Notes under the pieces: generated by a model
What the model saw: the letters and a program-made list of their open reading frames with translations, nothing else
Told to the model about the DNA's origin: nothing
The model's database searches: none
Source of the DNA: a virus
Length of the DNA stretch: 64,000 nt
Direction: 5' to 3' (one strand)
IMG/VR virus record: IMGVR_UViG_3300022752_000022
Coordinates: 32,001 to 96,000 of that record
Program-made: the position numbers and the translations under genes
In this document: positions 1 through 64,000 of the stretch, in pieces
Layout: the number at the start of each line of letters is the position of its first letter
How positions within the stretch are numbered: the first letter of the stretch is position 1

Positions 1-1
1 T

Positions 2-88
2 GAAGAAGTGATCAAAAATTTAAATCAAAGAAATTTTCAAATCCGTAACGCTATAGAATGGAAGAAATTTATTCAAGGTGTACAATAA
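2..88 (+). CDS. uvsY: UvsY recombination mediator, C-terminal fragment (truncated by window edge)
   Basis: Frame 2 reads EEVIKNLNQRNFQIRNAIEWKKFIQGVQ*, the typical UvsY C-terminus; lies directly upstream of uvsW. Confidence 0.8.
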   Translation, partial: EEVIKNLNQRNFQIRNAIEWKKFIQGVQ

Positions 89-1532
89 AATAATCATTAA
101 AAGACTAGACGAAGTTTACGTAAAGATCAACTGTGAACGATCTATGGCCGCGGAGTTGTCTGAATACTTTACCTTCTACGTTCCAGGATATAAATTTATG
201 CCTGCCTTCAGAAACAAGCTATGGGACGGCAAGATTCGCTTATTCAATACGCAGAATCATACACTATATGCTGGGCTGATTGATTATGTTAAAAAATTTG
301 CATCTGAAAGAGAGTATAAATGTGAAGTATCTGATAATTTAGAACTTGAAACTGAATTTTCTATAAAAGAAGCAACGGATTTTATTAATAAATTAAACAT
401 ACCATTTCAAGTTCGTGATTATCAATTGAATTCTTTTATAAGATGTGTTAGAAAAAATAGAGCATTACTTGTTTCACCTACTGCCTCTGGTAAATCATTA
501 ATCATTTATTTACTTACACGATACTATAACGCTAAAACACTCATTATTGTTCCGACAATATCTTTAGTTACACAATTATCAAAAGATATGGAAGACTATG
601 GTTATGATAGTGATAAATATATATATCAGATTATGGCTGGTGTAGATAAAAATCCAGATAAACAAATTGTAATTTCAACTTGGCAATCTATTTACAAACT
701 AAAAGATGACTGGTTTGATCAGTTTGATGTTGTTATTGGTGATGAAGCACATCAATTCAAAGCAAAATCTCTTACAACATTGTTATCTAAAATGAAAGAT
801 TGTAAATATCGATTTGGTCTAACCGGCACACTAGATGGAACACAAACACATAAATTGGTGTTAGAAGGTTTATTCGGTAAACAATTTTCTGTGACAACAA
901 CAAAAGAATTGATGGACACAGGAAGACTCGCATCATTTAAAATTAAAGCATTGTTACTCAAACATAGTGAAGAAAATTGTAAGACGGCCAAAAATTATAA
1001 GTATCAAGATGAAATAGAATATTTAGTCTCCAATTACGAAAGAAATAGATTCATCAGAAATCTTGTTATAAGTTTAAAAGGCAACACACTTGTTCTTTTT
1101 CAGCTTGTTGAAAAACATGGTAAAGTTTTATATGATTTGATTTCTCAGTCTGTGCGTGATAGGGAAGTTTTTTTTGTTCACGGTGGTATTGATGTTAACC
1201 AAAGAGAATATATTCGACAGTTAACTGAAAAGCAAAATAACGCAATAATTATTGCATCATATGGCACATTTTCAACAGGAATCAATATACGAAATTTGCA
1301 TAACATAGTATTTGCATCACCGAGTAAAAGTAAAATTAGAACACTTCAGTCTATTGGCCGTGGTTTAAGGCTTGGTGAAAATAAAGAATCCGCTGTCTTA
1401 TATGATATTGCGGATGACATATCATATAAAGCAAAAAAGAATTTCACATTGATGCATTTTACAGAACGAATGAAAATATATGGCGAAGAAAAGTTTGAAT
1501 ATAAAATCTATACCATAGAATTAAAGGAATAA
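78..1532 (+). CDS. uvsW: UvsW SF2 DNA helicase
   Basis: Walker A SPTASGKS, DEAH box, QSIGRGLR motif VI, WDGKIRLF N-terminal motif. Confidence 0.96.
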   Translation: MYNKIIIKRLDEVYVKINCERSMAAELSEYFTFYVPGYKFMPAFRNKLWDGKIRLFNTQNHTLYAGLIDYVKKFASEREYKCEVSDNLELETEFSIKEATDFINKLNIPFQVRDYQLNSFIRCVRKNRALLVSPTASGKSLIIYLLTRYYNAKTLIIVPTISLVTQLSKDMEDYGYDSDKYIYQIMAGVDKNPDKQIVISTWQSIYKLKDDWFDQFDVVIGDEAHQFKAKSLTTLLSKMKDCKYRFGLTGTLDGTQTHKLVLEGLFGKQFSVTTTKELMDTGRLASFKIKALLLKHSEENCKTAKNYKYQDEIEYLVSNYERNRFIRNLVISLKGNTLVLFQLVEKHGKVLYDLISQSVRDREVFFVHGGIDVNQREYIRQLTEKQNNAIIIASYGTFSTGINIRNLHNIVFASPSKSKIRTLQSIGRGLRLGENKESAVLYDIADDISYKAKKNFTLMHFTERMKIYGEEKFEYKIYTIELKE

Positions 1533-1536
1533 AAAA

Positions 1537-1914
1537 ATGATACCAGATAACATAAGACTATTGAAACTATCATCATCGGATGACATCTTAGGAGAAGTCA
1601 TAGAAGAAACAACTTCAACAGTTGTCATAAACTTTCCTTTGAAAATAGTGCCAATGCCTGCTAAAAACGATATTGGTATGAGCATGGGAATGATGAGATG
1701 GGATTTCTTCATGGACTATGATTCACCTATTCATTTCAACAAATTTACTATTATGGCAATGTCTCCTGTAACAGATGACGTAAAAGCATCTTACTGTCAA
1801 GCATTTCAAAAATATATGATGATGAAAAATATGAAAGAAAATGATCTTGGAGATAACTTAGATGAAGATATTCAAGCAAATGATTTAAATCTATCAAATA
1901 GAACTCTTCATTGA
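1537..1914 (+). CDS. Conserved T4-like phage hypothetical protein (possible Sm-like fold)
   Basis: LLKLSSSDDILGEV N-terminus; usual position between uvsW and gp55. Confidence 0.6.
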   Translation: MIPDNIRLLKLSSSDDILGEVIEETTSTVVINFPLKIVPMPAKNDIGMSMGMMRWDFFMDYDSPIHFNKFTIMAMSPVTDDVKASYCQAFQKYMMMKNMKENDLGDNLDEDIQANDLNLSNRTLH

Positions 1915-1973
1915 ACTCAACACAGCCATTATACAAATAAAAATATTTTTTGTCAATACACAAAGGAGTGAAA

Positions 1974-2549
1974 ATGGGAAAAACACATTATGTGAACAAT
2001 GAAAAATTTTTAGAGCAGATGAAAGAATTTCGTGCTAATGTTATAGATGCTAAATCAAATAACTTGGAAAGACCGAGGGTGCCGGAGTATATTGGTGAGT
2101 GCATATTCAAAATTGCGTCACACTTAGCACGAAAACCAAATTTTGCTAATTATACTTTTAAAGATGACATGATTTCTGATGGTGTTGAAAATTGCTTACT
2201 CTACATAGATAATTTTGATCCAGAAAAATCAAGTAATCCATTTGCGTACTTTACTCAAATTATTTACTTTGCTTTTTTGCGCCGAATACAAAAAGAAAAA
2301 AAGCAATTGTATGTGAAGTATAAATCAATGGAAAACGAAGTGATTAATTCTTTGATACAAAATAATGGTGAAGATTTAATTGCTGGGCATCTAAATGGAA
2401 TTCTTCATGATAGTTATAGCGAAGAATTCATTCGTGATTTTATAAACACATTTGAGGATAACAAACGCAGAAAGATTAGAAAACGCAAGAGCAAACTTGA
2501 AGAATTTATGGAGGACGATGATGCAGACGCCATTGCCAGTACAAGTTGA
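1974..2549 (+). CDS. gp55: Late-transcription sigma factor gp55
   Basis: HYVNNEKF, NFDPEKSSNPFAYFTQIIYFAFLRRIQKEKKQ motifs; ATG 1974 follows AAGGAG. Confidence 0.95.
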   Translation: MGKTHYVNNEKFLEQMKEFRANVIDAKSNNLERPRVPEYIGECIFKIASHLARKPNFANYTFKDDMISDGVENCLLYIDNFDPEKSSNPFAYFTQIIYFAFLRRIQKEKKQLYVKYKSMENEVINSLIQNNGEDLIAGHLNGILHDSYSEEFIRDFINTFEDNKRRKIRKRKSKLEEFMEDDDADAIASTS

Positions 2550-2700
2550 ACATTGGTTAAAAATTATAGATAACAAAAGATCGCCGAACGATTTAAAGGA
2601 ACAAGCGATGTTGCATTTAACACACATTCGTGATACAATAGACAAACATTTAACCAGTGCAAAGTTGAAAAAACGTTATGAAAATATGTCTACTCGGTGA
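2518..2700 (+). CDS. Hypothetical protein
   Basis: MMQTPLPVQVEHW... ORF after GGAGG, overlapping gp55 and gp47. Confidence 0.55.
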   Translation: MMQTPLPVQVEHWLKIIDNKRSPNDLKEQAMLHLTHIRDTIDKHLTSAKLKKRYENMSTR

Positions 2701-3769
2701 TACACATTTTGGTGTTAGAAATGATAGCAAAGTATTTCATTCTTATTATGAAAAATATTATACCGATTTCTTTTTTCCTAAGCTGAAAGAACTCGGTGTA
2801 AACACCATTGTTCAATTAGGAGATTTATTTGATCGTAGAAAATATATCAATTTTCAAACGTTAGCGGAGTCACGTAGGTATTTCTTTGAACCACTTAAAG
2901 AATATGGTATGACGATGTATACGCTCTTAGGTAACCACGATATATTTTGGAAAGAAAGTGTGTCAGTAAATTCACCGGAATTGTTGCTTGCCGACTACTC
3001 TAATGTTCATGTGATTAAAGATCCAACTTCACTAAAGCATTTGAATGTGGATCTTATACCATGGATATGTAAAGAAAACGAACAGCAAATTATGGACTAC
3101 ATACAGAAAAGTAATTTACCAATTTGCTGTGGCCATTTTGAATTAGCTAACTATGCGATGATCAAAAATGTTCAGCCACATCACGAAGGGCTTGACGACG
3201 GCTTTCTTTCCAAGTATCATAGTGTCTTTAGTGGTCACTTTCATACATTCTCACAGAAAAACAATGTGACGTATCTCGGTACACCATATGAACTTTACTG
3301 GAATGATTATCGTGATCAAAAGTATATTGGTATTTTAGATACGAATACACTGCAAATAGAATACATTGAGAATCCTTATCGTATGTTCTACAAGATCAAC
3401 TACGACGATGCAAAAGAATATGGTGAACATGGATTTTTAGGTAATCTTCAGTACACAATGAGAGCAAACAATCTTTATAAAAATACATACGTTAAAGTCA
3501 TTGTAGTGAATAAAACAAACCAAATGTTATTTGACGATGTGATTTCAGCAGTTATGAAAACAGAACCAGCAGATGTTCAAATCGTAGAAGATTTCACTTC
3601 ACAAGTAGAATCAAACGATGATATAATTAATCAAGCGGAAGATACGATGACAATTCTTTCCAAATACATTGACGGCCAAGAATTGAGTGTATCATCAACC
3701 AAATTAAAAAATGTAATGCACAATCTTTATGTTGAAGCATTGTCCCTTGAAACTGAATCTAATGCATGA
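2678..3769 (+). CDS. gp47: Recombination endonuclease subunit gp47 (Mre11/SbcD-like)
   Basis: DTHFG, GDLFD, GNHD, GHFH metallophosphoesterase motifs; adjacent to gp46. Confidence 0.95.
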   Translation: MKICLLGDTHFGVRNDSKVFHSYYEKYYTDFFFPKLKELGVNTIVQLGDLFDRRKYINFQTLAESRRYFFEPLKEYGMTMYTLLGNHDIFWKESVSVNSPELLLADYSNVHVIKDPTSLKHLNVDLIPWICKENEQQIMDYIQKSNLPICCGHFELANYAMIKNVQPHHEGLDDGFLSKYHSVFSGHFHTFSQKNNVTYLGTPYELYWNDYRDQKYIGILDTNTLQIEYIENPYRMFYKINYDDAKEYGEHGFLGNLQYTMRANNLYKNTYVKVIVVNKTNQMLFDDVISAVMKTEPADVQIVEDFTSQVESNDDIINQAEDTMTILSKYIDGQELSVSSTKLKNVMHNLYVEALSLETESNA

Positions 3770-5478
3770 TAAATTTCAAAAAACTTAGATGGAAAAACTT
3801 CATATCAACTGGTAATTATTTCACTGAGTTGAATCTATGCGGTAATTCTACGACACTCATCATAGGCGCAAATGGATCAGGCAAATCTACTATGCTTGAT
3901 GCTTTGTGCTTTGGTTTATTTGGTAAGCCGTTTCGTAACATCAACAAACCTCAATTGCTAAACAGCATCAATCAAAAAGATTGTGTTGTAGAAATTGAGT
4001 TCACGCTAGGATCTAAAGATTATAAAGTCATTCGCGGGTTGAAGCCGGGGATCTTTGAAGTCTATTGCAATGACGAACTAGTTACACAAAATGCGTCTGC
4101 AAAAGATTATCAAGACCATCTAGAGAAAAATATTCTCAAACTTAATCATAAGTCTTTCACGCAGATTGTTGTTTTGGGTAGTGCATCATTTACACCATTC
4201 ATGCAGCTATCAGCAGCAGATAGAAGACAAATCATTGAAGACTTACTGGACATTCAAATCTTTTCAAAGATGAACGTTGTTCTAAAAAACAAACAACAAA
4301 CTTTGAAAGATGAATTGATTCAACTCAAGAGCGACATTGCAATCCATACAGAGCGTATGCAAAGCATTGTTGCATTGATACAAACATTAGAACGTAATAA
4401 TGCTGATAAGATTAAAACGATTGAAAGTCACATAGCAAACACTACAAATGAAATCTTTGAGTGTAAAATTAATCATCAAAATCTTTCTGATGAAAATGTA
4501 ATGTTGGCCGAACAGATTGTTGACTTATCATCGTCACAAAAGAAATTGTCAAAGCAAGAAACAATCAAAGTCAATCTATCAAAGACAAGTGATAAAATTT
4601 GTAACGATATTGCATTCTATCATGACACTGAAACATGCCCAACATGTAAACAGACAATCACGGAGTCTTTCAAACAAAAAGTTATATCAGATAAAAAATC
4701 TAAGCATGAAGAAGTGAACACTGCAATTAAAACACTTGAAGAAGAATCAGTAGCATTGAAACACAAAATTCATTTGTATGAAGGCATAGCAAATGCAATT
4801 GCAAATAATAATGTTGCCATCTCTAAATGGCAAATAAAAGCATTTGCAGCGAAGAGCGTACTAGATTCTTTGAATCGTGATTTAGACTCTGCAAAAAATT
4901 CTAAAGCAGATTTGAATGAACAGAAAGAAAAATTGAATATAGTCAAAAATGAATTGATTGATTTTGACGAAAAACAAAAACAATTCAACGAACAAAAAGC
5001 GTACTACGATGCTGCAACTTCATTGCTCAAAGATGGTGGTATCAAAACACGCATCGTTAAACAGTATATACCAATCATTAATAAATTAGTTAACAAGAAT
5101 CTTCAAGCAATGGACTTTTTTGTTAACTTCACACTTGATGAATCTTTTAAAGAAACCATCAAGTCTCGCCATCGTGATGATTTTAGTTATGCATCATTTA
5201 GTGAAGGCGAAAAACAACGTATAGATATGGCATTGATGTTGACATGGAGAGCAGTTGCGAAGTTGAAGAATTCTGCAAATACCAATCTGCTGATTCTTGA
5301 TGAAATATTTGATTCATCATTAGATGCAAACGGCACTGAAGACTTGATGAAAATTCTCGCAATGCTTGATGACAGTAATTTATTTGTGATCAGTCATAAA
5401 GGTGATGCTCTTCAAGATAGATTTGATAACGTAATTAAATTTGAAAAGGTAAATAATTTTTCAAGGATTGCAAAATGA
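3766..5478 (+). CDS. gp46: Recombination ATPase gp46 (Rad50/SbcC-like)
   Basis: GANGSGKS, CPTC zinc hook, FSEGEKQR signature, ILDE Walker B, coiled coils. Confidence 0.96.
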   Translation: MINFKKLRWKNFISTGNYFTELNLCGNSTTLIIGANGSGKSTMLDALCFGLFGKPFRNINKPQLLNSINQKDCVVEIEFTLGSKDYKVIRGLKPGIFEVYCNDELVTQNASAKDYQDHLEKNILKLNHKSFTQIVVLGSASFTPFMQLSAADRRQIIEDLLDIQIFSKMNVVLKNKQQTLKDELIQLKSDIAIHTERMQSIVALIQTLERNNADKIKTIESHIANTTNEIFECKINHQNLSDENVMLAEQIVDLSSSQKKLSKQETIKVNLSKTSDKICNDIAFYHDTETCPTCKQTITESFKQKVISDKKSKHEEVNTAIKTLEEESVALKHKIHLYEGIANAIANNNVAISKWQIKAFAAKSVLDSLNRDLDSAKNSKADLNEQKEKLNIVKNELIDFDEKQKQFNEQKAYYDAATSLLKDGGIKTRIVKQYIPIINKLVNKNLQAMDFFVNFTLDESFKETIKSRHRDDFSYASFSEGEKQRIDMALMLTWRAVAKLKNSANTNLLILDEIFDSSLDANGTEDLMKILAMLDDSNLFVISHKGDALQDRFDNVIKFEKVNNFSRIAK

Positions 5479-5993
5479 AATACACTTTGATAAAAGAAAC
5501 TGCACCGATATTGAGAGTGCCGTGTGTTGAATTTGATTTTTCTGATCCGCCATGTGATCCGATTGAACTTGCAAATGATCTAAATGAAACAATGATTGCT
5601 AACGATGGTTTAGGTCTTTCTGCTAATCAAGTGGGATTAGAATATCGTGTTTTTGTTGTTCGAACGGAAGAAAACAAACCCCTCGCTTTGTTCAATCCAG
5701 AAATAGTTTCTGTATCTGATAAATTAATTTCTTTAAAAGAGGGCTGTCTTAGTTTTCCGTTATTATATTTAAATGTCAAACGCCCTGAGTGGGTTAGAGT
5801 TCGATATAAAGATCAGTATAGTGAAATTCATACTAAAAGATATATGGGTGTAACATGCCGAGTTGTTCTTCATGAATATGATCATATGGAAGGAAAAGTA
5901 TTTACTCACGCAGCATCAAAATTTGAGTCACAAAGGGCCCTAAGAAAAAGAATGATCTTGAGAAGACGAGTCAACGGACAAAAAGATGATTAA
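5475..5993 (+). CDS. def: Peptide deformylase
   Basis: GLGLSANQ, EGCLS, HEYDH motifs. Confidence 0.95.
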   Translation: MKYTLIKETAPILRVPCVEFDFSDPPCDPIELANDLNETMIANDGLGLSANQVGLEYRVFVVRTEENKPLALFNPEIVSVSDKLISLKEGCLSFPLLYLNVKRPEWVRVRYKDQYSEIHTKRYMGVTCRVVLHEYDHMEGKVFTHAASKFESQRALRKRMILRRRVNGQKDD

Positions 5994-6426
5994 AGAAAAA
6001 TACTTAGGCACTTACATGAAAACTGCTAGACTCTTTGCAGAGCATAGCAGTGCAGTCAGAAAAAAAGTTGGCGCAGTTGTTGTAAAAGATAATCGGATCA
6101 TTTCAATTGGCTATAATGGTATGCCAAGTGGATGGACAAATGAGTGCGAGCATTGGACCGAAACAGCAGAACTTCAAAGTGAATATGTAACAAAACCAGA
6201 AGTTCTCCATGCTGAAACCAATGCAATTGCTAAGTTAGCGAGATCCACCGAATCTGGTGATGGTGCAAGTATGTTTGTGACTTGCAGTCCATGCTTAGAG
6301 TGTGCTAAACTTATATTTCAAAGTGGAATTACAGAAGTGTTCTATAGTGAAGACTATAGGACAAATGATGGTATTAAATTTTTGAAACAATGTGGTATCT
6401 TAGTAAGAAAGTTGGAGAATGAGTAG
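5986..6426 (+). CDS. cd: dCMP deaminase
   Basis: GYNG, HAETNA, SPCLEC zinc-deaminase motifs. Confidence 0.93.
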   Translation: MIKEKYLGTYMKTARLFAEHSSAVRKKVGAVVVKDNRIISIGYNGMPSGWTNECEHWTETAELQSEYVTKPEVLHAETNAIAKLARSTESGDGASMFVTCSPCLECAKLIFQSGITEVFYSEDYRTNDGIKFLKQCGILVRKLENE

Positions 6427-6646
6427 AAGACGATCTATAAATGAGGGTGCGTCATATAACGATGCTTCTAGAGAAATTAACAGATTTGTATATAAGAAAA
6501 AAGTTGAAACATATAAAGTATGTGATGCATGGAGAAAAGCACTTGCAGAAGATCCAAATTTGCAATATAGAATGACATTCTTAGAATTCAAAAGAAAATT
6601 TTTTAGAAAAAATCGTGGAGTAAAAAATGGTAAAGAAAAAAGCTGA
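6419..6646 (+). CDS. Hypothetical protein
   Basis: 75-aa ORF tightly coupled to both neighbours. Confidence 0.55.
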   Translation: MSRRRSINEGASYNDASREINRFVYKKKVETYKVCDAWRKALAEDPNLQYRMTFLEFKRKFFRKNRGVKNGKEKS

Positions 6647-6998
6647 AGTGAAATCAGTAGAAGAATCTACTCAGTATGAGAGTTTACTCGGTGTGAAAGA
6701 GAGTGCGACAACAAGTCTTGATCTAACTGAAATGATGGACTTGACTGAAGAAGAAAAGAAACTGGTTGAAATTGACGAAGAAGCAGAGTGGAAGAAACAT
6801 TGGCAAGGTATGCCAGAATTCAAACAAGAAGACAATCCTACATACAAAACAATCTACGTTCATTTTAGAAACAAAGAAGACTACGAAGATTTTGCGAAAC
6901 TGATTGACCAAAATCTCAGTGACAAAACTAAATCAATCTGGCATCCTAAACTTGATAGAACAGAGAATGCATTATTGCGATGGATCGTTGAAGAATGA
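6627..6998 (+). CDS. Hypothetical protein of the type found beside TAGT glycosyltransferases
   Basis: WQGMPEF...IYVHF...FAKLIDQ..TKSIWHP motif; family recalled, not searched. Confidence 0.6.
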   Translation: MVKKKAEVKSVEESTQYESLLGVKESATTSLDLTEMMDLTEEEKKLVEIDEEAEWKKHWQGMPEFKQEDNPTYKTIYVHFRNKEDYEDFAKLIDQNLSDKTKSIWHPKLDRTENALLRWIVEE

Positions 6999-7756
6999 AT
7001 TTCATAACAGCAAAGAAACAAGACCTCTTTAATCATTTCATTACAGATTATAAAACATTATTTGATGTTGATGAAAATCTTGCGAAGACATTTCTAAAAA
7101 ATGGTGAACTATTCAAGCGATTGACTGAAGAATGGTATCATCAATTAGAAAATGGTACACTTCAAGATGCATATCGTGTCTATGATGATGAATATTATTT
7201 TGTTGACATCTTCAATTGTTATGCAACTTATAGCAGAGATTATATCAAACGGATTATAAAATCTCCGACAGCACTTGCTTTACTCAAGGATTCCAAATCG
7301 TTCGTTGACATTGGATGCGGAATCAGTTATAGTACATGTGCATTGAAGCAAGTATTTCCAAACGCAAAAGCATATGCTATCAATTTGAGAAATACAAAGC
7401 AATGGAAATTCTGTGATATGATGAGCAAGACTCATCATTTCCATTTGATTGAATCAGTTGATGAAGTTGCAGGTGAAGTTGATTTTGTTTTTGCTTCCGA
7501 ATACTTTGAACACATTGAGAATCCAACTAGACATTTTCAAGAGATTGTAGATAAGATTCAGCCTAAATATTTTATCATTGCAAATGCATTCAACACATGG
7601 TCGATTGGCCATTATAAAACTTATGTGTATGATCATACGACGGTTGATCAAAGTAAGATTAGTAAATTATTCAATAGATACATAAGATTGAATGGTTATG
7701 AAAAAGTGAATTGTAACTTATGGAATAATAAGCCTACGATATGGAAGAAAGTATGA
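6995..7756 (+). CDS. Class I SAM-dependent methyltransferase
   Basis: FVDIGCGIS motif I; DFVFASEYFEHI post-II motif. Confidence 0.85.
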   Translation: MNFITAKKQDLFNHFITDYKTLFDVDENLAKTFLKNGELFKRLTEEWYHQLENGTLQDAYRVYDDEYYFVDIFNCYATYSRDYIKRIIKSPTALALLKDSKSFVDIGCGISYSTCALKQVFPNAKAYAINLRNTKQWKFCDMMSKTHHFHLIESVDEVAGEVDFVFASEYFEHIENPTRHFQEIVDKIQPKYFIIANAFNTWSIGHYKTYVYDHTTVDQSKISKLFNRYIRLNGYEKVNCNLWNNKPTIWKKV

Positions 7757-8670
7757 CGATTAATCCTGATCATCCTGTATACATCGTATCTAAAGGTAGA
7801 TCGGATACGATGATTACATCAAAGTCACTTTCACGCATGAAAGTGCCGCATTACATTGTGATTGAACCACAAGATCATAAGAGTTATGATACAGCATTAG
7901 ATACATTTAACATCCGTGATTATGTAACACTCTTAGTTGCACCATTTTCAAATCATGGTGATGGTCCCGGTCGTGCAAGAAACTATGCATGGGATCATGC
8001 GATTTCAATTGGTGCTGAAAAGCACTGGGTGCTTGATGATAATATTGCAGACTTTTATCGTCTGAATGAGAACAAAAGAATCCGAGTTGAATCTGGTGTT
8101 ATATTTTATGCAGCGGAACAGTTCATTGATCGCTTTGAGAATGTTCCGATTTCTGGATTTCAATATCGCTTTTTCATTGCACCCAATCAAAAGTATCCAC
8201 CGTATGTGAAGAATACCCGAATCTATTCTACATTGCTTATTTCAAATGATTGTAAACATCGGTGGCGTGGTCGGTACAATGAAGATACAGATATTTGTTT
8301 GCGTGTCCTGAAAGATGGTGATTGCACTATTCAATTCAACGCTTTTCTTCAAGGTAAAGCAGCAACACAAACAGTCAAGGGCGGTAACACCGCAGAATTT
8401 TATCATGCTGAAGGTGATCTAGATAAAAGCAAATGGCGAGATGGTAGACTGAATGCTCAGGGCACCATCAAGAAATCCCAAATGCTTGCTGACTTGCATC
8501 CTGATGTTGCGAGAGTTGTCTGGAGATATGGCCGCTGGCATCATTATGTTGACTATGGTCCATTCAAGAAAAACCAGCTGATTCTCAAGAACGGTGTGCA
8601 GATTGAAAAGGGTGTAAACAATTTCGGAATGAGACTGATTACGAATTATAAATCGCCTGATGTTGTGTAA
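7753..8670 (+). CDS. TET-associated (TAGT/GREB1-like) glycosyltransferase
   Basis: PVYIVSKGR, ARNYAWDH, WVLDDNI, RYNEDTD, KGGNT motifs. Confidence 0.8.
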   Translation: MTINPDHPVYIVSKGRSDTMITSKSLSRMKVPHYIVIEPQDHKSYDTALDTFNIRDYVTLLVAPFSNHGDGPGRARNYAWDHAISIGAEKHWVLDDNIADFYRLNENKRIRVESGVIFYAAEQFIDRFENVPISGFQYRFFIAPNQKYPPYVKNTRIYSTLLISNDCKHRWRGRYNEDTDICLRVLKDGDCTIQFNAFLQGKAATQTVKGGNTAEFYHAEGDLDKSKWRDGRLNAQGTIKKSQMLADLHPDVARVVWRYGRWHHYVDYGPFKKNQLILKNGVQIEKGVNNFGMRLITNYKSPDVV

Positions 8671-8710
8671 AAACAACAGTCTTGACTTTCTTGTCCAACC
8701 CATGTAAACT
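8661..8710 (+). promoter_or_regulatory. Sigma70-type promoter with upstream palindromic box
   Basis: TGTTGTGTAAAAACAACA (8661-8678), then TTGACT-17-TAAACT. Confidence 0.75.
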
Positions 8711-8733
8711 ACATAGGTAACTGAGAGGGAACA

Positions 8734-10917
8734 ATGACTAACCTAGAAACAACAAAATCCACGCTAGCCAGACTGCTAGCAACAGAGAATCTCAATATTG
8801 AGATCCGAAAAGCGGAAACAGCAGCATTCAATCCCAATACTCGGACGTTGATTCTTCCACTCTGGAAAGATATCTCTCCAGAACTCTATGATCTTCTGGT
8901 CGGCCACGAAGTCGGCCATGCATTAGATACACCCGCTGAAGGTTGGCATGATGCTATTGTAGAGAACATGAAGCCTGGATTCAAGTCTTTCCTGAATGTG
9001 GTAGAGGATGCTCGGATTGAACGGAAAATCAAAACACGTTACCCAGGGCTCCGCAAGTCCTTTGTGATTGGTTACCGTGAACTATGCGATAAAAATTTCT
9101 TTGGCTTAGACGGCAAGGATGTGAATGATTCTCTGCTAATTGACCGTATCAATGTACACTTCAAATTAGGCGTATCAGCCAACGTACAATTCAAACCAGA
9201 AGAGCAATACTTTCTGGATAAAATTGAAGCAACAGAAACCTTTGAAGATGTATACCAAGTGGCTAAAGAGTTGTACGAATATTGCAAAGAGGAAATGCAA
9301 GACCTTCAGCAACAGCCACAACCTGAGGCTGGATCGCCTGATGAAACTGGTGAAGATTCTGGCGATTCTTCTGGCGAAGGTGAGTCTTCAGGAACATCTG
9401 AACAGTCTGGTGAAAAACAAGAAATGCAAGGCGATGCTACCGACAGTAGTGACGGTGATGGAGAAGAGGAGGGCGAAGAGTCATCCGATACTGATTCTAG
9501 TTACGGTAAAGATTCTAGCAAGTCAGGCGATGCCGACAATTTTGATCCAGTGTCCGAGACTGATACAGCATTTCAAGAAGCTATGAAAAGCCTCAGTCAA
9601 ACCACTGGCGAATTGGTAACGGGTCATCTCCATCATCCAAACAATTTTGATTACGATAACATTGTTGTTCACTGGAAGAATTGCGTCGGCAAATTGGTAG
9701 AGGCTGAATACCAATTCAGCCCTAGTCTTCTAAAGGAATTTGAAGCCAAAAACAAGAATGCTCTTATGTATCTTGTTAAAGAGTTTGAAATGCGAAAGAG
9801 AGCATCCGAACTTCGCCGTGTGTCGGTTGCACAAACTGGTCAACTTGATACCAATAAGTTGCATACTTATAAATTTAATGACGATATCTTCCGTCGTGTT
9901 GCAAGTGTTTCACAAGGCAAGAATCACGGGCTATACATTGTGATTGACTGGTCTGGTTCAATGGGCGACAATCTTAAAGGTACGATTGAGCAATTGATTA
10001 CCCTTACTCAATTCTGTAAGAAAATCAACGTGCCCTTTGAAGTGATGGCCTTTGCTACTGAGTATCACATAAAAAATGAATTCGGTGGAAGAATTTCAGG
10101 AGTTCCACTTAAGCAAGGCGTTGATGTAAAAAATCACTTGCAAATTGGCTCATTCAATCTTTTGAACCTGCTTTCATCAACTATGCCTGATAAAGTTTAT
10201 CGGCAAATGTGTAATGATTTATTGAACGCAGGTGCAATGCGTGGTAGGTACTTGAAGAGTAATTTTCGTTTGGGTGGCACTCCGCTCAATGAAACAGTCA
10301 TGGTTCTTCCTAAACTTGTAAATGATTTTAAAATGAAGAATCGGTTGCAAATTGTGAATGTAGCCATTCTAACGGACGGCGAAGATTCCGATCACATTCC
10401 GGTGAATGGTACATTCGGTTTTTCTAGTGGAATTCAATCCAGCACAAACAATAGAACTTGTATCATTATTGATAACGAAACCAAGAAGAGTTACAAAACC
10501 GAGAGTCGCCGTGGTGCTGTTACCATTGCACTGCTAAAAATTCTCAAGGATAAAACTGGCTGTAATCTCCTTGGCTTTTACATTACGCAACCATGGCGCA
10601 GTGCTTACGCTGATGTTATGCAAAAATTTACTAATGATACTAAGTATAGCAGATACAAATCTCCTGAAACTGCAAGAGAATCCTATGCTAAGTGGAAAGA
10701 AACGAAGGTTGATGTTATTACCGATTGGGGCTTTGATGAATACTACATCATTCCTGGTGGTAATGAGTTGAATGTGGATGATGATGATTTGGACGATATC
10801 ATTGGTCAAGGTGTGAATGTTACGGCTCGCAAATTGCGTGGCGCATTCCTGAAGATGAATCAGAACCGACTGACGAACCGTGTGTTGCTCCGAAAATTCA
10901 TTGAGAAGGTGTCGTAA
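8734..10917 (+). CDS. CobT-like protein: N-terminal metallopeptidase-like domain, acidic linker, vWA domain
   Basis: HEVGH...NVVEDARIE; DWSGSM MIDAS, GGTPL, LTDGE. Confidence 0.88.
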   Translation: MTNLETTKSTLARLLATENLNIEIRKAETAAFNPNTRTLILPLWKDISPELYDLLVGHEVGHALDTPAEGWHDAIVENMKPGFKSFLNVVEDARIERKIKTRYPGLRKSFVIGYRELCDKNFFGLDGKDVNDSLLIDRINVHFKLGVSANVQFKPEEQYFLDKIEATETFEDVYQVAKELYEYCKEEMQDLQQQPQPEAGSPDETGEDSGDSSGEGESSGTSEQSGEKQEMQGDATDSSDGDGEEEGEESSDTDSSYGKDSSKSGDADNFDPVSETDTAFQEAMKSLSQTTGELVTGHLHHPNNFDYDNIVVHWKNCVGKLVEAEYQFSPSLLKEFEAKNKNALMYLVKEFEMRKRASELRRVSVAQTGQLDTNKLHTYKFNDDIFRRVASVSQGKNHGLYIVIDWSGSMGDNLKGTIEQLITLTQFCKKINVPFEVMAFATEYHIKNEFGGRISGVPLKQGVDVKNHLQIGSFNLLNLLSSTMPDKVYRQMCNDLLNAGAMRGRYLKSNFRLGGTPLNETVMVLPKLVNDFKMKNRLQIVNVAILTDGEDSDHIPVNGTFGFSSGIQSSTNNRTCIIIDNETKKSYKTESRRGAVTIALLKILKDKTGCNLLGFYITQPWRSAYADVMQKFTNDTKYSRYKSPETARESYAKWKETKVDVITDWGFDEYYIIPGGNELNVDDDDLDDIIGQGVNVTARKLRGAFLKMNQNRLTNRVLLRKFIEKVS

Positions 10918-10985
10918 AAATGCAACAACACCATGTTGCAAAAAAACAACATGGTGTTGACATTTCAGCAAAACCTCTGTATGAT
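10910..10985 (+). promoter_or_regulatory. Sigma70-type promoter with two palindromic boxes
   Basis: TGTCGTAAAAATGCAACA and TGTTGCAAAAAAACAACA, then TTGACA-17-TATGAT. Confidence 0.8.
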
Positions 10986-11016
10986 TACATTATGAACTTT
11001 GATAAGGAACTTTGAA

Positions 11017-12210
11017 ATGACTAGCCGTGCAGATAAAATTGAATATCTCACCACAATTCTTAACCGCTTTGGCACTACGGTAACAATGGAGCAATTGAAG
11101 CAGTTGGACTCCGAGGGTATCAAGCGCCAGGTGTGGGTCTCTGGCGAAAAGTATCGTATTGGCCGTGGTCTGTACCAGCTCCCTCTGGCCGAGTACGGCA
11201 TCAATATGGCGGGTACTGTTATGCCCATGCGAAAGCCTGAGCCGGTAGCAGCGGCTCCAGTGGTTCCAGTTGCACCTGCAATTCCACAAGAGAAAGCAGC
11301 AACCAAAATCTCCAAGGTTCTCCGAATCGATGATGGTCCGACGGTGCCTAAGACTGATCCATTGTACGTACCATTCGGTTTCTACGATAAAATGCTTAAG
11401 ATTGTGACTTCAAAGCAATTTTATCCGGTGTTCGTTTCTGGACTGTCTGGCAATGGTAAGACAATGATGGTTGAGCAAGCCTGTGCTAAACTTGGTCGAG
11501 AATTCATGCGAGTCAATATCACGCCGGAAACGGATGAGGATGACTTGATTGGTGGGTTCCGCTTGATTGACGGTGAAACCCGCTGGTTCGACGGGCCTGT
11601 GCTCCAGGCCATGAAGTCCGGTGCAATTCTCTGCCTCGATGAAATTGACCGTGGCTCAAACAAACTTATGTGCTTGCAAGGCATTCTTGAGGGCAAGCCA
11701 ATCTTCGTAAAGAAGACTGGTGAAACCGTGTCACCTGGACCTGGATTCAACGTGATAGCAACCGCTAACACAAAAGGTAAAGGCGATGAAACTGGTCGAT
11801 TCATGGCTGCGACAATCCTTGATGATGCATTCCTGGAGCGGTTTCCAATCACGGTTGAGCAAGAGTATCCAGACACCAAAGTTGAGACTAAAATTTTAGC
11901 TCGTGTGTTTGATAGTCTTGGTCTCCAAGATAAAGAGTTCTCGGAGATCCTGGTAAAGTGGGCTGATATCATCCGCAAGACATTTGAAGAGGGTGCGATT
12001 GATGAATTGATTTCCACTCGCCGTCTGGTGTCTATTGCGAAAGCATACCAGATTTTCGAGAACCGTGAGGATGCGATTCAGTATTGTATCAACCGCTTTG
12101 ATGCTGAAACCAAAACAGCATTCATGGATCTCTACAGCAAGTTGGTTCCTTCTGAGCCTGTTGCGTCTTCAGCACCAGAAGCATCAGCCGATGAAGACAT
12201 ACCTTTCTAA
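11017..12210 (+). CDS. CobS-like MoxR AAA+ ATPase
   Basis: GLSGNGKT, LCLDEID, ATANTKG, AFLERF, ISTRRL; partner of the upstream vWA protein. Confidence 0.92.
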   Translation: MTSRADKIEYLTTILNRFGTTVTMEQLKQLDSEGIKRQVWVSGEKYRIGRGLYQLPLAEYGINMAGTVMPMRKPEPVAAAPVVPVAPAIPQEKAATKISKVLRIDDGPTVPKTDPLYVPFGFYDKMLKIVTSKQFYPVFVSGLSGNGKTMMVEQACAKLGREFMRVNITPETDEDDLIGGFRLIDGETRWFDGPVLQAMKSGAILCLDEIDRGSNKLMCLQGILEGKPIFVKKTGETVSPGPGFNVIATANTKGKGDETGRFMAATILDDAFLERFPITVEQEYPDTKVETKILARVFDSLGLQDKEFSEILVKWADIIRKTFEEGAIDELISTRRLVSIAKAYQIFENREDAIQYCINRFDAETKTAFMDLYSKLVPSEPVASSAPEASADEDIPF

Positions 12211-12227
12211 GAAGAAAATATTCTACG

Positions 12228-12255
12228 AAGTGGTCGAGAAATCGGCCACTTTTTT
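12228..12255 (+). terminator. Rho-independent terminator
   Basis: AAGTGGTCGA-GAAA-TCGGCCACTT followed by a T run. Confidence 0.85.
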
Positions 12256-12296
12256 CATATATAATAATAATATGACAACTTTAAAATGGAGTTACT

Positions 12297-13133
12297 ATGG
12301 AAATAAGAATTGACATTGAAAAAATCAGGGAGAAAAAGGTGTTCATTGCGACACCAATGTACGGCGGCCAGTGTTATGGTGGTTATACAAAATCTATTGC
12401 AGACTTTATGGTCCTCTGTACTCGATATAAGATTGAATGCAAATTATTTTTTATGTTCAATGAATCACTCATTACAAGAGCACGAAATTACTTGGCCGAC
12501 GAATTCATGCGCTCGGACTATACTCATTTGCTTTTCATTGATAGTGATATAACTTTTAACGCACAAGACATTCTTGTGATGTTACATTACTCCGAAGATG
12601 AAGATAAAGATGTTATCTGTGGGCCTTATCCTAAGAAAGCAATCTCATGGGAAAAAGTAAAGGCTGCGGTTGATAAAGGCTTTGCTGATAAAGATCCACT
12701 TGCACTTGAAAATTTCACCGGCGACTACGTGTTTAATCCTGTAGACGGTACAGAAAGAATTGCACTAGGTGAACCCGCTGAAGTGAAAGAAGGCGGTACT
12801 GGATTTATGTTAGTGAGAAGAAATGTTTTTGAGAGAATGAGCGAATTATATCCTGAAAGATCGTACAAACCTGATCATGTACGAACAAAAGCATTTGATG
12901 GTAGCCGTGAAATTATGGCTTACTTTGATTGTGTAATTGATCCTGATTCAAAGCGATATCTATCTGAAGACTACATGTTTTGTCAGTATGCAAGAAAAGC
13001 TGGTCTTAAAGTTTGGATGTTGCCGTGGCTAGAATTAAAACACACAGGTTCTTACACTTGGGGTGGCTCTCTATCTGCACTTGCGGCAGTTGGTGCATCT
13101 CCAACAGCATCAAGGACCGCACCGAAACGATGA
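12297..13133 (+). CDS. GT-A fold glycosyltransferase-like protein
   Basis: FIATPMYGG, ESLITRARN, FIDSD (DxD), GTGFML, LSEDY motifs. Confidence 0.8.
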   Translation: MEIRIDIEKIREKKVFIATPMYGGQCYGGYTKSIADFMVLCTRYKIECKLFFMFNESLITRARNYLADEFMRSDYTHLLFIDSDITFNAQDILVMLHYSEDEDKDVICGPYPKKAISWEKVKAAVDKGFADKDPLALENFTGDYVFNPVDGTERIALGEPAEVKEGGTGFMLVRRNVFERMSELYPERSYKPDHVRTKAFDGSREIMAYFDCVIDPDSKRYLSEDYMFCQYARKAGLKVWMLPWLELKHTGSYTWGGSLSALAAVGASPTASRTAPKR

Positions 13134-13537
13134 AGCCAATTGGTTATAAGTATAATGAAGATACACTTCTAAAGGAAATAGAAGCCTATATTGATGGTAC
13201 ATACGGTGAACACTATTCACAAAATAAATTTCAAGCTACAGAATTTATCATTGACTCTGGTCATGGTGAAGGTTTCACTATAGGTAATGTGATTAAGTAT
13301 GCACAACGTTATGGAAAAAAAGGAGGTCGTAATCGAAAAGACTTGCTAAAAGTAATTCACTATGCTATTATGATGCTTTATATCCACGACACTTATTATT
13401 ATGGAGAAGTGAAAGATGAAGTTAAACGAGAAGACACTGGAAGTCTTGAAAAACTTTTCAACAATCAACACAGGAATGATGTTTCGCAAAGGCAATTTGT
13501 TGAGGGTTATTTCAGCACAAAAAGCGATAGTCGGTAA
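13130..13537 (+). CDS. DUF3310-like protein
   Basis: HYSQ...GFTIGNVIKYAQRYGKKGG...DLLKVIHY; ATG overlaps the upstream stop (ATGA). Confidence 0.75.
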   Translation: MKPIGYKYNEDTLLKEIEAYIDGTYGEHYSQNKFQATEFIIDSGHGEGFTIGNVIKYAQRYGKKGGRNRKDLLKVIHYAIMMLYIHDTYYYGEVKDEVKREDTGSLEKLFNNQHRNDVSQRQFVEGYFSTKSDSR

Positions 13538-14093
13538 AGCGATTATCAACGACATCATTCCTGATGAGTTTTGTATCTATGATTTGAATCGATTTCTTTC
13601 TGTTGTAGGTTCTCTAGAAGCACCTGAAATTACGATTCAAAAAACTAAAGACGGTGGTGCAGGCAGTGCAGTCATCAATTCAGGCAATGCTAAACTTGTC
13701 TATCGATTGACAGATGAATCTATGATTGTTGCAGCGCCTGATAAAGATATCAAAGTGTCTAACGCTGAAGTTCAATTCACGTTGAAAAAGGATCACCTGG
13801 TGCAAGTCCTAAAACTTTCAGGCATTCTCGGTTTGCCGCATATTGCTGTCACAGGCAATCGTGAAAAGATTACCATTGCAGCAGTAGATGGTAAGAACGA
13901 AGGTTCTGATACATTCTCACTAGAAGTTGGTGAGACTACAGCAGACTTTAGGTTCGTGTTCGGCGTCGGCAACTTCAAATTGATTCCTACAGATTATGAA
14001 GTCAATGCATCATCAAAGGGTATTGCACACTTTGAATCTAAGACGTTAGAATACTGGATCGCAATGGAACCTGGATCGAGGTACGAAGCATGA
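13416..14093 (+). CDS. gp45: Sliding clamp gp45
   Basis: MKLNEKTLEVLKNFSTIN, FCIYDLNRFLS, YWIAME. Confidence 0.93.
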   Translation: MKLNEKTLEVLKNFSTINTGMMFRKGNLLRVISAQKAIVGKAIINDIIPDEFCIYDLNRFLSVVGSLEAPEITIQKTKDGGAGSAVINSGNAKLVYRLTDESMIVAAPDKDIKVSNAEVQFTLKKDHLVQVLKLSGILGLPHIAVTGNREKITIAAVDGKNEGSDTFSLEVGETTADFRFVFGVGNFKLIPTDYEVNASSKGIAHFESKTLEYWIAMEPGSRYEA

Positions 14094-14347
14094 GTGTAAC
14101 TATTCCGTCGTCGCCAGAAGACAAGAAAAAAATTCGGCAAGCATTGCAAGAAATCTCCGATTCTCTGACTCGCATGGAAGCAGAAAGAGACTTGATCAAA
14201 GATATTCTTCAGACTGTTGAAGACAACTATCAGATTAAGAAAAAGTACACTCGGAGACTTGCTAAAGTCTATCATAAGCAAAACTTCACGCAAGTGCAAC
14301 AAGACCAACAGGACTTAGAAACACTTTACGAATCCGTTGCAAAGTGA
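14090..14347 (+). CDS. DsbA-like double-stranded DNA-binding protein
   Basis: ISDSLTRMEAERDLIKDI...RRLAKVYHKQNF resembles T4 DsbA. Confidence 0.7.
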   Translation: MSVTIPSSPEDKKKIRQALQEISDSLTRMEAERDLIKDILQTVEDNYQIKKKYTRRLAKVYHKQNFTQVQQDQQDLETLYESVAK

Positions 14348-14380
14348 TATAATGTTATTTTTTTATTATGTGGAGATGGT

Positions 14381-15322
14381 ATGCGTGAAGATTTTCTTTG
14401 GACTGAAAAACATAGACCAAAAAAGATTGCTGATACGATTCTACCTGACGATTTGAAAGCTACGTTTCAAGAATTTGTCAACAATCAAAACATACCTAAT
14501 TTGATTCTTGCTGGTGGACCTGGTGTTGGTAAAACTACCGTTGCAAGAGCGATGCTTGAAGAACTCGGTGCAGATTATATTGTTATCAATGGAAGTATGA
14601 ATGGTAACATTGATACTCTGAGAAATGAAATTAAAAACTATGCGTCTACAATGTCATTTGTTGGTGGTCGTAAGTATGTTATACTTGACGAAGCTGACTA
14701 TCTTAATCCTCAGAGCACTCAGCCAGCCCTTCGTAATTTCATGGAAGAGTTTTCTTCTAATTGTGGCTTTATTCTTACTTGTAATTATCTGAATCGTATC
14801 ATAGCACCTTTACATAGTCGGTGTTCTGTGATACAATTTAAGATTGTAAATGGAACAAGAAAGAAACTTGCAGCGCAGTTTATCAAACGTGTTGAAGACA
14901 TTCTCAAAAAAGAGAACGTTGAATATGATAAAGCAGTAATTGCTGAAGTCATTATGAAACACTTGCCCGATTGGCGCCGAGTGTTGAATGAACTCCAACG
15001 ATATGCACCAACTGGTAAGATTGATAGTGGCATTCTGTCTAATATGTCGGATGCAAATATCAAAGACCTTATCAAGCGATTGAAAGAGAAAGATTTTTCT
15101 GGTATGAGAAAGTGGGTTGTTGAAAATTTAGACAATGAACCGCAAGCAATCTTTCGTATGATTTTTGATCATGCAAATGATGCACTTGAATCTAGATCAA
15201 TTCCACAACTTGTTTTATATCTTGCTGAGTATCAATATAAAGCAGCATTCGTGGTTGATCAAGAAATCAATCTAGTAGCATTTCTTACACAAGTTATGGC
15301 AGATTGTGAGTTTAAATCATGA
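14381..15322 (+). CDS. gp44: Clamp loader large subunit gp44
   Basis: WTEKHRP, GGPGVGKT, ILDEAD, LHSRC. Confidence 0.96.
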   Translation: MREDFLWTEKHRPKKIADTILPDDLKATFQEFVNNQNIPNLILAGGPGVGKTTVARAMLEELGADYIVINGSMNGNIDTLRNEIKNYASTMSFVGGRKYVILDEADYLNPQSTQPALRNFMEEFSSNCGFILTCNYLNRIIAPLHSRCSVIQFKIVNGTRKKLAAQFIKRVEDILKKENVEYDKAVIAEVIMKHLPDWRRVLNELQRYAPTGKIDSGILSNMSDANIKDLIKRLKEKDFSGMRKWVVENLDNEPQAIFRMIFDHANDALESRSIPQLVLYLAEYQYKAAFVVDQEINLVAFLTQVMADCEFKS

Positions 15323-15789
15323 GAACGCAATTAACAAGGGAGCAAAAGATTGAGATTCTCGGAAAGATGGGTGAGAAGTATGTAGGAAACTATCTTGCCG
15401 AGACTCGCAAGGTCCAACATTCGTTGGACAATTTTGATTCCGAAAAAGATATGACAGCAGATGGCAAAACTGTTGAAGTGAAAGTTGGCACACCATTTAT
15501 CGTTGAAAAATCTATTTCATTCAAACGAAGCCAACTACCAAAATGTAGAGGAGTGGATGAATTCTATTACGTTACAATTCCTGCACCGAAGTATAAGTAT
15601 CGCTGGAGTGGTTGGTTGTTTCGCATAGAAAACACATTCAAATGTCGCATAAGAAAAGTGACAAGATCAAATGGATGGATTGATGAAATGGCATTGATAC
15701 CGATTGAACAAGAAGCGGTCATTCCGATACATAAAGTGCCAGATTCTGTCATTGCTGAAATGATGAAATACACAACCTCAAATTATTGA
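15319..15789 (+). CDS. Putative PD-(D/E)xK nuclease
   Basis: GKMGE...SEKD...VEVK spacing. Confidence 0.55.
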   Translation: MRTQLTREQKIEILGKMGEKYVGNYLAETRKVQHSLDNFDSEKDMTADGKTVEVKVGTPFIVEKSISFKRSQLPKCRGVDEFYYVTIPAPKYKYRWSGWLFRIENTFKCRIRKVTRSNGWIDEMALIPIEQEAVIPIHKVPDSVIAEMMKYTTSNY

Positions 15790-15793
15790 CAAC

Positions 15794-16201
15794 ATGACAC
15801 CCTTTGACTTTTTAAAAGCGATCAATCAGACAAAAGAGAATCTGATTGTAGATGAAGTTTCAGAGAAAGCATATACACCATTCATTGTCAATCGTGGCCT
15901 GTCATTCTTTCCAGATACGATTATGTTCGCAAATGAGGTGAATCTAAATTCAATCTTAGATAATAAAGCGCAATTTCTCTTTTTACTAAATAGCATCAGA
16001 CCAAAAAAGCGTTTCAGCAAATGGTTAAAGAGTGAAAAACTTGATGCTGTTGAAGTGATTTCAGAATACTTTGGCTACAGTTATAGAAAAGCTAAAGACA
16101 TTTCAAATCTCTTCACTAAGGATCAAATTCACCAGATGAAACTAAAATTAGAAAAAGGTGGTTTGAACAGTAAGGAGAAACAAAATGGCAGTGAGCATTG
16201 A
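15794..16201 (+). CDS. gp62: Clamp loader small subunit gp62
   Basis: YTPFIVNRGLS, KKRFSKW, YFGYSYRKA, KGG. Confidence 0.92.
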   Translation: MTPFDFLKAINQTKENLIVDEVSEKAYTPFIVNRGLSFFPDTIMFANEVNLNSILDNKAQFLFLLNSIRPKKRFSKWLKSEKLDAVEVISEYFGYSYRKAKDISNLFTKDQIHQMKLKLEKGGLNSKEKQNGSEH

Positions 16202-16586
16202 TGAATTATTGGAGGTGCGTCTAAAACAAGAAGATGATTTTTTAAAAGTGCGTGAAACTCTAACTAGAATTGGTGTAGCATCTAGAAAAGATAAAACTTT
16301 ATATCAATCTTGTCACATCTTACATAAGAAAGGTAAATATTACATAGTACACTTCAAAGAATTATTTGCTTTAGATGGTAAACCAACTGACTTTACGGAT
16401 AATGATCTAGGACGTAGAAATACAATTGCCAATTTATTAGCAGAATGGGGTTTAATTGAAATTGTAAAAAGTGATGTTGCCAAAGATATTGTTGCGCCAC
16501 TATCTCAAATCAAAATCATATCATACAAAGAACGTGACGAATGGCAGTTGACTACAAAATATAACATAGGTAAGAAAAAAATTTAA
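16185..16586 (+). CDS. regA: Translational repressor RegA
   Basis: DDFLKVRETLTRIGVAS, LYQSCHILHKKGKYYIVHFKELF. Confidence 0.97.
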   Translation: MAVSIDELLEVRLKQEDDFLKVRETLTRIGVASRKDKTLYQSCHILHKKGKYYIVHFKELFALDGKPTDFTDNDLGRRNTIANLLAEWGLIEIVKSDVAKDIVAPLSQIKIISYKERDEWQLTTKYNIGKKKI

Positions 16587-16665
16587 TTTATTGTCAACAA
16601 AATCTCTTGACATGCGTTAAATATAATGTGATAATGTATCACATATTTTATTAAAGGAGTTTGAC

Positions 16666-16896
16666 ATGACAAAATTATTTGCAGCATTGATTCTATCATT
16701 ACCCATGATTGCAGTTGCGGCAGATCAGCCAAAAGCAGATGCTAAAGCAGCACCAAAAGCTGAAGCACCAAAAGCTGATGCTAAAGCGGAAGAAAAAGCA
16801 AAGCCAAAAGTGAAACGTCCGGAAGAGCGTAAAGCTGAAGCTGAAGCTAAAAAAGCAGCGGAAGCAAAACCCGCTGAATCAGCAGCTAAGAAATAA
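16666..16896 (+). CDS. Secreted Ala/Lys-rich low-complexity protein
   Basis: Signal peptide (AVA-A) followed by KADAKA/APKA repeats; strong SD. Confidence 0.7.
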   Translation: MTKLFAALILSLPMIAVAADQPKADAKAAPKAEAPKADAKAEEKAKPKVKRPEERKAEAEAKKAAEAKPAESAAKK

Positions 16897-16934
16897 TTCT
16901 TAGTTTCGTTATTAACTTTGATGAGGAAATTGAC

Positions 16935-17156
16935 ATGACACAAAAAGAGAATTTGATTTCATACTTGAAAAATACCGGTCGCTGTATTTCTGGACCACAA
17001 GCAAAAGCAAGATTTGGAATTCAAAATCTAAGCGCACGTATGAGTGAACTTAGAAAAGAAGGTTTTACTGTTGTGACTGGAAAAAACAAAAGCGGTAATA
17101 CCACTTACGAAGTCACACAAAAATCGCAAACACGTTTCGAAAAAAGTGCTCGATAA
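16935..17156 (+). CDS. Small winged helix-turn-helix protein
   Basis: ISGPQAKARFGIQNLSARMSELRKEG followed by a beta-wing. Confidence 0.75.
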   Translation: MTQKENLISYLKNTGRCISGPQAKARFGIQNLSARMSELRKEGFTVVTGKNKSGNTTYEVTQKSQTRFEKSAR

Positions 17157-17158
17157 CG

Positions 17159-17166
17159 TATAAATA
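17159..17166 (+). promoter_or_regulatory. T4-type late promoter
   Basis: TATAAATA upstream of hsp20. Confidence 0.75.
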
Positions 17167-17274
17167 AGTTTATCCCAGGGATGGGAACTAGGCTGGCATC
17201 CTAGTCAAATCTGCCAAATCGCTACGCCTTCGGGGTAGTATTTCAATTTTACTCGCTTAATAAAGGAGAACGTT

Positions 17275-17769
17275 ATGACTTTTGTACCACAATTGCCAGC
17301 AGCATTCAAAGACTTTGACAAATTCTTTGTCGGCTTTGATGACACCTACAATAGGTTGTCAAAACTACACGATGACGTAACAAAAAATATTCCAAACTAC
17401 CCACCATACAACATTCGCAAAGTAGAAGATAACAAATACGTTATTGAACTTGCGGTTGCTGGTTTTTCTAGTTCGGATGTTGAAATCACTTTTGAAGATA
17501 ACAAACTTATCATTTCAGGTAAGACACACGACGATTCAGAAAATTTCTTGTTTAAAGGAATTGCAAATCGTGCATTTACTAGAACATTTGCTCTTGACGA
17601 TCAAATCGTTATTGACAATGCTGAAATGATGAATGGTATGCTCAAGATTGCTCTAGAGCGTATCATTCCAGATCATAAGAAGCCTCGGAAGATTGAAGTT
17701 AAAAACGGCGAAAGTAAGTCTTCATCAAAGAAACAGTTGCTAGTAGAAGAAGATGATTGCAATCTTTAA
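17275..17769 (+). CDS. Small heat-shock protein (Hsp20/IbpA-like)
   Basis: NYPPYNI, IELAVAGF, KGIANRAFTRTF, NGMLKI. Confidence 0.95.
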   Translation: MTFVPQLPAAFKDFDKFFVGFDDTYNRLSKLHDDVTKNIPNYPPYNIRKVEDNKYVIELAVAGFSSSDVEITFEDNKLIISGKTHDDSENFLFKGIANRAFTRTFALDDQIVIDNAEMMNGMLKIALERIIPDHKKPRKIEVKNGESKSSSKKQLLVEEDDCNL

Positions 17770-17893
17770 GATCATCACCGATTACTTCATGAAAGCATCT
17801 AAAAACTATATTGAAGCATACTTAGCCAAATCTGTAGACAGAGCAGACTTTGCTTACAGAGAAAATCAACTCAAATATAAAGGCATTCTATGA
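17753..17893 (+). CDS. Small protein, DUF3563-like
   Basis: 46 aa (below ORF-track cutoff): ...EAYLAKSVDRADFAYRENQL. Confidence 0.55.
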   Translation: MIAIFKIITDYFMKASKNYIEAYLAKSVDRADFAYRENQLKYKGIL

Positions 17894-18009
17894 AACAATA
17901 CTGGAATAAATTTATATCATGGCTTGAAGCGATCGGAGAAGCAAGGGCTGCAACCATAGCAGCACGTTATGGAAAAATTCAAGAGGCGAAAAATATAATG
18001 ATGAAGTGA
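17890..18009 (+). CDS. Small hypothetical protein
   Basis: 39 aa MKQYWNKFISWLEAIGEARAATIAARYG..., ATGA-coupled to the upstream ORF. Confidence 0.5.
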   Translation: MKQYWNKFISWLEAIGEARAATIAARYGKIQEAKNIMMK

Positions 18010-18017
18010 TTTTCAAG

Positions 18018-18040
18018 AGGGGGCTTGCAAGCCCCCTTAT
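18018..18040 (+). terminator. Probable terminator hairpin
   Basis: AGGGGGC-TTGCAA-GCCCCCT then TAT; weak U tail. Confidence 0.6.
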
Positions 18041-18076
18041 ACATAGTGTTGTCATCAACTACAACAGGAGACAGCC

Positions 18077-18289
18077 ATGACAAAGCATGAATATGACGAA
18101 TATCTTGAACATCTCCGTGGCGAACATCGCCAACTAGACAAAGCAATTTCCGTTCTTGAAATGGATCCTCAAAAATACTATGAAGCAATCAGTGAACTCA
18201 AAAAGAAAAAACTCAGACTTAAAGATGAAATTTATTTGAAAGAAAGGAATTATCATGACACTACGAATCCTCAGACTCTTAACGGGTGA
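18077..18289 (+). CDS. DUF465/YdcH-like coiled-coil protein
   Basis: EHRQLDKAI...LKKKKLRLKDEI. Confidence 0.8.
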   Translation: MTKHEYDEYLEHLRGEHRQLDKAISVLEMDPQKYYEAISELKKKKLRLKDEIYLKERNYHDTTNPQTLNG

Positions 18290-18551
18290 AGAAGTAGTTG
18301 GCGATATAACAAACGAAGATGCAAATCATTATACAATAGAAAATCCATGTAGTCTAGGCCTTGCTATGACACAATCTGGTAAGCCTGCGTTGAACATGCA
18401 ACCTATGCTGATATTTTCTGAGCAGAAGGTGGTTAAAATTAACCGGCAGCATGTCATGTTTGATGTGAGTGTTGCAATTGAGATTCAAAACAAGTATAAT
18501 GAGATATACGGTTCTGGAATTGTTGTTGCTAAAGGCAAACTTATTACATGA
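18255..18551 (+). CDS. Hypothetical Sm-like protein
   Basis: LRLLTGEEVVG...YNEIYGSGIVV. Confidence 0.6.
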   Translation: MTLRILRLLTGEEVVGDITNEDANHYTIENPCSLGLAMTQSGKPALNMQPMLIFSEQKVVKINRQHVMFDVSVAIEIQNKYNEIYGSGIVVAKGKLIT

Positions 18552-21037
18552 CAAAATTTTATACCAATTTTGCAAGATGCGGTAATCAGATTCTTGTCCG
18601 TGGTTATGAAGATAAAGTTAGATTCAAAGATAAAATTGAATACAGCCCAACGCTTTATATACCATCACGAACAAGGACTGATTATCGGACCATTGAAGGA
18701 TACTTTGTTTCTCCTGTAGAACAAGGTACAATGCGTGACGCCTCTGAATTTATTAAGAAGTATGAAGAAGTAAAGAACTTCAAAGTTTACGGCACAACTA
18801 ATTACCATTATGCTTATATCAACGAAGCATATCCTGGTGAAATTGATTATGATCCATCATTAATTAAAATTGCAAACATTGACATTGAAGTCGGATCAGA
18901 AAACGGATTCCCTGAGCCAGCTGATGCTGTTGAACCAATCACGGCCATCACATTCAAATGCGATGGTAAGATTCAAGTGTTCGGCTTAGGCGATTTCAAC
19001 AATGATCGTGACGATGTATGGTATCAAAAATGTAAAGATGAAGCATCATTGATTCTTCGGTTTCTTGAAGAATGGGAGTCAACAGCACCAGATATCATTA
19101 CTGGTTGGAATATTCAATTTTTTGATATACCATACTTGTACAATAGAATCTTTAGATTGTTTGGTGAAACAACTGCTAAACGCCTTTCTCCATGGAGACT
19201 CATCGGCGAAAGAACTACAACAATCAATGGTAAAACACAAACAGTCTTTGAATTGACTGGTATCGCTACACTTGATTACTTAGAGATGTATCGAAAGTTT
19301 ACATATTCGCAACAAGAATCATATCGGTTAGATCACATCGCAAACGTTGAACTCGGTGAAAAGAAACTTGACTACTCCGAATATGAAAGTCTTCATCAGT
19401 TATATAAATTAAATCATCAAAAATTTATTGAGTATAACATCAAAGACGTTGAACTTGTTGATCGGCTTGAAGATAAGATGAAGTTGATTGACATGGTTCT
19501 TGCGCTCGCATATGACGCAAAAGTCAATATCACCGATGTGTTCACGCAGGTGCGAATGTGGGATACGTTAATTCATAATCACTTGATGGACAAAAAGATT
19601 GTTGTACCTCAAAAAGTCAATACCAATAAAGATGCTCAGTATGCAGGTGCTTATGTAAAAGAGCCGAAGATTGGTATGTATGATTGGGTTGTATCGTTTG
19701 ATCTGAACAGTCTATATCCACATTTGATCATGCAATACAATATTTCACCTGACACAATTATAGACGGTGAACACTACTCAGTCACGATTGATAATTTATT
19801 AGATCATAATAAGTCTTATCATGGTGAACATTGTATGGCGGCAAACGGACATTTGTTCAGGCGAGATAAACAAGGCTTTCTGCCTGAGATGATGCAAATG
19901 ATGTATGATGATCGGTCTAAGTATAAGCGATTGATGATTGAATGGCAAAAGAAGAAAGAGATTGCTAAGAATGCTGATGAAAAATTTGAATGCGAAAAAC
20001 AAATTTCAAAATATAAGAATCTTCAATTGGCCAAAAAAGTGCAATTGAACTCCGCTTACGGCGCACTTGGCAATAAATATTTTAGGTTCTTTGATATTCG
20101 GCAAGCAGAAGGTATCACGCTCTCTGGTCAGTTATCTATTCGTTGGATTGAAAACAAACTCAATGAGTTTATGAACAAACTGATGAAGACTGATAACCAA
20201 GATTATGTAATAGCATCTGATACAGATTCCATTTATCTAAACTTAGGTCCCCTTGTATTCAAAGTTTGGTCAGATAAGTCATCGTCAGAAATCGTGGAGC
20301 TTATCAATAAAGCATGTGAAACAAAATTTGAACCATTCATTGATAAATCATACCAAGAACTTGCAAACTACATGAATGCATTTGACCAGAAAATGCAAAT
20401 GAAGCGTGAAGTCATTGCAGACAAAGGTATCTGGACTGGTAAGAAGCATTACATTCTAAACGTCTATGATTCTGAAGGTGTTCGCTTTGTTGAACCAAAG
20501 ATGAAGATCATGGGTATTGAAGCAGTCAAATCTTCAACGCCTGCTGTATGCCGTGATAAAATTAAAGACGCTTTAAAGATTGTAATGAAAGGTGATGAAT
20601 CTGAATTGCAAGACTACATTGCAAATTTTAGAACAGAGTTTCATTCACTATCATTTGAAGATGTTGCATTTCCTAGAGGCGTTTCTGGTCTAACTAAATA
20701 TCGTGACGCAAAGGATCTTTATGCAAAAGGCACACCGATTCATGTTCGTGGCGCACTTGTCTATAATCATTTGTTAGAAAAGCACAAACTGACAAAGAAG
20801 TATCAGACAATCAAAGAAGGTGAAAAGATTAAATTCTGCTACATGAAGACGCCGAACTCATTCCAAGAAAATGTGATATCTATTGCAACAGTTTTGCCTA
20901 AAGAATTTGGCATTGAACAGTACATTGATTACGATACACAATTTGAAAAGACATTTGTTGAGCCGTTGCGTAACATCATTTCAACTATCAACTGGACTAC
21001 AGAATCAGTTGCATCTCTGGAGAGTTTTTTCGCATGA
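18548..21037 (+). CDS. gp43: Family B DNA polymerase gp43
   Basis: DIEV exonuclease I, SFDLNSLYP, KVQLNSAYG, SDTDS; C-terminal clamp-binding SLESFF. Confidence 0.98.
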   Translation: MTKFYTNFARCGNQILVRGYEDKVRFKDKIEYSPTLYIPSRTRTDYRTIEGYFVSPVEQGTMRDASEFIKKYEEVKNFKVYGTTNYHYAYINEAYPGEIDYDPSLIKIANIDIEVGSENGFPEPADAVEPITAITFKCDGKIQVFGLGDFNNDRDDVWYQKCKDEASLILRFLEEWESTAPDIITGWNIQFFDIPYLYNRIFRLFGETTAKRLSPWRLIGERTTTINGKTQTVFELTGIATLDYLEMYRKFTYSQQESYRLDHIANVELGEKKLDYSEYESLHQLYKLNHQKFIEYNIKDVELVDRLEDKMKLIDMVLALAYDAKVNITDVFTQVRMWDTLIHNHLMDKKIVVPQKVNTNKDAQYAGAYVKEPKIGMYDWVVSFDLNSLYPHLIMQYNISPDTIIDGEHYSVTIDNLLDHNKSYHGEHCMAANGHLFRRDKQGFLPEMMQMMYDDRSKYKRLMIEWQKKKEIAKNADEKFECEKQISKYKNLQLAKKVQLNSAYGALGNKYFRFFDIRQAEGITLSGQLSIRWIENKLNEFMNKLMKTDNQDYVIASDTDSIYLNLGPLVFKVWSDKSSSEIVELINKACETKFEPFIDKSYQELANYMNAFDQKMQMKREVIADKGIWTGKKHYILNVYDSEGVRFVEPKMKIMGIEAVKSSTPAVCRDKIKDALKIVMKGDESELQDYIANFRTEFHSLSFEDVAFPRGVSGLTKYRDAKDLYAKGTPIHVRGALVYNHLLEKHKLTKKYQTIKEGEKIKFCYMKTPNSFQENVISIATVLPKEFGIEQYIDYDTQFEKTFVEPLRNIISTINWTTESVASLESFFA

Positions 21038-21432
21038 CTACGATACCGCAAGAATATTTAGGACTGAGAACATCAGAAGATTTTGGTTTCAGTGCAATAG
21101 ATGAAACTGAAGTCAAACAAACTGTCAATGAAAATACATTGGAGACAACCGTCATTCGTGAAGTTGTTTCTACTTCAAACGAAGCAGTTACAAGAATTGA
21201 AGCGAAAATGGACCAAATTCTATCATTATACAATGATGGTAAATTGGGGCTTGATGCAGAGCGAAAGCAAATGCAAGAAGATGTCAGAGGTAAATTGACT
21301 GAACTTGAAAAATTGATTATGCCTTTGTTAGTGAATCTCATGAAAAATCCTGATAAAGAATATATCTATTGGCCAAACAGAAAAGAAAAGATTCAAGAAC
21401 AAATTGATAAAGTGTTATCACTGACGAGATAA
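21034..21432 (+). CDS. Conserved hypothetical protein
   Basis: DFGFSA, LMKNPDKEYIYWPNR. Confidence 0.7.
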   Translation: MTTIPQEYLGLRTSEDFGFSAIDETEVKQTVNENTLETTVIREVVSTSNEAVTRIEAKMDQILSLYNDGKLGLDAERKQMQEDVRGKLTELEKLIMPLLVNLMKNPDKEYIYWPNRKEKIQEQIDKVLSLTR

Positions 21433-22172
21433 TGTTCACACTTCTTCTATTCTTCACCGCTATAGGTATATCAGCGGTTGCAGCGTATTTTTCTATTGTA
21501 GGTTTGATATCAATCTTTACAGCAAGCCCTATAGCAATCGCAATCATGGGAGGTTCACTTGAACTTGGTAAACTTGTCACAGCATCTTTTCTCTATCGGT
21601 ATTGGTATAGTATTCACATTACTTTGCGGATTTACTTCACTACTACTGTTATCATTCTTAGTATCATTACTAGTCTTGGCATTTTTGGTTATTTGTCTCA
21701 GTCTCATTCTGGTTCAGGTGTGGATTATGTTACCAATTCTACAAGAATCGACAACCTTAACGAGAGACTTTCTATTGAAAAAAATAGACTGGAGATTCTA
21801 CTTAAGCAATCTGCTGGATATGCTCAACCCAATCAAAAATTGGAGCGACAAATTTCAGATACGCAGAACAAAATCGAGATTTTAACCAAAGAGATTCTAC
21901 CGCTTAAAGTAGAGAAGAACAAAGGCAATGCTGAAATTGGTGCGATCAGATATGTCGCTGAGTTGATTTATGGTAAGAATGATTTTGATACGATAGAAAA
22001 AGCTGTACAATGGATCATTATTGTGTTAATATGTGTCTTTGATCCACTTGCTATTCTATTATTGATCGCAGCAAATCATACACTTAAAATACGAAATTCT
22101 GGTGTAACAACCATTGAGCCGATTGCAATGGATGAAGAGAAACTGAAAAACGTTACGAAATTTGGAGATTAA
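21432..22172 (+). CDS. Membrane protein with central coiled coil
   Basis: Three N-terminal hydrophobic segments, GIFGYLS, C-terminal VFDPLAILLL. Confidence 0.75.
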   Translation: MFTLLLFFTAIGISAVAAYFSIVGLISIFTASPIAIAIMGGSLELGKLVTASFLYRYWYSIHITLRIYFTTTVIILSIITSLGIFGYLSQSHSGSGVDYVTNSTRIDNLNERLSIEKNRLEILLKQSAGYAQPNQKLERQISDTQNKIEILTKEILPLKVEKNKGNAEIGAIRYVAELIYGKNDFDTIEKAVQWIIIVLICVFDPLAILLLIAANHTLKIRNSGVTTIEPIAMDEEKLKNVTKFGD

Positions 22173-22175
22173 TAT

Positions 22176-23072
22176 ATGAGCAATTTTTTCACATCTTTGG
22201 TGGAACAGTTGAAAGATGAAGATACGAAAATTCTTGCGGATGGTGGTGCGTCTGCTGAGTACACTGGTTGTATTGACACTGGATCTTATGCTCTTAATGC
22301 TCTACTTAGCGGTAGTATTTATGGCGGTGTTCCTAATAATAAAGTAACAGCATTTGCAGGCGAATCTGCTACTGGTAAAACTTTTTTTGTCTTGGGTGTT
22401 GTCAAACGATTTTTAGATGATCATCCTGAAGGTGGTGTGATTTACTTTGATACTGAAGCAGCAGTCACCAAGAACATGATGGAATCAAGAGGTATTGATA
22501 CAAAACGTGTAGTCATCTCTGAGCCTGATACAATTCAAAAGTTTAGACATACAGCGTTACAAATTATAGAAAAGTATTCTGCACAGTCTAAAGATAAACG
22601 AAAGCCTATGATGATGGTGCTTGATTCTCAAGGCCAATTATCTTCAACGAAAGAAATGGAAGATAGTTCAGATGGTAAAGAAACACGAGACATGACAAAA
22701 TCTCAGTTGATCAAAGCAACGTTTCGTGTTCTTAATTTGAAACTTGCAAAGATCAATGTGCCACTCATTGTAACGAATCATGTGTATGATGTTGTTGGAT
22801 GTGCATTGGCAGGAACTAAAATTCAAACTATAGACAAATTAAAAAATATTGAAGATATTTTGGTTGGCGATTATGTAAGAACCATGGTTGGAAATAAAAA
22901 AGTAACTCAAACTTTTAAGTATGAGTGTGACCATTATTATGAAATCGAAATGGAAAATAATTACAAATATTATTTGACTGAAGAACACAAATTAATGATT
23001 CAAGATGGAACATGGAAAAAAGTAAAAGATTTAACAGTAGAAGATGTTGTCATTAATGTCGGAACTATTTAA
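22176..23072 (+). CDS. uvsX: UvsX (RecA-like) N-terminal half fused to split-intein N fragment
   Basis: GESATGKT Walker A; extein ends NHVYDVVG; intein starts CALAGTKI (22800) and has LTEEHK block B. Confidence 0.95.
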   Translation: MSNFFTSLVEQLKDEDTKILADGGASAEYTGCIDTGSYALNALLSGSIYGGVPNNKVTAFAGESATGKTFFVLGVVKRFLDDHPEGGVIYFDTEAAVTKNMMESRGIDTKRVVISEPDTIQKFRHTALQIIEKYSAQSKDKRKPMMMVLDSQGQLSSTKEMEDSSDGKETRDMTKSQLIKATFRVLNLKLAKINVPLIVTNHVYDVVGCALAGTKIQTIDKLKNIEDILVGDYVRTMVGNKKVTQTFKYECDHYYEIEMENNYKYYLTEEHKLMIQDGTWKKVKDLTVEDVVINVGTI

Positions 23073-23681
23073 TATTTTTCTGAGATGAAAATAGGAGTAT
23101 GGTGATTTGTTTGAAGCCTCTCTAATAGAATCATATATGATACCATCAACAGATATTTTCTTAGATTTTGGACTATTTTTTCTTTTAGCAATTTTAGAAG
23201 ATTCTGTTGACATGGCGTTTTTCCATTTATCTGATTTTTTTCTCGCATCAGATAATTTTTGAGACATATTATTTTTTATATAATTTTCTCTCATTAATTC
23301 TCTTAAATTTTCATCAATATGTCTATTTTGAAATTTTTCATTTTTCCAAGCAAGTTTTAATGACTCGGATATTTTTTGCTTATGACTATCAGTAATAATT
23401 TGTTTTTTTCTGGATTCTCGTATCTTATTAATCCATTTTTCTTTTCTGCTTGAATTTAAGAGAAATTTATTAAATCCATTATTAGCTAATAATATGCGTT
23501 CTTCTTCAGTCATTTTTCTACCAGAAAGACATTCCCAAGCAATTTTGTCTTCGATTTTTCTATACTTTTCCCAAAGAATTCTATGCGCTTCTGCGTGTTC
23601 TTCTATAGTTAATTCTACTAAATTCTCTGAATCATCTGATCCACCCATATGTTTTGGGATAATGTGATGAATATGTTTCAT
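23031..23681 (-). CDS. Free-standing HNH homing endonuclease (Mob-like, with NUMOD-type DNA-binding repeats)
   Basis: HIHHIIPKHMGGSDDSENLVELTIEEHAEAH; HKQKISES and VDGIIYDSIREAS motifs. Confidence 0.9.
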   Translation of the reverse strand: MKHIHHIIPKHMGGSDDSENLVELTIEEHAEAHRILWEKYRKIEDKIAWECLSGRKMTEEERILLANNGFNKFLLNSSRKEKWINKIRESRKKQIITDSHKQKISESLKLAWKNEKFQNRHIDENLRELMRENYIKNNMSQKLSDARKKSDKWKNAMSTESSKIAKRKNSPKSKKISVDGIIYDSIREASNKSPYSYFHLRKILNSSDINDNIFYC

Positions 23682-23715
23682 AGATGTGTTCGTTTTACTA
23701 TATTGTAGACATGAT

Positions 23716-23723
23716 TATTTATA
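23716..23723 (-). promoter_or_regulatory. T4-type late promoter for the antisense HNH gene
   Basis: TATTTATA on + strand (TATAAATA on -), about 35 nt upstream of the ATG at 23681. Confidence 0.75.
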
Positions 23724-23740
23724 AAAAAGGAGTTTTTAAA

Positions 23741-24298
23741 ATGACTAGTGGTTTAAAAATTAAAAACATTAAAAAAATTGAGTGTGAAAATACTTCAGTT
23801 TTTGATTTTGAAGTTGAAGATGCACATCATTATATTCTAGAGGATGGCACAGTATCTCACAATTCTTATGTGCCAACGAAAGAAATGAGTGGTGGTTCAG
23901 GTTTGAAGTATACAGCATCCACAATTATATATCTTTCAAAGAAGAAAGAAAAAGACGGCACTGAAGTGATTGGTAACATTGTAAAAGCAAGATTGTATAA
24001 GAGCCGATTGACTAAGGAAAATAAAGATGTGGAAGTCAAAATCACCTATGACAAAGGGTTGGATCGACACTATGGTCTCCTCGACATCGCAGAAAAATAT
24101 AACATACTCAAAAAAGTATCAACACGATACGAATTACCAGACGGATCAAAAGTATTCGGTAAAGCAATCAACGACAATCCAGAAAAGTATTGGACCAAAG
24201 AACTCCTGGATATGATTGATGAAGTATGCAAGAAAGAATTCATGTACGGTCAACTTAATGAAATACCAGCTGAGGAGTTAGATAATGAAACTGAATGA
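23741..24298 (+). CDS. uvsX: Split-intein C fragment fused to UvsX C-terminal half
   Basis: [20 protein letters not shown]...[22 protein letters not shown]|[16 protein letters not shown]...KSRLTKE. Confidence 0.95.
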
Positions 24299-24593
24299 AG
24301 ATTTTAAAATAACCGACTACGATCACACCGTAGCGAATACCGCAGTTTTAGAATTAATCGGTGGTGTTCATGATGGTGTTAAATTCTATTTCGGTACAAT
24401 GAGCGTTGAAGAAGCTAATGATGAGGGCATTCTTCATTTTGAATATAGCACAGTCGGCGACTATGAAAAGACTTTGACAGAGCAAGACAAAGCTGAGTTT
24501 GACAAAATGATGGGCGATGTAGTATTATCTATTCTTATGGATAACCTTGAAAAAAGAGAACACGAGAATGCGAATCGAAAACAAGATTCTTAA
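24285..24593 (+). CDS. Hypothetical protein (gp40-like position)
   Basis: Lies between uvsX and gp41 as T4 gp40 does; acidic, ends MGDVVLSIL. Confidence 0.5.
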
Positions 24594-25956
24594 ACACTTA
24601 CTACTAGACGAAGACTTTACACGCAAAACATTACCATTTCTGAAGAGTGAATATTTTCATGACGGTGCAGACAAAACACTCTTCACACAAATCAACGACT
24701 ATATCATTAAGTATAACACACTGCCTACATACGAAGCATTGGTTATAGAGATTGACAAAAAGAACTTAACCGAATCCTTATACAAAGAAACGATAGGAAG
24801 ACTTGATGAGATTGTTCAGAATAAAGAAACATCTGATACCAAATGGCTCATTGACACAGCAGAGTCCTTCTGTAAAGACAAAGCTGTCTACAATGCTATC
24901 ATGCAAAGTATCCAGATTCTTGACGCAAGTAGTAAAGGCACACTGGACAAAGGGAGCATTCCTACTCTTCTTGCTGACGCTCTATCAGTTGCTTTCGATA
25001 ATCATATCGGTCATGATTTCCTCGATGATGCCGATCCACGGTACGAGTTTTATCATAAAATAGAACAGCGAATTCCTTTTGATCTTGATTATCTGAATCG
25101 CATCACGAAGGGTGGTCTACCAGAAAAAACGCTGAATATTATTTTAGCTGGCACTGGTGTCGGAAAATCCTTGTTTATGTGTCATTGTGCAGCATCTAAT
25201 TTAACTCTAGGCAAGAATGTCCTGTATATTACACTTGAAATGGCCGAAGAACGAATTGCAGAGCGAATTGATGCTAATTTATTGAACATTGATTTAGATA
25301 AGTTGATCGCATTACCGAAAGAATCTTATTTGAAAAAGATAGAACGATTAAGATCCAACACTACAGGTAAACTAATTATCAAAGAGTATCCTACTGCAAG
25401 TGCGAATGTTTCTCATTTCAAACATTTACTCAATGAGTTGAAACTGAAAAAGCAGTTTATACCAGATATCATTTACATCGACTACCTGAATATTTGTTCA
25501 TCTTCACGCATCAAACAAGGATCCAATGTCAATTCTTATACTTATGTCAAAGCGATTGCTGAAGAACTTCGTGGATTAGCAGTTGAAACAAAGGTGCCGG
25601 TGATCTCGGCCACGCAAACCACGAGAGGTGGCTACGATAATTCTGATGTCAGTCTAACAGACACTTCGGAGTCATTTGGATTGCCGGCCACGGCGGATTT
25701 GATGTTTGCTTTGATTTCGACTGAGGAGTTGGCTGATTTGAATCAGATCATGGTCAAACAGTTGAAAAATCGCTACAGTGATCCGACGACAAACAAAAGA
25801 TTTGTCATAGGGGTTGACAGGGCGAAGATGAAGCTGTATGATGTAGAACAAGTGGCTCAGAACGGTTTGATGGACAACGGGCAAGTAGATAAACCAGCAT
25901 TTGACAGCACACCGACGGGCAAGAAGACTTCTAAATTTGATGGTTTTAAGATGTAA
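24568..25956 (+). CDS. gp41: Replicative helicase gp41
   Basis: [43 protein letters not shown]. Confidence 0.97.
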
Positions 25957-26133
25957 CTTTGATCATGACATTCAATCCATTACATAAAGTCGGTTACAGT
26001 GCGTGTACCGGTGCAGAAATGTTCCTTGTAAAAGATACATACTATGTTGTTTTTGAACAACAAGTCGTAGCATTTTCCAAATTTAAAGAAGACTGTTTTA
26101 TGAAAATGCTTGATAAAGACTTGATTGGAGAAG

Positions 26134-26185
26134 TGTTGCGTAAAAACAACGTGATGTTGACAAAGAACGTTTATTCAAGTATCAT
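26134..26185 (+). promoter_or_regulatory. Sigma70-type promoter with palindromic box
   Basis: TGTTGCGTAAAAACAACG, then TTGACA-17-TATCAT. Confidence 0.75.
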
Positions 26186-26215
26186 GTAAGTATGATTAAA
26201 AGTGGAGAAATTGAC

Positions 26216-26359
26216 ATGGCTGAGAAAGAACTTTTGATTGAGTTTTATCGTGATTTTATTGCATCAATCATTGACACAGGTGATTTAGAATTATTCCTAA
26301 AGACGATGAATGAAGAAGTTGAAATGCTGATGCCTCCAAATGGTGAAACGATTCACTAA
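26216..26359 (+). CDS. Small hypothetical protein
   Basis: 47 aa after GGAG SD, directly downstream of the promoter. Confidence 0.5.
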   Translation: MAEKELLIEFYRDFIASIIDTGDLELFLKTMNEEVEMLMPPNGETIH

Positions 26360-26485
26360 TATGATAGAATACATACTGAAATATGATATTGCTATGAGGC
26401 TCTGGAATGCTTACTCTAGCATCAATATGACATTGACTGAAATGTTTTTACCACCAACCGTATTATTAATCGTACTATATTTTAT

Positions 26486-26836
26486 ATGATTATACACTCA
26501 CCGACCAAATTCAGGGGCAAGAAGAAGTGGTCCTCCGCTGACGCAAAGCGAAAGGATGCTGAACTTCAAGCGGAGTGGCAAGAATTCTTAAGCAAAAATC
26601 AGCCCACCATGAAGACTGTAAAAAAGTCTACATACACGCCTCCAAAGACTTATGTCCGTGATTTACCAGTCTATCCAAGTCACTCCACCACGCTACCAGC
26701 CACTTGCACAAAGCCGGTTGAGGGTAAAGTGTACACTGGCACTAAAATGATCGGCATAGGGACTCTCCACAAGTCCAATGCAGTGCCTATCTTCAGCGAA
26801 GAGGAAGCTAAGGATCAAGCGACGATGCGCCGATGA
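26486..26836 (+). CDS. Conserved phage hypothetical protein
   Basis: VYTGTKMIGIGTLHKSNAVPIF...MRR. Confidence 0.75.
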   Translation: MIIHSPTKFRGKKKWSSADAKRKDAELQAEWQEFLSKNQPTMKTVKKSTYTPPKTYVRDLPVYPSHSTTLPATCTKPVEGKVYTGTKMIGIGTLHKSNAVPIFSEEEAKDQATMRR

Positions 26837-26838
26837 AT

Positions 26839-26846
26839 TATAAATA
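26839..26846 (+). promoter_or_regulatory. T4-type late promoter
   Basis: TATAAATA 25 nt upstream of 26872. Confidence 0.8.
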
Positions 26847-26871
26847 GTCCATTCAATCACTGGATGGACTA

Positions 26872-27369
26872 ATGAAATTTTTAGAATACATAGCCGAAGC
26901 AACATCAGGCAAAAATCTACATATGGAGCACATTGAGGATAATATTCTCAATGGCGGCGTCTACGGCGCTAGGGAAGCAATCAACTTCCTACGCAAAGTC
27001 CGTGACATGCTTGCGGGCAATTCCGAATCCAAAGTCAATATCACAGTCAAATGGGATGGATGTATCCACGAAGATACAATCGTTCTCACAAATCTTGGTG
27101 ATATGACAATCAAAGAAATAGTAGAGCGATGTCAATGGGACGATAGTCTTATGGTCATGGGCAAGGAATTGGATCTACCATCAAAACCTAATCGCATGGT
27201 TCCTATTTTGGGCGGAATGTTTCAGAATGGAAATAAAAAATGGGTTGAAATTCAACTAGAAGATGGAACAAAATATAAAATGACTGAAGATCATGAGGTG
27301 CATACAGCTAATCGTGGATGGGTAAAAGCATGTGAATTGACTAAAGATGACGATATTACCGAATTATAA
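26872..27369 (+). CDS. RNA-ligase-like (DUF6267-type) protein N-part fused to split-intein N fragment
   Basis: KNLHMEHIED...TVKWDG|CIHEDTIV (Cys at 27061)...MTEDHEV...GWVKACELTKDD. Confidence 0.9.
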   Translation: MKFLEYIAEATSGKNLHMEHIEDNILNGGVYGAREAINFLRKVRDMLAGNSESKVNITVKWDGCIHEDTIVLTNLGDMTIKEIVERCQWDDSLMVMGKELDLPSKPNRMVPILGGMFQNGNKKWVEIQLEDGTKYKMTEDHEVHTANRGWVKACELTKDDDITEL

Positions 27370-27403
27370 AGTGTGATGGTAATCATCTCAAAATGTCTTC
27401 TTT

Positions 27404-27411
27404 TATAAATA
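27404..27411 (+). promoter_or_regulatory. T4-type late promoter
   Basis: TATAAATA upstream of the HNH gene at 27431. Confidence 0.75.
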
Positions 27412-27430
27412 AAATAAAAAGGAGAATGCG

Positions 27431-28066
27431 ATGACTGACGAAATGAAAGAAAAGTATATTCAAAAATATAAAGAAACATATTCGGTTTCTGAAATTTTAA
27501 GAACATTCAATGATGGAATTGGAAGAAAAAAAATCATAAATCTTTTAAAGGAAGAAGGTATATACGAGGGATTAAATGGACCAAATTATCTGAAAAAGAA
27601 AGTTGAAAATAATGAAAAAATAATGATGAAAAAATATGGTGTTATTAATTGGGGACAAACAAAGGATGGCGGTTACAAAAGCCAAAATAAAATACCATAT
27701 AAAAAAATATCTTATTTAAATGAAGAATATAAAGAATACAAAAATCAAGTTGAAAAAGAAACAAAACTTAATATAAAAAATATTGATTTACCTGAATATT
27801 GTTTTTACACAGGAATACAATTTGCAGATGTTGAGGGTCCCGTTAATCCGAATGATCCAAGAAAGAGAAGTGTTGATCATAAAATTCCAGTAATTATTTG
27901 TTATTTAAATGGCTTTTCTACAAATCAAGCTAGTGATTTAACTAACTTGATTTTCGTTTTGAAATATGTCAATTCAATTAAATCAAACACTGATCACGAG
28001 TCATTTTTGAAAATAACACATAAGATTAGGGAGGTATTTGTAAATGAGGGTTATAAGAGTAAATAA
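27431..28066 (+). CDS. Free-standing HNH-type homing endonuclease
   Basis: CFYTG...SVDHKIP...TNL...VNSIKSN; KKYGV motif; very AT-rich; lies between the intein halves. Confidence 0.75.
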   Translation: MTDEMKEKYIQKYKETYSVSEILRTFNDGIGRKKIINLLKEEGIYEGLNGPNYLKKKVENNEKIMMKKYGVINWGQTKDGGYKSQNKIPYKKISYLNEEYKEYKNQVEKETKLNIKNIDLPEYCFYTGIQFADVEGPVNPNDPRKRSVDHKIPVIICYLNGFSTNQASDLTNLIFVLKYVNSIKSNTDHESFLKITHKIREVFVNEGYKSK

Positions 28067-29219
28067 ATTAGAAGAAAAATATACTCAGTATGATATTAGT
28101 ACGTCATCTAATAATTTTTATGTGCAAACAAATTCCGGTAGATATGTATTGATTCATAATTCTCCAGCCATTTTTGCTGGTCAAGATCCGTCAGACGGTC
28201 AATTCTTTGTTGCAAAGAAAGGCATCTTCAACAAAAATCCAAAACTCTACAAGACGAATGCTGAGATTGATGCAGACACTTCAGGTGATTTAGCAGACAA
28301 ACTCAAAGCATGTCTTCAATACTTGCCTGAAATTGGCATCAAAGGTGTCATCCAAGGCGACTTAATGTATACTCAAAGTGATCTAAAAAATGTAACAATT
28401 GATGGTGTAAAGTATACAACATTTCATCCAAATACCATTGTTTATGCGGTGCCTTATGATAGTGACATTGGAAGAACAATCCGCAATTCAAAAATGGGCA
28501 TTGTATGGCATACTAGATATGAAGGCGATACATTAGAAAATATGAAAGCAGTCTTCGGAACTGATATACTTGCTGGTATGAAAAAGTCTAGAAATGTCTG
28601 GTTTGACAATGCAGATTATAAAGATGTTTCAGGCAAAGCGTCCATGACAAAAGAGGAGACTGCTGAAGTGACAAAGGTGCTATCACAAGCAGGAAAAGTT
28701 TTCAATGCAATTGATGGCCGATTTTTAGATTCGCTTTCAGATTATCCAGGCTTCGGTGAAGAGTTGAATACAAGAATTAAAGCATTCAATAATTCTAAAA
28801 TTAAACAGCGCCAAAAAATTACAAATGTTCATAGTCATGTAACAGAAATGCTTGACGCACTCTTAGCACATTATCAGAGTGAGTTTGATAGCAAGAAAAA
28901 GCCTGATGCAAAGAAACGTGCTGAAGTCAAAGTCAATGCTATCAAAAGTATGATAAAATCAAAATACAAAGTTCAATTTGAACATATCTTTACGCTAATG
29001 AATTTGTTAGTTGACGCTAAAGATATGCTCAGTAAGAAATTAGATGAAGTAAAGAGTGTAAACACATTTTTATTAACCAAATCTGGATATCAAGTCACTG
29101 GTGTTGAGGGTTATGTCGCAATTGACAAATTGACTGGTGGTGCCGTGAAGATTGTAGATAGACTACAGTTTAGTTATGCTAATTTTTCTCCAGATGTAAT
29201 CAAAGGATGGGAGAGATAG
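28044..29219 (+). CDS. Split-intein C fragment fused to RNA-ligase-like protein C-part
   Basis: MRVIRVNKLEEKYTQYDISTSSNNFYV...LIHN|SPAIFAG; QGDLMY, EGYV, VKIVDR. Confidence 0.9.
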   Translation: MRVIRVNKLEEKYTQYDISTSSNNFYVQTNSGRYVLIHNSPAIFAGQDPSDGQFFVAKKGIFNKNPKLYKTNAEIDADTSGDLADKLKACLQYLPEIGIKGVIQGDLMYTQSDLKNVTIDGVKYTTFHPNTIVYAVPYDSDIGRTIRNSKMGIVWHTRYEGDTLENMKAVFGTDILAGMKKSRNVWFDNADYKDVSGKASMTKEETAEVTKVLSQAGKVFNAIDGRFLDSLSDYPGFGEELNTRIKAFNNSKIKQRQKITNVHSHVTEMLDALLAHYQSEFDSKKKPDAKKRAEVKVNAIKSMIKSKYKVQFEHIFTLMNLLVDAKDMLSKKLDEVKSVNTFLLTKSGYQVTGVEGYVAIDKLTGGAVKIVDRLQFSYANFSPDVIKGWER

Positions 29220-29220
29220 C

Positions 29221-30522
29221 ATGGCACTATTCAATAAGAACACACAGCAATATTTAAATCAATCAAAAACACTTTTTGATGTTGTCATGCTTGCCGATCA
29301 ATACGGCAATCGGATTAGCGCAGCAAATCCGACAGGCGTTGCAACTGATGCGTTTGGTAGAATGAGAGTATCGACACCATTAACGCTTTTTGATTCGTCA
29401 CATCGCTATAAAGACAATGGCCTTTGGGCGACTGCAAATACTGCAAATACAACTTATGCGTTTTCATCAAATGAAGGTTTAATTAATTTAACTTTGACGA
29501 ATGGTGCAGCAAATAATGAAATTATTCGTGAAACGACAAAAGTTATGTCCTATCAACCAGGAAAATCGTTACTGATTTTGAACACTATGGTGATGAATGA
29601 AGCGAAGGAAAATTTAAGGCAGCGTGTTGGATACTTTGGCGCAAACAACGGAATCTTTTTAGAACAATCTGGAAATACAATCAGTTTTGTTGAAAGGTCT
29701 ATTGTAACTGGTTCAGTTGTAGACACATTAGCAATTCAAACAGATTGGAATTATGATAAACTAGATGGCACTGGTCCATCTGGAGTAATTTTAGATTTAG
29801 CAAAAGCGCAAATTTTCTGGACAGATATTGAATGGTTGGGTGTTGGCGATGTTCGTTGTGGTTTTGTTATCAATGGTCAATTTATTCATTGTCATTCATT
29901 TCGCCATGCAAATCAAATAACTTCAACATATATTACGACAGCATCACTACCTTTGCGATATGAAATTAAAAATGTTGGTACAGTTTCTGGCGGTAGCACA
30001 ATGAAACAAATTTGTTCTTCGGTTGTGACTGAGGGTGGGTATGAACTCCGTGGAGCACAGCAAGCAATAGGTACAGCAATTAATGCAGCAAGAACGTTGA
30101 CTACAGCAGGAACTTTTTATCCAATTGTTTCATTAAGATTAAAATCTACAGCATTAGATGCAGTTGTGATTCTTACAGCACTCTCTACGATAGCAGATAC
30201 TTCCAGTAATTTTAATTGGCAAGTTCGTGCAAACTGTACAACAGGTGGAGGAGCATGGGTGAGTGCTGGAACAGATAGTGCTGTTGAATATAACATTACA
30301 GGAACTAGCACATCAGGCGGAAAAACATTAGCATCTGGCTATTTTACTGCAACTCAGAGCACCAGTGTGTCTGTTGATATTCTTAAAGAAGCATTATTCA
30401 AATTTCAACTAGAAAGAAATGGTTTGACTGAAACACCATATGAAATTTCTTTAGTGTTAGCATCAAAAACAGGTAATGAAGGTGTGTATGCTTCCATGGA
30501 CTGGGAAGAAATTTCTAGGTAA
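29221..30522 (+). CDS. Probable virion structural protein (beta-rich)
   Basis: DAFGRMRVSTP, YQPGKS, EWLGVG; Thr/Ser/Gly-rich; in the late operon. Confidence 0.6.
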   Translation: MALFNKNTQQYLNQSKTLFDVVMLADQYGNRISAANPTGVATDAFGRMRVSTPLTLFDSSHRYKDNGLWATANTANTTYAFSSNEGLINLTLTNGAANNEIIRETTKVMSYQPGKSLLILNTMVMNEAKENLRQRVGYFGANNGIFLEQSGNTISFVERSIVTGSVVDTLAIQTDWNYDKLDGTGPSGVILDLAKAQIFWTDIEWLGVGDVRCGFVINGQFIHCHSFRHANQITSTYITTASLPLRYEIKNVGTVSGGSTMKQICSSVVTEGGYELRGAQQAIGTAINAARTLTTAGTFYPIVSLRLKSTALDAVVILTALSTIADTSSNFNWQVRANCTTGGGAWVSAGTDSAVEYNITGTSTSGGKTLASGYFTATQSTSVSVDILKEALFKFQLERNGLTETPYEISLVLASKTGNEGVYASMDWEEISR

Positions 30523-30536
30523 TAAGGAGAGATAGT

Positions 30537-31355
30537 ATGGCAGCATCAGAAGGCGTAGATTTAGAATGGGCAATTGTAGAATATTCTAGAATTAGATTAA
30601 ACAAACAAACGAAAACGACTAGAAATTATTCTTCAAAAATTGATACGCAGGCTAAAGAATGCGTAGATCATATATTTAAGAAAATGGGAAAGACGTTTGA
30701 TATATATCACTCAGACGAACAAGTGCCAGGTATAGGTTCAATCTACGCCAAACCTGAGCCTAAGACTGATATTGTAATATTTACTAAATCAAATAAATAT
30801 TTTGTATCAGTTAAAATGGAAGGTGGCATACAACTTGCATCCGGTCAGGGTGCATCAACAGCGGAACTTTTTGAGTCTGCTGCTGAATCATTAAAAAATG
30901 CAAATCAGAGAAAAGTTCTCACTTCTATAGTGAAAGAATTAAAAACTATGCCGACAAGATTACTCTCTACGAGCAATTTTGATAGAATTGTGTCTGAAGG
31001 TAATGAAAAAATCATAAAAGAATTTATAAAGAATGGTAAGATTATCCAAGATAAAAGTTACGAGTATTGGTTAGAAAATAATAAACCGCATCTTCTAGGC
31101 GCACTACTTAAATTTGTTAAAGAAAATGACGAATACTACAGCGCAATCATATACGAAGCGTTGACAGGTGAAAAAACTCTTAAAAGTTTTAAAGGCGCCG
31201 TTGCAAATTCTATTATTTCACCATCTGGATTTTATGAAATTGATGATGCATACGTTAAAAAATTGAAACCTAAGATTAAAATGGATTTACGAGCCAAATC
31301 TAGAGGTGGTATTTCAAGTATCGCATTTAGAATTGAAACCAGAGGAAGCGTTTAG
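30537..31355 (+). CDS. Putative PD-(D/E)xK endonuclease
   Basis: EPKTDIV...FVSVKM motif. Confidence 0.55.
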   Translation: MAASEGVDLEWAIVEYSRIRLNKQTKTTRNYSSKIDTQAKECVDHIFKKMGKTFDIYHSDEQVPGIGSIYAKPEPKTDIVIFTKSNKYFVSVKMEGGIQLASGQGASTAELFESAAESLKNANQRKVLTSIVKELKTMPTRLLSTSNFDRIVSEGNEKIIKEFIKNGKIIQDKSYEYWLENNKPHLLGALLKFVKENDEYYSAIIYEALTGEKTLKSFKGAVANSIISPSGFYEIDDAYVKKLKPKIKMDLRAKSRGGISSIAFRIETRGSV

Positions 31356-31363
31356 TATAAATA
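31356..31363 (+). promoter_or_regulatory. T4-type late promoter
   Basis: TATAAATA. Confidence 0.8.
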
Positions 31364-31421
31364 AAACATCAGTTAGGCTAAGGCAAACCTGAACGGATAA
31401 GTCTAAGGAAAACTCCAGAGA

Positions 31422-34328
31422 ATGAAAGATAACGTTATTATATCATTTGGTCGTATGAATCCCATGACAAATGGTCATGAGAAACTTGCAACCAAACTTC
31501 AATCAGTAGCAAAGCAGAAACACGGTGATGCTATGCTCTATCTATCACATTCCACAAATCCAAAGAAAGATCCGCTAGATTTTGACACAAAAGTCAAATT
31601 CGCTAAGAAGGCCTTTGGTCCAATGGTAAAAAACTCACCAGCGAGAACAATTTTAGAAGTTGCAAAAGAATTGACAGGTAAGTATAAGAATCTCATTGTC
31701 GTTGTAGGCAGCGACAGAGTTTCAGAATTTCAATCTTTACTCACAAAATATAACGGTAAAGATTATAAGTTTGAGAACATAGAAGTCGTATCAGCAGGAG
31801 AGCGTGATCCAGATGCAGAAGGTGTTACAGGAATGTCTGGTTCAAAAATGAGAGCGTTCGCTTCCGCTAACGATTTTGAAAAGTTTAAACAAGGTGTACC
31901 GTCCAAACTATCCGACGCTGACGCAAAAGCGTTATTTACAGCAGTGAGAAAAGGTATGAAACTAGACGAACAAGTAGACGAATCAATTGTAAGTTTCGCA
32001 CAAAGAAGGCAGCGTTCCGCTAGATTTAAGCGTATGCAGCAAAAATTGCTTCGTACCAGAATGCTTCAAGCGAAACGTGCTGCTGATCCAGAAAGATTAA
32101 AACGTAGGGCTGGCAAACTCGCATATCAGTTTTTTAGAAATAGGGCCGCAGGTGGAAAAGATTATGCTTCGTTAAGTGCCGGCGAAAAAATTATGATTGA
32201 TACAAGACTGCAAAAAATGGTGCCAGCGATTCGAAAATTTGCTTCAAGACTTGTGCCGCTAGCAAGAAAGAAAGATATTCAGCGTAGACAATCTATGATG
32301 ATGCATCGGGCTGAAGAATTAAATCAAATTTTCGCTGAGTGTTTCATTGTAGAAGCAACTAAAGTGCCTCAAGATCCACACATTAAAGGCAAAGAAGGCA
32401 CACAACCTAAAGTTTATTACAAAGGCTTAGACAAAGATACAAAAGAAAAACGATTGGCCCATTTCCGTAAATATGGACCAATGTCAGACCGTGATCCAAA
32501 TGCGTATGTGGACGCACCAGGAGATAAAGAAGCAAGAGAAAAAGGTATGCCGCAATCTAAGCATACTCAAAAGTATAAGCAGATGTACGGTGAAGCAGTA
32601 GCACCACAAGAAAGACAAAAGAACTCAAGATTAGAACAGTTGGTTCGATTAGGTTTAGCAGATGCAAAAATGCTCTCTACAATTAAAAGAGCTGTCGCTA
32701 AATTAAACTCAGGTGACACAATGTCACCGCAAGAGCGTGATGCTACAAATAACCTTTTATCAACACTTCTAGATATGGTAACAAGTGCAGATGCTTTGTT
32801 TAGAATGACAAAGACGCAACTTCAGAAAGAATCTTATGTAGTAGAAAAAGGCGAATACGACGATTACGAAGAAATTGATGGCCTAGAAATGGCTCAAATT
32901 GAAATAGAAAACATCATTCAAGATTCTGAAGATTTGCTTGAAATGATGGATGAAATGGATGAAGAGCCTGAAGCATGGGTGCTATCTAAGATCACTAAAG
33001 CAGCAGATTATATTTCAAGTGTCAGAGACTATCTTCAGTTTGAAGATGATTATGATTATGAGAACGGTGAAGAAGAAGAGGATGACGGTGAGTATGGTAT
33101 GGAAGATGAAATGGAAGTTGAAGACTATCTTGCTTCTATGACACAAGAAGAATTTGAGGATGATGAAGATTTAAGAGCGATTTTTGAAGAAGTTGAAGGC
33201 TTAAAGAAGAAAGCGGAGAAGTCTGGTATTTCTTATAGCATTCTCAAACAAGTGTATAATCGTGGTATGGCTGCATGGCAAACAGGTCATAGACCAGGTA
33301 CAACAGCGCAACAGTGGGCTTTTGCAAGAGTCAATTCGTTTATCACAAAAGGTAAAGGCACATGGGGTGGTGCTGATAGCGATCTAGCAGCAAAAGTTAA
33401 AAAGACAAAAGACACTAACGAAGCATTCTCAAAATTCGCTGAAGCATTAGAATGGGGCACCGATGAATTAAGAAAAGCATATGCTACTGCTACGCCAGGT
33501 CAGTCGCAAGATATACTTATGGCTAAGTATTCAGCAAACTCTGCATTAGATGTGATGAATAATGCTAACACACAAAGACTTTATAAACTTTATAGCGAAG
33601 AACAAGAGTTGCTAGATATCTTTGCTGAAGTCTCGGATGTATCTGAAGCATTCAAATGGCACCAAGAAGAAAGCAAACCACTCCACGAAACAGTGTATCG
33701 TGTTGGTTCAGAAAAATATTTTGAATTCTGGCGTGTAGCAAGACAAATGTATAATGAAGGATTGATGGAGAACATTGATCCAATAGATAAAGCGATTCTT
33801 GAAGAAACGGATTTAGGTGAAATTGTAGAACATGAGGGTGGCTATGTGCCACTTGATTGCCCAATGCTTGAAGAAGGCCTTAACATTTGGAAATATAATC
33901 CTGTGACTGGTTTATGGAGAATTGAACGTGACGTAACTCCAGAAACAAAAGATAAATGGCTTGAAATTTATAGAAAAGATGATCCTAAAGGCAAGTATGT
34001 TGTTTCAGCAAAAAAGCCTTCAAGCAAAGCACACCTAAGAGAAGAAGACGAAAAGAATCCACCACTCAATGAACCAAAACGTGGTGGACCAAAGAAGTTC
34101 TATGTGTACGTTAAAGATCCTAGTACAGGTAATATAAAAAAGGTTACATGGGGCGATACGACAGGATTGTCGGTCAAATTGAATGATCCTGAAGCAAGAA
34201 AGTCATTTGCAGCAAGACATCAATGCTCTATGCAAAAAGATAGAACAAGCGCAGCATATTGGGCTTGCAATACTCCACGATATGCTAAACAACTAGGATT
34301 GTCAGGAGGTGGGGATTTCTACTGGTGA
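31422..34328 (+). CDS. Multidomain protein with N-terminal HIGH-type nucleotidyltransferase (cytidylyltransferase/NMNAT-like)
   Basis: FGRMNPMTNGH, VVGSDR, SAGERDPD, MSGSKMR; followed by many small domains. Confidence 0.85.
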   Translation: MKDNVIISFGRMNPMTNGHEKLATKLQSVAKQKHGDAMLYLSHSTNPKKDPLDFDTKVKFAKKAFGPMVKNSPARTILEVAKELTGKYKNLIVVVGSDRVSEFQSLLTKYNGKDYKFENIEVVSAGERDPDAEGVTGMSGSKMRAFASANDFEKFKQGVPSKLSDADAKALFTAVRKGMKLDEQVDESIVSFAQRRQRSARFKRMQQKLLRTRMLQAKRAADPERLKRRAGKLAYQFFRNRAAGGKDYASLSAGEKIMIDTRLQKMVPAIRKFASRLVPLARKKDIQRRQSMMMHRAEELNQIFAECFIVEATKVPQDPHIKGKEGTQPKVYYKGLDKDTKEKRLAHFRKYGPMSDRDPNAYVDAPGDKEAREKGMPQSKHTQKYKQMYGEAVAPQERQKNSRLEQLVRLGLADAKMLSTIKRAVAKLNSGDTMSPQERDATNNLLSTLLDMVTSADALFRMTKTQLQKESYVVEKGEYDDYEEIDGLEMAQIEIENIIQDSEDLLEMMDEMDEEPEAWVLSKITKAADYISSVRDYLQFEDDYDYENGEEEEDDGEYGMEDEMEVEDYLASMTQEEFEDDEDLRAIFEEVEGLKKKAEKSGISYSILKQVYNRGMAAWQTGHRPGTTAQQWAFARVNSFITKGKGTWGGADSDLAAKVKKTKDTNEAFSKFAEALEWGTDELRKAYATATPGQSQDILMAKYSANSALDVMNNANTQRLYKLYSEEQELLDIFAEVSDVSEAFKWHQEESKPLHETVYRVGSEKYFEFWRVARQMYNEGLMENIDPIDKAILEETDLGEIVEHEGGYVPLDCPMLEEGLNIWKYNPVTGLWRIERDVTPETKDKWLEIYRKDDPKGKYVVSAKKPSSKAHLREEDEKNPPLNEPKRGGPKKFYVYVKDPSTGNIKKVTWGDTTGLSVKLNDPEARKSFAARHQCSMQKDRTSAAYWACNTPRYAKQLGLSGGGDFYW

Positions 34329-34591
34329 AACCATATAACGATATTTTTCCTTTAGAGAATACATTTATTCGCACATTTTCAGAAAATGTGAACGAAGAGG
34401 AATTGATTTGGCATCGTGATAAAAAGAATAGAGAAATAAAAGTTATGGACGGAATTGGTTGGTTTTTACAATACGACAATCAACTTCCAATTCAAATGAT
34501 CATTGGAAAAACGTATTACATCAAAGCAGAAGAGTATCATAGAATTTTGAGAGGTAAAAACAATTTAATTTTAGAAATAAAGGAGAAATAG
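34325..34591 (+). CDS. Small cupin-like protein
   Basis: LIWHRD...YHRILRG. Confidence 0.6.
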   Translation: MKPYNDIFPLENTFIRTFSENVNEEELIWHRDKKNREIKVMDGIGWFLQYDNQLPIQMIIGKTYYIKAEEYHRILRGKNNLILEIKEK

Positions 34592-34593
34592 AA

Positions 34594-37056
34594 ATGAGAG
34601 ACAATGCGAATTTATTTGGTTTGTCTCAGTCGCTTATTGATGCCGTAAAGAAAGTTCAACAAGAAGAGACTGAATATCAAGCTAAAGTAAGAGCACACAT
34701 GGCAAAGAAAGGCATCAAGTCCTTAGGTGACTTGTCGCCTGAAGAAAAGAAAAAATTCTTTAACGATCTAGATGCTGCACACAAAGCAAAGAATGAAGAA
34801 TTTGAATTAAATGAAGTCAAAGTTGGTGATAAGGTCAGTTTTGACCATGAAATGACATCTGCTCCAGGAAAAAAAATTAAGAAGTCTGGAACCGTTCATG
34901 AGATTGACGGTGAAATTGCACATATAAAAGTAAAAGACAAATATGGTGCAATGGTTCATAAGAAAAAAGTTAGTGAACTTCAAAAAGAAGAATTCAGTTT
35001 ATCTGAAGGTATGCTTTCTAAGTTTAAAAAGGCAGACGCTCAAACAAAAACTGATTTCAATAAGTATAACATGAAACCTTATGACGCAGTTTATACTGTG
35101 ACAATGGGCGCTAAAGGTGAACCGAAATATGATTTGACAATTCTCAAGCATGAGAATGGTAAATTCTTAGCAGCACATGGATCAGTTGTTGTGAAGCAAG
35201 AATTTGCTAAAGCGGAAGATGCTGCTAAGTGGCTGATGAATTGGTATGAAGAAAATAAGCGACCCGCAGCAAAGAATGAAGGCGTAGAAGAGTCCACTGG
35301 TGTAACAGATTACAATCCAAAAAGTCAAGGCGGCACACGAAAAGAATTAATCGCAAAGTATCACAAGACTAAGAATCCTAAAGATGCTGAGGCTGCTAGA
35401 AAAGCTGGTGCGACACAAAAAGAACTTCAGAGTGAAGAAGTTGAAATTGAAGAAGGCAAGTCTAGCACAGGTTATGAACTCTATCACAAAGACTTTTCTT
35501 CAGCAATGGCACACGCTTATGACTTTGCAAAGAAAAAATATAACATTGAGATTGATCCTTTTGAGATTGATCGCAAAGTTGCAATGGGTCCTAAGAAGCC
35601 GTCTTCAGGCAAATCAAACGCATATCGCTTGTTAGATAAAACTGGCAAGAAAGCGATTCAAGTACAAGTTGCAAATCTTGACAATCAACGGTATGAATTG
35701 AATATGTACAAAGAGGATTTGGATGAGCAAAAAAATGATCCGCCATTTGATCCAGATCCACCAAAGAAAAAATCGGATGTCGTTCCTGGTAAGCATGGTT
35801 CAGGTCCATCTATGGCTAAACACTTAGCAAAAATGGCACTGAAAAAACAGATGGATAAGAAGAAAGATGTAAAAGAAGATGCTGAACAAGTGGTCGAAAA
35901 AGTTGTCAAAGGCAAGGGATATGATAATCCTGAGAACGAACGCAAGAGTCCTGAAGGCAAAGTGCCCATGACAAGTCTCATGCCTGGCCATAGTGATAAA
36001 GCAGCACGATTCGCAGCAGTTCAAGCAAAAGGTAAACTAGTCAAAGGTAAAGCACAGAGCGCACCACAAAAAGAAGAATTTGATCCATCAGTTTTAGATG
36101 AAGCATTTTCTCCTGCAATGGTCGCAAAACTCAAAGCAGAGTATAGCAAGATTGATCGCATTGATCCATCAAGCAATAGTTATAAGAAATTGATCGCTAT
36201 GCTTGATAAAATGGACATGAAAGACTTAGAAAGTCTTGCTGATGCAGGAATCAAGTTTGTTTCTGGGCTTGCAAAGAATCGTGTAAGTCGTAATGCTATG
36301 AAGCGTGGCGAAGGCAGTAAAGGCAAAAACTATCTCATGTCAAAAAATGAAGAAGTTGAGATTGAAGAATCTGGTGACATGGGTCCAGTAAACAAAGGCA
36401 AAGAAAAACCTGTAATGATGCGTCATAAGACTTCGGGCAAAGAAATTTCTGTTGTTCCATCTGGTGTCAAAGAAAAACAAAAACTTGGCTATGAAGTCGT
36501 TAAAGAAGAAGTAGAACAAATTGATGAAGTCAAAGTCGGTGACACCGTTCACGTTGGCATGGCCAAAAAAGGTGGTGCAGGATTCAAAGGCACCGTCCAT
36601 AAGATTGATGGTGAAAAAGTTCATGTGAAAGTTGGCACAACAAAGTATGGTGACAGAATTGTTGCTGGTCAAATGAAGAACGTTACAAAAGAAGAACTGG
36701 AGATTGACGAAGCAAAAAAAGCTAAGCCTGCCTTCAAGGATGTGAAGAAGGCAGGCGAGGATATGAATGAAGCAGAAGGTAGTGGTACAGCTATACCTTC
36801 AGAAAAACAATCTATAGATCAAAAGAAACGAGCACAAATCGCTATGAAATCAGCCGATTTAAAAATAAAACATGATCGTGAACGTGAAAAATTGAAAAAA
36901 GAGCGTGCTGCTCTAAGAAATGAAATGTTTTCTGAAGCAATGAAAAAAGATAAAAAGAAAGAAGCGTCATCTAAAGATAAACTAAAAAAAGGTGAAGCAT
37001 TAAGTGGTAAAGCGGAGCCAATTGAAGTTTCTCCGGAGATGAATCCAACAAAATGA
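34594..37056 (+). CDS. Large Lys/Glu-rich multidomain protein (putative polyprotein / internal head protein)
   Basis: Basic modules separated by EE-x-x-(I/L)-x-E linkers; two KOW/SH3-like copies. Confidence 0.7.
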   Translation: MRDNANLFGLSQSLIDAVKKVQQEETEYQAKVRAHMAKKGIKSLGDLSPEEKKKFFNDLDAAHKAKNEEFELNEVKVGDKVSFDHEMTSAPGKKIKKSGTVHEIDGEIAHIKVKDKYGAMVHKKKVSELQKEEFSLSEGMLSKFKKADAQTKTDFNKYNMKPYDAVYTVTMGAKGEPKYDLTILKHENGKFLAAHGSVVVKQEFAKAEDAAKWLMNWYEENKRPAAKNEGVEESTGVTDYNPKSQGGTRKELIAKYHKTKNPKDAEAARKAGATQKELQSEEVEIEEGKSSTGYELYHKDFSSAMAHAYDFAKKKYNIEIDPFEIDRKVAMGPKKPSSGKSNAYRLLDKTGKKAIQVQVANLDNQRYELNMYKEDLDEQKNDPPFDPDPPKKKSDVVPGKHGSGPSMAKHLAKMALKKQMDKKKDVKEDAEQVVEKVVKGKGYDNPENERKSPEGKVPMTSLMPGHSDKAARFAAVQAKGKLVKGKAQSAPQKEEFDPSVLDEAFSPAMVAKLKAEYSKIDRIDPSSNSYKKLIAMLDKMDMKDLESLADAGIKFVSGLAKNRVSRNAMKRGEGSKGKNYLMSKNEEVEIEESGDMGPVNKGKEKPVMMRHKTSGKEISVVPSGVKEKQKLGYEVVKEEVEQIDEVKVGDTVHVGMAKKGGAGFKGTVHKIDGEKVHVKVGTTKYGDRIVAGQMKNVTKEELEIDEAKKAKPAFKDVKKAGEDMNEAEGSGTAIPSEKQSIDQKKRAQIAMKSADLKIKHDREREKLKKERAALRNEMFSEAMKKDKKKEASSKDKLKKGEALSGKAEPIEVSPEMNPTK

Positions 37057-37559
37057 ATCAGTTACCTCAAATCTATTGTGACTTAGATCAAGTTCTAGTC
37101 AATTTTCTAGGTGGTGCAAAAAAGGCTTTGCGTGACGCTGGTATTGAAGCTGAGTTTCACGCAAAGGATCAGCACCTAGAAAAAGATCAGAAATGGGAAA
37201 TACTTAAACAAGTTCCTAAGTTTTGGGCTAATCTAGAACCTATGCCAGATGGAATGACATTATGGAAATTCATTAAAAGATATGATCCTTATATTCTCTC
37301 TACACCTTCAAGAAGAATGCCCACAAGCATACCAGAAAAAAGAGAATGGATAAGAAAGCATTTAGGAAGTGTGAGTAAAATTTATCTTGTTTCTAGAGAA
37401 AAAAAACAAGACTATGCTAAAAATGAAAACGGAGAACCCAATCTACTGATAGATGATTATGCTAAAAATATTGAAGAGTGGGAAGCAAAAGGTGGAATTG
37501 GTATACGACATATAAATAGTCTGAATACGATTTCACAATTAAGAAAATTAGGATTTTAA
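37053..37559 (+). CDS. HAD-family 5'(3')-deoxyribonucleotidase-like protein
   Basis: YCDLDQVL (DxD), ILST, KREW, LIDDY, GGIGI. Confidence 0.85.
   Translation: MNQLPQIYCDLDQVLVNFLGGAKKALRDAGIEAEFHAKDQHLEKDQKWEILKQVPKFWANLEPMPDGMTLWKFIKRYDPYILSTPSRRMPTSIPEKREWIRKHLGSVSKIYLVSREKKQDYAKNENGEPNLLIDDYAKNIEEWEAKGGIGIRHINSLNTISQLRKLGF
37511..37518 (+). promoter_or_regulatory. T4-type late promoter
   Basis: TATAAATA upstream of 37576. Confidence 0.7.
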
Positions 37560-37575
37560 CAAAAGGGAGAAAATC

Positions 37576-38055
37576 ATGCCTTTATGGGGAACAAGAGATT
37601 CATTCTCAATCACAGGTACGGTAGCAGTAACAAATACAATAAATGATACTTGGGTTGTAGGAACTGGTACAGCATTTACAACAGAAGTTAATATCGGTGA
37701 TACACTTGTAATCGCTGGAATTAGAAGAAAAGTCGTATCAGTTTCAAACAATACATATTTGAATATTGATCCGGTATGGACTGCTGCTAATCAATCTGGC
37801 GCAACAATTACTGGTCAAGACACACCAAAATATTTGTACGCTACAGATGTGAGCGGCAATCTAATTTTTGGTGTTTCGAATGCTGAATCATTCATTGCAA
37901 ATAACAATGCAAACGGCATTTCAACACCAGGTTGGATTCGACACAAAAGATATACCGATATGCATGGTAATGCTAGAAAGAAAACAGAAATTATTGTGGC
38001 AATGACAAATCTTACTAGCGACGCACCGGATGATGATACGGTTCAAGATACTTAA
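37576..38055 (+). CDS. Probable virion structural protein
   Basis: MPLWG start, VGTGTAFTTE, PGW...RKKTEIIVAM. Confidence 0.65.
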   Translation: MPLWGTRDSFSITGTVAVTNTINDTWVVGTGTAFTTEVNIGDTLVIAGIRRKVVSVSNNTYLNIDPVWTAANQSGATITGQDTPKYLYATDVSGNLIFGVSNAESFIANNNANGISTPGWIRHKRYTDMHGNARKKTEIIVAMTNLTSDAPDDDTVQDT

Positions 38056-38128
38056 TTTAATTATTGGCCTGAGTCCCAGGAGTAGCATTCCTCTTCAATG
38101 AGGTTTATAAAATTTAGGAGAAGAAAAA

Positions 38129-38656
38129 ATGGCAGATAAAAAAGTCACACAGTTGACGGCACTTACAGCACCAGCAAATAACGACATATTACTTATTGTT
38201 GATGATCCATCCGGTGCTCCTGTAAGTAAAAAAATTACAATTGAAAATTTGCTAGGAAACACAACAAGACTTACCATAGCATCTGCTAATGTTGCATCAA
38301 ATTCAACATTTACTCTTGCTGCTGAAGATTTTGTATTTGATGCGAATGTAAGCACAACGTTCACACGTGGCTTAGTCATCAATGAAGATGGCGCTGATTC
38401 TGATACAAGAATCGAATCAGACAATTCAGCAAACGCACTTTTTGTTGATGCATCAACTGATAGAGTTGGAGTTTTATGCAATGATCCTAACACCGCTATA
38501 GATATAAATTCCAATTCAATTAGAATTAGAACATCATCTACACCTGCATCCTCATCAGATGCGTGGAAAGCTGGCACAATTAGATGGGATACAAATTACA
38601 TTTATGTTGCAGTTGCAGATGGTACAATCAAAAGGGCGTCTTTGTTGACATTCTAA
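38129..38656 (+). CDS. Probable virion fibre/structural protein
   Basis: MADKKVTQLTAL, GTIRWDTNYIYVAV. Confidence 0.65.
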   Translation: MADKKVTQLTALTAPANNDILLIVDDPSGAPVSKKITIENLLGNTTRLTIASANVASNSTFTLAAEDFVFDANVSTTFTRGLVINEDGADSDTRIESDNSANALFVDASTDRVGVLCNDPNTAIDINSNSIRIRTSSTPASSSDAWKAGTIRWDTNYIYVAVADGTIKRASLLTF

Positions 38657-38661
38657 AATAA

Positions 38662-39021
38662 ATGATCATTGAATTGAATGAAGATACTTTTGATGAATAC
38701 GCAGTAAAAAATTATAGAAATCCTAATTGTACTTCGGTGTTAGAATTTTTAGATGATTTGAAAACTATAAAGTATGTCAAAAGATTAATAAACAAATATG
38801 TCGCACAAAAAGATTTGAAAGAAAGATTGATACTAAATCATATCATATCGTTATCAAATGTTTTTGGTGTAGAAGCTACCGTTAACATGCTTCATTATAA
38901 GATAGAAAAAAGAAATCATCATGTGCTTAATGCGTTTTTTCTTTTTCTTAATTATATTGAAACTGAGGATTTAGAGTTTTTAGATTTAAATTTATATAAC
39001 AGTCTAAAGAAGAAAATTTAA
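38662..39021 (+). CDS. Conserved T4-like hypothetical protein
   Basis: YRNPNC...EFLDDL...LKERLILNHII. Confidence 0.7.
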   Translation: MIIELNEDTFDEYAVKNYRNPNCTSVLEFLDDLKTIKYVKRLINKYVAQKDLKERLILNHIISLSNVFGVEATVNMLHYKIEKRNHHVLNAFFLFLNYIETEDLEFLDLNLYNSLKKKI

Positions 39022-39698
39022 TGGCGAATTTAGTAGATTTATATATCGTTTACAGAATATTAAGAAAACTTACCACTCCGTTTGAAGAGTGGGAAGCATA
39101 TAAGCGCAAAATTATTGACATTGAGGGAAACATCATTAAGAAATCTGACGATAGACTTTCTGCTGAAGATAAATATGCATTGACAACTTTAGATGTATTG
39201 ATTTTAAATTTGAAAAAAATTCTTAGTAAATTGCCCTTCGGTAAAACTAAACTTGCGTCATACGGTGCAGCATTGTTTCTAATCAAAGAAGAGAAGAATT
39301 TAACTGAAGACAATTTAGAACAAAGATTTATCACATATCTAAACAGCCAACAACTAAAAGAAGAAATTTCAAATGTTACAGGATCTGGTATTGCTGGTAC
39401 AACAGGAGATCCACCTGTACCATCTAAAGTTATGATGAGAAGATTTGCTAATAATGATGTTTTTGTTGTTGACACGGAACGATATTTAAAAGCGAGATTA
39501 GGTAAAAGAAAATATCTCAAGTATGAAACTTATGTTGGAAATGACGATGTTGGTAATGCGATTCGTGAATTTGGTCGTAAGTATCCGAAGAAACCAATTA
39601 TTCTACAAGACGGTAAAACAGGATCAATGATTTTTCTCAGATATGGTAAGAAGGGTATGTTTAGAGAACAATTTGATCTTGATTTAAGAGGACTATAA
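39021..39698 (+). CDS. Conserved T4-like hypothetical protein
   Basis: TTPFEEWEAY, LASYGAALFLIKE; internal LKEE linker. Confidence 0.65.
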   Translation: MANLVDLYIVYRILRKLTTPFEEWEAYKRKIIDIEGNIIKKSDDRLSAEDKYALTTLDVLILNLKKILSKLPFGKTKLASYGAALFLIKEEKNLTEDNLEQRFITYLNSQQLKEEISNVTGSGIAGTTGDPPVPSKVMMRRFANNDVFVVDTERYLKARLGKRKYLKYETYVGNDDVGNAIREFGRKYPKKPIILQDGKTGSMIFLRYGKKGMFREQFDLDLRGL

Positions 39699-39701
39699 AA
39701 T

Positions 39702-40178
39702 ATGGAACAACTACTCTGGATGCTTAGTTTCGTTCCTGCATGGATCTATCATTTGTTATTAATTTGTGCTATAATGAGCCTTGCAGGTATAAGTTTTCTT
39801 GGAAAACTACCATTTTTCAATCAATATAAATTACCATTTCAAGTTTTGATGGGATTGATTTTAATTTTTAGTATATGGATGGAAGGAGTAATTGCTAATG
39901 AAGAAAAGTGGCAAGCAAAAATAAAAGAGCTTGAGGATAAAGTTATTGTCGCTGAAGCAAAAGGACAAGAAAAAACTGTAGAGATTCAAGAAAAGATTGT
40001 AGAGAAAACGCGAGTTATTAAAGAGAAAGGTCAGGAAGTTATAAAATTTGTAGATCGTGTGATAACAAATAAGGAAGAAGTTGTGAAGTATGTAGAACAC
40101 TGTTCCATACCTAAAGATATCATTGAATTACATAATCAAGCAGTTATGATAAACTCTAAAGAAGGAGAGAAAAAATGA
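39702..40178 (+). CDS. Putative inner-membrane spanin (Rz-like)
   Basis: N-terminal TM segments and periplasmic coiled coil; overlaps a downstream lipoprotein. Confidence 0.65.
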   Translation: MEQLLWMLSFVPAWIYHLLLICAIMSLAGISFLGKLPFFNQYKLPFQVLMGLILIFSIWMEGVIANEEKWQAKIKELEDKVIVAEAKGQEKTVEIQEKIVEKTRVIKEKGQEVIKFVDRVITNKEEVVKYVEHCSIPKDIIELHNQAVMINSKEGEKK

Positions 40179-40495
40179 AATTTATAATTTTCTCCTTTAT
40201 TGTCATGCTTTCTGGATGTTCTATGTTTAATAAACAACCTGTACCAATTGCGCCAAAATGGCCAGATGCTCCAGCAGAATTAAGAAAAAAATGCGAAACA
40301 TTAAAAACAATTGTTGGTGACAAAGTTACTATAACAGACATGATGAAAGTTATTGTAGAGAACTATACACTTCATTATGAATGTTCAACTAAAGTTGACG
40401 GATGGAATGAGTGGTATGATTCTCAGAAAAAAGTTTACGAAACCATAATACCAGACAAAAAAACTAAGCCTTGGTATAATTTTTGGAGCAAATGA
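40175..40495 (+). CDS. Putative outer-membrane spanin (Rz1-like lipoprotein)
   Basis: Lipobox LSGC, Pro-rich PVPIAPKWPDAP, Cys pair, NYTLHYEC. Confidence 0.7.
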   Translation: MKFIIFSFIVMLSGCSMFNKQPVPIAPKWPDAPAELRKKCETLKTIVGDKVTITDMMKVIVENYTLHYECSTKVDGWNEWYDSQKKVYETIIPDKKTKPWYNFWSK

Positions 40496-41559
40496 TGAAA
40501 TATAAAACACTTGGATTTATTCTCTCATTCAGTTTATTACTCACGAGCTGTGCAAGCACAGGACCCAGCAATTATCAGCTTTATGCAGAAACGCAAAAAG
40601 CTATAGCACAAGCAAATGCTGTCACTGAAACTGCAAGATATAACGCTCTTTTAGAAATAGCAAAAAATGGAGATAGTGCATCTAAAGTAGCAGCGGTATT
40701 GAGTATTCAAATGGGTAATGGTGGTCAAGGTAGACAGCAACAGCAAGTCGCTGCTCCACCAAGTGCAGGCGATACTGCTCTAAAATGGGCAAGTGTTTTA
40801 CTACCGACATTCACCCAATTGTATGGCATTCATTCAAATAGGGAAATCGCCGTCACACAAAGCAACAATCAAGCGGCCATTGCTCAAAGCACAAATCAAA
40901 CTTTTGCTACAATGAGTTCAAATATGGGTACCAGCAACGCTAATATAGCACAGAATGGCTTCAATGCTATGAATTCTGTTGGCAGTTCACTTGCCACTGT
41001 AGCAACGACAGGATTTAATGCAATGAAAGACACTGCTGCTGTCGGTGCAACAGCTACACAAAATGTAGCTACAGCAGGCTTAACAGCAGCAACAAATTTA
41101 GGTACAGCTGGTATTACTGGTCTAGTTACTTCTGGAGCAAATGGACTTACAGCAGCAACAAATTTAGGTACAGCTGGTATTACTGGTGTAGTTACTTCTG
41201 GAGCAAATGGACTTACAGCAGCAACAAATTTAGGTACAGCTGGTATTACTGGTGTTAATAATACTGCTACAGCGGGCTTGACAGCAGCAACAAATTTAGG
41301 TACAGCTGGTATTACTGGTGTTACTAATACTGCTAATAATGGTTTAACAGCTATATCTGGTATTAATGCTAGCAATAATAATACTTTACAAATTCTAGGC
41401 ACTCAATCCAGCAATAATATTACAACATTAACAACAGCAAATAGGGCAATAATAGAAAATCTCGCAAATAAACTCACAGGAACGAATACGACAACTACCA
41501 CAACCACAACGACAAATACTACTAATACTACTACCACAACAGGTGGAAGCGGTAATTAA
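40492..41559 (+). CDS. Lipoprotein with 22-aa tandem repeats and poly-Thr tail
   Basis: Lipobox LTSC; GLTAATNLGTAGITG repeats. Confidence 0.75.
   Translation: MMKYKTLGFILSFSLLLTSCASTGPSNYQLYAETQKAIAQANAVTETARYNALLEIAKNGDSASKVAAVLSIQMGNGGQGRQQQQVAAPPSAGDTALKWASVLLPTFTQLYGIHSNREIAVTQSNNQAAIAQSTNQTFATMSSNMGTSNANIAQNGFNAMNSVGSSLATVATTGFNAMKDTAAVGATATQNVATAGLTAATNLGTAGITGLVTSGANGLTAATNLGTAGITGVVTSGANGLTAATNLGTAGITGVNNTATAGLTAATNLGTAGITGVTNTANNGLTAISGINASNNNTLQILGTQSSNNITTLTTANRAIIENLANKLTGTNTTTTTTTTTNTTNTTTTTGGSGN
41077..41340 (+). repeat. Four 66-bp tandem repeats (coding)
   Basis: ACAGCAGCAACAAATTTAGGTACAGCTGGTATTACTGGT recurs every 66 nt. Confidence 0.95.
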
Positions 41560-41584
41560 AAAGTAAAATTGCGAGGAGCATGTA

Positions 41585-42019
41585 ATGCCTATGGCAGAAG
41601 ATACAACGCAACTTAAAGTTGACGTAGAGGTTCTCAAAACTCAAATAATCACAATCACACAGCTTTGTGAGAAAATGGATAAGGTGATTGATAGACTTAT
41701 AGAAAATCACGATAAAGTTGTCAATCAAATCTATAACGATATGCGAGACAGAGAAGAAGAAAAAGATAAAGATGTAAAGGAATTGCATCTAAAAATTAAT
41801 GGTGTAACTAAGGATCTTTCAGAAAAAGTTGAACTAACTGAAAGACGGATTATGGATAAAATTGAAGAACTAAAACGTGACATTGCTGACCATAATAAAA
41901 AAGAAGACAATGAACTCAAAAAGATTTTGGAATTCAAATGGATGACAGCAGGTGGTATCATAGCAGTTGCATGGTTACTTTCACATGTGAAATTGGAGGC
42001 TTTATCAAAATTATTTTAA
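41585..42019 (+). CDS. Coiled-coil protein with C-terminal TM helix
   Basis: Heptad-rich body; WMTAGGIIAVAWLL. Confidence 0.65.
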   Translation: MPMAEDTTQLKVDVEVLKTQIITITQLCEKMDKVIDRLIENHDKVVNQIYNDMRDREEEKDKDVKELHLKINGVTKDLSEKVELTERRIMDKIEELKRDIADHNKKEDNELKKILEFKWMTAGGIIAVAWLLSHVKLEALSKLF

Positions 42020-42020
42020 C

Positions 42021-42058
42021 TTGACTTATTTGACTGCTTATACTACAATAAGCAGTCA
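42021..42058 (+). promoter_or_regulatory. Sigma70-type promoter for primase overlapped by an 11-bp inverted repeat
   Basis: TTGACT-17-TACAAT; TGACTGCTTAT/ATAAGCAGTCA. Confidence 0.55.
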
Positions 42059-42093
42059 TATTTGATTGTTTTTTATAATGGAATACATTTACT

Positions 42094-43107
42094 ATGAGTA
42101 TGTGGTTAGATCAAAAGTACATTGGTACACTCTCTATTCGCTTAGACAAATTTGCAAGAAAAAGCGAATATCTCTACAACTTCCGATGCCCAATTTGCGG
42201 CGACAGTCAAACAAATCGTAACAAAGCTAGAGGATATCTTTTTGCTAAGAAAGGTGGTATGTTTTATAAGTGTCATAATTGCAGCGCAAGCATGTCTCTT
42301 GGTTCATTAATAAAGCAAATTGACCCATCACTATACAAAGAGTATTCTTTAGAACGATATAAAGATGGGCAGAATGGTGTTAAGGGAGCACATAAAACAA
42401 CTTTTGTGTTTAAACCGGTAACATTTACAACGAGAAATCTTTATCCGAACATTCTTACGCCACTGAGTAAATTAACTCAATCTCATGAAGCATGGATTTA
42501 TGTACTAACCAGGAAATTACCAGAAGAAAAAATCAATAGCCTATTTTATGTCAATGACGTCTCTCGATTGGCTGAAATTAATCCAAACTATAAAGATCGG
42601 ATTACAACTCACGAGCCAAGAATTGTTATTCCTTTTTATAATTCTGAAAAAGAATTGATCGGTGTGTCGGCCAGATCAATTTCAGAAAATCGTGTTCGCT
42701 ATATAACAATGCGAATCGTAGAAGATAACAATCAAATGTTATATAACATTGAGAATGTGAATATGCAAGAAAGATGTTATGTAACAGAAGGTCCGTTTGA
42801 TAGCATGTTTTTACCAAATTCAATTGCAGTCGGTAGTTCAAATCTAACGGTTGCACTTCATCATGTGAAAAATCATGTTTTGATTTACGATAATCAGCCT
42901 AGAAATAGAGAGATAGTTCATGAAATTAAAGCAGCAATTGCACATGATGCTAACGTATGTATTTGGCCTAACGACATTAAAGAAAAAGATATTAACGAAA
43001 TGATTCTTGCAGGAAAAACGCAAGATGAAATTTTCACTATAATAAATAAAAACACTTTTCATGGCCTTGAAGCGATGATCAACTTTAACAAATGGAAGAA
43101 AGTATGA
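42094..43107 (+). CDS. gp61: DNA primase gp61
   Basis: RCPICGDS...CHNC zinc finger, TEGPFDS TOPRIM, KDINEM. Confidence 0.95.
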   Translation: MSMWLDQKYIGTLSIRLDKFARKSEYLYNFRCPICGDSQTNRNKARGYLFAKKGGMFYKCHNCSASMSLGSLIKQIDPSLYKEYSLERYKDGQNGVKGAHKTTFVFKPVTFTTRNLYPNILTPLSKLTQSHEAWIYVLTRKLPEEKINSLFYVNDVSRLAEINPNYKDRITTHEPRIVIPFYNSEKELIGVSARSISENRVRYITMRIVEDNNQMLYNIENVNMQERCYVTEGPFDSMFLPNSIAVGSSNLTVALHHVKNHVLIYDNQPRNREIVHEIKAAIAHDANVCIWPNDIKEKDINEMILAGKTQDEIFTIINKNTFHGLEAMINFNKWKKV

Positions 43108-43790
43108 AAGTAAAATTAATTTCCTATTCACAAACTAACATAGGTGCATTCAGCGATGATGAATTTACCGACTACCCAAGAAGCGCACAAGACCTCGTGG
43201 CCTTCTGTGCGAGAGTATCAAATCCCTCCAATCAATTCAATCTCCAAACTTCAGAAAAATTACTCGCATACCTTATCAAACACAAACACTGGTCGCCATT
43301 TGAAATGGTCTCAGCATGTCTTGAAATCACAACCACAAGAGATATTGCAAGACAAATGCTCCGACATCGAAGTTTCTCATTTCAAGAATTCAGCCAGCGA
43401 TATGCTGATCCAGTTAAAGAACTCGATTTTGTTCTTAGAGAAGCGAGGTATCAAGACACCAATAACCGACAAAATTCTATAGAGTTGCCGCCAACGTTAG
43501 AGGGCGCAAATCTTCAGGAGAAATGGGATTGGGCGCAAAGGCGTGTTATACATGAAGCAAAAGCAGCATATGGATGGGCTATCAAAAATGGTATCGCAAA
43601 AGAAGTCGCACGATCAGTGCTGCCTGAAGGTAATACAATCAGTAAGATGTACATGAACGGCACAATCAGATCCTGGATACACTACATACAACTACGGTCA
43701 GCAAACGGAACACAAAAAGAGCACATGGAAATAGCAAAAGCGTGTGCAGAAATTATATCAAAAATTTTTCCAGTCGTTAAATCACTATAA
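43104..43790 (+). CDS. thyX: Flavin-dependent thymidylate synthase
   Basis: HWSPFE, RHRSFSFQEFSQRY. Confidence 0.96.
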   Translation: MKVKLISYSQTNIGAFSDDEFTDYPRSAQDLVAFCARVSNPSNQFNLQTSEKLLAYLIKHKHWSPFEMVSACLEITTTRDIARQMLRHRSFSFQEFSQRYADPVKELDFVLREARYQDTNNRQNSIELPPTLEGANLQEKWDWAQRRVIHEAKAAYGWAIKNGIAKEVARSVLPEGNTISKMYMNGTIRSWIHYIQLRSANGTQKEHMEIAKACAEIISKIFPVVKSL

Positions 43791-43804
43791 TAAAAAGAGG
43801 TCGT

Positions 43805-45601
43805 ATGGCAGATATTGTTCACGGGATTAGGGTAGATTTCTCTAGAGATTCCTTATTTGATGAGTTGGGCATCAAACGTTTAAAAGAAAGTTACATGAAA
43901 GATGATGAAAAAAGTCCACAAGAAAGATTTGCGTATGTATCGAATGTTTTTGGTAGCAATGAGGCGCATTCGCAAAGATTATATGAATATAGTTCTAAGC
44001 ATTGGCTCAGTTATAGCACTCCTATTCTTTCTTTTGGTAGATCCAGAAGAGGTCTTCCTATCTCTTGTTTTCTACCTTATCTTGATGATTCTGCTGAAGG
44101 GCTTGTTAATACGTTATCGGAAGTAAATTGGTTATCAATGTTAGGAGGTGGAATTGGAATCGGTGTTGGTATTAGGTCTGCTGATGATAAGTCTACTGGC
44201 ATTATGCCTCACCTTAGGACTTATGATGCTTCGTCGCTTGCTTATAGACAGGGGCGTACTCGACGGGGTTCTTACGCTGCTTATTTGGATATCAGCCATC
44301 CCGACATTCTTATGTTTCTTGATATGCGGAAGCCTACTGGCGATCCTAATATGAGAGCATTAAATCTTCACCATGGTGTAAATATCACAGATGATTTCAT
44401 GCATATCATTGAAAGATGTATGGTAGATCCAGAAGCAAATGATGATTGGCCTCTCATTGATCCACACGATGGCGCAGTACGCGAAGTTGTATCTGCTAAA
44501 GAATTGTGGCAAAGAGTTTTAGAACTTAGAATGCAAACAGGAGAGCCATACATCCATTTCATTGATACAAGTAATAAAGCAATGCCTGAATTTCAAAAGA
44601 AACTTGGCCTTTCAATTAAACAATCTAATTTATGTAGCGAAATTATTCTGCCTACTGATAAAGAAAGAACAGCGGTGTGTTGTCTGTCTTCAGTGAATTT
44701 GGAGTACTATGATGAATGGAAAAATGATAAACATTTTCTTCGGGACGTTGCGGAGATGCTTGATAATGTTCTGTCTTACTTTATTGATCATGCACCTGAC
44801 ACCGTATCTAGGGCTAAATTTTCTGCTTCAAGGGAGCGTAGCATTGGTATTGGCGCTCTCGGCTTTCATGCTTACTTACAAAAGTGCGGATTACCTTTTG
44901 AATCTGCACTTGCAGTCAGCAAGAACAAACAAATCTTCAAGCACATTCGGCAAGGATTAGATCATGCAAATCTTGAAATCGGAAAAGAAAGGGGTGAAGC
45001 ACCTGATGCAAAAGACACGGGCCGTAGGTTCAGCCATCTTATGGCTATCGCTCCTAACGCCAGTTCTTCAATTATTATGGGCAATACATCTCCCTCAATT
45101 GAACCATACAGGGCAAATGCATATAGGCAAGACACCCTCAGTGGCGCGTGGTTAAACAAAAACAAATGGCTTGATAAAATTGTTAAAGATAAATGTGCTG
45201 CTGATTCTAAATTAGATTATAGTGAAATTTGGTCAAGTATTATTGCGAACGACGGAAGTGTTCAACATCTTGAATTTCTTGATGACTGGACAAAAGATGT
45301 ATTCAAAACTTCAATGGAAATTGACCAAAGATGGATTGTACAACATGCTGCTGATCGTCAACCATTTATTGATCAAGCGCAAAGTCTTAATCTCTTTTTT
45401 AGACCAGATTCAAACATCAAATATATTCATGCAGTACACTTCCTGGCATGGAAGCAAGGACTCAAAACGCTTTACTACTGCCGCAGCGAGAAGATTTCGA
45501 AGGCTGATAAAGTCTCTAAAAAAGTAGAACGTCAAGTCATTGAAGAATTAGATATGAAAGCATTAGTAACTGAAGAGGTATGTTTAGCATGTGAGGGATA
45601 G
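43805..45601 (+). CDS. nrdA: Ribonucleotide reductase class I alpha subunit (no ATP cone)
   Basis: PISCF, SNLCSEI, APNASSS, TLYY, C-terminal CLACEG. Confidence 0.95.
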   Translation: MADIVHGIRVDFSRDSLFDELGIKRLKESYMKDDEKSPQERFAYVSNVFGSNEAHSQRLYEYSSKHWLSYSTPILSFGRSRRGLPISCFLPYLDDSAEGLVNTLSEVNWLSMLGGGIGIGVGIRSADDKSTGIMPHLRTYDASSLAYRQGRTRRGSYAAYLDISHPDILMFLDMRKPTGDPNMRALNLHHGVNITDDFMHIIERCMVDPEANDDWPLIDPHDGAVREVVSAKELWQRVLELRMQTGEPYIHFIDTSNKAMPEFQKKLGLSIKQSNLCSEIILPTDKERTAVCCLSSVNLEYYDEWKNDKHFLRDVAEMLDNVLSYFIDHAPDTVSRAKFSASRERSIGIGALGFHAYLQKCGLPFESALAVSKNKQIFKHIRQGLDHANLEIGKERGEAPDAKDTGRRFSHLMAIAPNASSSIIMGNTSPSIEPYRANAYRQDTLSGAWLNKNKWLDKIVKDKCAADSKLDYSEIWSSIIANDGSVQHLEFLDDWTKDVFKTSMEIDQRWIVQHAADRQPFIDQAQSLNLFFRPDSNIKYIHAVHFLAWKQGLKTLYYCRSEKISKADKVSKKVERQVIEELDMKALVTEEVCLACEG

Positions 45602-45603
45602 AT

Positions 45604-45801
45604 ATGAGTAAAATTGTTCTATTAAAAGATTTTTATGAAACGAAAGAACAAAAGGAAAAAGAACTTTTGTTTTATAAAGAAAAATTAGAAGAACTTCAAG
45701 AAAAGATATATTGGTTAGAACGTGATCTAACACTAACAAAAAATATCATAAAGATGATAGAAGATGAAAAACTACAAAGCATACCGAAAAAGGAATCTTA
45801 A
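45604..45801 (+). CDS. Small coiled-coil hypothetical protein
   Basis: 65-aa ORF inside the nrd operon. Confidence 0.55.
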   Translation: MSKIVLLKDFYETKEQKEKELLFYKEKLEELQEKIYWLERDLTLTKNIIKMIEDEKLQSIPKKES

Positions 45802-46439
45802 TGTCATTTTTAGTCGCAAACATACCACCAGTACATTGCTATGTAAGAAGAGAATTTCTTTATGATTTTACAAAAGGCGAAGGCGAATTTGAACCTTGCA
45901 TTTGGGTATCATTGAAATCAATTCGTGGCCAAGCATTCCGTATTGAAGCATACTTACCAAATTATGGAGCATTGTATGATAAGCTGCCACTCAATGCTTT
46001 TGTTTCCAGAACTGAGAATATAGAATGTATACCATTAGATCACTTGCAAATATGGGATTGTTTCAGTTATAATGTAGCAGTGATTCAGAAATCTTTTCTG
46101 AAAAATCTATCATGTAAATTTTTAGCTAAAGATAAACAGTGGTATCATGGCGACTATATGTTTACTGTTGACAATGCAGCACCAGATCCTAATGTTATAG
46201 ATACAACATTTAGTGAAGATCCTGAAGATCATAAGTCTTTCAACTTCATTCAATTGAATAATGGTCAATATGCAGCGCAACCAAATAATCGATGCATATT
46301 CTTTGATGCAGCGTCAAATCCAAAGGATTTAATTTTTCCAGATTTTAAAGTGTGCACCAAATTATATCGTGTAGAAACAAACCCTAAATGGGCCTTAGGA
46401 GATTCAACCGAAGTCATGTACGGAGATAAACAAGAATGA
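45801..46439 (+). CDS. Conserved hypothetical protein
   Basis: LQIWDCFSY, NGQYAAQPNNR. Confidence 0.75.
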   Translation: MSFLVANIPPVHCYVRREFLYDFTKGEGEFEPCIWVSLKSIRGQAFRIEAYLPNYGALYDKLPLNAFVSRTENIECIPLDHLQIWDCFSYNVAVIQKSFLKNLSCKFLAKDKQWYHGDYMFTVDNAAPDPNVIDTTFSEDPEDHKSFNFIQLNNGQYAAQPNNRCIFFDAASNPKDLIFPDFKVCTKLYRVETNPKWALGDSTEVMYGDKQE

Positions 46440-47431
46440 TAAAAAAAGTAAAAAAGAGCAATCTATTAGATACCAGAAATAATTTTAAGCCATTTAATTA
46501 CCCTTGGGCGTATGAGTATTGGTTGAAGCATGAACAAGCACATTGGCTACATACCGAAGTGCCGATGATTGAAGATGTGAAAGATTGGAAGAATAGGCTG
46601 TCTGAAGATGAAAAGAAATTTCTCACACATATTTTTCGATTCTTTACACAGGGTGACATTGATGTTGCTGGTGGTTATGTAAATAATTATTTACCTTATT
46701 TTCCACAACCAGAAGTTAGAATGATGTTAGCTGGCTTTGCTGGTCGTGAAGCGTTACACATTGCAGCGTATTCGCATTTGATTGAATCATTAGGTATGCC
46801 TGAAGCGACTTACTCTGAGTTTTTGGAATATGCAGAGATGAGAGAAAAGCATGATTACATTTTAAATTTAAGTTCGCAGAATTCAACAAAACAATCTACT
46901 GCTGAACACATTGCAGCATTCTCAGCATTCACTGAAGGTATGCAACTATTTTCTTCGTTCATCATGCTTCTTAATTTCCCACGCCACGGTATGATGAAAG
47001 GCATGGGTCAAATTGTGACATGGTCAATTGTAGATGAAACAATGCATGCCGAAGCAATGATCAAGTTATTTCGAACATACATAGAAGAAAACAGAGAGAT
47101 ATGGAATGACGATCTTAAATCTAAAATTTATACCATTGCAACTAAGATGGTTGATTTGGAAGATAAGTTTATTGACTTGGCATTTGGCATGGTACGCGTG
47201 GCTGACTTGGACGCTACTGACGTTAAACGGTATATCCGCTATATTGCTGATCGGCGCCTTATCAGTTTGGGTCTTAAAGGAATCATGAAAGTAAAAAAGA
47301 ATCCTTTGCCTTGGGTTGAAGAAATGATTAATGCGCCAACACACACTAACTTTTTTGAAAATCGTGCTACAGACTATGCTAAAGGCGCCTTGTCCGGTGA
47401 CTGGCAAGATGTGTGGGCTAAAGCAGCGTAG
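46436..47431 (+). CDS. nrdB: Ribonucleotide reductase class I beta subunit
   Basis: EALHIAAY, EGMQLFSSF, DETMH, NFFE. Confidence 0.96.
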   Translation: MIKKVKKSNLLDTRNNFKPFNYPWAYEYWLKHEQAHWLHTEVPMIEDVKDWKNRLSEDEKKFLTHIFRFFTQGDIDVAGGYVNNYLPYFPQPEVRMMLAGFAGREALHIAAYSHLIESLGMPEATYSEFLEYAEMREKHDYILNLSSQNSTKQSTAEHIAAFSAFTEGMQLFSSFIMLLNFPRHGMMKGMGQIVTWSIVDETMHAEAMIKLFRTYIEENREIWNDDLKSKIYTIATKMVDLEDKFIDLAFGMVRVADLDATDVKRYIRYIADRRLISLGLKGIMKVKKNPLPWVEEMINAPTHTNFFENRATDYAKGALSGDWQDVWAKAA

Positions 47432-47442
47432 AGGAGAAGATC

Positions 47443-47643
47443 ATGCCAATGTATAAATTTTATTGCAGTGTAGGATGTGAAGCCGATGGTGAAATATATA
47501 CCGATGATGAACCAGCATTTTGTCCATCTTGTGGTATTAGATTTGATACAGACGATGTAAGCGAAGGTGAAGATGATGATTGGGATGATGATTCTGAAAA
47601 TTGGAATGAAGATGATGAGGGTGAACCTTGGATTAAACGATGA
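47443..47643 (+). CDS. Zinc-ribbon protein with acidic tail
   Basis: MPMYKFYC..GC...CPSCG. Confidence 0.7.
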   Translation: MPMYKFYCSVGCEADGEIYTDDEPAFCPSCGIRFDTDDVSEGEDDDWDDDSENWNEDDEGEPWIKR

Positions 47644-48191
47644 TTGCGGGCGTAGACTATTCAATGACAAGCCCCGCAATATGCTTGTCACCATTGAGTG
47701 AATTTAAATATGAAACTTGCATATTCTCTTATTTAACCACACTTAAAAAATATGATATAGCGGCAGAGAATATTTTCGGTAAATATTTCGAATATGATAA
47801 TGAAATAAAACGGTACGATACCATTTCATCCCATTTTTTAAATATGCTTCTTGACTATAATGTAAGAACATGTTATATTGAAGGATATTCAATGGGATCT
47901 AAAGGTAGAACTTTTAATATTTCTGAAAACACAGGAATATTTAAGCACAGAATGTGGAATTTTGGAATCAATTTTATTGCGATACCACCAGCAACAATCA
48001 AAAAATTTGCTACAGGTAAAGGCAATGCAAATAAAGAAAAAATGCAACGAGCGTTTATTGAGGAGACAAGTAAAGACATTAAACAGATATTAAACATGAC
48101 TGAAAATCAATGGAATCCATCATCAGACATTATTGATTCATACTATGTTTGTAAATATGGATTTCATCAAGAGACTTTGAAAAATGAATGA
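47640..48191 (+). CDS. RuvC-like Holliday junction resolvase
   Basis: IAGVDYSMT, IEGYS, IKKFATGKGNANK, DIIDS. Confidence 0.8.
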   Translation: MIAGVDYSMTSPAICLSPLSEFKYETCIFSYLTTLKKYDIAAENIFGKYFEYDNEIKRYDTISSHFLNMLLDYNVRTCYIEGYSMGSKGRTFNISENTGIFKHRMWNFGINFIAIPPATIKKFATGKGNANKEKMQRAFIEETSKDIKQILNMTENQWNPSSDIIDSYYVCKYGFHQETLKNE

Positions 48192-48798
48192 CAATAAAAT
48201 TTTAGAACTTTTTAATTTTGATAGAAGCAATAATCAATTTCAGAGTAAATCATTAGCACATTTACACACATATTATTTGTCGGGTGAAATTAAATCTCCT
48301 GAAGATTATGTTGAAATATTTGATCTGATGAGAAATGCTTCAGAGCATGACATCATTAAAATTCACATCAATTCTTCAGGCGGTCAATTGTTTACCGCAA
48401 TTCAATTTATGAGAGTTATGGCTGAATGCCAAGCACAAATTATATGTTCAGTTGAAGGCGCTTGTATGTCGGCAGCCACAATGATTTTTTTATCGGCAAA
48501 TGCTTTTGAAATATCTGAACACTCCGTCTTCATGTTCCATAACTATTCTAGTATTGTGATGGGTAAAGGTGGCGAATTATACGACAACATCATGCATGAA
48601 AGAAAATGGTCAGAAAAAATTTTAAAAAGTATTTACAAAGATTTTTTAAGCGCCGAAGAAATTAATTCAATATTAGCAAACAAAGATATATGGATGGACG
48701 GAGAAGAAGTTCTTAAAAGATTAAAAAATAAACAAGATAGTATCAATAAAAAGGTGAAAAATTCAAATGGTAGAAAGTCTAGAAAACCTAAAGAGTGA
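48184..48798 (+). CDS. ClpP-like serine protease
   Basis: INSSGG, ACMSAAT (catalytic Ser), FMFHNY (His). Confidence 0.88.
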   Translation: MNDNKILELFNFDRSNNQFQSKSLAHLHTYYLSGEIKSPEDYVEIFDLMRNASEHDIIKIHINSSGGQLFTAIQFMRVMAECQAQIICSVEGACMSAATMIFLSANAFEISEHSVFMFHNYSSIVMGKGGELYDNIMHERKWSEKILKSIYKDFLSAEEINSILANKDIWMDGEEVLKRLKNKQDSINKKVKNSNGRKSRKPKE

Positions 48799-49501
48799 TG
48801 TGTTATTTTTATTATCATCTGCTATTCATGTGAAGCATGGCATATATAACACAGAACAAAGATTAGTTCAAACAACTAGAACGTGTAGATCAATTAGATC
48901 CTATGTCCCTGATGCTAAAATTTATGTCTTAGACGGTGGTTATAAAAATATAACAGATGAAGAGGGGTTTATTTTAGATCAATTTATTGATAAGTTTTAT
49001 AACTTTTCTGAAAATCAAAATGTTATTAATGTTCAGGCAATAGATAATCACGATGTTGTTAAAAATTTTATTGAACTTTATATGTTCTCAATATTCTTAA
49101 ATGATTACGCCGAAATTTTTTCTAGAAATCATAAAAGAATTTTTAAGATTAGTGGCAGATACAGATTGAATAATGCTTTTAATCTTGATGATCATATGAA
49201 AGAGGCTGATAAAATTGTCATTCGAGGACCATTTAAAAGCCAATTTAGTTCAAAAATTACAGGAGATGTTACTCAACAATATATGAGCAGACTTTGGAGT
49301 TTCGATGCGAGTTTGACATCATACATCAAAGAATGCTACCATAACATGCTAAAAAATATGATGGATAAAGTCAATGAGGGTGGTTATATAGATATTGAAC
49401 ATCTTCTTTTTAAACATTTAGATTCTAAACTAGTCTATAACATACCACAAATTGGTATTGAGGGTAACATAGCACCAAATGGAATGATGGTACAAGAATG
49501 A
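48767..49501 (+). CDS. Hypothetical, possibly glycosyltransferase-like
   Basis: FKISGRY, IDIEH motifs. Confidence 0.5.
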   Translation: MVESLENLKSDVLFLLSSAIHVKHGIYNTEQRLVQTTRTCRSIRSYVPDAKIYVLDGGYKNITDEEGFILDQFIDKFYNFSENQNVINVQAIDNHDVVKNFIELYMFSIFLNDYAEIFSRNHKRIFKISGRYRLNNAFNLDDHMKEADKIVIRGPFKSQFSSKITGDVTQQYMSRLWSFDASLTSYIKECYHNMLKNMMDKVNEGGYIDIEHLLFKHLDSKLVYNIPQIGIEGNIAPNGMMVQE

Positions 49502-50322
49502 ATCCAACACTATATCAAATATGCTTTGAAAAACATCAACTTGATCAAGTTAAATCACCAATGGTGCCATTTGACAATATTGAAAATTTAAGGCCTGAAC
49601 TCAGAGAATATCATTCTTTTAAAAGAATCATAGATGAGAATAATGCATCGAAACTTTACGGTGTGTTTGGTCCAAGATTTCAAGAAAAATTAAGATACGA
49701 CGGACAAGATATCTATGATTTTATTGTTGCCAATCCTGATCAAAAAGGAGTGTACATATTTAATCATGCACGAATTCAAAGTGTTATATTTTTAAATGTT
49801 TGGGAACAAGGCGAATATTTTCATCCAGGCATTAAAAAAATTATGCTGTATGCATTAGACAAAAATGGATACGATCATACTGTTATTGATAGTATCATGA
49901 CTGAAAAGCACATGTGTTTTTGTAGTTACTTTGTTACATCTGATATTGTATGGCGTGATTACATGCATTTTGTTGAAACAATCAAAATAACTCTTGATCG
50001 TTTACCTGACGAACTAAATGTTATATATCATGGCAGTGCTAATTATTCCAGAGATAAATCGCTTGGCATGTTTCCATTTATTGTTGAAAGATTGTTTTCA
50101 ACATATATGAAATTGTTTACTTTTGATAATTTTGGATTAAACGTTTATGTTAGGCCGTACGATTATTCACTATATACGACTGATAGTGATTTCATAAATT
50201 ATTTTCAAACACTACATAGATTAAAAGAGGCTAGCATCGACGATTCAGATTCTTTTGATTCTTGGCAATATTTAAGGAACGACACTTTGCTCAAATATCC
50301 ACATTTGCTTCATTTGGACTGA
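49498..50322 (+). CDS. Hypothetical, possibly glycosyltransferase-like
   Basis: PELREY, NVWEQGEYFHPG, FIVERLF. Confidence 0.5.
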   Translation: MNPTLYQICFEKHQLDQVKSPMVPFDNIENLRPELREYHSFKRIIDENNASKLYGVFGPRFQEKLRYDGQDIYDFIVANPDQKGVYIFNHARIQSVIFLNVWEQGEYFHPGIKKIMLYALDKNGYDHTVIDSIMTEKHMCFCSYFVTSDIVWRDYMHFVETIKITLDRLPDELNVIYHGSANYSRDKSLGMFPFIVERLFSTYMKLFTFDNFGLNVYVRPYDYSLYTTDSDFINYFQTLHRLKEASIDDSDSFDSWQYLRNDTLLKYPHLLHLD

Positions 50323-50395
50323 AATGAAAAACTTTTTGCCTGGTATGTTTTTTATTCTTTTGCTACTTGCTAGTATCATTTCAACAACACAAGTC

Positions 50396-50424
50396 TTGAC
50401 ACTGGAGACGCATCATGTTAAAGT
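50396..50424 (+). promoter_or_regulatory. Sigma70-type promoter
   Basis: TTGACA-17-TAAAGT with extended -10 TG. Confidence 0.6.
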
Positions 50425-50614
50425 ACAGAGTGTAGCAAATGCATCAGCCATTCCACGATGAAGAATTTAGAAGGAGCATTGATGAAATGTCTTCGAATGA
50501 ACTTAGAGTATTATGGTTAAATTTGACGATGCAATTGTTAAATGACATTGATGATTTAGTAGAGATCGAAGGAGTAAAAGATGCAGCAGATTATTTAAAT
50601 CGTTTTTTTGAATA

Positions 50615-50693
<79 letters not shown>

Positions 50694-50715
50694 CCACTTA
50701 CTTTATGGAGATATT

Positions 50716-51012
50716 ATGGAAACCGAATTTGTTTTAGTTGAAACTATTTCAATGTTTAGAATCAGATATGTGATTGAAGTGCCCAAAGGAGAAAAAAACA
50801 TTGCTTTAGACATTGTAGCAATGGATAAACCAAAAGAGTTTAGTCAAAAACATCTAGATGAAATCATTGTTTCAGATAGGGTCTTAACCAGAGAAGAAGT
50901 TTTGAAACAATGTGATGAAGATAATGATTATCTTGAAACTTGGTCTGAAGACAAGAAATTTGAAAATTTAGTTGTAACACTTGACGGAGTTGAGAATGCA
51001 AAAGTTGACTGA
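50716..51012 (+). CDS. Hypothetical protein
   Basis: LVETISMFRIRYVIE, EFSQKHL; GGAG SD. Confidence 0.65.
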   Translation: METEFVLVETISMFRIRYVIEVPKGEKNIALDIVAMDKPKEFSQKHLDEIIVSDRVLTREEVLKQCDEDNDYLETWSEDKKFENLVVTLDGVENAKVD

Positions 51013-51196
51013 GTTTAAATTGGGTGATGTTGAAGATCCGCATTTGTATGCACAATTACATATTCAGACGTTAAAAACTTCAGGTGAAATACCAAATTGT
51101 GATACATACAATATTTACTACAAACTTAATGCAGCGCAAGACTATTGGCGTGTAGACGTTTACAAAGAGGAGACAGAAAATGCATGTAACGCTTAA
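50996..51196 (+). CDS. Hypothetical protein
   Basis: FKLGDVEDPHLYA. Confidence 0.55.
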   Translation: MQKLTEFKLGDVEDPHLYAQLHIQTLKTSGEIPNCDTYNIYYKLNAAQDYWRVDVYKEETENACNA

Positions 51197-51383
51197 TGAA
51201 CTTAAAAGAGCAATTGCTCTCATGGAATCTTTGAATGAACAAGATGGTCACTTCGTACTTCACAATGAATGGCCTCATGATGATGGTCTAGTGCTTGTTC
51301 TAAATGTTGAACATTCAGGTGTGCGTGGTGATTTGCATATAAAATTATTTGATGAGAGTGATGATGACATTACAGGCGCATGA
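51180..51383 (+). CDS. Hypothetical protein
   Basis: GAGGAG SD; coupled ORF. Confidence 0.55.
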   Translation: MHVTLNELKRAIALMESLNEQDGHFVLHNEWPHDDGLVLVLNVEHSGVRGDLHIKLFDESDDDITGA

Positions 51384-51390
51384 GTGATAT

Positions 51391-52125
51391 ATGAAAGTAT
51401 ACATTGGTCCTTATAAAAACTGGTTAGGTCCTTATCAACTTGCTGAGAAACTTTGTTTCTGGGCAAAAAAAGAAAAGGACGAATACGGATTTCCTAAGAC
51501 ACCAGATTGGGTTCATAATTTTGGTGAGTGGTTAGCACACGGCGACATAGAACCTGAACCAACAAAAGAAAATCCTAAGAGCCTTTTCAATAAGAAACGA
51601 AAAACAACTTTATTGTACAAGTTTTTGATATGGTTAGAATCAAAAAGAAGTCGTAGCATCTATATCAAAATTGATAAGTATGATACATGGAGTATGGATA
51701 GTACACTCTCTATGATCATACTTCCGATGCTGAAGCAACTCAAAGAAACTAAACACGGTTCACACATGGTAGATGATGAAGACGTTCCAGACGAAATCAA
51801 ATCTACTTCAGCGCCACCAAGAGAAAATGAATGGGACAGTGACGATAATCTACACAAACGTTGGGACTATGTTCTTAATGAAATGATATGGGCTTTTGAA
51901 CAATTAAACGATAACACATGGGAAGATCAGTATCATACAGGAGAATATGATTTACAGAGCGAAGTTTGTGAATGGAATGAAAATGATAAACCAAAGTTAT
52001 ATCGAATGATAGAAGGACCAAATCACACTTCAAAATTTGACTATGAGGGTCATAAAAAGCATAATGATAGAATCAATCGTGGACTTGTTCTTTTCGGTAA
52101 ATATTATCGTGGACTCTGGGACTAA
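51391..52125 (+). CDS. Conserved phage hypothetical protein
   Basis: MKVYIGPY, DTWSMD, RWDYVLNEMIWAF, LFGKYYRGLWD. Confidence 0.75.
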   Translation: MKVYIGPYKNWLGPYQLAEKLCFWAKKEKDEYGFPKTPDWVHNFGEWLAHGDIEPEPTKENPKSLFNKKRKTTLLYKFLIWLESKRSRSIYIKIDKYDTWSMDSTLSMIILPMLKQLKETKHGSHMVDDEDVPDEIKSTSAPPRENEWDSDDNLHKRWDYVLNEMIWAFEQLNDNTWEDQYHTGEYDLQSEVCEWNENDKPKLYRMIEGPNHTSKFDYEGHKKHNDRINRGLVLFGKYYRGLWD

Positions 52126-52128
52126 AAT

Positions 52129-52136
52129 TATAAATA
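52129..52136 (+). promoter_or_regulatory. T4-type late promoter
   Basis: TATAAATA upstream of the endolysin. Confidence 0.8.
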
Positions 52137-52166
52137 CTCTCCATACATATTACAGGGAGTTTTTAT

Positions 52167-52790
52167 ATGGAATTCTTTACTGAAGATAGAGTTAGAAGTC
52201 TTATACCAAAAGTTAAAAACTTTGATGACTGGTATGCTAATCTACTTGAAATTCTTCCTCTTTATGAAATAGATTCTCCGCATAGAGTAGCAGCGTTCAT
52301 GGCACAATGTGGTCATGAATCTGGTGGATTTACAATTATGCAAGAGAATCTAAATTACTCCGCTGACGGTTTGAGAAAAATATTTGGTAAGTATTTTCCC
52401 TCAGTAGAGTTAGCAAATCAATACGCAAGAAAACCACAAATGATTGCCAATCGTGTCTATGCGAATCGCATGGGCAACGGGCCAGAATCATCAGGTGATG
52501 GATGGAATTATCGTGGACGTGGTATAATTCAAATTACAGGAAAGAACAATTACGTTAGATGTTCTCAATCAATGTTTGAAGATAATCTTTTAGTTGAACA
52601 GCCTGAATTATTGTTAGATACATACTATGCGATTCATTCTGCATGTTGGTTCTGGACAGCAACTAGATTGAATGAGTTGGCTGATGTCCAAGATTTAAAA
52701 CTTATGACAAAGAGAATTAACGGCGGATTTATTGGTCTTCAAGATCGCATTAATCACTATAATCATGCAGTACACATTCTGAAAGGATAA
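52167..52790 (+). CDS. GH19-family endolysin
   Basis: AQCGHESGGF, ENLNYSA, YRGRGIIQITGKNNY, TKRINGG. Confidence 0.93.
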   Translation: MEFFTEDRVRSLIPKVKNFDDWYANLLEILPLYEIDSPHRVAAFMAQCGHESGGFTIMQENLNYSADGLRKIFGKYFPSVELANQYARKPQMIANRVYANRMGNGPESSGDGWNYRGRGIIQITGKNNYVRCSQSMFEDNLLVEQPELLLDTYYAIHSACWFWTATRLNELADVQDLKLMTKRINGGFIGLQDRINHYNHAVHILKG

Positions 52791-52793
52791 ATT

Positions 52794-53087
52794 ATGTTTA
52801 AATGGCTCAGAAATTTATTTGTAGGCGAGAAAGGTGTAGCATCTACACCAGAAGATGTGACACCTGTTCACCCGACAGTTTCGCAAGAAGAAGTCAATAG
52901 AATTAATAAAGAATTGGAAAAGATTTTAGATGAAACGTCAAATAAAGAACCTATTCCTGTAAAGGAACAAAATAAAGAGTTGACTAAAGCGCAGGAATCA
53001 GACATTAAAAATAAACAGTCTTCTGAAATCCAATCTATTTCTGCTAAAAAATCTAGATCAAAAAAATCTAGAGCGAAAGCTGTTTAA
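52794..53087 (+). CDS. Hypothetical protein
   Basis: MFKWLRNLF amphipathic start; basic tail. Confidence 0.55.
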   Translation: MFKWLRNLFVGEKGVASTPEDVTPVHPTVSQEEVNRINKELEKILDETSNKEPIPVKEQNKELTKAQESDIKNKQSSEIQSISAKKSRSKKSRAKAV

Positions 53088-53386
53088 TTACAGAATCTTT
53101 CTCTAACTATAACGCCATTTGGTTGCATCACTTCTTTCCATTCGGTGCAATTTACAACTGACCCAATAATTACAGGCTGTTGTTGAACAATCACCGGTGC
53201 AGATTGCTGTGATATTGTATATCCAATAACGCCACCAATGATCACTGGAGCAATCCAACGCCCAGGATATGTATAATTCCAATGATGATGACCATATCCA
53301 TGACTGTGATGCCTATGGTGGTGTGGACCCGCAAATGCTGGAATTGCGGATACTATTAATAGTAAAGCGATTAAATATTTCTTCAT
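53084..53386 (-). CDS. Secreted His/Pro-rich protein
   Basis: Signal peptide (AFA), HHHRHH, WIAPVIIGGVIGY, CTEW...C. Confidence 0.75.
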   Translation of the reverse strand: MKKYLIALLLIVSAIPAFAGPHHHRHHSHGYGHHHWNYTYPGRWIAPVIIGGVIGYTISQQSAPVIVQQQPVIIGSVVNCTEWKEVMQPNGVIVRERFCN

Positions 53387-53540
53387 TTTTTGACATTCCT
53401 TGCATAAGAATATATGGAGTATAGCACATCATAATAAAATATGCAACATACAAATCGTATAAATTTTCGTATTTCTTTTCTTCAGTCATAAATTCTCTTG
53501 TTTTCTAAATAAGTCGTTCTATTTATAAATTTGGAAAAAT

Positions 53541-54776
53541 ATGGAAACTAAACTCGCCACAATTATTTGTTCAGATGTAATTGGATATAGTAGTCTCATG
53601 CAAGCCGATGAAATAGGAACGTTGCATAAATTAGACGCATGTAGGGCAATCATTGATCCGTTAATTACTCAATTTAAAGGCCGACTGTTTAATACGGGTG
53701 GTGATAGTGTTTTAATTGAATTTCCTAGTGCAGTTGATGCTGTTAAATTTGGTGTTGAAATGCAAGCACAAATTGGTAAATTAAATAATGGTATGCGCTG
53801 GAGAATTGGTATACATATGGGTGAAGTCTGGATTTATGGCACTAATTTAATGGGAGATGCTGTGAATCTTGCTGCAAGAACTGAAAGTTTAGCAGACTAT
53901 GGTGGTGTGACAATGACTGATACAGTTTATAAAATGATTGTAGGTAAAATGAAAACTTTAGAATTTGTAAGTCGTGGTGTACAAGAATTTAAAAATGTGA
54001 ATTCAATGGAAATCTGGAGTGTAGTAATTCCCGGCGCAACACCAAATCCATATCTAAACAAAGCACCTAAGCAAGAAACTTCAGCAGATACAATTAAAAG
54101 CCATCAAGATTTATTAAAAACTGTAATCAATGATCAAGCTGCAAGAAATAAAACACTTCATGATGCACAAACACTAAAAAGAGATGGCAAATTAGGACCA
54201 GCAACTAGAGTGTTGATGTGGCGCGTGACTAAGCAAGACAAAGCGGCCGTTGATGAATTAATTAGTCTTGGCATCAAAAATTTAATTCCTAATGAACTTA
54301 AAGTTTATGCTTCAGCAGTCATTAGAGAGTTTTGTACTAAGTTAGATAGCAATAGATTACTTACTATAGCAGACTTAATGGAAAATTGGAACTATAATTC
54401 AGCAGCACTAGATTTTGTAAAGATAGCAGCAAAAGTCGACGATAAAGCGCAGCAGAGATATGCACTTATGATATTCAATGATCCAACAAGTAGTGATGCT
54501 GAGATCAATGCCATTCTTGATGATTTAAAAGAATTAGCTATGAAAAAGAATGTTGATGCTATGATTAAACTGGGCGAATATTATACTAAAATTAATGACA
54601 AAAAGAATGCGTTCAGATGGCTCTATGCTGCGAGGGCACAACATAACAATCACGCACAAAAATTAATTGAAGAATTAAATAAAACAATCAGTAGAACTGA
54701 TTTTCAAAACTTTAAAACGGACGCAGATGCGCTCGTAGATCAAATCAAATTTATAGATGATAATTTGATGAGATGA
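53541..54776 (+). CDS. Class III nucleotidyl (adenylate/guanylate) cyclase with C-terminal Sel1/TPR-like repeats
   Basis: SDVIGYS, GGDSV, RIGIHMG, GDAVNLAARTE, FKN; AMIKLGEYY...AFRWLYAA. Confidence 0.9.
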   Translation: METKLATIICSDVIGYSSLMQADEIGTLHKLDACRAIIDPLITQFKGRLFNTGGDSVLIEFPSAVDAVKFGVEMQAQIGKLNNGMRWRIGIHMGEVWIYGTNLMGDAVNLAARTESLADYGGVTMTDTVYKMIVGKMKTLEFVSRGVQEFKNVNSMEIWSVVIPGATPNPYLNKAPKQETSADTIKSHQDLLKTVINDQAARNKTLHDAQTLKRDGKLGPATRVLMWRVTKQDKAAVDELISLGIKNLIPNELKVYASAVIREFCTKLDSNRLLTIADLMENWNYNSAALDFVKIAAKVDDKAQQRYALMIFNDPTSSDAEINAILDDLKELAMKKNVDAMIKLGEYYTKINDKKNAFRWLYAARAQHNNHAQKLIEELNKTISRTDFQNFKTDADALVDQIKFIDDNLMR

Positions 54777-54777
54777 A

Positions 54778-54951
54778 TCATCTCTCTTTATTCAATTTGT
54801 TTATTTGATCCCAAAGTGCTGTAATTTGTTTATCATAATTTTTTTCCAAATAGTCTAATCGTACTTTGATTGTGACTGCATATGCAGCGATTGCAACAAC
54901 GCCTGCGCCTAAAAACCATAATTTACCTAGTCCATCGGCTAATGTTTCCAC
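54778..54951 (-). CDS. Small single-TM coiled-coil protein
   Basis: 57 aa METLADGLGKLWFLGAGVVAIAAYAVTIKVRLDYLEK...; AAGGA SD; below ORF-track cutoff. Confidence 0.6.
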   Translation of the reverse strand: METLADGLGKLWFLGAGVVAIAAYAVTIKVRLDYLEKNYDKQITALWDQINKLNKER

Positions 54952-54995
54952 TATGAATCCTTTATGGTTGTTGTAGAACTACACTTATTTAGTAA

Positions 54996-55043
54996 TGTTG
55001 CATAAAAACAACATCTTGACAATACCGGATTTCCTCGTATAAT
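54996..55043 (+). promoter_or_regulatory. Sigma70-type promoter with palindromic box
   Basis: TGTTGCATAAAAACAACA, then TTGACA-16-TATAAT. Confidence 0.85.
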
Positions 55044-55084
55044 GGCTGTGTGGTGATTGATAAACTCTTCTATATAGGTGTAGT

Positions 55085-55261
55085 ATGAAAAACACAATTG
55101 AGACTTATCTTGAAAACGGTGTCTTGGTAACAATTCTTCCGACATATGCACCGAGAAAGTCTGAAAAGACTTTCACAGCAAAACGCTATTCTATAGCGAA
55201 TACGGGTAGAAAACAAGTAACTATGAAAAATATTGGTTTGAAAGGGTATGGTGCGATATGA
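55085..55261 (+). CDS. Small hypothetical protein
   Basis: 58 aa directly after the promoter. Confidence 0.5.
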   Translation: MKNTIETYLENGVLVTILPTYAPRKSEKTFTAKRYSIANTGRKQVTMKNIGLKGYGAI

Positions 55262-55464
55262 GCGATAAAGTAAAAGGTCTGATGTTAGTCGTTTTTACTA
55301 TATTTTTGATAGCATTGATTGGATCATGGCTAACGATTCTTTCTATCAATATTGTGTTTGATCTAAATATACCGGTAACATTTGAAACAATCATAGCAGT
55401 GACATGGTTGACAATGACGCTTAAAGGGATTTTTTCAGCAAACACTTTAAATACCGGAAAATGA
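55258..55464 (+). CDS. Small membrane protein
   Basis: Two hydrophobic segments. Confidence 0.6.
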   Translation: MSDKVKGLMLVVFTIFLIALIGSWLTILSINIVFDLNIPVTFETIIAVTWLTMTLKGIFSANTLNTGK

Positions 55465-55796
55465 AACATTTAATTGCAAGTTTTATAGCGGCAACTACGC
55501 TAACAGCAAATGCTAGTAATTTTCAAGAGATGGCATATGGCCGTGTTTTATCAGTAGAGCCGTTAATTCAAACTATTTACCATCGTGTGCCTCAACAATC
55601 ATGTAGTGTTACGACGGAAGGAAATCGTCAGATTGAGAGGTGTCAGAATTATACTGATAAAGTCTTCAATCAAAGAATTACTGGATATCGTGTTAAATTT
55701 GAATATCGTGACACAGTACAAACTTTGATTATGGAACGTGATCCTGGAAGTCATGTTACTCTTAAAATTGTAACCACCCTTCATGTATTGGAATAA
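55461..55796 (+). CDS. Secreted protein (YcfJ/UmoD-like beta domain)
   Basis: Signal peptide; GRVLSVEP...C...C...ITGYRVKFEY...MERDPG. Confidence 0.65.
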   Translation: MKHLIASFIAATTLTANASNFQEMAYGRVLSVEPLIQTIYHRVPQQSCSVTTEGNRQIERCQNYTDKVFNQRITGYRVKFEYRDTVQTLIMERDPGSHVTLKIVTTLHVLE

Positions 55797-56079
55797 GCGT
55801 ATGTTTTTCGTATACGGAGCAGAGGGTGGCAGAGGCACTGAAAAAGCTGAATATTTATTGACAATGACAGGATTTCCGTATAGACTCTTTCTTTTAGATA
55901 AGGACTATACAAGAGATCAATTAGAAAGATTAATTCCAGGAACTAGAGTTGTACCACACATATTTCATAATACAAAATATGTAGGAACAGTCAAAGATTT
56001 ATATGATTATCTTTATAATGAAGTAAAGGAGCGTGAATATGGCGAAAACGACGACAAAAACGACAGTGAACCAAAATGA
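55783..56079 (+). CDS. Glutaredoxin-fold protein lacking CxxC
   Basis: RVVPHIFHNTKYVGTVKDL matches TVPQIF..YIGG; no Cys. Confidence 0.6.
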   Translation: MYWNKRMFFVYGAEGGRGTEKAEYLLTMTGFPYRLFLLDKDYTRDQLERLIPGTRVVPHIFHNTKYVGTVKDLYDYLYNEVKEREYGENDDKNDSEPK

Positions 56080-56380
56080 ATCATCTCAATATTCAACATG
56101 GGGTGAAGAAGACAGGGCAGCATTTCGGAGTTGGCTCAAATCGTTGCTAAAAAGCGACATTGTAAATTTGACATTCCGAAAGAATGATGGTACAATGAGA
56201 GAAATGAGATGTACTCTACGGGATGAATACTTGATTGAGTCCAAGTCCACCACTGAACCAAAGAAGCCTCGCAAAGTGAGCGAAGACTCTATTGCAGTGA
56301 TTGATTTGGATAAAAATGAGTGGCGATCCTTTCGATACGATTCAGTGAAGCGGGTTAATTTTACGATAGCACAGGAGTAA
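56039..56380 (+). CDS. WYL-like SH3 protein
   Basis: TFRKNDGTMREMRCTL, DLDKNEWRSFRYDSV. Confidence 0.8.
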   Translation: MAKTTTKTTVNQNESSQYSTWGEEDRAAFRSWLKSLLKSDIVNLTFRKNDGTMREMRCTLRDEYLIESKSTTEPKKPRKVSEDSIAVIDLDKNEWRSFRYDSVKRVNFTIAQE

Positions 56381-56383
56381 ATC

Positions 56384-57484
56384 GTGGCCAATCCAGGCAT
56401 TGATGTGAAGTATATTGGTGATGAACCTACCTTTTCAAATTTTGAGATGTTGAATGAGTTGGATCAGCGGATTGCAATTTCAAAAGCGTTCAACTGGTAT
56501 TCTTATTTCTATAGCAATACTGAAGCAAAAGAATTTATTCTTACATACTCAAAAAGCATTGGTCGAACCAAAGATGAGTTAGCGTCCATCAAGTCATTGC
56601 CTGATAACGCATTCAACAAGCAAGCAGGTTGGATTGCAAGGATGATGATTCGTGGTTTGACACCGACACCACGTTTGAAAAGTCATTTTGTGAATCACTA
56701 CAAGCAATTGCTAACTCTGGTGAAACCACAGCCGATCGCTACGGAAATTGCACCGACAACTTCAGTTGTCAATGTTCAGCAACGAATCCAAGACAAAGCA
56801 TCCGAACATGCAGGTGAGATTGAAGGCTTGCTTGACGATTTCATGCTTTGCGGTTGTAAAGAACCGTTTAGTGTGGAAGCGTATTTAAAATCTAATAATG
56901 TTACAGCAATTGTAGCAAGTAAAATTTGTGAAAAGTTTGTCCCTAAAGCAAAAGAAATTTCTAATGCACTGACGGATAAAGAGTTGGCCGAGGGGTACAG
57001 CAACTTTACTAAAGTCCAACTGAAGCGATATCGTGACATGCTGGATGCTATTGTTGAGCAGTGCAATACCTTTTCTCAGCAGAATAAGCCTGTGCGGAAA
57101 CTTCGCAAGAAAAAAGATAAGTCTCCTGACGTTCTGGTTTCTAAGATGAAATTTCTTAAAGAGGATGGTGCATTCAAGAGTATTGCCCCAGAAAAGGTGG
57201 TTGGTGCAAATCAACTGTGGACATATAACGTGAAGACAAAGGTCCTTGCAGTGTATCATTCCGACAATGCAAAAGGATTGACTGTCAAAGGTAGCACACT
57301 CCAGAATTTTGACGAGAAAACATCCATCGGCAAACGATTGCGAAAGCCTGAAGTGGTGTTGCCAAACGTGTTGAATTTTGGTAAAGTGAAGTTGAAGAAG
57401 ATCATAGAAGAGTTGACAACAATGGAATTGAACTTGACAGGAAGGATGAACGATGATACACTGATCCTTCGTGTGGAGAAATAA
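56384..57484 (+). CDS. Conserved T4-like hypothetical protein
   Basis: AFNWYSY, LTVKGSTL, KRLRKPE, TGRMNDDTLILRV. Confidence 0.75.
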   Translation: MANPGIDVKYIGDEPTFSNFEMLNELDQRIAISKAFNWYSYFYSNTEAKEFILTYSKSIGRTKDELASIKSLPDNAFNKQAGWIARMMIRGLTPTPRLKSHFVNHYKQLLTLVKPQPIATEIAPTTSVVNVQQRIQDKASEHAGEIEGLLDDFMLCGCKEPFSVEAYLKSNNVTAIVASKICEKFVPKAKEISNALTDKELAEGYSNFTKVQLKRYRDMLDAIVEQCNTFSQQNKPVRKLRKKKDKSPDVLVSKMKFLKEDGAFKSIAPEKVVGANQLWTYNVKTKVLAVYHSDNAKGLTVKGSTLQNFDEKTSIGKRLRKPEVVLPNVLNFGKVKLKKIIEELTTMELNLTGRMNDDTLILRVEK

Positions 57485-57629
57485 ATGTCTATTTTAAATG
57501 ATGAAGATAAAGATTTCGTAGAACAGTGGATTCGGAATTTAGATTCTGAAATTCGATTTGGCGTGAAAAGTGATTATGAAAAAGCACAAATGCAATATAT
57601 GATTTCCATTTTAAAAAAGATTTTAACAA

Positions 57630-58490
57630 ATGATATTGATTGACTTAAATCAGGTCATGATTTCCAATCTGATGATGCAGATTGGTCAAAATGGCAATCA
57701 AGTGGACGAGAATCTGATCCGACATATGATTCTCAATAGTCTACGAATGTATAACGTCAAATTCCGTGAGGAGTTTGGTGAGATTGTCATATGCGCTGAC
57801 GATAAGCAATATTGGCGCAGAGACTTGTTTCCCTATTATAAAGCTAGTCGCAAAAAAGCGAGGGAAGCATCTCCTTTAGATTGGAATCTAATCTTTGAAA
57901 CGTTGAACAAAGTCCGTGATGAATTGAAAGAAAACTTTCCTTACAAAGTCATTCAGATTCATAAAGCTGAAGCGGATGATGTCATTGGTACATTGTGCTA
58001 TAAGTATGGTGTAGAATTGTCGAGTGAGGGTGTGGAGAAAATTTTGATTTTGTCGAGCGATAAAGATTTTCTCCAGTTGCAAAAGTTTGCAAATGTGTAT
58101 CAGTACAGTACAATGGCCAAGAAATTCCTCAAAGAATCTAGCCCATCAAAATTCTTGCAAGAGCATATTATTCGTGGAGATACTGGTGATGGGATTCCTA
58201 ATTTTCTTAGCGGTGATGATTGCTTTGTTACTGAAACTCGGCAGAAACCGATAACAGAGAAAAAGCTAAATACATTCATCGGCAAGAATCCAGAAGATTT
58301 TTGCGATGAAATCATGCTGAAGCGTTATCGAAGAAACGAATCATTGATTGATTTGTCTAAGGTGCCTGAAGATATTCAATCAAAAGTTTATATCGCTTAT
58401 GATGCGCCAAAGCGTGGTAGGGATAAATTGTTAAACTATTTCATTAAGCATCGGATGAAACTGATGATGGAACACATACAGGAATTCTAA
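57630..58490 (+). CDS. rnh: RNase H (T4 rnh, 5'-3' exonuclease)
   Basis: YWRRDLFPYYK, EADD, SSDKDFLQL, GDTGDGIPN. Confidence 0.95.
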   Translation: MILIDLNQVMISNLMMQIGQNGNQVDENLIRHMILNSLRMYNVKFREEFGEIVICADDKQYWRRDLFPYYKASRKKAREASPLDWNLIFETLNKVRDELKENFPYKVIQIHKAEADDVIGTLCYKYGVELSSEGVEKILILSSDKDFLQLQKFANVYQYSTMAKKFLKESSPSKFLQEHIIRGDTGDGIPNFLSGDDCFVTETRQKPITEKKLNTFIGKNPEDFCDEIMLKRYRRNESLIDLSKVPEDIQSKVYIAYDAPKRGRDKLLNYFIKHRMKLMMEHIQEF

Positions 58491-58494
58491 TTTT

Positions 58495-58935
58495 ATGGAC
58501 ATTTCAAAATGGACGGTACATGAAACGCTGAAACATATCTCAGAGTTGCCAGCAAAAGACCGTGTCGATGCGATTCAGCAAATTTCAAAGTTGAAGCCTA
58601 TACTCAGAGAAGTTTTGGGCTACACTTATCACAAAAATTATAACTTTACTCTACCTGAAGGTGATCCTCCATTCAAAACAATGGAAGTGCCACCAAACAT
58701 GGGATTAAACAGATTACCCCATGAAATTCGAAAGTTTAAATACTTTGTAAACAACACCGAACTTCATGCGATTAAACGTGAGAAGATTTTCATTGAAATG
58801 TTAGAAGCATTATCGCCAGAAGAAGCAGTCCTGGTACTCATGATAAAAAACAAAAAACTTATCGGTCCTTACAAAAATATCACACGTAAACTTGTAGAGG
58901 AAGCACTGCCCGATCTTTTCAGAGGAGAAAATTGA
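58495..58935 (+). CDS. Conserved hypothetical protein
   Basis: LPEGDPPF, KREKIFIEMLEAL. Confidence 0.7.
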   Translation: MDISKWTVHETLKHISELPAKDRVDAIQQISKLKPILREVLGYTYHKNYNFTLPEGDPPFKTMEVPPNMGLNRLPHEIRKFKYFVNNTELHAIKREKIFIEMLEALSPEEAVLVLMIKNKKLIGPYKNITRKLVEEALPDLFRGEN

Positions 58936-58941
58936 TTTCAA

Positions 58942-59127
58942 ATGTCTAAAACCATTCTTAAATCTAACAATAAGTATAAAAAGTTTAAAGACTTTTATGA
59001 GGAAGATGAGTCTTCAACAAACAAACGTCAAAAACAAAGATTCAATGAATCCAAGAAGCACAAAGACAGGTTGCGGCACGAGTTGCGAAAAGGAAACTTC
59101 CAGATCGCTGAGGAGTACGATTCCTAA
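58942..59127 (+). CDS. Small basic hypothetical protein
   Basis: 61-aa ORF. Confidence 0.5.
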   Translation: MSKTILKSNNKYKKFKDFYEEDESSTNKRQKQRFNESKKHKDRLRHELRKGNFQIAEEYDS

Positions 59128-59128
59128 C

Positions 59129-59177
59129 TGTTGTTTTTATGCAACACGCTTGACTTTCTCCGTGATCAGAGTACAAT
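59129..59177 (+). promoter_or_regulatory. Sigma70-type promoter with palindromic box in inverted orientation
   Basis: TGTTGTTTTTATGCAACA, then TTGACT-16-TACAAT. Confidence 0.8.
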
Positions 59178-59207
59178 AGAACTATGTTGAAAGAGAAAGG
59201 AAACGAA

Positions 59208-59525
59208 ATGATTGACGTATTAGATACGTACCTGAACTTCATCAAAGAAAACTTTGCAGCACATTATGCAAATCGGACTGACGATGTTGCCAAGAGCATG
59301 GTTGAAAATTTCAATAATGGCCTTCGGGTTGAAGAGGGTAGCAAGTATCTTAAGATCGTTACCCATGGCGGTTCAGCACACACTTTCATTTGCAAAAAAG
59401 ACACTGGCAAATTTAAGAAAGGTGACATTCTAATGGCTGCAAGTTGGAATGCACCCGCTCGAAATTTTGCACGAGGTAATGTGATTGCGAAAGAGTTTGG
59501 TTCAATCAATTGTTATGGAGCTTAG
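59208..59525 (+). CDS. Conserved phage early hypothetical protein
   Basis: GSKYLKIV, GDILMAASWNAPARNFARGN; AAGGA SD. Confidence 0.7.
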   Translation: MIDVLDTYLNFIKENFAAHYANRTDDVAKSMVENFNNGLRVEEGSKYLKIVTHGGSAHTFICKKDTGKFKKGDILMAASWNAPARNFARGNVIAKEFGSINCYGA

Positions 59526-59633
59526 TGATAAAATGAATGACGGTGATGTTTTTGTTGGTTTGATTGTAGCTTTTATTGTAGTTGTAGCACTAATCATGGG
59601 CGGTATAATTCAACTTTGACGGAGTAAAAAATT

Positions 59634-60011
59634 ATGGGATTAGATATGTATGCATTTTCTCTTGATGAGAAAGATGCCATTTCTGACGTTGAATATGCTG
59701 AAGAGCCGGATACTAAAACGGAAATTTTTTACTGGCGAAAGCATCACAATCTTCATGGTTGGATGAAACAACTTTATGAGAAAAAAGGTGGAACGGAAGA
59801 ATTCAATTGTGTGCCTGTCCGACTTCGGCAAAGTGATTTGTTTGAACTTCAGTCCGTGATTCTAGCGCATGGTTTGCCTGAGACTACAGGTTTTTTCTTT
59901 GGTATCAGGCCTCCTGATGAGGATTCGGATGAGCAAGATTTGTTGTTCATTGCGAAAGCATTGTCGGAAATCAATCGTGGTCGTGCAGTCTATTACTCTT
60001 CATGGTGGTAA
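59634..60011 (+). CDS. Conserved phage hypothetical protein
   Basis: MGLDMY, YWRKHHNLHGWM, GFFFG, YYSSWW. Confidence 0.75.
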   Translation: MGLDMYAFSLDEKDAISDVEYAEEPDTKTEIFYWRKHHNLHGWMKQLYEKKGGTEEFNCVPVRLRQSDLFELQSVILAHGLPETTGFFFGIRPPDEDSDEQDLLFIAKALSEINRGRAVYYSSWW

Positions 60012-60014
60012 AAT

Positions 60015-60329
60015 ATGGTGAATAAACTGATTCGGGATGGCAGAGTTGCTGTCCTTGTTTCTCACGGCTTCGGTGCTGGTTGGTACTCATGGCATTACGA
60101 TGAACGCCTATTATTTGAACCGACGATTGCTGAAATGTTGGAGAAGAATGTTGATATATATGAAATTGAAAAATACTGTGAAAAAACATACGGTGATGAA
60201 ATCTATTACGGTGGCTTAGATGGCCTATCAATTGTCTGGGTGCCAGTAGGAATGCAGTTTCGGATTGAAGAATATGACGGCTCAGAAAGTTTGAAGATGG
60301 AACAAGAAATGCATTGGATTACTGCGTAG
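60015..60329 (+). CDS. Conserved phage hypothetical protein
   Basis: SHGFGAGWYSW, FRIEEYDGSE. Confidence 0.75.
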   Translation: MVNKLIRDGRVAVLVSHGFGAGWYSWHYDERLLFEPTIAEMLEKNVDIYEIEKYCEKTYGDEIYYGGLDGLSIVWVPVGMQFRIEEYDGSESLKMEQEMHWITA

Positions 60330-60339
60330 AGAAGTTCTT

Positions 60340-60347
60340 TATAAATA
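60340..60347 (+). promoter_or_regulatory. T4-type late promoter for the tRNA cluster
   Basis: TATAAATA 4 nt before tRNA-Ile. Confidence 0.75.
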
Positions 60348-60351
60348 GTTT

Positions 60352-60426
60352 CCCGGATTAGCTCAGAGGTAGAGCAACGTCTTGATAAGGCGGAGGCGAA
60401 TGGATCGTTACCATTATTCGGGACCA
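60352..60426 (+). tRNA. tRNA-Ile(GAU)
   Basis: Cloverleaf, loop TTGATAA, atypical T-loop ATCGTTA, encoded CCA. Confidence 0.85.
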
Positions 60427-60507
60427 TATTGAAGCACATTTTGATGCCTATAAGCAGTCAGAGTTGATCGCCTGTCTGACGGTGTGAGATGAATGTGCTT
60501 CAATATG
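60425..60507 (+). ncRNA. Unidentified structured RNA cassette 1
   Basis: Perfect 16-bp stem CATATTGAAGCACATT/AATGTGCTTCAATATG enclosing a GTCAGA/TCTGAC hairpin. Confidence 0.65.
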
Positions 60508-60568
60508 ATAAAGGTCGAGGTGCACCAGATCATTTCTAAAGGTCACTGACACATCGGAAAGACGATGG

Positions 60569-60693
60569 CCATATTGAAGCACATTTAATCGAAAGCATCC
60601 TCAGAACGGAAGTGACTCGCCGGTGAGTATGCAGGTAGAGAGGTGTAAAAAGCCCCCGCTTGTCACGGTTACCTCAAGTGTGTTTCAATATGG
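60569..60693 (+). ncRNA. Unidentified structured RNA cassette 2
   Basis: CCATATTGAAGCACAT/GTGTGTTTCAATATGG stem (two G-U pairs) enclosing a different ~93-nt insert. Confidence 0.65.
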
Positions 60694-60700
60694 GAATTAT

Positions 60701-60776
60701 TCCGGTCGAGCAAGCTAGGTGTAGGCAGTGGACTGTTAATCCATGAAGCCTGGTTCGAATCCAGGGACCGGAGCCA
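60701..60776 (+). tRNA. tRNA-Asn(GUU)
   Basis: GTGGA-CTGTTAA-TCCAT, TTCGAAT, CCA. Confidence 0.92.
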
Positions 60777-60783
60777 GATGTAT

Positions 60784-60861
60784 CTCGGATTAGTTCAGCC
60801 CGGTTAGAATGCCTGCTTTGGGAGCAGGAGGTCGTGAGTTCAAATCCCACATCCGAGACCA
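60784..60861 (+). tRNA. tRNA-Pro(UGG)
   Basis: CCTGC-TTTGGGA-GCAGG, CCA. Confidence 0.93.
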
Positions 60862-60866
60862 GTTTT

Positions 60867-60940
60867 GCCCTCTTAGTTAAATGGCATAACGGTTGATTTG
60901 TAATCATCAATTGGCAGTTCGATTCTGTCAGAGGGCACCA
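60867..60940 (+). tRNA. tRNA-Thr(UGU)
   Basis: GTTGA-TTTGTAA-TCATC, CCA. Confidence 0.9.
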
Positions 60941-60947
60941 GTTTTAT

Positions 60948-61022
60948 CTGATCGTGGTGAAATGGAGATCACAGTAGCCTTCTAAGATTCTATTCCGGGT
61001 TCGAATCCTGGCGGTCAGGCCA
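60948..61022 (+). tRNA. tRNA-Arg(UCU) with mismatched anticodon stem
   Basis: Good acceptor, D and T arms; GTAGC-CTTCTAA-GATTC has two mismatches. Confidence 0.65.
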
Positions 61023-61036
61023 GTAAGGAGATTAAC

Positions 61037-61600
61037 ATGCCAGCGACATGGCTTATTAGCGATACACATTTCGGGCATGACAAAACCTGTACTGTGTTCA
61101 AAAGAGACGATGGTTACCCTCTTAGGCCCTTTAAAGATGCCGAAGAGATGGACGAGGAAATGATTAAGCGTTGGAACGAACGTGTTGATAAGAATGACAA
61201 AGTATATCACTTGGGAGACGTAGTCATTGCTCGTAAAAGTCTTGCTACTCTTAGTAGACTTAACGGAGACAAAGTTCTTATTAAAGGTAACCATGATATC
61301 TTTAAACTTCATGATTACACCGTACACTTTAGAGATATCAGAGGTTATCATGTGATGTCTGGTCTTATTCTTAGTCACGTTCCAGTACATGCTGATTCCA
61401 TCGAAAGATTTGGGTGCAATGTTCATGGACATCTTCACCATAGAAGAGTGATGAAAGATAATAAGATTGATCCGAGATACTTTAATGTGAGTGTAGAGTG
61501 TATCGACTTTGCTCCTATTCTTCTTGAAGATCTGAAGAAAAGAATTATGGAGCAGGGTGGGGGTGTCGAGATGAAAAAGTCTCGACACGAAGTAGATTAG
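61037..61600 (+). CDS. Calcineurin-like metallophosphoesterase
   Basis: SDTHFGH, HLGDV, KGNHD, SHVP, HGHLH. Confidence 0.92.
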   Translation: MPATWLISDTHFGHDKTCTVFKRDDGYPLRPFKDAEEMDEEMIKRWNERVDKNDKVYHLGDVVIARKSLATLSRLNGDKVLIKGNHDIFKLHDYTVHFRDIRGYHVMSGLILSHVPVHADSIERFGCNVHGHLHHRRVMKDNKIDPRYFNVSVECIDFAPILLEDLKKRIMEQGGGVEMKKSRHEVD

Positions 61601-61675
61601 CTGATGTAGATCAGTGGTAGATCGCTTTCTTGGTAAGAAAGAAGTCATGAGTTCGATTCTGTCAAGAGGTTACCA
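61600..61675 (+). pseudogene. Chimeric/degenerate tRNA-Thr(GGU)
   Basis: Intact D and anticodon arms (CTTTC-TTGGTAA-GAAAG), but T-stem and acceptor strands do not pair. Confidence 0.7.
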
Positions 61676-61688
61676 AAAAGGAGTTTGT

Positions 61689-62225
61689 ATGAGACTTACT
61701 GATTTAATTAAAATATATGATAATGTTTTGAGTAAAGACTCTTGCAATAATATCATTGGGGAGTTTGAAGCAAGAAAAGAATTGGTAGATCATCATCATA
61801 ATGATGTTTACAAATTTGATCAATTAAACTTAAATCAGACTGATCTAAAACCTTTAGCGACAATTTTCATAAGGCAAATTATTCCGCTCATTAAATATTA
61901 TTCAGCGGAATTCAATGTTGATCGATTCATTAAAATGAATGCTTTTGAAGATGTTAGAATTAAAAAATACTTGAAGAATTCTGACTATCAATTTAAAACA
62001 CATATCGATAGTGCCGATAAAGAGTCTGCGGTACGATATTTGGTTTTCATTTTGTATTTGAATGATAACAACGGCAACACATTTTTTCCAACACTTGATT
62101 ACTCATGTAGACCAAAACAAGGAAGCATGATTTTGTTTCCACCTTTTTGGATGTATCCACATTCTGGTGTGATACCTACAGATAATGATAAGTATATTAT
62201 GATGAGCGCATTACATCATACATAA
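61689..62225 (+). CDS. 2OG-Fe(II) oxygenase
   Basis: HID, LYLND, FPPFWMYPH, KYI; ATG 61689 after AAGGAG. Confidence 0.88.
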   Translation: MRLTDLIKIYDNVLSKDSCNNIIGEFEARKELVDHHHNDVYKFDQLNLNQTDLKPLATIFIRQIIPLIKYYSAEFNVDRFIKMNAFEDVRIKKYLKNSDYQFKTHIDSADKESAVRYLVFILYLNDNNGNTFFPTLDYSCRPKQGSMILFPPFWMYPHSGVIPTDNDKYIMMSALHHT

Positions 62226-62235
62226 TTCTATAGAA

Positions 62236-62422
62236 TCCCCGGTCCTACGCCGGTTAGCGAGTGGGCGGTTAGACTTCCGTGAGTAGTCTAGGTTAGCCAT
62301 GCAACCTCCCTCCGGGCTTTTCATCCGGCAGGGTAAAAGATAATGGCAAAGTTGACCATCCTAAGATGGTACGGACAGGGTAACAACTCAATTCGGGGCT
62401 TATGGGAATAAGTAGCCGATCC
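62236..62422 (+). ncRNA. Unidentified multi-hairpin RNA
   Basis: GC-rich non-coding stretch with at least 5 hairpins, directly upstream of tRNA-Arg. Confidence 0.55.
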
Positions 62423-62429
62423 TAATTTT

Positions 62430-62504
62430 ATCACCGTCGTTCAACGGAAAGGACATAGGTCTTCTAAACCTAGAATAGGGGTTCGACTCCTCTCGGTGGT
62501 GCCA
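62430..62504 (+). tRNA. tRNA-Arg(UCU)
   Basis: TAGGT-CTTCTAA-ACCTA, TTCGACT, CCA. Confidence 0.92.
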
Positions 62505-62615
62505 ATAACTATCAGCGCAATAAAAAAATTTCATTGAAATGCCTATGACAATTGATATACATCTTAGAGGACTTCGGTGATTGATAAATAAGATGATATT
62601 TACATTGGAGGTATT

Positions 62616-62810
62616 ATGGCGACAAAGAAAAAACTTGACAGAGGTAGTGAAATAAAACCTAAACCTTTAAAAGTGAAGAAGACTGAATCCATCGAAGTTA
62701 AAAATGGTGTCTTTGAAGGCGAATACAGTAAAAGTCTTTATAATAACGGTGAATTAGTCAGTTTTGACATTGACTGGGACAAATTGAAAGAGTACATGAA
62801 GAAAATTTGA
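62616..62810 (+). CDS. Small hypothetical protein
   Basis: GGAGG SD; FDIDWDKL. Confidence 0.6.
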   Translation: MATKKKLDRGSEIKPKPLKVKKTESIEVKNGVFEGEYSKSLYNNGELVSFDIDWDKLKEYMKKI

Positions 62811-62868
62811 TGATTCGCCTAAGACAAATCGGATGATCTTGCTTGAAAGAAATCTTAGTCAATTGGCG

Positions 62869-62921
62869 TGTTGCATAAAAACAACAGGGCGCTTGACAGC
62901 GCATCTTTTTTATTGTAGAAT
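62869..62921 (+). promoter_or_regulatory. Sigma70-type promoter with palindromic box
   Basis: TGTTGCATAAAAACAACA, then TTGACA-17-TAGAAT. Confidence 0.85.
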
Positions 62922-62947
62922 TAAATCAAATATGAAGGAGATATCTC

Positions 62948-63475
62948 ATGCCCAACTGGTGTTATAATAATATTACGATTCATGGAAGCAGTGCGGAGAT
63001 CGCAAAGATTGAAAAGTTTCTTGAAGAACGAAAAGGTGAAAATTGGTTTGATTATTTTCTTCCGATGCCTGAAGAAATTAAGAAAACAGATGGCGCATGG
63101 TATGAATGGGCAATTAATAATTGGGGCACTAAGTGGAATTGTAATGCAGTTGATTGGACGGCTTTTGAGGGCGAAATCTCATTTACTTTTGATTCAGCAT
63201 GGGGTCCACCGATTACTTTGTACGAGTATATTTCAAATGAATTTGAAGACTTATCAATTCAAGCAGAATACTTAGAAGAAGGTATGGGTTTTGTTGGTGA
63301 ATTTATTGATGGTGAAGATAATTGTTACGAATACGAAGACTTAGAAGATTTAGATTACATTCCAGAACATCTAGTGGAGAATTGGAATCTCCGAGAAATG
63401 TTAGAGGACAGAGAAAGTGAATACGACGAATATCAAGAAGAGGAATCCGATAGCGAAGGATCTCAAAAGTCCTAA
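62948..63475 (+). CDS. DUF1281/YubB-like protein
   Basis: MPNWCYN, WYEWAINNWGTKWN, FDSAWGPP, EEGMGFVG. Confidence 0.8.
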   Translation: MPNWCYNNITIHGSSAEIAKIEKFLEERKGENWFDYFLPMPEEIKKTDGAWYEWAINNWGTKWNCNAVDWTAFEGEISFTFDSAWGPPITLYEYISNEFEDLSIQAEYLEEGMGFVGEFIDGEDNCYEYEDLEDLDYIPEHLVENWNLREMLEDRESEYDEYQEEESDSEGSQKS

Positions 63476-63534
63476 GTATCGGATGCGCGTTGTTGAAAGC
63501 AAATTGAGAAAACCACCTAAGCATAAGGAACGGT

Positions 63535-63840
63535 ATGAGTTTGTATCTTGAAAACATGGGTCCTCGACAAAGCATTGCATCGGAAATTCTAGACACCATT
63601 CGATTCGGAGATTTGGATAGAATCAAAAGCGCAGGCACTTATGTAAAGAAAAAACTAGACGCAACATCGGATGCTTATGTGTTGCATTTCGGCCGATCTA
63701 AAGATTTTTACGGTGCTGTCCTTGTTCACAAGCCAAATAGCATTGAAGTGAAACTTGTAAATGCTGGCCGAAAAAAGTCTATGAAGTTTAAGCGATTGGC
63801 TGAAGTCAAACAATACTTTTGTAAGACTTTAATTCTATAA
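63535..63840 (+). CDS. Hypothetical protein
   Basis: 101-aa ORF after AAGGA. Confidence 0.55.
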   Translation: MSLYLENMGPRQSIASEILDTIRFGDLDRIKSAGTYVKKKLDATSDAYVLHFGRSKDFYGAVLVHKPNSIEVKLVNAGRKKSMKFKRLAEVKQYFCKTLIL

Positions 63841-64000
63841 TGAATAGCACTGAGAATAATTATTTGGACGAAGATGGCTATCCTACTGAAGAGTTTTTAA
63901 CAAGTATTGAAATCTGGCGAGATAGACCTTTTACTGAATTGATGGATATGATTAAGCCATACTGGAGGTTTTCGGACTTCGGTTATTGGACTCAGCAGGC

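Follow-up and report, generated by a model that had tools for sequence, protein, structure and literature searches.

The window analysed here, a stretch of 64,000 nucleotides, belongs to the metagenome-derived virus record of an uncultured T4-like phage, which carries direct terminal repeats and has a completeness rating of 100%. A DNA-level search of deposited phages gave no match, and the phage has no close cultured relative among them. In this window, the recombinase gene uvsX is present as two genes, each encoding a part of UvsX fused to one half of an intein, and between them, on the opposite strand, lies a free-standing gene for an HNH homing endonuclease. An earlier note on this DNA had described such a split locus, and on re-reading the sequence we found that all of its coordinates and sequence features hold. 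The features are as follows.

22176-23072, plus strand: uvsX-N open reading frame, 298 aa, comprising 208 UvsX residues and then a 90-aa IntN
22176-22799, plus strand: uvsX N-extein, 208 codons, ending NHVYDVVG
22800-23072, plus strand: IntN, 90 codons and a stop codon, with Cys1 and block B T60xxH63; Pfam Intein_splicing
23031-23681, minus strand: free-standing HNH homing endonuclease gene, 216 codons, antisense to uvsX
23031-23072, both strands: tail-to-tail coding overlap of IntN and the HNH gene, 42 nt, with a stop codon at each end
23682-23740, no strand assigned: divergent spacer from the HNH start to the uvsX-C start, 59 nt
23716-23723, minus strand: T4-type late promoter motif TATAAATA, an exact match, facing the HNH gene
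23727-23732, plus strand: Shine-Dalgarno sequence AAGGAG of uvsX-C, 8 nt before the ATG
23741-24298, plus strand: uvsX-C open reading frame from ATG 23741, comprising a 41-aa IntC, then Ser+1 and 143 residues
23741-23863, plus strand: IntC, 41 codons, ending VSHN; Pfam Intein_splicing positions 122-155 of 155
23864-24298, plus strand: uvsX C-extein, Ser+1, 143 codons and a stop codon

Specifically, uvsX-N has the anatomy that had been claimed for it, with UvsX residues 1-208 running into an IntN that contains CALAGTK and LTEEH and begins with a TGT (Cys) codon at 22800. The limits of the HNH gene and its overlap with the 3′ end of IntN were likewise exact, and the minus-strand motif lies where it had been placed, 35 nt from the HNH start codon. 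The composition of uvsX-C also agrees, giving a predicted spliced UvsX of 208 + 144 = 352 aa. Searches of Pfam and PHROGs assign both uvsX halves to RecA/UvsX and to Intein_splicing, and the antisense open reading frame to HNH or homing endonucleases. Together, the intein halves and the sequence between them form a cassette of 1,064 bp that interrupts uvsX, in frame, at the VG|SY codon junction.

Structural and family comparisons identify the two exteins as parts of UvsX. Residues 3-208 of the N-extein align with the UvsX structure PDB 9gbg (E = 1.8e-75), and the N-extein matches the UvsX-like family PHROG 97 (4e-60), while the C-extein aligns with residues 207-334 of the same structure (E = 7.8e-56). 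The solved protein is unbroken across the junction, with its residues 2-209 matching the N-extein and 207-334 the C-extein. Similarly, in related phage contigs, 54 uvsX alleles without an intein have the exteins directly joined at VG|(A/S)Y. The most similar allele (L010) is 99% identical to the window's exteins in its N part and 97% in its C part, is exactly 352 codons long, and has the two exteins adjacent, with the junction sequence GTTGTTGGT|GCT... The proposal that splicing at VG|SY would restore a continuous UvsX is therefore borne out by the alignment of the predicted product, which is continuous with all 54 intein-less alleles and with 9gbg. The insertion lies at the N-terminal boundary of the UvsX segment that is aligned to the RecA DNA-binding loop L2. 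Both exteins are under strong purifying selection, with dN/dS values of 0.01-0.13.

The same layout, an antisense HNH gene with a tail overlap of 33-42 nt, was found again in three or more diverged lineages, represented by about 17 independent contigs of metagenomic or viral origin. These lineages, hereafter A (L003-L007), B (L008 and L009) and D (L071-L079), all carry the antisense gene and the overlap. The residue that follows the intein is Ser in every intein-bearing allele with a readable junction, whereas Ala occupies this position in 48 of the 54 empty alleles. On the other side of the junction, the Gly-1 codon is GGA in lineages A and B, a codon that is absent from all of the empty alleles.

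The two intein halves retain the residues used in protein splicing. The block A nucleophile is the Cys at residue 209 of uvsX-N (TGT, 22800-22802) and is conserved in lineages A, B and D. Block B is present in IntN as T60-E-E-H63, and TxEH is kept across all aligned IntN sequences. The IntC terminus VSHN is followed by Ser (23864), and the terminal HN is conserved in every lineage. All of these residues are kept across lineages whose inteins are just 45-58% identical, and both halves are under purifying selection, with dN/dS values for the window compared with L004, a member of lineage A, of 0.19 for IntN and 0.14 for IntC.

The closest relative of this intein in both sequence and fold is the gp41-1 split intein (PDB 6qaz, 6riz). 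As a single sequence, IntN matches 6qaz with an E value of 2e-4, and a profile of the intein family matches gp41-1 at 4.5e-14; the profile also matches DnaE inteins (1e-6 to 1e-3) and the AceL NrdHF intein. The two inteins share Cys1, the terminal HN and Ser+1, and their halves are similar in size (N halves of about 88-90 aa and C halves of about 37-41 aa), although their identity is only about 30% and the host protein is a helicase for gp41-1 and a recombinase in the window. A contiguous mini-intein found at a neighbouring site in a related contig (L078) is 42-54% identical to the window's pair, such that IntN aligns to its N part and IntC to its C part (54% identity for IntC). This homologue was modelled as a Hint fold (pLDDT 90) that superimposes on gp41-1 (6qaz) with a TM-score of 0.84-0.86 and an rmsd of 1.8 Å. 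By this indirect route, the window's split pair is predicted to adopt the Hint fold as well.

The antisense gene encodes a protein with the motif HHIIPKHMGG...NL...EEH. It scores 22.4 bits against Pfam HNH (PF01844), just above the cut-off of 21.4, and matches the homing endonucleases of PHROG 655 (1.5e-19) and the HNH domain of the group II intron maturase 6me0. Its C-terminus scores 22.3 bits against the I-TevI DNA-binding family PF20987, below the cut-off of 27, and the C-terminal block is conserved in the alignment. The catalytic motif HHI.P...GG...NL..L..EH is intact in all lineages, and the gene is likewise under purifying selection, with a dN/dS of 0.13 for the window compared with L004 (range 0.13-0.26). 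By crude calling of open reading frames, this is the sole minus-strand gene in a plus-strand block of about 85 kb. In four related contigs (L080-L082 and L087), homologues with the same leader occur as free-standing antisense genes just upstream of an uninterrupted uvsX, and all members of this HNH clade that are associated with uvsX share the antisense orientation. A search for inverted repeats that might mark an inversion of the endonuclease gene gave chance-level pairs only. The conserved HNH leader overlaps the longest of these (22768-22795 with 23697-23724, 71% complementary), which is probably a chance pairing.

Comparison of the window with L004 shows that the cassette has moved horizontally. 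Cassette DNA is 89-93% identical between the two (dS 0.26-0.45), whereas the flanking exteins are 71-78% identical (dS 1.6-1.9). The cassette is thus much more recent than the gene that hosts it, and so is mobile. Indeed, the L010 allele has exteins that are nearly those of the window and lacks the cassette, revealing a presence/absence polymorphism. Related contigs preserve several states side by side: uvsX genes that are empty, that have a free-standing endonuclease gene next to them, or that contain a contiguous mini-intein, a split intein or two inteins. The split inteins among these relatives are accompanied by a same-strand or an antisense endonuclease gene, and they lie at two sites, one on each side of the L2-equivalent loop and 11 codons from each other.

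At the VG|S site itself, an intein-restricted protein search returned this same layout and neither a contiguous nor an endonuclease-free intein, and a degenerate DNA pattern spanning the junction found one truncated site-1 fragment and chance matches only. Judging from the neighbouring site, the intein probably came first and the endonuclease second. One apparent intein, in Methylophilales phage Melnitz (tblastn, 93% of the query), was an over-extended alignment, and the recA gene of this phage is intact at 353 codons.

With uvsX cut into two genes by a mobile cassette, UvsX most likely becomes a single protein only after translation, by ligation of two polypeptides, as far as can be judged from sequence. 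The earlier note had proposed precisely this, that the recombinase depends on trans-splicing of halves separated by an antisense HNH gene, and every sequence test that we applied supports such a dependence. We consider it quite probable that the locus operates as a uvsX gene carrying a mobile cassette composed of a gp41-1-like split mini-intein and an antisense HNH gene with its own late promoter, and that trans-splicing, homing and read-through transcription all take part. In this model, a mini-intein would have been split at its usual endonuclease-insertion point by a free-standing antisense HNH gene that brought the promoter with it. Two polypeptides, UvsX(1-208)-IntN and IntC-UvsX(209-352), would then be made, and their intein halves would associate and splice in trans by using Cys1, TxxH, the terminal HN and Ser+1. 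The product would be a UvsX of 352 aa that differs from the proteins of intein-less alleles mainly by Ser in place of Ala at the junction. The HNH gene would be transcribed late from the minus-strand TATAAATA, and its enzyme may cut or nick the intein-less uvsX alleles of co-infecting relatives, whereupon recombinational repair would copy the entire cassette, along with the Ser+1 codon, into the cut allele. In the window's lineage, the C-half is most likely translated from read-through transcripts that cross the antisense HNH gene.

Given that this genome is a metagenome-derived record, one could suspect that the split arose by faulty or chimeric assembly, or that uvsX is a pseudogene in a defective genome. 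We regard this as exceedingly improbable. The same junctions are found on some 17 independent contigs, from different samples and three diverged lineages, and 54 other alleles have the exteins adjacent, which means that the arrangement reflects neither chance nor an assembly artefact. Moreover, direct terminal repeats are present in the record, its completeness is put at 100%, and the dN/dS values of the exteins (0.01-0.13) are those of a gene under selection. A fixed relic that is inherited vertically, with an HNH protein that no longer homes and an antisense orientation without consequence, would be in keeping with the way homing cycles end, in decay of the endonuclease. The absence of a clear ribosome-binding site for the HNH gene and its Pfam score barely over the cut-off fit such decay. 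Nevertheless, we judge this explanation unlikely, because the HNH gene has a dN/dS of 0.13-0.26 and an intact catalytic motif in all lineages, its promoter motif and leader are conserved, the cassette dS is 4-7 times lower than that of the exteins (window compared with L004), and a nearly identical uvsX (L010) exists without the cassette.

Alternatively, the UvsX fragments might form a non-covalent complex in which the intein halves do no more than bring the fragments together, with no splicing. T4-like phages are known to have split genes whose products work unligated (PMC2677866, PMC3045599), among them nrdA of phage Aeh1, which is split by the HNH gene mobE and whose NrdA pieces assemble non-covalently (Friedrich et al., 2007; Crona et al., 2011). 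The Aeh1 locus resembles ours in that an HNH homing endonuclease gene breaks an essential gene of a T4-like phage into two expressed pieces, and mobE is expressed late; unlike the window, Aeh1 nrdA has no intein and mobE lies on the same strand. For uvsX, this alternative seems improbable, and somewhat more so than the relic. Cys1, T60xxH63, the terminal His-Asn and Ser+1 have all been kept while intein identity fell to just 45-58%. The invariable Ser+1 of intein-bearing alleles, set against Ala in 48 of 54 empty ones, would not be expected unless the +1 nucleophile takes part in the reaction, and therefore also counts against a complex held together without splicing. Finally, the break is at the edge of the L2 loop region, a position at which the protein would hardly accommodate about 130 additional residues. 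Trans-splicing remains our preferred explanation for how UvsX is made from the two halves.

The route by which the cassette is transcribed can be considered from the promoter motifs. Amid an otherwise diverged spacer, lineages A, B and D all retain the minus-strand TATAAATA, and a central spacer block is conserved between lineages whose coding parts are just about 50% identical. Throughout the genome, 14 of the 21 copies of TATAAATA lie no more than 60 nt upstream of a start codon on the same strand. These observations are consistent with a predicted T4-type late promoter before the HNH ATG. We could recognise no Shine-Dalgarno sequence for the HNH gene, whose leader has no significant RNA structure that would hide the start codon (z = +1.4). 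For uvsX-C, the Shine-Dalgarno sequence is AAGGAG or AAGAGG in lineages A and B and of the GGAG type at shifted positions in D.

On the plus strand, we saw no conserved promoter for the C-half in the window's lineage. The spacer contains just one sigma-70-type candidate (23677-23704, 9 of 12 matches), and relatives have not conserved it. We also rejected the near-match TATAAAAA (23720-23727) by reasoning, because a transcript that starts so near the ATG would lose its ribosome-binding site. Across the antisense gene, the search for terminators gave none that is convincing, the best being a weak plus-strand hairpin that does not exceed those of shuffled sequence. Lineage D carries a second TATAAATA that faces the C-half, and therefore these relatives have a dedicated, predicted C-half promoter even though the window does not.

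One can speculate that late transcription of the HNH gene interferes with the supply of UvsX. A bolder version of this idea is that the antisense tail overlap is a selected regulatory design, in which late HNH transcription collides with the uvsX-N message and opposes read-through to uvsX-C, the cassette times or throttles the recombinase that its own homing needs, and lineage D has compensated with the second late promoter. We think this doubtful, though less so than the alternatives to trans-splicing and homing weighed above.

The window locus is a variant of the fractured genes described by Dassa, London, Stoddard, Schueler-Furman and Pietrokovski (2009; PMC2677866), who found split inteins with an endonuclease gene between the halves of gp41, DnaE, NrdA, NrdJ and IMPDH. 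As in those cases, the setting is a T4-like marine phage, and a conserved phage enzyme of replication or repair is interrupted by a naturally split mini-intein whose break falls at the canonical point of endonuclease insertion. A free-standing endonuclease gene separates the halves, and it is their gp41-1 that the window's intein most resembles. The genes of 2009 have three open reading frames on one strand with short non-coding spacers and endonucleases of the GIY-YIG or Vsr-like type; an HNH enzyme was merely predicted to be possible, and uvsX appears just as a neighbouring gene. In contrast, the window shares the split-intein and endonuclease layout but has an endonuclease that is neither on the same strand nor GIY-YIG or Vsr-like: it is an antisense HNH gene with a 42-nt tail overlap with IntN, and the host gene is uvsX. 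Thus, the window differs from the fractured genes in endonuclease strand, nuclease type and host gene.

Fractured uvsX genes are also present in cultured T4-like phages, including Escherichia phage HY03 (KR269718), Shewanella phage Thanatos-1 (MT457552), Proteus phage Pm5461 and others, and we found no publication on these loci in the literature searched. They carry a homologous split intein (about 36% identical to the window's IntN; CVIAGTKIQ compared with CALAGTKIQ) and an endonuclease gene between the halves. However, their insertion site, GG|(T/S)G, is 11 codons downstream of the window's, at the opposite edge of the L2-equivalent stretch, and their endonuclease gene is on the same strand as uvsX and is annotated as GIY-YIG or Seg-like, rather than being an antisense HNH gene.

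A further precedent is SegA of phage T4, a free-standing endonuclease encoded beside uvsX that targets uvsX, has its own promoter and undergoes intron-independent homing (Edgell, Gibb and Belfort, 2010, PMC2988022). Like segA, the window's HNH gene is a free-standing endonuclease gene associated with uvsX, and its L080-type relatives sit just outside an intact uvsX. Whereas SegA is a GIY-YIG enzyme with an intergenic gene that leaves uvsX intact, the window's HNH gene is inside the intein and within the coding sequence. In the literature searched, there is no description of a uvsX split intein or of an antisense endonuclease gene within a split intein.

Compared with the fractured genes of 2009, this locus has three additional features that were unseen or only predicted in that paper: the endonuclease is of the HNH type, its gene runs on the opposite strand and overlaps the coding sequence, and the interrupted gene is uvsX. 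The same genome carries a second, unrelated split intein pair 3 kb away, and this pair and the gp41-1-like halves described here are candidate orthogonal trans-splicing tools. Homing itself depends on the UvsX recombinase. The natural series of allele states among related phages makes testable the proposal that inteins become split through invasion by endonuclease genes.

The virus record from which the window derives is 149,598 bp long with a G+C content of 36%, carries direct terminal repeats, and is rated complete. Its plus strand includes a T4-like replication module in which the DNA polymerase gene is followed by two small genes, uvsX, another small gene, and a gp41-type helicase gene. 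An earlier note on this DNA described uvsX as divided by a split intein (halves IntN and IntC), with an antisense HNH gene between the gene halves. All of its coordinates and motifs were found to be correct when the sequence was reread:

22176-23072, plus strand: uvsX-N, 298 residues, of which 1-208 are UvsX and 209-298 are IntN (Cys first, T60xxH63 present)
23031-23681, minus strand: HNH gene, 216 residues
59 nt from the HNH start to uvsX-C: spacer
23741-24298, plus strand: uvsX-C, with Shine-Dalgarno AAGGAG 8 nt upstream; 41 residues ending in VSHN (IntC), then Ser and 143 residues

The N-extein matches PHROG 97 (4e-60) and residues 2-209 of PDB 9gbg, "Phage Recombinase UvsX" (E 1.8e-75), and the C-extein matches residues 207-334 of the same structure (E 7.8e-56). 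The HNH protein scores above the cut-off for PF01844 and matches PHROG 655, "homing endonuclease" (1.5e-19). Its gene and the end of uvsX-N share 42 nt that are coding in both frames, with stop codons at the two ends of the overlap.

Joining the exteins at VG|SY was predicted to restore a continuous UvsX, and intein-less (empty) alleles bear this out. Scanning viral contigs with uvsX-N yielded 63 loci, and in 54 of these the N- and C-extein matches abut with zero extra codons. The closest empty allele, L010, is a 352-codon gene whose product is 99% and 97% identical to the N- and C-exteins of the window, respectively. Thus, the predicted spliced product occurs naturally as one protein. When aligned with RecA, the 11 residues past the junction fall just before the conserved GG-N/S-ALK/GLK motif, and we take them to be the end of loop L2.

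Judged from its profile and the predicted fold of a contiguous relative, the element that interrupts uvsX is an intein. As a single query, IntN matches the gp41-1 split intein with an E-value of 2e-4, and a profile built from the IntN and IntC sequences of all lineages plus one contiguous relative matches it at 4.5e-14, with further matches to DnaE inteins, a bacterial intein-like domain, and the AceL NrdHF split intein. This contiguous relative, a mini-intein of 132 aa from locus L078, shares 42% identity with the window IntN and 54% with IntC, and its model (pLDDT 90) superposes on gp41-1 with a TM score of 0.84-0.86 and an rmsd of 1.8 A; dozens of other inteins follow among its structure matches. 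IntN and IntC align with its N and C parts, and the break between them lies where inteins usually carry their endonuclease domain. The net charges of the last 30 residues of IntN (-2) and the first 15 of IntC (+3) fit the local charge complementarity reported for split-intein halves (PMC2677866).

An antisense HNH gene with a tail overlap of 33-42 nt is retained in three lineages:

Lineage A, L003-L007: cassette identity to the window 89-92% (L003-L006) and 72% (L007)
Lineage B, L008/L009: identity to the window 45% for IntN, 56% for HNH, 56% for IntC
Lineage D, L071-L079: exteins only 51-69% identical to the window; IntN 58%, HNH 54%, IntC about 72%

Comparison of the window with L004 gives dN/dS values of 0.19 for IntN, 0.13 for HNH, and 0.14 for IntC. 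By these measures, the cassette layout is conserved and selected.

To judge from its flanks, the cassette is also mobile. Cassette DNA is 89-93% identical between the window and L004 (dS 0.26-0.45), whereas identity drops to 78% and 71% in the exteins (dS 1.9 and 1.6), with a sharp step at the intein borders. L010 has no cassette, yet its extein DNA is 91-95% identical to that of the window. The cassette is accompanied by two markers in its flanks. Position +1 is Ser in every intein-bearing allele whose junction can be read and Ala in 48 of the 54 empty alleles, and the Gly-1 codon is GGA in lineages A and B and in none of the 54. Splicing chemistry requires Ser+1. That this residue accompanies the cassette argues that the halves would genuinely splice, rather than merely associate.

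A second uvsX site, GG|(T/S)G, lies 11 codons downstream and is occupied in two forms in environmental contigs. At L011:2387-4599, a related split intein interrupts GG|SG, its halves separated by a same-strand HNH gene of 242 aa; this corresponds to the canonical fractured arrangement, except that the endonuclease is HNH. At L078:2037-2948 (minus strand), and also in L079, one allele carries two inteins separated by an 11-residue extein: VG|SY holds the split intein and its antisense HNH gene, and GG|SG the contiguous 132-aa mini-intein. The window itself holds a second fractured gene 3 kb downstream of uvsX (26872-29219):

26872-27369: N-half, a 63-aa extein ending in VKWDG, then IntN
27431-28066, same strand: HNH gene with its own T4-type late promoter motif, TATAAATA, at 27404-27411
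28044-29219: C-half, IntC ending in IHN, then Ser

These intein halves have no obvious similarity to the uvsX pair, so the genome carries two split inteins that are probably orthogonal.

Viral contigs yielded 67 relatives of the HNH protein, most of them encoded in the same direction as the adjacent genes. Members of the uvsX-associated clade instead lie antisense in all cases that allowed both adjacent genes to be called (11 of 13). At L080:1679-3361, and also in L081, L082, and L087, a 46% identical homologue occupies the antisense strand, flanked by the DNA polymerase gene and an intact uvsX. These free-standing genes, just upstream of uvsX, belong to the uvsX-associated clade and have a leader in common with the intein-embedded copies of lineage D. 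The endonuclease gene thus behaves as an autonomous unit of promoter, leader, and ORF, residing beside uvsX or inside its intein.

The promoter of this unit is probably of the late type. Of the 21 genomic copies of TATAAATA, 14 precede a start codon on their own strand by no more than 60 nt, a distribution expected of T4-type late promoters. The copy at 23716-23723 is directed toward the HNH gene, whose ATG is 35 nt away, and falls within the sole spacer block conserved between lineages whose coding parts retain only about 50% identity. No Shine-Dalgarno sequence is recognisable at the HNH start, and the leader has no significant RNA structure. A 28-nt inverted repeat (71% complementary, common core AATCATGT) pairs uvsX just before the insertion site (22768-22795) with the conserved promoter and leader block (23697-23724). 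It could be read as a target-site relic, but is probably a chance occurrence in A+T-rich DNA.

No conserved plus-strand promoter for uvsX-C was found in the spacer, nor a convincing terminator across the HNH gene. By crude ORF calling, the HNH gene stands alone on the minus strand within about 85 kb of genes that otherwise run on the plus strand. Read-through from upstream would therefore be the simplest route to uvsX-C expression, in line with the earlier note; that late antisense transcription affects UvsX supply is conjecture. In lineage D, the spacer (L071:2949-3000) carries TATAAATA back-to-back on both strands with a 2-nt overlap, one copy directed toward the HNH gene and the other toward uvsX-C, and of these two only the copy directed toward the HNH gene is present in the window. 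The small ORF immediately upstream of the helicase gene (start at 24547) contains a near-consensus sigma-70-type site (TTGACA-18-TATTAT, 24499-24528). Given this position, the helicase may be independent of transcripts that cross the cassette.

Fractured genes were defined from ocean metagenomes as conserved enzyme genes interrupted by a split intein whose two halves flank a free-standing endonuclease gene (Dassa et al., 2009; PMC2677866). In those cases every ORF has the same orientation, the endonuclease is of GIY-YIG or Vsr-like type, and uvsX is named only as a neighbour; the authors proposed that an HNH enzyme might play the same role. The window locus shares the core definition, but differs in strand and endonuclease family. 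A fractured uvsX also occurs in database genomes of cultured T4-like phages, for example Escherichia phage HY03 (L152; KR269718, 99514-101999), Shewanella phage Thanatos-1 (L153), and Proteus phage Pm5461. Their intein is homologous to that of the window (about 36% identical), but occupies GG|(T/S)G (GG|T in HY03 and Thanatos-1), 11 codons downstream, and their endonuclease gene is on the same strand and of GIY-YIG type (annotated GIY-YIG/Seg-like in Thanatos-1). The uvsX halves of HY03 and Thanatos-1 are annotated separately, as recombination or hypothetical proteins. In the literature searched, no paper was found that describes a split intein in uvsX or an endonuclease gene lying antisense inside a split intein.

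The junction, intein, and selection evidence together uphold the original reading of the locus as a split-intein uvsX with an antisense HNH gene. We regard it as likely that the locus operates as a mobile split-intein-plus-endonuclease cassette; we are surer still of its anatomy and family assignments, and less sure of the cleavage target and transcription route. Fractured genes of this kind are already known and similar loci recur, whereas the antisense HNH gene, the insertion site, and the overlapping coding are new. With its antisense design, homing that depends on the very recombinase it interrupts, and a rich series of intermediate states, this cassette offers a good experimental system.

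Follow-up and report, generated by a model that had tools for sequence, protein, structure and literature searches.

The locus analysed here raises the question of how a phage can keep an enzyme gene that is broken in two within its own active-site motif, and of what enzyme such a gene might encode. It lies in IMGVR_UViG_3300022752_000022, a metagenome-derived virus genome, of which we analysed record positions 32,001-96,000; this stretch of 64,000 nt is referred to below as the window, and positions are counted from its first letter. An earlier note on this DNA had described a ligase-like gene fractured by a split intein and an endonuclease gene, and on re-reading of the sequence every coordinate holds for the claimed open reading frames, the intein residue Cys1, the TEDH block, the terminal HN and Ser+1. 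The features of the locus are as follows.

26839..26846, + strand: T4-late-type promoter motif TATAAATA, an exact, intergenic match 25 nt 5' of the N-half start
26872-27369, + strand: N-half ORF, 165 aa, comprising the 63-aa N-extein and the 102-aa intein N-half
26872..27060, + strand: N-extein, 63 aa, with the C-terminal TVKWDG (motif I, Lys60); DUF6267 profile positions 1-47
27061..27369, + strand: intein N-half (IntN), 102 aa plus stop codon, with the Cys1 codon at 27061 and block B TEDH
27370..27430, + strand: 61-nt spacer with TATAAATA at 27404-27411 and the Shine-Dalgarno sequence AAGGAG at 27419-27424, serving the endonuclease gene
27431..28066, + strand: free-standing homing-endonuclease gene, 211 aa, with HTH and HNH-type fold
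28044-29219, + strand: C-half ORF, 391 aa, comprising the 39-aa intein C-half and the 352-aa C-extein
28044..28160, + strand: intein C-half (IntC), 39 aa, ending in VLIHN, with GGAGG at 28030-28034
28161..29219, + strand: C-extein, 352 aa, whose first residue is Ser+1 (codon 28161); DUF6267 profile positions 48-373 (E 4.9e-85)
Within the C-extein: candidate motifs III (QGD), IIIa, IV (EGYV) and V (VKIVDR), with a predicted 130-aa helical insert between IIIa and IV

The start codon of IntC is located inside the endonuclease ORF, the overlap being 23 nt, and the GC content of the cassette is 0.289 compared with 0.362 for the window. The Pfam DUF6267 profile is divided exactly between the two outer ORFs, and Pfam found no other family in the exteins. 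A megablast comparison of this locus with the phage collection gave no match, and an NCBIfam scan of five proteins named none of them. We believe that the fractured gene is real and probably functional, and that the whole is likely to be explained by a mobile split-intein cassette, a trans-spliced ligase-like enzyme and a homing endonuclease. Gene callers will annotate such loci as two truncated hypothetical proteins.

The form of the unbroken gene is given by P0001, an intein-free allele encoding an uninterrupted protein of exactly the 415 aa that had been predicted for the spliced product. Its identity to the window gene is 100% over the N-extein (residues 1-63) and 97% over the C-extein, and its junction reads VKWDGAPAIF, in agreement with the KWDG[AS]PA expected of intein-free homologues. 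Both P0001 and the DUF6267 profile align straight across the junction, and the insertion point lies within motif I. At the DNA level, the flanks of the 1100-bp insertion (27061-28160) are each colinear with L004, the contig of a near-identical sister phage in which the 415-aa gene is unbroken, and from the empty to the occupied site the junction shows GGC>GGA (silent) and GCA>TCT (Ala>Ser) and no other change. By the Pfam split, by P0001 and by the L004 DNA, the two exteins together make up one continuous homologue, with nothing missing and nothing duplicated between them. Given that the record is a virus genome derived from a metagenome, an assembly artefact or a chimeric contig might be suspected. 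However, dozens of assemblies, independent of one another and made from different samples, show the three-ORF layout, and the flanks are colinear with the sister contig; we consider such an artefact barely conceivable.

As expected of splicing-competent halves, a Cys directly follows VKWDG, and IntC ends in LIHN followed by Ser. Comparison of the halves with intein models, as the earlier note had proposed, recognised IntN through the NrdJ-1 intein 8ubs (E 2.3e-9 over 95 aa by sequence comparison). The Pfam Intein_splicing score of IntN (22.4 bits, E 1.1e-4) falls below the cut-off of 35.8, as is to be expected because IntN is a half domain. The net charge is -8 for IntN and +2 for IntC, the polarity described for NrdJ-1, IMPDH-1 and NrdA-2 (Dassa, London, Stoddard, Schueler-Furman and Pietrokovski, 2009; PMC2677866). 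With Cys1, Ser+1 and many natural variants, these NrdJ-1-related inteins are a new split-intein family, and such variants are useful for protein engineering.

The cassette recurs at the identical site in other phages: of the 37 IMG/VR loci with the endonuclease family, 26 are DUF6267 genes fractured in this way, at 30 the endonuclease lies in or directly beside a DUF6267 gene, and P0220, P0254 and P0268 are additional fractured alleles. Because the same layout recurs in 26 independent IMG/VR loci, a chance architecture is excluded. Cys1, the terminal Asn and Ser+1 are retained in all 20 non-duplicate, fully parsed alleles, which share the IntC family and the overlap of endonuclease and IntC; the TxxH of block B was found in 19 of them, that of L034 being missed by the search pattern, and the C-exteins of the recurring alleles are 31-51% identical to that of the window.

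It might be argued that the cassette is a decaying relic whose halves no longer splice, so that the gene is either dead or encodes a non-covalent two-chain enzyme. Such an enzyme has been described for Aeromonas phage Aeh1, in which the HNH endonuclease gene mobE is located in a split nrdA (Gibb and Edgell, 2007; Friedrich et al., 2007; both as cited in PMC2677866), which shows that split proteins without inteins can work. As far as that citing account goes, Aeh1 resembles our locus in that a free-standing HNH-type endonuclease with separate late regulation splits a gene of a T4-like phage into two ORFs, but its two halves associate non-covalently and contain no intein, whereas our endonuclease gene lies between the halves of a split intein. 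Endonuclease decay at related loci also points towards a relic, the gene being frameshifted in L041, truncated in L049 and missing from L008. However, both ORFs of the window are intact, the splicing residues are kept in alleles with exteins as divergent as those above, and position +1, which is Ala in intein-free alleles, is Ser wherever the intein is present. The break, moreover, falls in the structure model within a beta-hairpin loop of the active-site motif, and L008 has both intein halves in spite of having lost the endonuclease, which indicates that splicing is maintained independently of the nuclease. We therefore regard a relic as very unlikely and favour a cassette whose halves still splice.

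The protein encoded between the intein halves is predicted to have an N-terminal HTH (residues 1-44) and a C-terminal, cysteine-poor HNH domain (beta-beta-alpha-Me) at about residues 96-199. Its structure model (pLDDT 93.6) matches Gme HNH, 4h9d, at Z 8.6 over 85 of 90 residues (rmsd 2.6 A), with PacI, T5 SciA, McrA and the Cas9 HNH as further fold matches, and residues D149, H150, N172, N181 and K184 (a DH..N..N pattern) are invariant in the family. The label HNH is thus upheld by fold and by invariant residues but not by the Pfam HNH models (PF01844, PF13395 and PF14279), which missed the endonuclease of the window with E allowed up to 5 and, with E up to 1, recognised none of the 45 family members. 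A Foldseek search of the PDB with the endonuclease model was not significant, and Pfam and PHROGs were uninformative, with only one weak, sub-threshold match to DUF2951. That the free-standing gene has a late-type promoter of its own is borne out by the copy of TATAAATA ahead of its ORF; the motif is not enriched across the window (9 found vs 5.4 expected), and its intergenic placement alone is meaningful. Scans for sigma-70 promoters and terminators gave results at chance level, and no hairpin masking the ribosome-binding site was found upstream of the endonuclease, where the fold is no better than that of shuffles (z -0.97).

Comparison among alleles bears on the mobility of the cassette. 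L013 is 76/74% identical to the window in the intein and 73% in the endonuclease but only 50-55% in the exteins, and the closest extein relative has no intein. The endonuclease family is also found free-standing, just upstream of intact DUF6267 copies, in L028-30 and L035. Judged from this genomic placement, the family is apparently dedicated to the DUF6267 gene. It occurs in four states, namely full, decayed, absent from a split intein, and free-standing beside an intact target, and these constitute an unusually complete set of natural intermediates for models of gene-breaking and collaborative homing.

Based on these observations, we propose the following model. A mobile cassette of 1100 bp, made up of IntN, an independently promoted HTH-HNH endonuclease gene and IntC, lies in-frame between Gly63 and residue 64 of a late gene that is conserved among T4-like aquatic phages, three residues past the invariant Lys of KxDG. 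The polypeptides of 165 and 391 aa would associate through their oppositely charged intein halves, and trans-splicing by Cys1, TEDH, the terminal Asn and Ser+1 would yield a 415-aa enzyme with the junction VKWDG-SPAIF. Lys60 belongs to the N-half and motifs III-V to the C-half, so that neither polypeptide alone would have a complete active site. The endonuclease may cut, near the junction GGC|GCA, the intein-free alleles carried by co-infecting relatives; repair of the cut would copy the cassette into them.

The layout is of a known type. Dassa et al., 2009 described fractured genes for gp41-1 to gp41-9, NrdJ-1/2, NrdA-1 to NrdA-7, IMPDH-1 to IMPDH-3, DnaE, DNA ligase and terminase, and those genes share with ours a single strand, an N-extein with IntN, a short spacer, an endonuclease with its own control elements, IntC with the C-extein, and overlapping frames. 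They too come mostly from T4-like aquatic phages and are interrupted at conserved active-site motifs; our IntN and IntC, of 102 and 39 aa, lie within the ranges of 88-105 and 33-54 reported there (PMC2677866), and an endonuclease-less allele exists in both cases (gp41-7 in that study, L008 here). In contrast, the endonuclease family described here also stands free next to intact targets, and those authors do not name DUF6267; they list one locus, situated upstream of nrdB and coding for a protein of unknown function, that may or may not be DUF6267. What is new is the host family, DUF6267, with an HNH-type endonuclease. We found no paper that names DUF6267, nor any on such an arrangement in a DUF6267 gene or in this nuclease family. 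A fractured Felix01-like DNA ligase is listed by Dassa et al., 2009, so that the ligase superfamily at large already has a precedent for a split intein.

What, then, is the protein that is broken? DUF6267 is conserved in cyanomyophages, pelagimyophages and related phages, being present in 391 phage records and in over 2600 cluster representatives. The AF2 model of the intact protein (pLDDT 93, pTM 0.90) was matched in a wide VIA-align search by RNA and DNA ligases in 24 of the 26 top rows, with NgrRnl first (Z 8.6), and in a second-look fold search by ligases in all 50 best rows, with Z up to 8.9; the VIA tool itself grades Z values of 7-9 as middling. RNA ligases come before DNA ligases among the best matches, 182-186 residues being aligned to the NgrRnl adenylyltransferase domain, and the BFVD matches outside the DUF6267 family itself are viral RNA ligases. 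The nucleotidyltransferase-domain fold is shared with NgrRnl/Rnl5 (5cot), T4 Rnl2 (2hvq), TbREL1 (1xdn), Trl1 (6n67) and T4 Rnl1 (9do4) at Z 7.0-8.9 over 166-206 aligned residues; the structure prediction suggested in the earlier note thus found a ligase-type nucleotidyltransferase fold. Foldseek against the PDB was not significant for this model, the best ligase having an E of 0.06, and usable signal came from VIA-align and BFVD only.

The motifs follow the fold in part. Among 114 sequences, down to 34% identity, K60, D62, G380 and K393 are invariant, and G63 (more than 90% of sequences), Q128, G129, D130 and E379 are nearly so; conservation extends, in the expected order, to the candidate motifs Q128-G129-D130, F151..Y158, E379-G380 and K393. 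The claimed motif I (K60, D62) therefore stands, and motifs IV (G380) and V (K393) are candidates; candidate motif III, however, carries Asp instead of the Glu of ligases, and motif V, K-I-V-D-R, has no second Lys of KxK. With the ATP-dependent RNA ligases DUF6267 shares the KxDG Lys, the EG of its candidate motif IV, the Lys of its candidate motif V and the lack of an OB domain, the last of which places it nearer to the RNA-ligase type. It differs from them in having no sequence or profile similarity to them, in K-x-V-D-R in place of K-x-K, and in a helical bundle of about 130 aa which, in the model, is inserted between IIIa and IV and is to our knowledge not seen in known ligases; N-terminal helices with an invariant His20 are also peculiar to the family. 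Two DUF6267 profiles run against PDB sequences gave spurious low-complexity matches only and no solved ligase, and hhalign against a 63-sequence Rnl2 alignment (PF09414) gave a probability of 0.3%, which suggests that within the superfamily DUF6267 forms a family of its own, related at the level of fold only. Membership of the ligase family is thus supported by fold and by invariant motif residues, and not by Rnl2 profile homology; the 'RNA' in the label RNA-ligase-like goes further than this evidence. The most probable reading, predicted from the model, is that DUF6267 is a polynucleotide ligase-like enzyme acting through a nucleotidylated lysine, and the family thereby gains a testable function.

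The anatomy could be right and the protein nonetheless not a polynucleotide ligase: it might nucleotidylylate a protein or a small molecule, act jointly with the linked HxGH nucleotidyltransferase in a reaction that is capping-like or NAD-linked, or be mainly a packaged internal virion protein. The lack of profile-level ligase homology, the non-canonical motif V and the large helical insert would suit such a role, as would the late promoter with the capsid-targeting-like N-terminus described below and the persistent linkage or fusion of DUF6267 to cytidylyltransferase-like (NMNAT/PPAT-type) domains. In addition, DLP6 has gp30 too, and L008 has Rnl2 and RtcB both beside DUF6267, so DUF6267 is not simply 'the' ligase; a role as stand-in for a missing gp30 DNA ligase was rejected, as DLP6 has both. 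On the other hand, the best structural neighbours are all polynucleotide ligases, the KxDG Lys and Asp, G380 and the motif V Lys do not vary, with the KxDG Gly and E379 nearly constant, and no second recognisable ligase is encoded in the complete genome. In one of its fusions, DUF6267 is joined to a P-loop domain of polynucleotide-kinase type (AAA_33), and a kinase-type domain with a ligase is the classic healing-and-sealing pairing. We consider a reaction other than ligation unlikely, though by no means negligible, and retain the ligase-like enzyme as our preferred reading.

The N-extein begins with MKFLEYIAE, which resembles the capsid targeting sequence of the T4 internal proteins, MKTYQEFIAE (Mullaney and Black, 1996, via PMC9026906; 10.1101/2021.01.19.427310), and is one residue shorter. 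The apparent likeness extends to the order aromatic, aromatic, Ile-x-Glu, to a late promoter and to a gp21-type protease, which this phage genome encodes. With a pattern of about 10 N-terminal residues, aromatic at 4 and 7 and Ile/Leu-x-Glu at 8-10, 2 of 299 ORFs in the genome were found, the second of which adjoins the gp21-type protease gene; the strict pattern is present in only 43 of 114 DUF6267 family members. It is possible, though rather doubtful, that DUF6267 is a capsid-packaged, injected enzyme for nucleic-acid end-joining or nucleotidylation that belongs, like the HxGH nucleotidyltransferase polyprotein linked to it, to a late kit for 'repair or counter-defence'. If so, the capsid-targeting peptide would be on the N-extein and the catalytic body on the C-extein, and in fractured alleles trans-splicing would be needed both for the active site and for prohead loading. 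[quoted passage not shown] In the relative L035, the N-terminus, MKTFKTYISE, has the exact T4 spacing. A second split-intein pair, very different from that described here, is present in uvsX of the same genome.

The interrupted DUF6267 gene is a real fractured gene, and the three ORFs that the earlier note had laid out were exact in every case:

26872-27369, N-half ORF: 63 residues with TVKWDG at the end, followed by a 102-residue segment with Cys first
27404-27411, TATAAATA upstream of the endonuclease ORF
27431-28066, endonuclease ORF, 211 aa
28044-29219, C-half ORF: 39 residues with VLIHN at the end, followed by Ser and 351 more residues

The codon for Cys1 of the intein is at 27061, and TEDH is present in the 102-residue segment. 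AAGGAG also precedes the endonuclease ORF, while the C-half ORF starts 23 nt within the endonuclease ORF, with GGAGG ahead of its start. The DUF6267 profile of Pfam is split between the ORFs (positions 1-47 in the N-half, 48-373 in the C-half), and the match to PHROG 455 is divided in the same way. The N-half of the intein (IntN) has a match at E 2.3e-9 in the NrdJ-1 split intein, whose structure is solved; the IntN score against the Pfam intein model is under the cut-off, as expected because it is a half domain. With net charges of -8 for IntN and +2 for the C-half (IntC), the pair has the charge polarity reported for NrdJ-1, IMPDH-1, and NrdA-2 (Dassa et al., 2009; PMC2677866). Directly 3' of the C-half ORF, a gene at 29221-30522 hits the 'virion structural protein' family PHROG 1645 (E 3.8e-148), and no family from Pfam or NCBIfam.

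A protein search with the C-extein revealed an uninterrupted allele, P0001, on the sister phage contig L004. P0001 has 100% identity to the window in the N-extein and 97% in the C-extein, and reads VKWDGAPAIF over the junction. At 415 aa, and aligned over the junction, it bears out the 415-aa joined product claimed previously. Given that L004 4484-5188 is colinear with window 26355-27059, and L004 5193-7574 with 28164-30543, the insertion is exactly 27061-28160 (1100 bp; GC 0.289 compared to 0.362 in the window). The only differences at the junction are GGC>GGA, which is silent, and GCA>TCT; the resulting Ala>Ser change supplies the +1 nucleophile. Alignment of more distant intein-free homologues (C48C1, Melnitz, and DLP6) also runs straight over the junction.

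This arrangement recurs. Scanning IMG/VR with an alignment of the endonuclease gave 37 loci, 26 of which carry a fractured DUF6267 gene with the endonuclease between an N-fragment, with its K-x-D-G|C end, and a C-fragment that opens with an IntC of ~38 aa ending HN|S-P. Cys1, the terminal Asn, and Ser+1 are kept in all 20 non-duplicate alleles parsed in full, and the TxxH block B in 19 of the 20, that of L034 having been missed by the search pattern, at C-extein identities to the window of only 31-51%. Most alleles also keep the overlap, of 22-45 nt, between the start of IntC and the end of the endonuclease ORF. In four loci (L028-30 and L035) the same endonuclease family is free-standing, immediately upstream of an intact, intein-less DUF6267 gene, which may represent either an ancestor of the fractured arrangement or an alternative to it. 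Locus L008 (3355-5170) has both intein halves, separated by a 130-nt gap, without an endonuclease, in a neighbourhood encoding an Rnl2-type RNA ligase, RtcB, and UvdE; decaying endonucleases are frameshifted in L041 and truncated in L049. L013 is 76/74% identical to the window in the intein and 73% in the endonuclease but only 50-55% in the exteins, and the closest extein relative has no intein. Active homing, with selection to keep splicing, would be expected to leave this pattern of sequences, and the fractured gene is probably functional.

The endonuclease had been called an HNH enzyme. No informative match was found in Pfam, PHROGs, or NCBIfam, where a weak, sub-threshold DUF2951 was the only Pfam match, and HNH models match 0 of 45 family members. 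However, D149-H150, N172, N181, and K184 are invariant in the family alignment, AF2 predicts the structure with high confidence (pLDDT 93.6), and for residues 96-199 the top superposition is with the Gme HNH nicking endonuclease (85/90 residues at rmsd 2.6 A, Z 8.6), followed by PacI, T5 SciA, McrA, and Cas9 HNH domains; Foldseek gave a probability of 0.99 for its top row. For these reasons we accept it as a predicted HNH enzyme, of a cysteine-poor variant missed by HMMs. In structure comparison residues 1-44 form a helix-turn-helix as in small terminases and transposases.

The intact host protein, modelled with an alignment of 114 sequences, gave pLDDT 93.1 and pTM 0.90. In a structure search over 48,161 PDB representatives, independent of Foldseek, RNA/DNA ligases filled 24 of the 26 top rows (NgrRnl 5cot, Z 8.6; Trl1, 7.8; T4 Rnl2, 7.6; T4 Rnl1, 7.0; TbREL1, 7.0), with DNA ligases ranking after RNA ligases (Z 5.6-6.6). 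On the second-look list all 50 rows were ligases (Z up to 8.9), with alignments to the adenylyltransferase domain of NgrRnl covering 182-186 residues, and in BFVD viral RNA ligases came next after the family's own members. K60, D62, G380, and K393 are invariant in the 114 sequences, down to 34% identity, and G63, Q128-G129-D130, and E379 nearly so. In the model the intein junction lies in the loop of the K60-bearing beta-hairpin, the IIIa-like motif and motif IV are set apart by an inserted helical bundle (residues 227-358), and there is no OB domain; motif V has one Lys only. PDB sequence searches and hhalign against an Rnl2 alignment found nothing, and the E-values of Foldseek against the PDB were not significant. 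The ligase-family reading of the earlier note is supported by the ligase-type fold and the invariant K60 and D62, and the label 'RNA' is not established. From the predicted structure we conclude that the DUF6267 protein forms a family of its own within the fold class of covalent nucleotidyltransferases; the locus thereby offers a fold-level function for a widespread phage DUF.

Some phages carry DUF6267 as a fusion with a P-loop kinase domain (AAA_33/Zeta type), and others combine it in one protein with cytidylyltransferase-like and DUF5824 domains (P0123, P0125, and P0196 among the metagenomic relatives; also S-PM2). The latter two domains are those of the window's 968-aa gene at 31422-34328, and a cytidylyltransferase-like gene lies just downstream of DUF6267 in the window and in relatives. 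With Pfam models, the complete 149.6 kb genome showed no recognisable DNA ligase, whether ATP- or NAD-dependent, nor an RNA ligase of the Rnl1 or Rnl2 type; DLP6 carries both gp30 and DUF6267.

The N-terminus, MKFLEYIAE (window 26872), is similar to the T4 capsid targeting sequence (CTS), MKTYQEFIAE, and the phage encodes a gp21-type prohead protease. Among the genome's 299 ORFs with 60 aa or more, only 2 have the strict CTS pattern, the second being a small basic ORF adjoining the protease. Fused DUF6267 members have I/L/M-x-E ahead of the domain start, and the strict pattern occurs in only 43 of the 114 family members. Capsid targeting of DUF6267 through this N-terminus is a possible lead. 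Upstream of the window (genome 26857-28790), MS-MKTFKSYISE and MIRFKQFLEE start two small basic ORFs beside the protease.

Fractured genes of this kind are already known, and DUF6267 is a further host. The layout is that described by Dassa et al., 2009 (PMC2677866), whose hosts were gp41, NrdA, NrdJ, IMPDH, DnaE, a Felix01-like DNA ligase, terminase, and one unnamed protein, with GIY-YIG or Vsr-like endonucleases; HNH enzymes were predicted to be capable of the same role. Our literature search found no paper mentioning DUF6267, and nothing closer than that study on split inteins with HNH or uvsX.

The complete genome of this IMG/VR virus (149,598 bp, with terminal repeats) has two split inteins only, the second being in a uvsX/recA-like gene that spans 22176-24298:

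22176-23072, N-extein and 90-aa IntN
23031-23681, minus strand, HNH + I-TevI-type DNA-binding endonuclease gene, between the halves
23716-23723, minus strand, TATAAATA of this endonuclease gene
23741 (ATG) to 24298, IntC and C-extein

The two IntN segments are only 35% identical over 37 aa, and on contig L004 the RecA-like gene is intact (352 aa).

What the first reader, a model, noticed from the sequence alone, without database searches (positions are those of the whole stretch)
60424..60693. Two RNA cassettes closed by the same 16-bp stem but with different cargo, inside the tRNA operon
Seen in sequence: CCATATTGAAGCACATT occurs at 60424 and 60569, each with a downstream complementary arm (60492-60507 perfect; 60678-60693 with two G-U pairs). 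The G-U substitutions keep pairing, which points to RNA-level structure. The enclosed sequences (51 and ~93 nt) are unrelated to each other and structured. The first arm overlaps the CCA of tRNA-Ile. The spacer holds another hairpin, CATCG-GAAAGA-CGATG. Inference: a reusable processing or protein-binding stem (for example an RNase III substrate) that releases or displays variable small RNAs, possibly decoys or antitoxin-like RNAs. T4 has uncharacterised stable RNAs in its tRNA region, but I cannot assign these to a family.
Basis: partly seen in the sequence, partly recalled or inferred. Interest (0 to 1): 0.72.

Follow-up and report, generated by a model that had tools for sequence, protein, structure and literature searches.

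The report
Constant-stem RNA cassettes in phage tRNA operon
Between two tRNA genes of an uncultured freshwater T4-like phage sit two small structured RNAs, each closed by the same roughly 18-base-pair stem that starts on the CCA end of the RNA before it; they belong to a large phage-only family of exchangeable RNA cassettes that I could not find described, and whose job is still unknown.

Summary
The motif occurs nowhere else in the complete 149.6-kb phage genome.

It is one instance of a large family: over 116 IMG/VR viral contigs and at least 168 elements, but only one 1.5-kb MAG contig among 185,579 prokaryote species genomes. The stem is about 19 bp with two fixed wobble pairs. It encloses 25-193 nt of very diverse cargo (101 clusters among 149).

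- **RNA level:** oriented by the neighbouring tRNA strand alone, mismatches are G-U 264 against A-C 36.
- **Placement:** 60 of 146 elements start exactly on a tRNA CCA end.
- **Cargo:** both window cargoes are conserved, covarying RNAs, and they never occur without the stem.
- **Unit:** the cassette (stem plus cargo) is inherited as a unit. A 92%-identical relative lacks cassette 1 plus the spacer, an indel bounded by the repeated 5' arm.

No Rfam family, cultured-phage match or paper was found. The closest known RNA is phage T5 stable RNAIII. Ro60, RNase III, RtcB and dsRBD genes are absent from this phage.

Most likely the stem is a double-strand-specific processing stalk, cut by host RNase III, that frees the tRNA end and releases a stem-capped small RNA. 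This is unproven.

This scan has met the same family repeatedly on other phage DNA.

The parts
60340..60347 (+). TATAAATA, a T4-type late-promoter-like octamer 4 nt upstream of tRNA-Ile. It is a possible start of the tRNA/cassette transcript.
   Evidence: It is one of 9 copies in the window (5.4 expected), so this is inference only. No terminator-like site lies between it and 61037.
60352..60426 (+). tRNA-Ile(GAU). Its 3' CCA (60424-60426) forms the base of stem 1.
   Evidence: ARAGORN; Rfam tRNA 47.9 bits.
60424..60441 (+). 5' arm of cassette 1 (CCATATTGAAGCACATTT).
60441..60491 (+). Cargo 1, 51 nt. It is a conserved small RNA with a 7-bp covarying hairpin (conserved loop AGUUGAUCGC) and conserved flanks.
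   Evidence: 19 further loci were found by cargo sequence alone. Every copy that lies whole within its contig is inside the family stem; one, L142, is cut by the contig end after its 5' arm. In alignment A1, 6 of 7 hairpin pairs have changes on both sides, and 0 of 500 shuffles reach the covariation score.
60492..60507 (+). 3' arm of cassette 1. It is a perfect complement; this copy lacks the two family-typical G-U pairs.
60508..60571 (+). Spacer RNA of about 64 nt, ending in the hairpin CATCG-GAAAGA-CGATG, then G and CCA. That CCA opens stem 2.
   Evidence: The same hairpin type (5-bp stem, GAAAGA loop, then N-CCA) with different stem letters precedes stems in L070, L099 and L117. The rest of the spacer was found in no other viral contig and folds only weakly better than shuffles (z = -1.7).
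60569..60586 (+). 5' arm of cassette 2.
60587..60675 (+). Cargo 2, about 89-91 nt. It is a conserved two-domain structured RNA.
   Evidence: 14 further loci were found by cargo sequence alone, all inside the family stem. Alignment A2 shows compensatory changes in two helices. A relative is present in RNA-library contigs of several river and freshwater studies, with similarity ending at 60569 and 60697.
60676..60693 (+). 3' arm of cassette 2, with the two family-typical G-U pairs.
60701..61022 (+). tRNA-Asn, tRNA-Pro, tRNA-Thr and tRNA-Arg. They follow 7 nt after stem 2 on the same strand.

Best explanation
The two cassettes are transcribed with the tRNAs as one precursor. In each, a conserved double-stranded stalk of about 18-19 bp pairs the CCA end of the preceding RNA (tRNA-Ile, then the spacer RNA) with the sequence just before the next RNA.

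A CCA end locked in such a helix cannot be trimmed by single-strand exonucleases or charged. The stalk therefore has to be cut by a double-strand-specific endonuclease, most likely the host's RNase III. That cut does two things:
- It frees the upstream 3' end for final trimming to CCA.
- It releases the cargo as a small RNA capped by the upper part of the stalk, which should make it stable.

The cargoes are independent, conserved, structured small RNAs of unknown function.

At the DNA level the cassette (stalk plus cargo) is an exchangeable module. It turns up in unrelated tRNA-array contexts. It is gained or lost by recombination in the repeated arms.

Shown: RNA-level pairing, covariation, CCA anchoring, cargo conservation, modular inheritance, and the absence of a phage-encoded partner of known type. 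Inferred: transcription, the cut, the enzyme, and the stability and function of the released RNAs.
For: - **Strand-specific pairing.** 146 distinct elements, oriented only by the nearest tRNA strand, give WC 2283, G-U 264, A-C 36 over the stem. They sit on the same strand as the tRNAs 141 to 15.
- **Fixed wobble pairs** at stem positions 10 and 15 exchange with A-U/G-C and C-G/U-A. Other positions show full flips.
- **Anchoring.** 60 of 146 elements start exactly on a tRNA CCA, behind 12 different tRNA types. 17 end flush with the next tRNA.
- **Cargo is under selection.** In the cargo 1 hairpin, 6 of 7 pairs covary. Cargo 2 has compensatory changes. Every complete copy of cargo 1 and all 15 copies of cargo 2, retrieved by cargo sequence alone, lie inside the stalk.
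- **Module behaviour.** 56 of 96 same-cargo pairs have unlike flanks on both sides. Relative L152 (91-93% identity in the flanks) has tRNA-Ile, cassette 2, tRNA-Asn and lacks the 145-nt unit bounded by the repeated 5' arm.
- **T5 precedent.** GenBank AY543070 annotates RNAIII as a stable RNA. Its stalk CCACAATTGAAAA.../...TTTTCAATTGTGG starts on the CCA end of RNAI and ends at tRNA-His. The annotated ends lie inside the stalk and leave a 2-nt 3' overhang.
- **RNase III precedent.** RNase III is reported to take part in T4 tRNA maturation (review PMC4810235).
- **RNase III rules.** For a cut 4 nt past CCA, the positions that E. coli RNase III requires to be A-U or U-A (D and D' in PMC6212723) are stem positions 9 and 2. 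These are A-U in 146 and 144 of 146 elements.
- **No phage-encoded enzyme.** The phage and 42 other element-bearing records encode no RNase III, so the enzyme would be the host's.
Against: - No RNA ends were mapped. The RNA runs available are assembled contigs, which cannot show ends or prove transcription.
- The stalk sequence is conserved far beyond what pairing needs. Cells with changes on both sides are 12 of 323 in the stalk against 33 of 119 in the cargo hairpin, in the same 17 sequences. RNase III is not known to demand this.
- In the register that fits D and D', the two pairs between the cuts are both U-A. In E. coli they usually include a G-C pair.
- The host is unknown, and E. coli rules may not apply.
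- I could not confirm that the T5 RNAIII ends in the GenBank record were measured. Its 3' end also coincides with the tRNA-His 5' end, which RNase P would make anyway.
- The T5 stalk shares only CCA plus ATTGAA/TTCAAT with this family, and no intermediate forms were found.
Confidence: 0.5

Rival explanations
1. The stalk is mainly a sequence-specific handle. An as yet unidentified phage or host protein (or RNA) recognises its constant sequence and the two fixed wobble pairs. It thereby binds, protects, localises or uses whichever cargo is attached, as Ro60 does with Y RNAs. Processing is secondary.
For: - The stalk sequence is about 8 times less variable than the covarying cargo hairpin in the same sequences.
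- The two G-U pairs are at fixed positions.
- More than 100 cargo types share one stalk.
- Arm variants travel with their cargo and are not homogenised within genomes. Within-contig arm distance is 4.0 against 4.2 between contigs. A common external constraint explains this better than gene conversion does.
Against: - No candidate partner exists. TROVE/Ro60 is absent from this complete genome and from 50 other records, and dsRBD and RtcB are absent here.
- The helix has no bulge or internal loop of the kind that sequence-specific dsRNA binders usually read.
- The element occurs in phages from 98 kb to 400 kb that need not share accessory proteins.
Confidence: 0.22
2. The cassettes are selfish passengers. 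They are small mobile inserts that spread between phage tRNA arrays by recombination. They are tolerated because the stalk lets the cell cut them out of the precursor RNA, like an intron. The cargo has no function for the phage.
For: - The same cargo occurs in unlike flanks (56 of 96 pairs).
- A presence/absence difference against L152 is bounded by the arm repeat.
- Cargo diversity is huge and cassette numbers per phage vary.
- The family is confined to viral DNA.
Against: - Cargo families keep conserved single-stranded segments and compensatory helix changes across contexts. This indicates selection on the RNA itself.
- The cargoes never occur free of the stalk, and the stalk carries no coding capacity or recognisable mobility enzyme.
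- No target-site duplication is seen.
Confidence: 0.15
3. It is a DNA-level inverted-repeat element (MITE-like, or a cruciform or protein-binding site) with no role as RNA.
For: It has terminal inverted repeats with variable interiors, several copies, and mobility.
Against: - Mismatches are strand-specific (G-U 264 against A-C 36) when orientation is set independently by the tRNAs.
- The elements share the tRNA strand 141 to 15.
- The junctions are exact at the CCA end and at tRNA 5' ends.
- The cargo helices covary.
Confidence: 0.03

Closest known systems
Phage T5 RNAIII (GenBank AY543070, 'stable RNA with unknown functions'), in the T5 tRNA region
   Same: - It sits inside a tRNA array on the tRNA strand.
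- Its stalk of about 19 bp begins on the CCA end of the preceding RNA (RNAI) and ends at the next tRNA (His).
- The arms share CCA-N-ATTGAA / TTCAAT-N-TGG with this family.
- The stalk encloses a structured insert of about 70 nt.
   Different: - The rest of the stalk sequence differs, and T5 has one extra base between CCA and TTGAA.
- No intermediate forms were found in 150 loci.
- There is a single copy in T5, and it is not known to be a swappable cassette.
- Other T5 stalk-closed RNAs (RNAIV, RNA2H) use unrelated stems.
- Function is unknown in both.
RNase III processing stalks (stems flanking 16S/23S rRNA in rRNA operons; phage T7 early-RNA sites such as R1.1)
   Same: It is a long helix formed by sequences flanking a stable RNA in a polycistronic precursor. 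Cutting it separates neighbouring RNAs and leaves ends for final trimming. This rests on established knowledge and on PMC6212723.
   Different: - Here one nearly invariant stalk sequence is reused for more than 100 different cargoes in hundreds of phages.
- It is anchored on a CCA end.
- Cleavage has not been shown.
Phage T4 species 1 and 2 RNAs (rnaC, rnaD)
   Same: They are small stable RNAs of unknown function, co-transcribed with phage tRNAs. rnaD ends in CCA, like the spacer RNA here.
   Different: They have no closing stalk of this kind and no sequence similarity. They resemble the spacer or tRNA-like RNAs between cassettes rather than the cassettes themselves.
Y RNAs with Ro60/Rsr (bacterial YrlA/YrlB)
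   Same: The RNA is modular: a terminal stem made of the 5' and 3' ends, plus a variable, sometimes tRNA-like module. About 7 of 146 cargoes carry a T-arm-like motif.
   Different: - There is no TROVE gene in this phage or in 50 element-bearing records.
- The helix is uninterrupted.
- No Rfam Y RNA or YrlA match appears even at E <= 10.
tRNA-linked small RNAs of murine gammaherpesvirus 68 (tRNA-miRNA encoded RNAs). Recalled from memory, not tested.
   Same: A viral tRNA is followed directly by hairpin RNAs that are released by tRNA-processing enzymes.
   Different: It is a eukaryotic virus with different enzymes, and its hairpins are miRNA precursors. There is no constant stalk with swappable cargo.

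Membership tests
RNase III processing site | Uninterrupted double helix of about two turns (about 20-22 bp) | tested here: met
   19 pairs (positions -1 to 17) are paired in over 90% of 146 elements. In the window the stems are 16-17 bp (cassette 1) and 18 bp (cassette 2).
RNase III processing site | Cleavage of both strands leaving 2-nt 3' overhangs, dependent on RNase III | not testable with these tools
   Only assembled RNA contigs were available. The annotated ends of T5 RNAIII fit a 2-nt overhang, but I could not verify their experimental basis.
RNase III processing site | E. coli in vivo rules (PMC6212723): positions D/D' are A-U or U-A, and the two pairs between the cuts usually include a G-C | tested here: inconclusive
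   For a cut 4 nt past CCA, D and D' fall on positions 9 and 2. These are A-U in 146 and 144 of 146 elements. But the two central pairs are both U-A. The scoring table of the paper is not held, and the host is not E. coli.
T5 RNAIII-type stable RNA | Stalk that starts on the CCA end of the preceding RNA and ends at the next tRNA, inside a phage tRNA array | tested here: met
T5 RNAIII-type stable RNA | Sequence homology of stalk or insert | tested here: inconclusive
   Only CCA plus ATTGAA/TTCAAT is shared, with a 1-nt offset. There are no intermediates. blastn of the region against cultured phages finds only tRNA matches.
T5 RNAIII-type stable RNA | Accumulates as a discrete stable RNA in infected cells | not testable with these tools
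   No raw RNA reads were available.
Y RNA / Ro60 system | Ro60 (TROVE) protein encoded by the same genome or locus | tested here: not met
   PF05731 is absent from this complete genome and from 50 viral records reached from the scan loci, 10 of them at least 90% complete; most, though not all, of these carry an element. The control genomes were detected.
Y RNA / Ro60 system | Match to the Rfam Y RNA or YrlA models | tested here: not met
   Nothing but tRNA at gathering score, and only two chance-level hits at E <= 10.
MITE-like DNA transposable element | Strand-neutral terminal inverted repeats with target-site duplication | tested here: not met
   The mismatches are strand-specific. The flanks ACCA...UGGU are complementary, not direct repeats. 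The one indel seen is bounded by the arm repeat itself.
T4 rnaC / rnaD | Sequence or structural similarity to T4 species 1 or 2 RNA | tested here: not met
   The T4 RNAs have no such stalk.

The most novel reading that the evidence does not exclude
The constant stalk is the shared 'plug' of a phage RNA cassette system. An unidentified factor reads its sequence and its two fixed wobble pairs. Through that factor, more than a hundred different small structured RNAs (decoys, sponges or aptamers aimed at host defences or host RNA enzymes) are expressed, stabilised and swapped between phages. This would be an RNA counterpart of integron gene cassettes.
Probability: 0.2. Interest if true: 0.85.

Novelty: new variant of a known kind. 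Interest (0 to 1): 0.6.

Why it matters
Phage tRNA clusters have been known since the 1970s to encode extra stable RNAs, such as T4 species 1 and 2 and T5 RNA I and III. Their function is still unknown.

This family shows that such RNAs are not oddities of two laboratory phages. They are part of a widespread, modular system in environmental phages. One nearly invariant stalk is anchored on a CCA end and carries over a hundred conserved cargo RNAs that move between genomes as units.

- The stalk gives a simple sequence handle for finding such RNAs, and it marks their likely boundaries.
- T5 RNAIII is a tractable laboratory relative in E. coli.
- If the cargoes act on host defence or RNA metabolism, this would be a large untapped set of phage regulatory RNAs.
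- If the stalk is only a processing signal, it is still a compact natural device for releasing arbitrary small RNAs from a tRNA transcript.

Tried and rejected
- **Rfam 15.** At gathering score over the whole window, and at E <= 10 over 60300-60800, only tRNAs and two chance-level hits appeared.
- **Cultured phages (INPHARED).** blastn of the region finds only tRNA-Ile matches. A 30-nt stem query at E <= 10 gives only chance hits inside protein genes.
- **Literature.** The arm sequences, T5 stable RNAs, RNase III with tRNA arrays, and T5 transcriptomes were searched. No description of the family was found.
- **Ro60/Y RNA.** TROVE is absent here and in 50 other records.
- **Other phage-encoded partners.** RNase III, RtcB and the dsRNA-binding domain are absent.
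- **RNA evidence.** Four metatranscriptome runs hold a relative of cassette 2, but only as assembled contigs with long flanks. They show neither ends nor transcription.
- **Concerted evolution of arms within genomes.** None was seen: 4.0 against 4.2 differences per 32 nt.
- **Forms bridging to the T5 stalk.** None were found in about 150 loci.
- **Spacer RNA.** Its terminal 20-mer is in no other viral contig.
- **Hairpin just before N-CCA in elements not preceded by a tRNA.** Only 26 of 85 have one, against 15% in slid controls. This is a tendency, not a rule.
- **Near-matches of the arm at 17806 and 45938.** They have no partner arm, so I take them as chance.
- **RNase III scoring matrix.** The supplement of PMC6212723 is not held.
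- **Prokaryote genomes.** One hit, on a 1.5-kb contig of a Ca. Planktophila MAG. It is probably binned phage DNA and is no basis for naming a host.

Full report
**What is in the window**

The genome is a complete 149.6-kb IMG/VR virus record with terminal repeats and 36% GC. Its gp43-type DNA polymerase is about 55% identical to those of T4-like cyanophages. DNA runs that hold the stretch are mostly freshwater and lake metagenomes.

On the + strand, behind a TATAAATA octamer, the order is as follows:
- tRNA-Ile(GAU), 60352-60426.
- Cassette 1: arm 60424-60441, 51-nt cargo, arm 60492-60507.
- A spacer of about 64 nt that ends in a GAAAGA-loop hairpin followed by G-CCA.
- Cassette 2: arm 60569-60586, cargo of about 90 nt, arm 60676-60693 with two G-U pairs.
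- Seven bases later, tRNA-Asn, tRNA-Pro, tRNA-Thr and tRNA-Arg.

The 16-mer with at most 2 mismatches occurs only at these four places in the whole genome. Each cassette folds with z about -5 against shuffles.

**It is a family**

In nearly all of them the motif has an inverted partner 45-130 nt downstream, often several times per contig. With relaxed matching I collected 168 physical elements.

The sense-strand consensus is ACCAUAUUGAAGCACAUU, then cargo, then AGUGUGUUUCAAUAUGGU.

To avoid circularity I oriented each element only by the strand of the nearest tRNA. In 146 distinct elements the stem runs from position -1 to 17 (19 bp):
- Watson-Crick 2283, G-U 264, A-C 36.
- Position 10 is G-U in 81 elements, A-U in 33 and G-C in 30.
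- Position 15 is U-G in 122, C-G in 14 and U-A in 9.
- Positions 6, 7, 13 and 17 show full compensatory flips.

The structure is therefore selected on the transcribed strand.

The elements lie on the tRNA strand 141 to 15, at a median of 8 nt from a tRNA. Sixty of 146 start exactly on the CCA of a tRNA, behind twelve different tRNA types. Seventeen end flush with the 5' end of the next tRNA.

A structured pattern found a single hit among 185,579 prokaryote species genomes, on a 1.5-kb MAG contig. No cultured phage in INPHARED carries the stem.

**The cargo is real RNA, and the cassette is the unit**

Cargo is extremely diverse: 149 cargoes fall into 101 clusters, with a median length of 51 nt.

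I then searched by cargo sequence alone, which does not depend on the stem.
- Cargo 1 was found in 19 further loci and cargo 2 in 14.
- Every complete copy lies inside the family stem; one cargo 1 copy, L142, is cut by the contig end after its 5' arm.
- In the cargo 1 alignment (17 distinct sequences) the inner 7-bp hairpin has 6 pairs with changes on both sides. Its loop and flanks stay constant. No shuffle of 500 reaches the observed covariation, and slid controls collapse.
- Cargo 2 shows compensatory changes in two helices.

Of 96 pairs of elements with like cargo, 56 have unlike flanks on both sides.

Arm variants travel with their cargo and are not homogenised within a genome: 4.0 against 4.2 differences.

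A relative with 91-93% identity in the flanking genes (L152) has tRNA-Ile, then cassette 2, then tRNA-Asn. Compared with it, the window has an extra 145-nt unit (cargo 1, arm R1, spacer, arm L2). The indel is bounded by the 18-nt direct repeat of the 5' arm. This is a natural gain or loss of a cassette by recombination in the arms.

RNA-library contigs from several river and freshwater studies carry a cassette 2 relative in yet another context. Similarity ends exactly at 60569 and 60697.

**How it most likely works**

A tRNA whose CCA is locked in a 19-bp helix cannot be finished by single-strand 3' exonucleases or be charged. Sixty elements sit on real tRNA ends, so the helix must be opened by an endonuclease that accepts double-stranded RNA. 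RNase III is the obvious candidate.

- **No phage enzyme.** This phage and 42 other element-bearing records (7 of them near complete) encode no RNase III. The enzyme would be the host's.
- **T4 precedent.** RNase III is reported to take part in T4 tRNA maturation (PMC4810235).
- **Closest known RNA.** T5 RNAIII is annotated in GenBank AY543070 as a stable RNA of unknown function. Its stalk starts on the CCA end of RNAI, shares CCA-N-ATTGAA / TTCAAT-N-TGG with this family, and ends at tRNA-His.
  - The annotated RNAIII starts 4 nt past the CCA and ends so that a 2-nt 3' overhang is left. That is the RNase III signature.
  - I could not check how those ends were determined.
- **E. coli rules.** PMC6212723 states that positions D and D' must be A-U or U-A. 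For a cut 4 nt past CCA, these fall on the two most invariant A-U pairs of the stem (146 and 144 of 146).
  - However, the two pairs between the cuts are both U-A rather than including a G-C.
  - That check is therefore inconclusive.

The cut would leave the cargo capped by about 12 bp of stalk, a form expected to be stable.

**What does not fit**

In the same 17 sequences, cells with changes on both sides make up 28% of the cargo hairpin but under 4% of the stalk. The stalk is therefore constrained in sequence, not only in pairing.

Homogenisation by recombination within genomes is not supported. This keeps alive the rival that the stalk is a sequence-specific handle for an unknown factor.

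Known candidates are excluded:
- Ro60 is absent here and in 50 other records.
- RtcB and the dsRNA-binding domain are absent here.

A purely selfish, functionless insert is disfavoured by the selection seen on the cargo. A DNA-only element is disfavoured by the strand asymmetry.

**Novelty and context**

I found nothing in Rfam 15 or in the papers searched.

Earlier notes of this scan describe the same family on many other phage genomes and reach similar readings. I treated them as leads.
- The T5 lead held up on inspection.
- The Ro60 lead did not hold for this phage or for the 50 records tested.
- T4 rnaC and rnaD resemble the spacer RNAs, not the cassettes.

I class the finding as a new variant of a known kind: stable small RNAs and processing stalks of phage tRNA operons. 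Its distinctive, undescribed property is one constant CCA-anchored stalk shared by over a hundred exchangeable cargo RNAs.

Noticed in passing
window 61600-61672 (+): Rfam calls a tRNA here (32.8 bits, gathering score 29) that ARAGORN does not. It has D-arm-like and anticodon-arm-like parts (loop UUGGUAA) and ends in ACCA. I could not form an acceptor stem by eye. It overlaps the end of the phosphoesterase ORF and the start of the next ORF. It may be a degenerate tRNA or a tRNA-like RNA.
   Followed up: partly
window 60948-61022 and 62430-62504 (+); L152:8973-9049: There are two different tRNA-Arg(UCU) genes. They bracket a 1.4-kb segment holding a phosphoesterase gene, a 2OG-Fe(II) oxygenase-like gene and a 190-nt ORF-free structured stretch. 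The close relative L152 has a single tRNA-Arg at this place, of the second type. The segment looks like an insertion next to a tRNA gene.
   Followed up: partly
genome C1:109084-109505 (window coordinate about 77084, outside the window): ARAGORN finds a permuted (two-piece) tmRNA gene with tag ...ANDERFALAA. This form is typical of alphaproteobacteria and a few other lineages, so it is a possible host clue. No family stalk lies in or next to it.
   Followed up: partly
L152:7364-8220: The relative carries two extra ORFs (121 and 144 aa) between the homologue of window ORF 60015-60329 and tRNA-Ile. They are absent from the window.
   Followed up: no
L070:889, L099:299, L117:3237 and window 60552-60571: A recurrent small hairpin (5-bp stem with varying letters, constant GAAAGA loop) is followed by one base and then the CCA that opens a stalk. 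Other recurrent pre-stalk hairpins are GCCAGCAACACUGGC and GCCAGUUUAGGGACUGGC.
   Followed up: partly
L126:6839-6941 and 5809-5980 (T5 RNAIV, RNA2H): Two further annotated T5 stable RNAs are also closed by long terminal stems. Their sequences are unrelated to RNAIII or to the family stalk.
   Followed up: partly
cargo 1 loop, window 60463-60472, and variants in L117, L128, L133: The conserved hairpin loop reads UUGAUCGCC, or UUGAUCACCU in three relatives. The latter resembles the GAUCACCU stretch near the 3' end of 16S rRNA (from memory). A similar UUGAUGCC opens the cargo. The significance is unknown and it may be chance.
   Followed up: no
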